From NCBI GenBank assembly GCA_003144275.1, contig NJBF01000065.1, forward strand, positions 1 to 13,229: a stretch of DNA of 13,229 bases, written 5' to 3'. The notes beneath the pieces are model-generated. The model saw only the letters and a program-made list of their open reading frames with translations. It searched no databases and had not been told where the DNA came from. Within the stretch, counting starts at the first letter, position 1; every line of letters begins with the position of its first letter. Below are positions 1 to 13,229 of this stretch, in pieces. This stretch comes from Candidatus Heimdallarchaeota archaeon B3_Heim. GTDB lineage: Archaea; Asgardarchaeota; Heimdallarchaeia; Hodarchaeales; Hodarchaeaceae. The translations under genes and the position numbers were made by a program.

Positions 1-82
1 AAAAAAAATAAATAACGGCTAAAAAAATTCAATTTTTAAAGAAATAATAATAACCTTACTTAATGTAAATCAATAAACAATG

Positions 83-116
83 TTGAATTTAGCCCCGATG
101 GCTATCGGGGCGATCT
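83..116 (+). repeat. 34-bp REP-like palindromic element, copy 1
   Basis: TTGAATTTA-GCCCCGAT-GGCT-ATCGGGGC-GATCT forms an 8-bp GC stem (92-99/104-111). It is 33/34 identical to the reverse complement of 13033-13066. Confidence 0.9.
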
Positions 117-139
117 TAAGTTTTTTTATAAATCAGGAA

Positions 140-643
140 ATGGCTGAAAACGTTAAAAAATGGTACGCTCTTTACACCAAATCCCGTTGGGAAAAAAAAG
201 TTTATGAAGATTTACAAAGCAAGGGAATTGAAACCTATCTCCCTTTGCTTAAGACCCTGAAGCAATGGAGCGACCGGAAAAAATGGGTGGAAGAACCGCT
301 ATTCCGGTCATATATTTTCGTCAATATAACCCGTAAAGAATACCATTCAACCCTCAATACCGATGGGGTGGTGCGTTTCATTACTTTCCAGGGTAAAGCC
401 GTTCCCATACCTCCCCAGCAGATCGAAGCAGTTAAGGCTTATCTGGATGAAGAAGACAGGATCTTCCCTGACGAAACCGACTACCAACCCGGCGACATGG
501 TGGAAGTAGTCAGGGGCCCTATGCGGGGATTGTCCGGTATGCTTGTAGAGGTAAAAGGCAAACAACGTGTGCTGATAGAAATTGAAAACATAGGAAAACA
601 CCTGATCATCAACATACCCAAATCAATACTCGAGCAAGTATAA
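140..643 (+). CDS. upxY: UpxY-family (NusG paralog) transcription antiterminator
   Basis: NGN-domain signatures WYALYTKSRWEKKV, YLPL..TLKQWSDRKK.VEEPLFRSYIFV and GVVRFITFQGKAVPIP, plus C-terminal KOW motif GDMVEVVRGPMRGLSG. Start moved from 80 to 140 because codons 80-139 are the REP element read in frame. Confidence 0.92.
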   Translation: MAENVKKWYALYTKSRWEKKVYEDLQSKGIETYLPLLKTLKQWSDRKKWVEEPLFRSYIFVNITRKEYHSTLNTDGVVRFITFQGKAVPIPPQQIEAVKAYLDEEDRIFPDETDYQPGDMVEVVRGPMRGLSGMLVEVKGKQRVLIEIENIGKHLIINIPKSILEQV

Positions 644-663
644 CACTATTTCGTCACGATTCC

Positions 664-711
664 CAGTCTTTTCGTCTCCCAGTCACAAAGTCTCTCAGTC
701 CCTCCGTCTCC
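664..711 (+). repeat. Degenerate octamer tandem array (6 units, NNGTCNNN)
   Basis: CAGTCTTT TCGTCTCC CAGTCACA AAGTCTCT CAGTCCCT CCGTCTCC, with strict 8-nt period of the GTC core. Confidence 0.75.
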
Positions 712-721
712 TTCACAGACT

Positions 722-829
722 CTGCCCCGCCTTCGTATACTACGGCGGGCAGGCAGGTTCTCCTGCCACAAGCATCCCTTCGGGAAAACCCTGGCAGGTC
801 TTTTCCAGCCGAATACAATTCGGCTCTAC
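722..829. repeat. Cluster of four REP-like hairpins, the last of GTAG type
   Basis: Hairpins: CCCGC..CGTA-TAC-TACG-GCGGG (726-749); GGCAGG-TTCT-CCTGCC (752-767); GGAAAA..CCT-GGC-AGG..TTTTCC (783-806); AGCCGAAT-ACA-ATTCGGCT (807-825). The last is followed by CTAC, so GTAG abuts the stem on the minus strand. Confidence 0.75.
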
Positions 830-999
830 ATTTCGCCCCTTAGCCAACTTCTTACTACTTACTCTATTCTCACGCAGATCAACGCATAGAATCAGCAAGA
901 GATAATTTCTTACAGATACTACCTTCCTCCAAGCAACCTTATTCAATTTTTATTAGTCATATATAAAATCCTTTAGGCATACATTCTTAATGGATTTTT

Positions 1000-1007
1000 T
1001 AGTTTTG
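1000..1007 (+). promoter_or_regulatory. Possible Bacteroidota -7 promoter box
   Basis: TAGTTTTG matches TAnnTTTG, 12 nt before the ATG at 1020. No convincing -33 TTTG at the expected spacing. Confidence 0.3.
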
Positions 1008-1019
1008 TATCTTTAGGCC

Positions 1020-2576
1020 ATGGAAAAATTCCTCAAAAAGAGGTTATTGTTTATTCTTATTGATCTTCTCATAGTAGGTCTTTCTTACTTTGTTGTTGTT
1101 TGGATCAAACCCGGAGAGAATGTTCCATATCTTTCGCGGTATTTCTTTTCCTTTGTCGTTTTTTTATGTATCTGGATCTTTGTTTCTTCCTTCTTTAAAA
1201 AATTTCAATACAAGGAAGATTACGATTTTAAAACGATTATACTTCCTATACTTATCAGCAATTTCATCATCCTGGGCAGTGTTTCTCTCCTGATGTTTCT
1301 TCTGCGTATCTCTTTCTATTCCCGGACTATTGTTTTCGGGACCATTCTCCTGGCCACCTTTCTGGAATTTTTCTTTACCAACATGTATTACCTGTTTAAA
1401 GCCGCAGTCGTATACCAGAATCCTCCCGATCACGAATATGCTGCCCTGAAAATATTACAGGAAAACGGTAAAATAAACAGAAAGAATGGGTCAATCCTGC
1501 AAACACAAACTGGTGATAAGTCAAATTTTTCTGAATCCATTCAACAAACCATCATCAAAGAATGCGGAGAGGACGGTTTTTCGTTCATCAGGGAGAATAA
1601 TTGCTGCGATTCGGACGAAACCCTGGTTGTTTCAACAACAACAGCCTTTAACATCAAAACCCAACCGTTAAACAAATTCAAAGGCGTAGTTAATTTAAGG
1701 CGCATTAACGATATCCGGTATCTCAACCACTTTTTTGAAGCCGTCAACACAAAACTTCCCAAAGAAGGGACATTTGTCGGATGCGTTGAAACCAAAAACC
1801 TGCGTAAGAAAAGAATTTTTAAAAAATATCCGTTCCTTCTTAATTATTTTTTCTACTATTTACTCGATTTCCCTGTAAAAAGGGTTTTGCCAAAATTTAA
1901 AATGACACAAGGTTTGTACCATTTTCTAACCCGGGGACAAAACCGGGTAATAACCCGGGCTGAGACCCTGGGAAGATTGATTTCCTGCGGGTTTGAGGTG
2001 ATCAATGAAGATTATATCGGCAGCCTTTATTACTTTGCGGTGAAAAAAATAAAAGAGCCTGTCTATGATCTTCATCCAACTTATGGTTTGTTTGTGCGAT
2101 TGAAAAGGATCGGGAGGAATGGTAAGCCTATTAAAGTAACAAAATTACGGACCATGCACCCTTATGCTGAATACCTGCAGGATTACATGTACAACATGCA
2201 TAACCTGAAAGATGGCGGGAAATTCGATCATGATTTCAGGGTTTCCACCCTGGGCAGGATCATGCGGAAACTGTTTATCGATGAGCTTCCTATGCTGTAT
2301 GACTGGATTAAAAGAGATATGAAGCTTGTTGGTGTACGTCCTATTAGTGAGTATTATTTTAAACTCTATGATAAAGAAGTCCGTGAAAAACGTATCAAAT
2401 ATAAACCCGGACTTATCCCACCTTTTTATAATGACCTGCCTAAAACGCTTGAGGAAATACAGGCCTCAGAAATGAAATACCTTGAGGCTTATGAAAAACG
2501 TCCTTTCCGTACTGACTGGAAATATTTCTGGCGTGCCTTATACAACATTATTTTCAAAAATGCCAGAAGCCAGTAA
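1020..2576 (+). CDS. Sugar transferase (phosphoglycosyl transferase, Bac_transf family) with N-terminal membrane domain
   Basis: About 4 hydrophobic segments at the N terminus. C-terminal RIGRNGKPIKVTKLRTM...DFRVSTLGRIMRKLFIDELPML...MKLVGVRP...KPGL contains the catalytic DELP motif. Confidence 0.88.
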   Translation: MEKFLKKRLLFILIDLLIVGLSYFVVVWIKPGENVPYLSRYFFSFVVFLCIWIFVSSFFKKFQYKEDYDFKTIILPILISNFIILGSVSLLMFLLRISFYSRTIVFGTILLATFLEFFFTNMYYLFKAAVVYQNPPDHEYAALKILQENGKINRKNGSILQTQTGDKSNFSESIQQTIIKECGEDGFSFIRENNCCDSDETLVVSTTTAFNIKTQPLNKFKGVVNLRRINDIRYLNHFFEAVNTKLPKEGTFVGCVETKNLRKKRIFKKYPFLLNYFFYYLLDFPVKRVLPKFKMTQGLYHFLTRGQNRVITRAETLGRLISCGFEVINEDYIGSLYYFAVKKIKEPVYDLHPTYGLFVRLKRIGRNGKPIKVTKLRTMHPYAEYLQDYMYNMHNLKDGGKFDHDFRVSTLGRIMRKLFIDELPMLYDWIKRDMKLVGVRPISEYYFKLYDKEVREKRIKYKPGLIPPFYNDLPKTLEEIQASEMKYLEAYEKRPFRTDWKYFWRALYNIIFKNARSQ

Positions 2577-2577
2577 A

Positions 2578-2640
2578 GAGTGGCAGTAGCAGTAGCAGTT
2601 GTGGTGGCCGTGACAGTAGCAGCTGCAGTGGCACTTGCAG
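2578..2640 (+). repeat. Degenerate hexamer tandem array (about 10 units, CAGTRG)
   Basis: GAGTGG CAGTAG CAGTAG CAGTTG TGGTGG CCGTGA CAGTAG CAGCTG CAGTGG CACTTG CAG, starting 2 nt after the stop codon at 2576. Confidence 0.85.
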
Positions 2641-2682
2641 GAAAAATCAAGAAATTTCTTATTTTTATTTAAAAAAGAAAAA

Positions 2683-2736
2683 ATGTCACAAGGTTTTAAA
2701 GATTTAAAAGTTTATAAATTGGCATATGAAGCAGCC
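2683..2736 (+). pseudogene. 5' remnant (18 codons) of a four-helix-bundle protein gene, in frame with the downstream CDS
   Basis: MSQGFKDLKVYKLAYEAA(M) matches the N-terminal F-x-D-L-x-V-Y/W-x-x-A helix of TIGR02436-type proteins; compare HKELDVWKES of the copy at 5858. It follows an A-rich start context (AAAAAAGAAAAA-ATG). Confidence 0.78.
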
Positions 2737-4323
2737 ATGAAAAAAACTTTGATCCTCTTTGTATTAATTATTAATCTAAATAACAGTTTTCCTCAACAAG
2801 TTTATCACCATATTTCAAACTCTACAATCTATACTTTCCTTGATGAACTTTCTAATCAACAATTAATTAGCCTTAATTCTGCTGTTAAACCTTATTCCAG
2901 AACCTTTATTGCTGATAAACTTCAGGAAGTATCTGACCAGAAAGAAAATCTAAACCAACGACAAATAAAAAAACTTGAATTTTACCTGAAGGATTTTAAT
3001 AAGGAGCTCCTGCCGGATAAAAATTTCAATAAACGCCTGGATCTGTTTTACTATAAAGATTCTCTATTTACTTTCTCAATTAATCTGATCGGAGGACTTC
3101 AATACTGGACGAATAAAAACGGTTCGGTTTACCATCGCTGGAATGGAGCGGAAGCATTTGCTTATGTCGGAAAGCATTGGGGTTTTTATGCCAGTCTGAG
3201 GGATAATCATGAGAATGAGATACTTTCAGAAGATCATTTTCTGAACCAACGGATGGGAGGGAATTATAAAGCAAAATACGATTACAGTGAGATGAGAGGA
3301 GGGGTTACGTATTCCTGGAAATGGGGAAGTCTGGGTTTAATTAAGGATCACTTTGCCTGGGGAAACAACCATAACGGTTCAAACATTTTTTCCGGCAGAA
3401 CACCTTCCTTTGTTACGTTCAATCTGAACCTAAAACCGGTAAAGTGGCTGGATTTTCATTATGTCCATGGAAGGATCATTTCTGAAGTGATCGATAGTAC
3501 ACGGTCTTATTACCTTGTTAACAGTTATGGATTAAACTACCGGGAAGTCTTTTTTCATAAATTCCTTGCAGCCAATTTTTTTACCATTACCCCTGTTAAA
3601 CGGTTAAACATTTCATTTGGGAATTCCATTGTTTACAGCGATCTGGGTGTTTATCCGGCATACCTGATCCCCATTTTCTTCTACAAATCCGTTGATCATA
3701 CTGTAAACTCAGGGATCGACAATCAAAATTCCCAGATGTTTTTTGATATCAGCTCCCGGCAAATAAAAAACCTGCATCTGTATGCCGGCTTGTTCATCGA
3801 TGAAATTGCTATAGGACGAATGTTCAAACCGGATGAACATTCCAATTTCTACAGTGCAAAGGCAGGCTTTACATTGAGTAATTATCCGCTTCAAAATTTA
3901 TCAATTACAGCAGAATACACCCGTACCAACCCGCTGACTTACCGGCATTATGTGCCAACCATCACTTTTGAATCAAACCGGTTTAACCTTGGGCATTATT
4001 TAATGGATAACGCTAAAGAATTCTTCTTTGAAATTGAATCCAGGCCTATCAGGGGTCTAAACATCCATCTTTCATACACTCATGCGCAAAAAGGACCTGA
4101 TTACACCCTTCCGGGCGCAGACAGACTTGGATTACCCTTCATGGAAATGGTAGAATGGGAAAATAAGACCCTGGCTTTAAAAGCCAGGTATGAGGCAATT
4201 AATGACGGGTTTGTTTTTGCCGAATTCCTGTTTAGGGACATTACCGGGGTAGAAAGTTACACTCCGGAATTCTGGTATGGAAGGACGAGTACGGTTTCGG
4301 TGGGAGTAAATTTTGGATTTTAA
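2737..4323 (+). CDS. Capsule assembly Wzi-like outer-membrane beta-barrel protein
   Basis: Signal-peptide-like MKKTLILFVLIINLNNSFPQ, aromatic-rich alternating beta strands, C-terminal VGVNFGF (terminal Phe) and polysaccharide-locus context. The Wzi assignment is by resemblance. Translation could also begin at 2683. Confidence 0.65.
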   Translation: MKKTLILFVLIINLNNSFPQQVYHHISNSTIYTFLDELSNQQLISLNSAVKPYSRTFIADKLQEVSDQKENLNQRQIKKLEFYLKDFNKELLPDKNFNKRLDLFYYKDSLFTFSINLIGGLQYWTNKNGSVYHRWNGAEAFAYVGKHWGFYASLRDNHENEILSEDHFLNQRMGGNYKAKYDYSEMRGGVTYSWKWGSLGLIKDHFAWGNNHNGSNIFSGRTPSFVTFNLNLKPVKWLDFHYVHGRIISEVIDSTRSYYLVNSYGLNYREVFFHKFLAANFFTITPVKRLNISFGNSIVYSDLGVYPAYLIPIFFYKSVDHTVNSGIDNQNSQMFFDISSRQIKNLHLYAGLFIDEIAIGRMFKPDEHSNFYSAKAGFTLSNYPLQNLSITAEYTRTNPLTYRHYVPTITFESNRFNLGHYLMDNAKEFFFEIESRPIRGLNIHLSYTHAQKGPDYTLPGADRLGLPFMEMVEWENKTLALKARYEAINDGFVFAEFLFRDITGVESYTPEFWYGRTSTVSVGVNFGF

Positions 4324-4353
4324 TTGTTAAACAGGGAGTATAAAATATAAACA

Positions 4354-4390
4354 GTCATTGCGATTCCGACAAAGTCGGAAGAAGCAATCT
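4354..4390. repeat. REP-like element of the GTCATTGCGA...GAAGCAATCT type between convergent genes; may double as a terminator
   Basis: Outer ATTGC/GCAAT (4357-4361/4384-4388) enclose TTCCGAC-AAA-GTCGGAA (4364-4380). Confidence 0.75.
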
Positions 4391-5400
4391 TATTGTTTTT
4401 CTTTAAGGAAAAATTCTGCCGTTTCCTGAATTGTATCAATCAAAAGTCTAAACTCCATCCCTATTATATCCTTAATCTTCTGATTTGAAAAATAAACCTT
4501 CCTATGCCCTGATCTGGCTGACTCTCTGGTAACCAAAGCTTGTTTATTCAAAATTTTACTTCTCATCCAATCCAGTCGCCAGGCTATACTTGTAAGGAAG
4601 GGGGTCGCATGAATATTTGGTGGTTTTTTATTAAAGGCATTTGCAATCATTCCAAAAACCTCTTTGTAGGAAAGATTTTCAGAAGAAATGATATATCGTT
4701 CTCCAATTATTTCACCTTCCATAAGTTCAATCATGGCTTTTACTACATCCCTGACATCCACAAAACCAGTCACCCCTAATGTATAAAATTTCAATCCATC
4801 CCAAACAGACTTCATTATACGCCCGCTGCTCCTGTTCCAGTCGCCGGGTCCCAATACCACGGAAGGGTTTACAATCACTGCTTTCAATCCTTCTTCCATT
4901 CCCCGCCAGACCTCCATTTCGGATTTAAACTTGCTTACCGAATACCACGAATGGGATTTGGAAGGTTTCCAAATGGTGCTTTCATCCACAAGCCCGGCGC
5001 CTGATTTGTCACCTAATGCAGCTGTTGAACTGACAAAACAAAGTTTTTCTATCTTCGTTCCAAGGCAGGCATTTACAACATTCGCCGTTCCCATGATATT
5101 TGTTTCGAGCATTTTTTTTCTGTCCCTTGTTTCAAATGAAACCATTGCAGCACAGTGATAGACCTTTGAAACACCCTGCATAGCGTCTTCCAGGAAGGTT
5201 ATGTCTGACACATCTCCTTCAACCCATTCGATTTTTGAGAATAATTCTTCAGGATTATCGGAATAATAACGGAATGTTTTGAGTACGTTTTCAGTTTTAC
5301 TGGTTGGGCGTTTTAAAGCTCTGACCTTTTGCTCCTTTTTAACTAATTCATAGAGCAAATGTGAGCCAACCAAGCCTGTTCCTCCGGTTATTAGGATCAT
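4390..5400 (-). CDS. NAD-dependent epimerase/dehydratase (extended SDR family)
   Basis: Rossmann motif ILITGGTGLVGSHL, YHCAAMVSF, FVSSTAALG, catalytic YSVSK (YxxxK), IVNPSVVLG. Confidence 0.92.
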   Translation of the reverse strand: MILITGGTGLVGSHLLYELVKKEQKVRALKRPTSKTENVLKTFRYYSDNPEELFSKIEWVEGDVSDITFLEDAMQGVSKVYHCAAMVSFETRDRKKMLETNIMGTANVVNACLGTKIEKLCFVSSTAALGDKSGAGLVDESTIWKPSKSHSWYSVSKFKSEMEVWRGMEEGLKAVIVNPSVVLGPGDWNRSSGRIMKSVWDGLKFYTLGVTGFVDVRDVVKAMIELMEGEIIGERYIISSENLSYKEVFGMIANAFNKKPPNIHATPFLTSIAWRLDWMRSKILNKQALVTRESARSGHRKVYFSNQKIKDIIGMEFRLLIDTIQETAEFFLKEKQ

Positions 5401-5502
5401 GGTGAATGGTGAAAAGTGAAAGATAATAATTTTTTATAGAACGCTGATTACACATATAAAGCGGATAAAAACAGATAGATTTGTGAAACGTCAAAGGTGA
5501 AT
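5401..5502 (+). repeat. Two heptamer sub-arrays (RGTGAAA type) downstream of the four-helix-bundle gene
   Basis: GGTGAAT GGTGAAA AGTGAAA (5401-5421) directly abuts the epimerase start codon. TGTGAAA CGTCAAA GGTGAAT (5482-5502) lies 5 nt from the four-helix-bundle stop. Confidence 0.8.
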
Positions 5503-5507
5503 AGAAA

Positions 5508-5858
5508 TTACTTTTTGTCCTTTAAATATTTTATCAATCCGAGCAATAATCTTCTAACCTTATTTATTTTTTCGATGATAGAATCAACTTCTTTAATAAA
5601 TTCTAATTCTACTGCAATAATCATTTGTGTTTCAACTTCCTATAGCGATCCAAGAGCTATGTAAAGGAAATGATTAAATTCTTTATCCGATCTCCTTGCG
5701 GCTCCCTCAGAAATGTTTGAAGGAACTGAAACTGCTGCTCTTTTTATTTGGCTTGTCAATCCAAATATTTCGTCTTTAGAAAAATCTCTAGTTTTGGCAT
5801 AAATCATTTTTACTAAGTTAATTGATTCTTTCCAAACATCTAATTCTTTATGATCCAT
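5508..5858 (-). pseudogene. Four-helix-bundle protein (TIGR02436 / 23S rRNA IVP / Avd-like), interrupted by one in-frame TAG
   Basis: MDHKELDVWKES...EIFGLTSQIKRAAVSVPSNISEGAAR...EFNHFLYIALGSL*EVETQMIIAVELEFI...LLLGLIKYLKDKK*. The frame continues past TAG (5640-5642) with family-typical sequence to TAA at 5508-5510, 116 codons in total. Confidence 0.88.
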
Positions 5859-5965
5859 GATAATAAATTTTAATTGGTTAAACTTAAATATGTTTTAAAT
5901 TTCAATATATTCAAATAATTACTCTTTCTGATATCTGTAGTTGAAAAAATTTAATTCAAGGCGCC

Positions 5966-6018
5966 ATTCACCTTTCACTTTTCACTTCTCACCTTTCATT
6001 TTTCACTTCTCACTATTA
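5966..6018 (+). repeat. Heptamer tandem array (7 units, TTTCACY) in the divergent intergenic region
   Basis: ATTCACC TTTCACT TTTCACT TCTCACC TTTCATT TTTCACT TCTCACT. Inverted relative to the arrays at 5401-5502 and 7196-7223. Confidence 0.9.
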
Positions 6019-6088
6019 CCTCAAATTGCTTTGAGAATTTTATATCTTTAACATTTTAGGATTCTTCATAAAATAAAAAGAAAACATC

Positions 6089-7207
6089 ATGAAAACACAT
6101 CTGAAAATTCTTTCTTTTGTTTTAATTTCTGTAATCCTTTCCACCGGATTGCATAACTCATGCTATGCACAAGAAATAGAGAAAGACCTGGAGATCAGAG
6201 CACTGCTTTTAGGTGCTCCGGATAGTGAAGATCTGCAACTTTTTAACAAATTTATCCGGGAAGCGCTTCCGGAGGAGGGGGTAAATATGCTTGTGGTACG
6301 ATTCCGGTATAAATATCAGTTTGAAAGTTATCCTGAACTGGCTGATGAAGGGGCTTTGTCAAAAAAGGAGGTAAAACAAATTCTCCAGGCGTGTAAGGAT
6401 GCCGGTGTAAAACTTATCCCAAAAATGAACTTCCTGGGTCATCAATCAAGCAGAACAAAAGTGTTACCGTTACTGACCGAATACCCTGAATTTGATGAGA
6501 CCCCTCATTTCGAACCTCCGGATCCATATGTCTGGCCTAACGAACATGATTTCTACTGTAAAAGTTACTGCCCCTCCCATCCCGATCTGCACAAGGTACT
6601 TTTTTCATTAATGGATGAACTCATTGAAGTCTGTGAAGCGGATGCCTTTCATGTAGGAATGGATGAGGTTTTTTACCTTGCTGACAGTAAATGCCCTAGG
6701 TGCAGTGGAAGAGATAAGGCAGAATTATACGCCGAAGAAGTAACAAGATTATTTAACCACCTGAAAGGAAAGAACATTACGATGTGGATGTGGGGAGATC
6801 GGTTCCTTGATGGAAAAACAATGGGGTTGGGCATGTGGCAGGCCAGCATGAATACTACCTTTAAGGCTATCGATCTGGTACCAAAAGATATTATGATCTG
6901 TGACTGGCATTATAATGAAGCACCTCCGACACCGGCCTATTTTGCTTTGAAAGGATTTAATGTGCTGGCATGTCCGTATACTGATGCTGATGTGGCTTTG
7001 TCTCAACTGGAACACATTAACCAGGTGCGTAACAGCTCAAATAAACAAATTGCAACAAGGTTAAAGGGCGTTTTTCAGACTTCCTGGGGTAATGCAAAAG
7101 ATTTTATTCAGGCCTACTACGGAGAGGATGTGAAAGAAAAAGACAAAAATTGTGCTGAGTGCTTTAAGAAGCTGTTTTCTGAGATAAGGAATAATAGTGA
7201 GAAGTGA
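6089..7207 (+). CDS. Secreted family-20-like glycoside hydrolase (putative hexosaminidase)
   Basis: N-terminal signal peptide, LIPKMNFLGH, GH20-type catalytic motif FHVGMDEV (H-x-G-x-D-E), MWMWGD and ICDWHY TIM-barrel motifs. Confidence 0.75.
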   Translation: MKTHLKILSFVLISVILSTGLHNSCYAQEIEKDLEIRALLLGAPDSEDLQLFNKFIREALPEEGVNMLVVRFRYKYQFESYPELADEGALSKKEVKQILQACKDAGVKLIPKMNFLGHQSSRTKVLPLLTEYPEFDETPHFEPPDPYVWPNEHDFYCKSYCPSHPDLHKVLFSLMDELIEVCEADAFHVGMDEVFYLADSKCPRCSGRDKAELYAEEVTRLFNHLKGKNITMWMWGDRFLDGKTMGLGMWQASMNTTFKAIDLVPKDIMICDWHYNEAPPTPAYFALKGFNVLACPYTDADVALSQLEHINQVRNSSNKQIATRLKGVFQTSWGNAKDFIQAYYGEDVKEKDKNCAECFKKLFSEIRNNSEK

Positions 7208-7224
7208 AGGGTGAAAAGTGAAAG
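7192..7224 (+). repeat. Heptamer array (4 units, RGTGARR) overlapping the hydrolase stop codon
   Basis: TAAT AGTGAGA AGTGAAG GGTGAAA AGTGAAA G. The TGA stop (7205-7207) lies inside unit 2. Confidence 0.8.
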
Positions 7225-7238
7225 GTTTTCGGATTTCG

Positions 7239-7451
7239 AACGTTTTGCGAAGCAAAACCTCACGAGCAGATTTGAGCGAAGGATAGTGCGAGCGAGTAAC
7301 TAACGTTTTGCGCAGCAAAACCTCACGCCTGTCCCGTTTTTTCGGGGAGTGGCATGTGTGTTAGATTGTGGGAACGAGTAACCATTCTGTGAGCAAAGTG
7401 AACAGAATGTCTCACAAGCAGGATTGAGCGAACGATTGAGGGAGCGAGTAA
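7239..7451 (+). repeat. Three-unit modular repeat: hairpin-CTCAC-middle-CGAGTAA
   Basis: 7239-7264 and 7302-7327 are 25/26 identical. CTCAC occurs at 7259, 7322 and 7411, and CGAGTAA at 7293, 7375 and 7445. The middles of units 1 and 3 are both 29 nt and 22/29 identical. Confidence 0.8.
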
Positions 7452-7574
7452 TTTTAAATTTTTATGCTTAACCTGTAGACAAATATCAGGACAAGACAAA
7501 CTAAATAATTCTTAACTGAAAAATATTATTTCAGAATAAAAACATGGCAATCAGAATAAAATCAAAATAAATTA

Positions 7575-7582
7575 TAATTTTG
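7575..7582 (+). promoter_or_regulatory. Possible Bacteroidota -7 promoter box for the SiaB-family gene
   Basis: TAATTTTG matches TAnnTTTG, 25 nt upstream of the ATG at 7608. Confidence 0.4.
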
Positions 7583-7607
7583 TTATAGCAAATACTGAAT
7601 TGCCCTT

Positions 7608-8744
7608 ATGAAAAACCCACCTTCAACTGATCATGCTTTTGTATATTCCCTTTACCAGAGAATGTTAAAGGATCATTTAAATTATGCATACCTGGGGATT
7701 TTTACACAGGAAATTACCAATAGCTTAATAAACTTCATACAAGGTCTTCTGAAGATAACCGAAGGTAGTCGAAAAATCAAGAAAAGGGTATTTTATGTGA
7801 TGATTGAATGCATACAAAACGTTACAAGGCATCAGGAAATGCCCGGTAAAGCCCCACCACGAAGCGATGGAATATTCCTTTTTCAAAGTAAAACAGGAAT
7901 GTATAATATATCAATGGGTAATTCAATTGATAACAAGCATATTGATTTACTGAAAGAAAAACTTGAGAAGGTTAATCAACTAAGTAAAGTAGAATTAAAG
8001 GAATATTACAAAACAGTATTGAAAAATACCGTTATTTCTGAAAAAGGTGGTGCCGGGCTTGGATTGATAGAAATTGCGAGAAAATCAGGCAATCAACTGA
8101 GGTTTAAATTTTCAAAACTGGATGACAATTTTTCTTTTTTCTTTATGGATACCTTAATTAATGAGCTTGAGGATGCCAATTCAGAACAAATGCATTTTTT
8201 TAATGGTGTTGAAGTCACAGAAAAAGTAATGGATCTGATGGATTTGAACCATATCAATCTTCTTTATCGTGGTCAGTTTTCTGAACATAAGGCATTTGAC
8301 ATGTTGGATGTGATAGAAAATGTACGGTTTCATGAAGACCAGCCCCCGTTGGTTAAAAAAAGAATATTCAGGGTTGTGGTTGAAATGCTTGAGAGTATTT
8401 CCTTGCATGGTGCAGACCTAAAATGTCTGGCAGGTCAGAAAATTGGTATCTTGTTGATAGGGAGAGAGGGAAAAACAAATAGATTAGTTACCGGGAATAT
8501 AATAATGAATGATTCAGCAAAAACCTTAGCAAAAAAACTTGACTATATCAATAGTATGAATGAAAAAAAGCTGAATGATTTTTTTATCCGGAAACTTGAT
8601 GATGAAGATATGTCGGATTTTAAAACGGATTTGGGTTTTGTGGATATGCGCAGAAAGAGTGGTAACGCATTAAGTTACCAAATTGTTCCTGTTAATTCCG
8701 ATTGTTCGTTTTTCTCCCTCGAAGTGAATATTGAAGAAAAGTAA
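7608..8744 (+). CDS. SiaB-family protein kinase with two tandem SiaB domains
   Basis: Two internal repeats: KKRVFYVMIECIQNVTRH / KKRIFRVVVEMLESISLH; KGGAGLGLIEIARKSGNQL / FKTDLGFVDMRRKSGNAL; DDNFSFF / NSDCSFF. Confidence 0.8.
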   Translation: MKNPPSTDHAFVYSLYQRMLKDHLNYAYLGIFTQEITNSLINFIQGLLKITEGSRKIKKRVFYVMIECIQNVTRHQEMPGKAPPRSDGIFLFQSKTGMYNISMGNSIDNKHIDLLKEKLEKVNQLSKVELKEYYKTVLKNTVISEKGGAGLGLIEIARKSGNQLRFKFSKLDDNFSFFFMDTLINELEDANSEQMHFFNGVEVTEKVMDLMDLNHINLLYRGQFSEHKAFDMLDVIENVRFHEDQPPLVKKRIFRVVVEMLESISLHGADLKCLAGQKIGILLIGREGKTNRLVTGNIIMNDSAKTLAKKLDYINSMNEKKLNDFFIRKLDDEDMSDFKTDLGFVDMRRKSGNALSYQIVPVNSDCSFFSLEVNIEEK

Positions 8745-8784
8745 AACTAATTTTTGTGTTGACCATTTAATGGATTTCGACATA

Positions 8785-9246
8785 TTATCTTCGCTTTCGC
8801 CGTAATTTTTTTCTATCCAAGTGTAATTCACGTTTCTTCCAGGCAATTAATCCGTCCCTGAGAAGATATACTTTTTCAAATCCCCTTTCAACCAGGAGAG
8901 CACAAGCTGTTGTGCTTCGATTGCTGTCATCACAATACACAAAAAGAGGTTGTTCAAAATCAAGGGTGTCTGCCAAACGGAAAAGTTCAGAACTGTTGGG
9001 GGCAAGAATTGCATGGGGAATTCGCACTTTTCGGTATTCCTTGTATTCCCTGACATCAATCAGAACCTCATTTTCAACAAGGTTCATCTGGATGAAAAAC
9101 TCATGTACATCTACTTCCTGAAAATCACCGGATTGTTTTTCCTGGGTAAATCCCGGAAAATTCAAAAGGAAGATAAAACAAGCAAGATTTGTAGCAAGAA
9201 TTGTTTTTCCGGTACCTCCCTTTCCTCTGGCAACAGCAATCTTCAT
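8785..9246 (-). CDS. Rhodanese-like domain protein with a chimeric N terminus
   Basis: VLIDVRE..EY...RIPHA, active-site loop VYCDDSNRS, and GFEKVYLLRDGLIAW. Start moved to 9246 (MKIAV), just past the DUF4405 stop. Confidence 0.85.
   Translation of the reverse strand: MKIAVARGKGGTGKTILATNLACFIFLLNFPGFTQEKQSGDFQEVDVHEFFIQMNLVENEVLIDVREYKEYRKVRIPHAILAPNSSELFRLADTLDFEQPLFVYCDDSNRSTTACALLVERGFEKVYLLRDGLIAWKKRELHLDRKKLRRKRR
9181..9246 (-). pseudogene. 5' remnant (22 codons) of a MinD/ParA-superfamily P-loop ATPase, in frame with the rhodanese
   Basis: MKIAVARGKGGTGKTILATNLA matches beta-1, the deviant Walker A (S-G-K-G-G-T-G-K-T) and the start of helix 1. Nothing else of the ATPase fold follows. 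Confidence 0.8.
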
Positions 9247-9253
9247 TAAAATA

Positions 9254-10048
9254 TTATTTATTATATTTTTCAATTATTGTTTTGACATCAGACATTCTAA
9301 AATCATATATTCTGCGTAATTGTCCCAATGCTCTGCTATTAGAAACCGATTCTGGTATTCCGAGTTGCTGCTTTAAATAATCAACCGGAACATTGTGCTT
9401 TTCAGAAACTTCGAGGATTGTCATAAATCCTCTGATGTCCAAAGGGCTTTCCTGATGGTCATGTGTTTGTATGGAAGAATCGTGTGTGTCCGGAGTTTCA
9501 ATAATTTTTTCTGTAACTTTATATTCCTGGTCCTTTATTCTGGGTTGAATCTCTCTTTTCGCTTCTTTGATTTCTTCCTTTACTGCTTTTTCAGAAGGTT
9601 CTGTTATTTCAAAATCAGTATAAATATTCCTCTGTCTGCCCCTTCCCTGCTCAAGCTCTTGTATTTCGGGATTTATTATAAGAAAAGAAAAAACCAGGAA
9701 TATACTGATAATGATGAATATTGTTGTTAAGATTCGCCGCCACATTTTCTGCGGAATAAATTTACCGAACATTCCCAGAAGAATTTTCCAGTTAAGAAAA
9801 AGATGAAGCAAAAGCAATCCCAATAAAACAAAAGCAATAATAAGATGAATTTTTCCCCATTCATGTCTGTCCAATCCAAAGAAAAACATATCAAAATTTC
9901 TACCGTATTTTTCCCACCTTTCAACTCCTGATATTAAGACATATTTCATTAAAAAACCTATTCCTGCAATTGCCATCATGCAGAGAAACATTGAAACATT
10001 AATTATCAATTTTATTGTGGATCGATTAAACTTTTTTTTGCCATTCAT
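9254..10048 (-). CDS. DUF4405 domain membrane protein
   Basis: Three hydrophobic helices with WGKIHLIIAFVLLGLLLLHLFLNW (two His seven residues apart), a charged linker and a C-terminal small domain (IRGFMTILEVSEKHNVP). Confidence 0.7.
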   Translation of the reverse strand: MNGKKKFNRSTIKLIINVSMFLCMMAIAGIGFLMKYVLISGVERWEKYGRNFDMFFFGLDRHEWGKIHLIIAFVLLGLLLLHLFLNWKILLGMFGKFIPQKMWRRILTTIFIIISIFLVFSFLIINPEIQELEQGRGRQRNIYTDFEITEPSEKAVKEEIKEAKREIQPRIKDQEYKVTEKIIETPDTHDSSIQTHDHQESPLDIRGFMTILEVSEKHNVPVDYLKQQLGIPESVSNSRALGQLRRIYDFRMSDVKTIIEKYNK

Positions 10049-10089
10049 TATTTTAAATTTAATATTTGATGAAAAAGTTATTATTTATT

Positions 10090-10425
10090 TTAATGATCGC
10101 ATAAATTTTCTGTTGTTACCAATGTCCCGTTTAAAAAATCTCTAACCAGTTCTTCCGGTCTTTTTGCAGGAGCTCCTGTATATACATTTATTTTATTCTG
10201 GTTAAAGATAGAAATTGCACGCTGACCCATACCTCCTGCAATCACATCGGTAACCCCCAACTCATTTAGCCAGACTGGAAGCAAGCCGGGTTGATGCGTG
10301 GGTGATTTTTTAGTGACAGAATTTCGAATTTCCTGTCCTTCTGTATCAAATATTTGAAAGTCATCACAATGACCAAAATGAGTACTTGGAATACCGTTTA
10401 ATACGGGAATAGCTATCTTTTTCAT
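10090..10425 (-). CDS. NifB/NifX-family iron-molybdenum cluster-binding protein
   Basis: KIAIP...STHFGHC..F.IFD, HQPGLLP.WL...GV..VIAGGMGQRA, C-terminal NLCDH. Confidence 0.9.
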   Translation of the reverse strand: MKKIAIPVLNGIPSTHFGHCDDFQIFDTEGQEIRNSVTKKSPTHQPGLLPVWLNELGVTDVIAGGMGQRAISIFNQNKINVYTGAPAKRPEELVRDFLNGTLVTTENLCDH

Positions 10426-10441
10426 ATTTTAGATTCTCTTT

Positions 10442-11014
10442 TTATTCTCTTATAAGAGTTATATCACATTTTGGACATTTAAGATTATGGCATGGATTGC
10501 CCGGCATATGAGATATTTTATACCAACAATTCAGGCAAATACGAAACTCCCTGTGCCAATTTTTCTTTTGCCCACGCCTGTGTCTCATACCCGGCCTCCA
10601 GTTACGGATACTTTCATTAATGTTTTCGATATTGTCGGATTGACAATGCGGACAAACCTTTCTCGATTCGAAATTTAAGTGAAAGACGTAGTGACAATCA
10701 TTGCACCTTAACCACTGTTTATCAAAAGTCACCTGTCCACCTTCAATTACTACAGGTTTTCCTTCGACAAAAGCCTTTGCCAGTTTTTTCCTTACCGTAT
10801 CATAAATTCGCGTAAATGTTGGACGCGAAATCTGCATTTTTTTTGCTGCCTCCACGTGAGATAAATTATCATAATCTGTAAGTTTTAAGGCTTCATATTC
10901 TTCGAATTGTATGGAAATAACCTCTTCTGCAGGGAAAGGTACACCTGTAGGCCTGAAACCTTTAAAAAAAGGTGGATTACCAATCCTTCGGTTTCTTTTT
11001 GGCCTTGGAGACAT
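10442..11014 (-). CDS. DUF134 (UPF0251) HTH protein with two C-terminal Cys-rich modules
   Basis: PRPKRNRRI...GFRPTG...EEYEALKLTDYDNLSHVEAAKKMQISRPTFTRIY...RKKLAKAFVEGK..VIEGG, then CNDC..CPHC, then CLNC...H.PGNPC...KCPKC. Confidence 0.9.
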   Translation of the reverse strand: MSPRPKRNRRIGNPPFFKGFRPTGVPFPAEEVISIQFEEYEALKLTDYDNLSHVEAAKKMQISRPTFTRIYDTVRKKLAKAFVEGKPVVIEGGQVTFDKQWLRCNDCHYVFHLNFESRKVCPHCQSDNIENINESIRNWRPGMRHRRGQKKNWHREFRICLNCWYKISHMPGNPCHNLKCPKCDITLIRE

Positions 11015-11028
11015 TATTATAATATATA

Positions 11029-11070
11029 ATGATCAAATGCTCAATACAAATATAATGAACAGATGTTCAT
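11029..11070. promoter_or_regulatory. Two candidate palindromic operator sites
   Basis: ATGAAC-AGAT-GTTCAT (11055-11070) has perfect 6-bp arms. A degenerate copy ATGATC-AAAT-GCTCAA (11029-11044) lies 26 nt away. Confidence 0.6.
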
Positions 11071-11078
11071 AATACAAA
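11047..11078 (-). promoter_or_regulatory. Bacteroidota primary-sigma promoter of the DUF134 operon
   Basis: On the minus strand: TTTG (11078-11075), a 20-nt spacer, then TATATTTG (11054-11047). This is an exact fit to the TTTG-N19-21-TAnnTTTG consensus. Confidence 0.75.
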
Positions 11079-11249
11079 TTTTTTGATGTTTTTTTAAGTG
11101 AGAGACCATAAAGGTTTTTCATTGGGTAAATACAATTCCTTATAACATAATTTCACGGGGTAAAATATTTGTGATTTGTACGAAGGACTCCTTTGGAGAA
11201 ATTTGTCTTTTTTGGTTTATTCGGGTTAGGTTCTTTCTTGTTATTTATT

Positions 11250-11277
11250 AACTTGCAACCTGTAACTCGCAACTTGA
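11250..11277 (+). repeat. Heptamer array (4 units, AACYYGN)
   Basis: AACTTGC AACCTGT AACTCGC AACTTGA, ending 22 nt upstream of comF. Confidence 0.7.
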
Positions 11278-11299
11278 ATTTTTTTTAAATCCTGATTTA

Positions 11300-11995
11300 A
11301 TGAATGAGACCCTTCACTTTTTTACTGATTTTGTAAATCTTTTATACCCCCGGGTTTGTCCTTGCTGTGGACAAAATTTATTTAAGCAGGAGAATTTGAT
11401 CTGTACCCAATGTCTTTATCATATCCCCAAAACAAATTTTCATCATTTTAATGATAATCCGGTAGCCAGGCAATTTTGGGGAAGGGTCAATGTCGAAAAT
11501 GCCACTTCCTATTATTTTTTTTACAAAGGGAGTAAATTTCAGGTACTGATCCATAATATGAAATATCGTGGACAAAAGGAAATAGGTTATGAACTTGGCA
11601 AAATCTTTGGCAGTGAATTAATGTCTTCTAGTGCTTATAGGGAGATTGATTTGGTGGTGCCGGTCCCATTACATGTCAGGAAACAAAGGAAACGGGGGTA
11701 CAACCAAAGTGAGTGGATAGCCAGAGGTATCGCGGAACGGATGGAGAAACCAATTGATACCAGAACTCTTTACAGGGCAATTGAATCGGAGACTCAAACG
11801 CGAAAAACCAGGTACGAACGGTGGAAAAATGTTGAAAATATTTTCAAACTAAAAACTGCTGACGCCTTAAAAGACAAACATATTCTGCTTGTCGATGACG
11901 TTGTTACTACCGGTTCAACTCTTGAAGCCTGTGCGAGGGTCCTCCTTACTATTGAAAACACCAAAGTAAGTATTGCCACCTTGGCAATGGCCTGA
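11300..11995 (+). CDS. comF: ComF-family protein (zinc ribbon plus phosphoribosyltransferase-like domain)
   Basis: LYPRVCPCC..LICTQC, VPVPLH..KQRKRGYNQSEWIA, PRPP-binding ILLVDDVVTTGSTL. Confidence 0.92.
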   Translation: MNETLHFFTDFVNLLYPRVCPCCGQNLFKQENLICTQCLYHIPKTNFHHFNDNPVARQFWGRVNVENATSYYFFYKGSKFQVLIHNMKYRGQKEIGYELGKIFGSELMSSSAYREIDLVVPVPLHVRKQRKRGYNQSEWIARGIAERMEKPIDTRTLYRAIESETQTRKTRYERWKNVENIFKLKTADALKDKHILLVDDVVTTGSTLEACARVLLTIENTKVSIATLAMA

Positions 11996-12047
11996 TTTTA
12001 TGGTGAATTATGGGGCTTATGTCTCCAGAACCCAGCATCTGGCTAAT

Positions 12048-12098
12048 AACATATAACAATTTAACAAATAAACAGTTAACATATAACGTATAACATCC
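12048..12098 (+). repeat. Degenerate 7/8-mer array (7 units, AAC core) between convergent comF and cobB
   Basis: AACATAT AACAATTT AACAAATA AACAGTT AACATAT AACGTAT AACATCC. Confidence 0.6.
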
Positions 12099-12133
12099 TA
12101 TTTCTTTTCCTTTCAGCGCACTGATTAGGTAAT

Positions 12134-12826
12134 TCAAAGCTTTTCCGGAGTTAGTTTTTGTATTAGAATTGAAACCCCTGTGCTTGCCTTTTCCTGGATG
12201 AATTCAATGTTTCTGTATCCGGATGTTAATACTTCATTGGGATCAATTAGATATTTTGGCGAAGATTCCGGGACATAATCAATTAATCCTGCTGCCGGAT
12301 AAACATTTAACGACGTTCCGATAACAACACAAATATCAGCTTTCTGTGTGATTTGAGCAGCGGTTTCAATAGCCGGCACAGGTTCTCCAAACCATACAAC
12401 CTGGGGACGCAGTTGAGATCCCTTCTCGCATTTATCGCCTAATTTTAATTCCCATCCCTCGATCTCATAAATAAGATTCGGATCGATTGTGCTTTGTGCC
12501 TTTTTTAACTCTCCGTGCAGATGCAATACTTTTGAACTACCTGCACGTTCGTGAAGATCATCGATGTTTTGCGTAATGATTTCAACATCAAAATATTTTT
12601 CCAGCTCAACCAAACCTTTATGGCCCGCATTTGGCTCGGCTTGCAAGAGTTGCTTTCGACGTTCATTGTAAAAACGGAGAACCAATTCCTTATCCCTTAC
12701 CCATGCCTGAGGGCTTGCTACCTCCATTACATCGTATTCTTCCCATAAACCTCCCATATCACGGAAAGTTTTTAATCCACTTTCAGCACTCATGCCGGCT
12801 CCGGTTAAAACAACAAGTTTTTTCAT
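12134..12826 (-). CDS. cobB: NAD-dependent protein deacylase (class III sirtuin)
   Basis: LTGAGMSAESGLKTFRD, FYNERR (Y-x-x-R desuccinylase signature), ITQNIDDLHERAG, HLHGE, RPQVVWFGE, GTSLNVYPAA. Confidence 0.95.
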   Translation of the reverse strand: MKKLVVLTGAGMSAESGLKTFRDMGGLWEEYDVMEVASPQAWVRDKELVLRFYNERRKQLLQAEPNAGHKGLVELEKYFDVEIITQNIDDLHERAGSSKVLHLHGELKKAQSTIDPNLIYEIEGWELKLGDKCEKGSQLRPQVVWFGEPVPAIETAAQITQKADICVVIGTSLNVYPAAGLIDYVPESSPKYLIDPNEVLTSGYRNIEFIQEKASTGVSILIQKLTPEKL

Positions 12827-12853
12827 ATTTTTTAATAAGTAGTATCAGGTATA

Positions 12854-12861
12854 CAAATCTA
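12854..12861 (-). promoter_or_regulatory. Possible -7 promoter box for cobB
   Basis: TAGATTTG on the minus strand, 27 nt upstream of the start codon. Confidence 0.4.
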
Positions 12862-12884
12862 CAAATTTCAACTGACAAAAATAC

Positions 12885-12919
12885 AACTCGTCAGACGAAC
12901 TGAAGTCGTCTGACGAGTT
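12885..12919. repeat. Perfect 14-bp hairpin, REP-like or IS200/605-end-like
   Basis: AACTCGTCAGACGA-ACTGAAG-TCGTCTGACGAGTT. Confidence 0.8.
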
Positions 12920-12971
12920 AAACACTGTTATGTGAAAAACAACTATTAATAGTATCGGAATTTATTCACTC

Positions 12972-13023
12972 GCCCTGTGAAATAAAGTCTATGACTTTAC
13001 TGCATGGCAGTATTTCACAGGGC
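12972..13023. repeat. Branched (three-way junction) palindromic element
   Basis: Outer stem GCCCTGTGAAAT/ATTTCACAGGGC (12 bp) encloses AAAGTC-TAT-GACTTT and ACTGC-ATG-GCAGT with no unpaired junction bases. Confidence 0.85.
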
Positions 13024-13032
13024 AAGTTCATG

Positions 13033-13066
13033 AGATCGCCCCGATAGCCATCGGGGCTAAGTTCAA
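13033..13066 (-). repeat. 34-bp REP-like palindromic element, copy 2 (inverted relative to 83-116)
   Basis: Reverse complement TTGAACTTAGCCCCGATGGCTATCGGGGCGATCT is 33/34 identical to 83-116. Confidence 0.9.
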
Positions 13067-13229
13067 TGTTTATGGCTTGATAATGGCTAATTTCATGTGT
13101 TTATATTTTATTTTCAATGGCCACATGCAGCTCACAAGACAATTTTAATACTGCCACTGTGTGACAATTTATAGATTAAAATTGTCATGTTCGGTTCATT
13201 ATACTTTGCATTTTTATGTCGGCAATCTT

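Follow-up and report, generated by a model that had tools for sequence, protein, structure and literature searches.

The stretch of DNA analysed here, referred to as the window, comprises 13,229 nt of contig NJBF01000065.1 (assembly GCA_003144275.1, Candidatus Heimdallarchaeota archaeon B3_Heim). On its plus strand, a sugar transferase gene at positions 1020 to 2576 (518 aa; PF02397 match at 3.2e-20) forms the left flank of a slot. To the right lies a gene of 528 aa (2737 to 4323, plus strand) for a Wzi-like outer-membrane beta-barrel protein, identified by its own signal peptide, its homologues and its AlphaFold2 (AF2) fold and called the porin below. The transferase gene, which is syntenic in loci L005, L018, L021, L022 and L023, terminates with TAA. 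Three bases beyond the stop codon begins a degenerate array of GCAGTR hexamers (2579 to 2640, plus strand), detected by Tandem Repeats Finder with periods of 6, 12 and 24 and a score of 68. Homologues of this array, 46 to 76 nt long, are present in all of the alleles compared. The array constitutes a left arm, and no inverted partner of it is left between positions 2400 and 4500 of the window. Its length is polymorphic: at 2613/2614, the Logan contigs of runs X1, X5 and X6 and loci L015, L016 and L017 carry 12 additional bases (two hexamers) relative to the window and to run X8.

The array is followed by an A/T-rich leader (2641 to 2682, plus strand), identical to the leader of a four-helix-bundle (4HB) gene in L005 and showing one to two differences from the corresponding sequences in L017, L025 and L024. 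Its last 12 bases, immediately preceding ATG 2683, are eleven A residues and one G. Positions 2683 to 2736 (plus strand) contain the first 18 codons, MSQGFKDLKVYKLAYEAA, of a gene of the PF05635/TIGR02436 type, and match L005:3092-3145 base for base. This stump, whose sequence is present in a single copy in the genome, runs directly into the porin gene: one frame is open from TTG 2635 to the stop codon at 4323, reading MSQGFKDLKVYKLAYEAA and then MKKTLILF from ATG 2737 onwards. The succession of array, A-rich start context, ATG 2683 peptide and ATG 2737 in one open frame, described in an earlier note on this DNA, is confirmed at these positions. A scan of the 2300-2900 interval for sigma-70 promoters and terminators yielded nothing beyond what shuffled sequences gave.

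Homologues of the porin number more than 3000 in a large protein collection and are mostly of about 528 aa. The 120 best, mostly 525 to 545 aa long, begin with MKK or MRK, a hydrophobic stretch and Q(E/T)VYHH. None of these approximately 120 best homologues has the 18-residue peptide as its native N-terminus, each beginning instead with its own signal peptide, which removes the possibility, raised in the earlier note against its own interpretation, that the extension is native to the porin. By sequence, the window porin has no match in Pfam, and none to PF14052 at E-values up to 1. With the PF14052 model, P0003 reaches 14.5 bits, below the cut-off of 30.1; a few porin homologues carry precomputed PF14052 matches, and a sequence profile of 32 homologues found no PDB chain. 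The AF2 model (pLDDT 81.7) predicts helices at residues 29 to 91, followed by about 18 to 20 strands. In a Foldseek comparison, the model is closest to Wzi (2YNK; E 7e-13, TM 0.59/0.69), with barrels of the OccD/AlgE type nearly as good by E-value. Wzi is the outer-membrane lectin of the E. coli group 1 capsule (PDB 2YNK, Pfam PF14052). In Wzi as in the modelled porin, a helical domain at the N-terminus precedes a large beta-barrel, and both proteins are encoded in a polysaccharide-synthesis neighbourhood; they differ in that the sequence similarity of the window porin lies below the family threshold. As far as the model goes, the term Wzi-like holds for the fold only and does not denote family membership by sequence. 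Gene neighbourhood alone (sugar transferase, epimerase, NusG-like gene) points towards a putative role in the binding or anchoring of capsular polysaccharide.

Intact relatives and the missing 393 bp

A search for porin orthologues in 60 related genomes, at an E-value of 1e-10, found none, and the comparison was therefore drawn from metagenome and MAG contigs. An intact cassette is present in three close syntenic loci (L005, L017 and L025), where the transferase is followed by the array, the 123-aa 4HB gene, the inverted arm and the porin. In L005 (GCA_019057775.1, contig JAHLWT010000250.1; closest porin at 92% amino-acid identity), the genes follow each other as NusG-like gene, transferase, 123-aa gene, porin and epimerase. 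The small gene is followed by an ACTGCC-type array, reverse-complementary to the left one, and this by the porin ATG. L017 (Ga0114920_10020527) and L025 are closer than L005, their porin DNA being 96% identical to that of the window and their arrays of the same type. As expected of an array-flanked cassette resembling an intervening sequence (IVS), the complementary arms of L017 form a long-range stem around the gene; MFE and centroid folds agree on this pairing (z -2.35). The window has the left arm only, and its stretch folds no better than shuffled sequences (z 0.0). The full cassette that the earlier note proposed to look for in relatives is thus found, with the whole gene and the inverted arm, in all three loci.

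The 123-aa product of L005 (P0123) begins with MSQGFKDLKVYKLAYEAAMKIFEISK, that is, with the same 18 residues as the stump followed by Met-Lys. It is a bona fide member of PF05635 (5.8e-34, 117 bits; cut-off 33.8) and belongs to TIGR02436 as well (1.7e-29, 102.3 bits; cut-off 24); the PF05635 match covers residues 6 to 111, stump included. Position 19 is occupied by Met in 105 of the 120 best near homologues listed, in agreement with the claim that family members place a Met or another hydrophobic residue right after the 18-mer. The stump translations themselves (36 and 52 residues) have no NCBIfam HMM match at E-values up to 10, because 18 residues are too short to be informative. Assignment of the peptide by HMM search, as suggested in the earlier note, is thus achieved indirectly: the peptide is identical to the N-terminus of a PF05635/TIGR02436 member, but the fragment alone gives no match. 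Judging from its base identity with L005:3092-3152, which shows its descent, the stump is a gene remnant and not a family member. Between L005 and L017, the small gene has 3 non-synonymous and 7 synonymous differences in 369 nt (binomial p 0.002), a pattern indicating that it is translated and under purifying selection in the intact alleles.

When aligned by blastn, L005 and the window share two blocks, L005 1347-3152 corresponding to window 922-2743 and L005 3539-6148 to window 2737-5334. The two blocks overlap by 7 nt, ATGAAAA (window 2737 to 2743, plus strand). This heptamer occurs twice in L005 (at 3146 and 3539) and twice in L017 (at 227 and 620), with a spacing of 393 nt in both, and L025 has the same intact layout and spacing as L017. 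One copy provides codons 19 and 20 of the small gene, the other codons 1 and 2 of the porin gene. As is typical of microhomology deletions, a direct repeat lies at both ends of the segment in the undeleted alleles and a single copy is kept at the junction. Window positions 2637 to 2743 (leader, 18 codons and ATGAAAA) equal L005 at every base, the L005 counterpart being the leader and the first 61 bases of the intact gene. The 100% identity over these 107 nt (flanks, 92-93%) was considered as a striking feature and dismissed, since several nearby 100-nt segments are 97-98% identical.

Altogether, these data argue that a 393-bp deletion from one ATGAAAA to the other, in a complete cassette, produced the in-frame 18-codon stump on the porin gene, a reading to which we assign a probability of about 95%. 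The ancestral slot between the transferase and porin genes would have contained the array, the A-rich leader, the 123-codon 4HB gene and the inverted arm. Deletion between the two ATGAAAA copies would then have taken out 393 bp and kept one copy, the ends being joined, presumably, by a slipped-strand or microhomology-mediated route. Since both repeats start with an in-frame ATG, the stump is necessarily in frame with the porin, and the kept frame does not represent a separate coincidence. The earlier note had postulated a Met-to-Met deletion joining the 4HB gene to the next gene, with loss of about 100 codons and of the inverted array arm. The exact 393-bp gap relative to L005 and L017 bears this out, the missing segment consisting of 105 codons and the stop codon of the small gene, plus a 75-bp spacer that includes the right arm. 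The window has lost the 4HB protein, and the long-range hairpin around the 4HB gene can no longer form there.

The event is a textbook microhomology deletion with in-frame fusion and an instance of ordinary genome erosion. Like other microhomology-mediated in-frame fusions, it involves a short repeat (here 7 nt) at both ends, of which one copy is kept, and gives a chimeric frame. It differs from them in that both copies are start-type codons (ATG-Lys), that a second start codon and leader now precede an otherwise intact secreted protein, and that the identical join is present on two haplotypes. Annotation conceals the remnant within a single CDS, as had been anticipated: the public record of the window gives a 562-aa protein from TTG 2635, and the L016 record (MQY79453.1) and an ENA call give 546 aa. 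These records wrongly give the porin 34 or 18 extra N-terminal residues, derived from the other gene or its leader.

Among described systems, the ancestral unit comes closest to ORF-bearing IVS, such as that in the 23S rRNA of Coxiella burnetii, whose S23p/four-helix-bundle ORF is reported to be under reductive evolution (Warrier et al. 2016, PMC4990558). Here too, the ancestral unit (L005, L017) is a PF05635 ORF enclosed by arms capable of long-range pairing. In contrast to the Coxiella element, the present cassette is found between protein-coding genes of a polysaccharide locus rather than in rRNA, its arms are hexamer arrays, and the window lacks the ORF and one arm. The window provides a cleanly resolved case of decay in array-flanked four-helix-bundle cassettes.

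The 528-codon porin frame is intact in all deletion carriers. These include two further public contigs in which the join is identical to that of the window, L015 (from a MAG labelled uncultured Rikenellaceae) and L016. The lineage of the window porin shows no rate acceleration, and its omega versus L005 is 0.18; due to near-identity around the junction and to the clustering of differences, neither measure is specific to the period after the deletion in the haplotype shared by the window, L015 and L016. Over its first 1055 nt, the porin gene is identical between the window and L015/L016, and all 39 differences fall at nt 1056-1564, suggestive of a recombination tract. A divergence of 2.5% separates the window and L015 porins; it was considered as a measure of the time since the deletion and rejected on account of this distribution. 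In window coordinates, the differences from L015/L016 cluster at 3792-4300; those that separate run X1 from the window cluster in the transferase gene, at 1865-2384. Such clustering indicates frequent recombination in the polysaccharide locus.

The second haplotype, the start codon and the direction of change

The 90% identity cluster of the porin includes two 546-aa records: P0125, from the L016 contig with the window-type stump, and P0129, from L024. The latter begins with MSHGFKDLKIYKLAYEAA-MKKALILLL and has the same ATG-to-ATG join. Either the deletion is recurrent, or an old deletion was later recombined. We lean slightly towards recurrence. The 70-nt array of L024 is 100% identical, and the first 198 nt of its porin gene 99% identical, to those of L021, a non-fused allele from the same study, while on both sides of the join the window agrees with the intact L017 and L025; moreover, two independent deletions need no extra events. 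Credited with a little less than an even chance is the alternative that L024 carries the same old deletion and that its flanks were replaced by recombination up to the borders of homology. In favour of it, the locus is a pronounced mosaic: identity, taken per 200 nt, ranges from 88% to 100%, and differences are clustered. Exactly at the porin ATG, and within the leader, homology with non-deleted donors runs out, and conversion tracts would naturally stop at these points. The three unique changes in the L024 stump, including V10I at a position where 117 of the 120 listed homologues have Val, would fit long drift. Among the 120 best homologues listed, no intact gene has the L024-type N-terminus (MSHGFKDLKIYK), an absence that is uninformative. 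Since the cassette has about 20 other direct repeats of 7-9 nt, equally able to mediate deletions, recurrence would suggest that selection retains those joins after which the porin can still be translated, although a claim to that effect would need more than two events.

The fused frame places the porin gene directly behind the leader and start codon of the cassette. To score the two ATGs, we used a start-site matrix derived from 367 unambiguous starts of the window's own genome. The matrix shows Shine-Dalgarno-like enrichment of G at -12 to -8 (G 0.33-0.45, versus a background of 0.18), which is absent from both ATG 2683 and ATG 2737. ATG 2683 has a total score of 0.09, and of 0.59 when only upstream positions are counted; the respective values for ATG 2737 are 2.71 and -0.25. 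With scores about equal, the matrix favours neither ATG, and the "stronger start context" that the earlier note attributed to the stump is not borne out. As a separate observation, contigs related to the window are labelled Bacteroidota or Rikenellaceae, despite the Shine-Dalgarno-like G enrichment in the window's genome; in that group, Shine-Dalgarno pairing is generally held to play a small part.

Since the small gene is under purifying selection in intact alleles, its leader and ATG constitute a working translation start. Both are unchanged in the window, and the frame from 2683 to 2737 is free of stop codons; any ribosome that initiates at 2683 must therefore read into the porin. We infer that at least part of the porin is probably made with an 18-residue N-terminal extension preceding the signal peptide. 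Conversely, the deletion may be real and the stump untranslated, with ribosomes starting at ATG 2737 and the stump merely serving as a new 5' leader. The higher total score of ATG 2737 would fit this arrangement, as would its upstream context, which scores better (-0.25) than the native one in L005 (-3.14). An extension before the signal peptide might, in addition, impair export and so favour an internal start. Against exclusive use of ATG 2737 stand the activity of the same leader and ATG in intact alleles and the uninterrupted frame. On balance, we give this alternative a substantial chance, clearly short of even odds. A further reading, which we deem improbable, is that the ATG-to-ATG join is more than a tolerated scar and was repeatedly selected: out of many conceivable microhomology deletions of the cassette, it would have survived at least twice because it gives the porin the leader and start of the cassette with the frame kept, through a functional extension or a changed level of expression.

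That the deletion is the derived state was assessed with a porin-gene tree rooted on the distant, cassette-free L006 (68% identity). Bootstrap support for a clade of the three deletion alleles (window, L015, L016) is 91; support is weak (56) for the rooting and for the relative placement of L005 and L017. A 7-nt direct repeat around a segment missing from some alleles is also the signature of transposon insertion, and the stump could, in principle, be ancestral and the 393 bp of the relatives an insert with a 7-bp target duplication. Besides being at odds with the grouping of the deletion carriers in a clade of their own, weak root notwithstanding, this reading is untenable, because the insert would have had to complete a single PF05635 domain whose match (residues 6-111) includes the stump, and to bring along the inverted partner of a pre-existing array; we consider it very unlikely. 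Least credible of all is a chimeric join made at the short repeat during assembly: although the window belongs to a metagenome-assembled genome in 103 contigs, the Logan contigs of runs X1, X5, X6 and X8, from four studies of subsurface and sediment metagenomes, cross 2737-2743 with well over 100 nt on each side and no insertion, joint or loose end at these positions, and the join is independently present in L015, L016 and the 546-aa protein records. The misassembly at 2736/2737 that the earlier note had named as a potential refutation is thereby set aside, and the deletion reading stands.

Other states of the slot and neighbouring slots

Among porin alleles within 90% identity, the stump is found in the window, L015, L016 and L024, and the intact 4HB cassette in L005, L017 and L025. 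In L018 (2505-3000), L019 and L020, the slot is taken up by a PDDEXK_3 (PF13366) gene of 125 aa, flanked by inverted arms of the CGCAAAG type. In L022 (1787-2282) and L023, the PDDEXK_3 gene is frameshifted into pieces of 60 and 81 aa. Alleles cease to be homologous 3 nt past the stop codon of the transferase gene, and homology returns precisely with the porin ATG. A further state is represented by L021 (2858-3000), where sequence from the left array into the leader persists until about 12 nt short of the former start; a 41-nt stretch with a short remnant of the right arm and no ORF comes next. The L021 slot has undergone a different deletion, and shows that cargo-less arrays can be deletion relics. 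On this comparison of alleles, the slot has a high turnover. The window likewise shows that, at gene boundaries, at least some solitary arrays of short period are what remains after deletion of a cargo gene. The alleles, from near-identical loci, form a natural series (intact 4HB, stump, arms only, PDDEXK_3, frameshifted PDDEXK_3) that could be used to study the effects of the cassette on expression of its neighbours.

The next slot, between the porin and epimerase genes, measures 66 bp in the window. In L021 (4590-5300), an intact minus-strand 4HB gene of 122 aa is found there, adjoined by N-interrupted CTGGATG/CTGGTTG heptamer arrays of more than 300 nt. In L022 (3993-4286) and L023, the same slot is occupied by a 97-aa GIY-YIG gene. 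The window has a second cassette at 5480-5940, with a 4HB ORF that carries a TAG stop (5507-5858, minus strand). At the corresponding site, L017 (oriented 3271-3393) and L025 keep the heptamer arms without the 4HB ORF, in about 120 nt as compared to about 520 nt in the window. This arrangement may represent another loss of cargo, or its absence, between retained arms.

Follow-up and report, generated by a model that had tools for sequence, protein, structure and literature searches.

Proteins of the PF05635 family form a large group spread over many phyla, and they have been without an assigned function since their discovery in 1993 in rRNA intervening sequences (IVSs). The helix 45 IVS of Coxiella burnetii carries the family's ORF in a 28-bp stem that RNase III cleaves (Warrier et al. 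2016, PMC4990558). It contains two to three GACAGAT heptamers, whose number differs between strains, and its ORF is decaying (PMC4990558). ORF-bearing 23S rRNA IVSs also occur in Leptospira, as cited in that study (Ralph and McClelland 1993, via PMC4990558). The ORF-bearing 23S rRNA IVS is the closest described system to the locus reported here.

The window analyzed is the whole 13.2-kb contig C71 of a metagenome-assembled genome (~3.95 Mb, 36% G+C), and the sequencing runs that match it come from sediment and subsurface samples. Going by what its protein homologs are called, and by this alone, the genome is probably from Bacteroidota. It contains a PF05635/TIGR02436 gene between inverted heptamer arrays (5965-6013 and 5483-5503), and whether this arrangement is an IVS-type cassette is, in our judgment, an evenly balanced question. 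As in the 23S rRNA IVS, a protein of the same family is encoded in the loop, the terminal inverted repeats give a putative stem of ~20-30 bp, the tandem heptamers of the 5' arm vary in number between strains (seven vs. four at the window locus), the ORF is decaying in some strains, and there is no transposase. A sequence-only reading of the window had drawn this parallel, which holds for the 5'-arm heptamers, the strain-variable unit number and the decaying ORF (PMC4990558). Unlike the IVS, the window element lies between protein-coding genes, not in an rRNA gene, and has no Rfam match (no family at 5200-7700 at E up to 1, the flanks being protein-coding genes); its arms are pure heptamer arrays, and there are extra GTGAAAR arrays at the start and stop codons of the neighbors. 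RNase III cutting has been shown for the IVS, whereas we infer it for the window element.

Heptamer repeats of Xanthomonas (GGGAATC) and Nostoc include ~70 convergent pairs per genome and were read as G-quadruplex formers, with no gene family named (Rehm et al. 2015, PMC4692102). Like the arrays described here, they are intergenic 7-base arrays, often in inverted pairs, with variable unit number and a position near gene ends. Unlike them, the GTGAAAR units fail the quadruplex criterion (at least four tracts of at least three G); with no G runs in the GTGAAAR unit, quadruplex formation would not be expected. In the Pseudoxanthomonas relative L086, GGGAAT-type arrays flank a PF05635 gene that lies between genes read as accB and accC. 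REP/RAYT and MITE repeats are likewise small intergenic elements bounded by inverted repeats, but the window element lacks a Y1/DDE enzyme as well as unique-sequence terminal inverted repeats, its arms are locus-specific short-period arrays, and it is not multiplied in the genome. A literature search under the family's names returned no description of an armed cassette outside rRNA. If the layout is general, it would join rRNA intervening sequences, Avd-like four-helix-bundle proteins and the unexplained intergenic heptamer repeats of bacteria.

Heptamer arrays around a four-helix-bundle gene

On its left side the contig carries a polysaccharide locus with genes for a NusG-like protein, a sugar transferase, a 562-aa protein and an epimerase. 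Where the sugar-transferase gene adjoins the beginning of the 562-aa ORF (2579-2640), there are AGTGGC/AGTAGC repeats with periods of 12 and 24. The features from the epimerase rightward are as follows.

4390-5400, minus strand: NAD-dependent epimerase/dehydratase gene, downstream co-oriented neighbor of the four-helix-bundle gene
5401-5422, plus strand: proximal array, three heptamers, adjoining the ATG of the epimerase (pattern search)
5423-5482, minus strand: epimerase leader, ~60 nt, conserved in relatives showing no four-helix-bundle gene upstream of the leader
5483-5503, plus strand: inner downstream (3') arm, three heptamers (GTGAAAC, GTCAAAG, GTGAATA), starting 4 nt past the TAA of the four-helix-bundle gene
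5508-5858, minus strand: PF05635/TIGR02436 four-helix-bundle gene, 116 codons, broken in the window strain (profile matches)
5640-5642, minus strand: premature TAG at codon 73; TCG (Ser) in other alleles
5859-5964, minus strand: A/T-rich spacer of 106 nt between the 5' arm and the ATG, long enough for a putative promoter of the gene's own
5965-6013, minus strand: upstream (5') arm, seven GTGAAAR heptamers (pattern and inverted-repeat search)
6089-7207, plus strand: GH20-like secreted protein gene, divergent upstream neighbor of the four-helix-bundle gene, between the arrays at 5965-6013 and 7197-7226
7197-7226, plus strand: fourth array of four heptamers (GTGAGAA, GTGAAGG, GTGAAAA, GTGAAAG) (pattern search)

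The arrays were searched with GTGAAARGTGAAAR, allowing up to 2 mismatches, and compared with 200 shuffles. There were 13 matches to GTGAAARGTGAAAR vs. 0.97 expected, and none of the 200 shuffles reached 13. Read on the minus strand, the 5' arm consists of GTGAGAA, GTGAAAA, ATGAAAG, GTGAGAA, GTGAAAA, GTGAAAG and GTGAATG, so that its true period is 21. The three arrays named in the sequence-only reading are all present; the fourth array and a second repeat family had been overlooked there. Its proposal of complementary, nested arms around the gene is borne out: 5483-5502 and 5966-5985 are complementary at 18 of 20 positions, with the gene inside the 463 nt between them. The proximal array can be paired with the 5' arm as well (5401-5422 with 5972-5993, 86% complementary), and the longest inverted pair of the region (5984-6018 and 7192-7226, 35 nt, 83%) has the GH20-like gene between its arms. 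The outer arrays touch their neighbors closely: the proximal array (5402-5422) is one base from the epimerase start codon (the reverse complement of ATG at 5398-5400), and the TGA of the GH20-like gene (7205-7207) lies within the second unit of the fourth array.

In the whole genome there are no arrays of the GTGAAAR unit beyond these four, all on the window contig. Among 1314 short-period arrays of the genome, inverted pairs 80-2500 nt apart are found only at two loci, both with PF05635 genes, on C42 and C71. No heptamer excess was seen in the genome overall, and neither cassette's repeat unit was found to have spread within it. Inspection by eye revealed no target-site duplication or direct repeat outside the arms, and no transposase or recombinase gene was found in the window.

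Other short repeats occur on the same contig. A solitary array of ~7 heptamers at 12046-12096, of the ATAACAT type (GTTAT type on the complementary strand), separates the convergent ComF-like and Sir2 genes; it has no inverted partner, and there is no four-helix-bundle gene nearby. Directly after the fourth heptamer array, at 7227-7460, there are three tandem non-coding units (hairpin, CTCAC, variable middle, GAGCGAGTAAY) that match no Rfam family. The depth of this module exceeds that of the flanking genes several-fold to ~70-fold (contig depth, four metagenome runs). Single units of it are present at C39:4984-5097 and C89:6747-6820, flanked by TGGAAT-type short repeats, which are in inverted order at C39.

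The assignment of the gene to the family is supported by profile scores. The 72-aa N-terminal ORF scores 94.2 bits against PF05635 (E 7e-27; cut-off 33.8), which rises to 122.8 bits when one TAG is read through, and an intact allele (P0123) scores 119.5 bits against TIGR02436 (cut-off 24) and 143.3 bits against NF008911 (cut-off 137). The conserved motif of the family is GxxRxxxSxxxNxxE (PMC3936711). Its RxxxSxxxNxxE part is found in the window protein (R40, S44, N48, E51) and is invariant in the alignment of relatives; the first position is Q, not G, in the subfamily of the window protein. Owing to the TAG at codon 73, the window does not hold an intact frame of ~115-125 codons. Intact alleles of 116 aa are found at L015, L016 and L102 (proteins P0122 and P0123).

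The surroundings of the gene had been read as a protein-coding operon, a description that does not fit: the upstream neighbor runs in the divergent direction (a SiaB-family kinase-like gene comes after it), and between the four-helix-bundle gene and the epimerase there is a conserved leader motif. A promoter and terminator scan gave nothing above shuffles, with no terminator between these two genes, and the organism probably uses promoters of another type.

Inverted arrays around other members of the family

That other loci of the family might lack inverted arms had been named beforehand as grounds for rejecting the cassette; such arms are found both at the second family locus of the genome, with another unit, and in 47 of 76 relatives. 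The second PF05635 gene (C42:4600-4914, minus strand) is intact and full-length. It is flanked by inverted arrays (C42:4328-5013) of a TTAGTTAGCTGGTTAC-type unit with period 8/16, which start just past the TGA of the upstream gene, and two of them lie downstream. The nearest protein relatives of the window gene, L098 (68% identity) and L099 (66%), have GTGA-type arms. The L099 cassette is within a polysaccharide operon, with the upstream gene's TGA inside the arm. Upstream of the L098 cassette, at L098:140-330, there is a second inverted GTGA-type pair ~110 nt apart with no gene between.

A pattern scan using one genome per species and an alignment of 24 relatives yielded 80 loci from many phyla. 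For 76 full-length genes, an arm score was calculated by comparing the 300 nt upstream with the reverse complement of the 300 nt downstream, with a threshold of at least 28. The sample is the subfamily nearest the window protein, to which the conclusions apply. The numbers reaching the threshold were as follows.

PF05635 genes: 47/76
Random positions at the same loci: 1/318
Other ORFs at the same loci: 9/152

A gene between inverted heptamer arrays is a real layout, typical of the close relatives of the window gene (47 of 76 relatives vs. 1 of 318 controls). The nine high-scoring other ORFs include four more divergent PF05635 genes, one Y1-transposase-like gene and one DUF559 gene; a RAYT-like gene flanked by palindromes is present in the control set. 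A DUF559 endonuclease-like gene (L059:984-1343, minus strand; 119 aa) lies ~1.6 kb from a PF05635 cassette, between the copies of a 33-nt inverted repeat with many runs of G and of C (score 66).

If the arrays were ordinary intergenic simple repeats of the host, comparable to the heptamers of Xanthomonas and Nostoc, then their position around the gene would be incidental. This would agree with the array at the epimerase ATG in relatives with no four-helix-bundle gene upstream of the leader, with the solitary array at 12046-12096, and with the many heptamer arrays, some in inverted pairs, that Rehm et al. 2015 describe with no gene family named (PMC4692102). The survey result, however, strongly disfavors such a reading, which we regard as very improbable: random positions rarely reach the score of the family's genes, a blind scan of ORF flanks recovers more PF05635 genes, and the inverted array pairs of the genome are at PF05635 loci only.

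The surveyed genes are mostly embedded in the direction of their neighbors. Fifty-nine of 73 relatives are co-oriented with both neighbors, with median gaps of ~60 nt that are filled by the arms; with such an arrangement both arms would be on a read-through transcript. In 24 armed loci of 47, the end of a long upstream ORF lies -5 to +16 nt from the first base of the arm. The upstream arm is C-poor on the sense strand (9% C, 47 armed loci). Stops in all three frames are present in 26 of 47 upstream arms vs. 7.5 expected from mononucleotide shuffles, an excess that is not taken as shown because C-poor periodic units alone would give ~21 of 47 by a rough estimate.

Three Flavobacteriaceae genera have one cassette at the same site, which indicates vertical descent and shows that such cassettes can be retained over long periods. 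Within these three orthologous cassettes, 6-mer sharing is 0.25-0.32 within a genome and 0-0.31 between genomes, an only partial excess that is at most suggestive of concerted change of the two arms. Where a genome has more than one copy, their arms differ, which would limit pairing or recombination between copies.

Strain variants and the epimerase flank

An exact look-up of the window's epimerase gave no record, and close homologs were used in its place. DNA and protein searches did not find the orthologous locus in 25-40 catalog relatives. Short DNA matches in L002 and L003 were considered as relatives of the locus and were read as looking like chance matches. Through close homologs of the four-helix-bundle gene and the epimerase, variants of the same lineage were found at L015 (NCBI GCA_964515985.1), L016, L017 and L102, and two sources agree on them: the contig alignment, and the contigs of four runs compared with the window.

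Codon 73 of the four-helix-bundle gene is TCG in L015, L016, L102 and run X2, and TAG in the window, L017 and runs X3 and X4. Since both TCG and TAG are found among the samples, the gene was intact until recently and the TAG is a real population variant; the nonsense mutation in the window strain is recent. The arrays vary as well. The 5' arm has seven units in the window and two runs and four units elsewhere (a 21-nt indel), whereas the proximal array has three units in the window and four in the other strains and L010 (a 7-nt indel). Indels of 21 nt and 7 nt between samples indicate that the arrays gain and lose whole units, as slippage would predict.

The epimerase relatives L010 (95% identical), L011 (91%) and L012-L014 (74%) retain the synteny of the polysaccharide locus, and all of them have the leader plus a CTTTCAC/CATTCAC array directly before the epimerase ATG. 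The four-helix-bundle gene was not seen in the stretch upstream of their leader. In L010, only 265 nt of unrelated sequence precede the contig end upstream of the leader, where the gene would be expected; the corresponding region of L011-L014 contains tRNA genes and a small GIY-YIG gene, which is decayed in L012-L014. The GIY-YIG gene of L011 (L011:175-459, 94 aa) lies between a tRNA-Val gene and a tRNA-like remnant, and a 49-nt palindromic insert at L011:700-750 interrupts the proximal heptamer array of that contig.

Every epimerase relative examined has the proximal array, with or without a four-helix-bundle gene upstream. Because relatives with no such gene upstream of the leader retain it, the array is not specific to the cassette. 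It had been taken as the distal arm of the cassette, a role that must be withdrawn: it belongs to the 5' region of the epimerase, common to those relatives. From sequence comparison, it was probably either already in place earlier or is the relic of a former cassette; an array near a cassette with the same unit class could possibly be the relic arm of an earlier cassette or the result of recombination via similar arrays. The leader motif (ATCCGC, ATCAGCGTTCYAT, an A run, and TTA) recurs on other metagenome contigs (L101:5040-5100; L103, minus strand, 60-140), where its core lies ahead of the coding start of unrelated genes. Since the core precedes other genes on unrelated contigs, the leader is probably the epimerase's own regulatory region, and the motif may be a clade-specific promoter or 5' leader element.

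Homology between the window and its relatives ends at the inner arm (5483-5503), where three different upstream contexts are joined. L010-L014 are half-empty sites, because the epimerase flank matches and the other flank differs. They are compatible with gain of the cassette in the window lineage or with its loss elsewhere. Empty-site alleles had been proposed as a check on the cassette, and the outcome is divided: half-empty sites were found, but a filled/empty pair matching on both flanks was not. A pattern scan of metagenome contigs gave no clean empty site with both flanks matching, only one more filled contig and unrelated loci with the leader motif alone.

The end of homology could be explained at the DNA level. 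Under this explanation the inverted arrays would serve recombination or insertion as fold-back or hairpin DNA, moving the gene together with its arms from site to site or promoting rearrangement at the site, and an RNA stem would be a by-product. In its favor are the joining of three upstream contexts at the inner arm, a shared unit class for related proteins in unrelated contexts (L025/L068, L033/L046, L098/L099/window), arms starting a few bases from a neighbor's stop codon in 24 of 47 loci, and the absence of a sense-strand G-U excess among arm mismatches (see below). Against it, the window has no transposase or recombinase gene, no target-site duplication was seen by eye around the arms, copies in the same genome do not have common arms, descent at one site is vertical in three Flavobacteriaceae genera, and the filled/empty pair matching on both flanks was not found. 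We consider it unlikely that the arms act primarily as DNA.

Proposed pairing of the arms and possible binding by the protein

The reading we favor, tentatively and at a little below an even chance, is that the arms act as an RNA stem that is cut by RNase III, so that the cassette RNA is released or trimmed from the neighboring message. With both arms on one RNA, a stem of ~20 bp or more would form with the gene in its loop; RNase III would cut this stem, as it does for family members in 23S rRNA, and the cleavage would free the cassette RNA or trim it from the adjoining message. The repeat structure would preserve a usable stem despite slippage. The other two arrays, at the epimerase ATG and at 7197-7226, are not arms of the cassette proper. 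In the predicted fold of the window strain's long allele, the proximal array can pair with the three extra 5'-arm units. This RNA model is favored because of the published behavior of the rRNA-borne members, the co-directional embedding of most relatives, and the predicted fold. The minimum-free-energy fold of the sense RNA has -127.7 kcal/mol (z -2.1, 20 shuffles); in it, the seven-unit 5' arm pairs with both 3' arrays and covers the bases adjoining the epimerase ATG. An RNase III-like gene is present in the genome.

Some observations sit less easily with an RNA stem. The window locus has a divergent upstream neighbor and 106 nt between arm and ATG, and hence a promoter may lie within the arms and leave the 5' arm off the transcript. 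Arm mismatches in 47 relatives are not enriched for G-U-compatible pairs on the sense strand (48 vs. 65 of the A-C type), and at the level of sequence comparison this gives no sign of selection for an RNA helix in the sense orientation. Two of the four arrays are unaccounted for as arms of the window cassette, and period 7 is not accounted for by RNase III. A DNA-level or protein-binding role of the arms would be compatible with the RNA model.

Among the 47 armed loci the period is 7 in 41, 8 in five and 9 in one; the prevalence of 7 points to a molecular ruler, for which a plain stem would have no use. The nearest solved structures are XCC0516 (2GSC, E 3e-26) and 2RLD, with five chains per entry. 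The four-helix-bundle protein might thus be a pentamer that binds the heptamers as RNA or DNA, one unit per subunit, serving autoregulation, RNA protection or ribonucleoprotein assembly, and binding sites on either flank of the gene would be all that the inverted layout provides. The unit class also tracks the protein lineage. Arm similarity, measured as shared 5-mers, is 0.025 below 45% protein identity, 0.085 at 60-70% and 0.21 above 70%; the correlation is matched by 8 of 500 label permutations, and, judged from these sequences, the repeat unit type follows the gene lineage, as it does in the unrelated contexts that share a unit class (L025/L068, L033/L046, L098/L099/window). However, the similarity of units fades below ~60% protein identity, so that co-inheritance with fast turnover fits equally, and the arms remain beside the nonsense allele, though that mutation is recent. 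A protein-binding role of this kind is, in our view, rather improbable.

A more specific proposal, which we consider unlikely, is that the arrays are the cognate sites of the pentameric protein, one 7-base unit per subunit. Gene and arms would then be a module complete in itself, inserted at the ends of genes and insulated from its neighbors. Insulation is consistent with arms that are C-poor when read inward, with three-frame stops, and with neighbors that end or start at the arm edges. If the protein-binding module were true, it would supply a function for the IVS protein family and account for the reported excess of intergenic 7-base repeats, and the array at the epimerase start in relatives would be a relic or a landing pad. 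For the RNA model as for these alternatives, the locus is useful because related sediment populations contain, side by side, arms of both lengths, the intact as well as the nonsense allele, and relatives that retain one array; these natural variants lend themselves directly to experiments on stem formation, on RNase III cutting and on binding by the protein.

Nucleic acid binding has a precedent in Avd, a related protein of diversity-generating retroelements, which binds nucleic acid. The window protein shares with Avd a related four-helix-bundle fold and family, and close relatives give a faint match to PF22296 (bAvd). Unlike a diversity-generating retroelement, the locus has no reverse transcriptase or template/variable repeats near the gene, and reverse-transcriptase (PF00078) matches in the genome are confined to three genes, on contigs C40, C13 and C2. 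The domains at C40:2610-3083 and C13:4027-4500 lie in very long frames (1244 and 1718 codons), which is unusual for bacterial retroelements.
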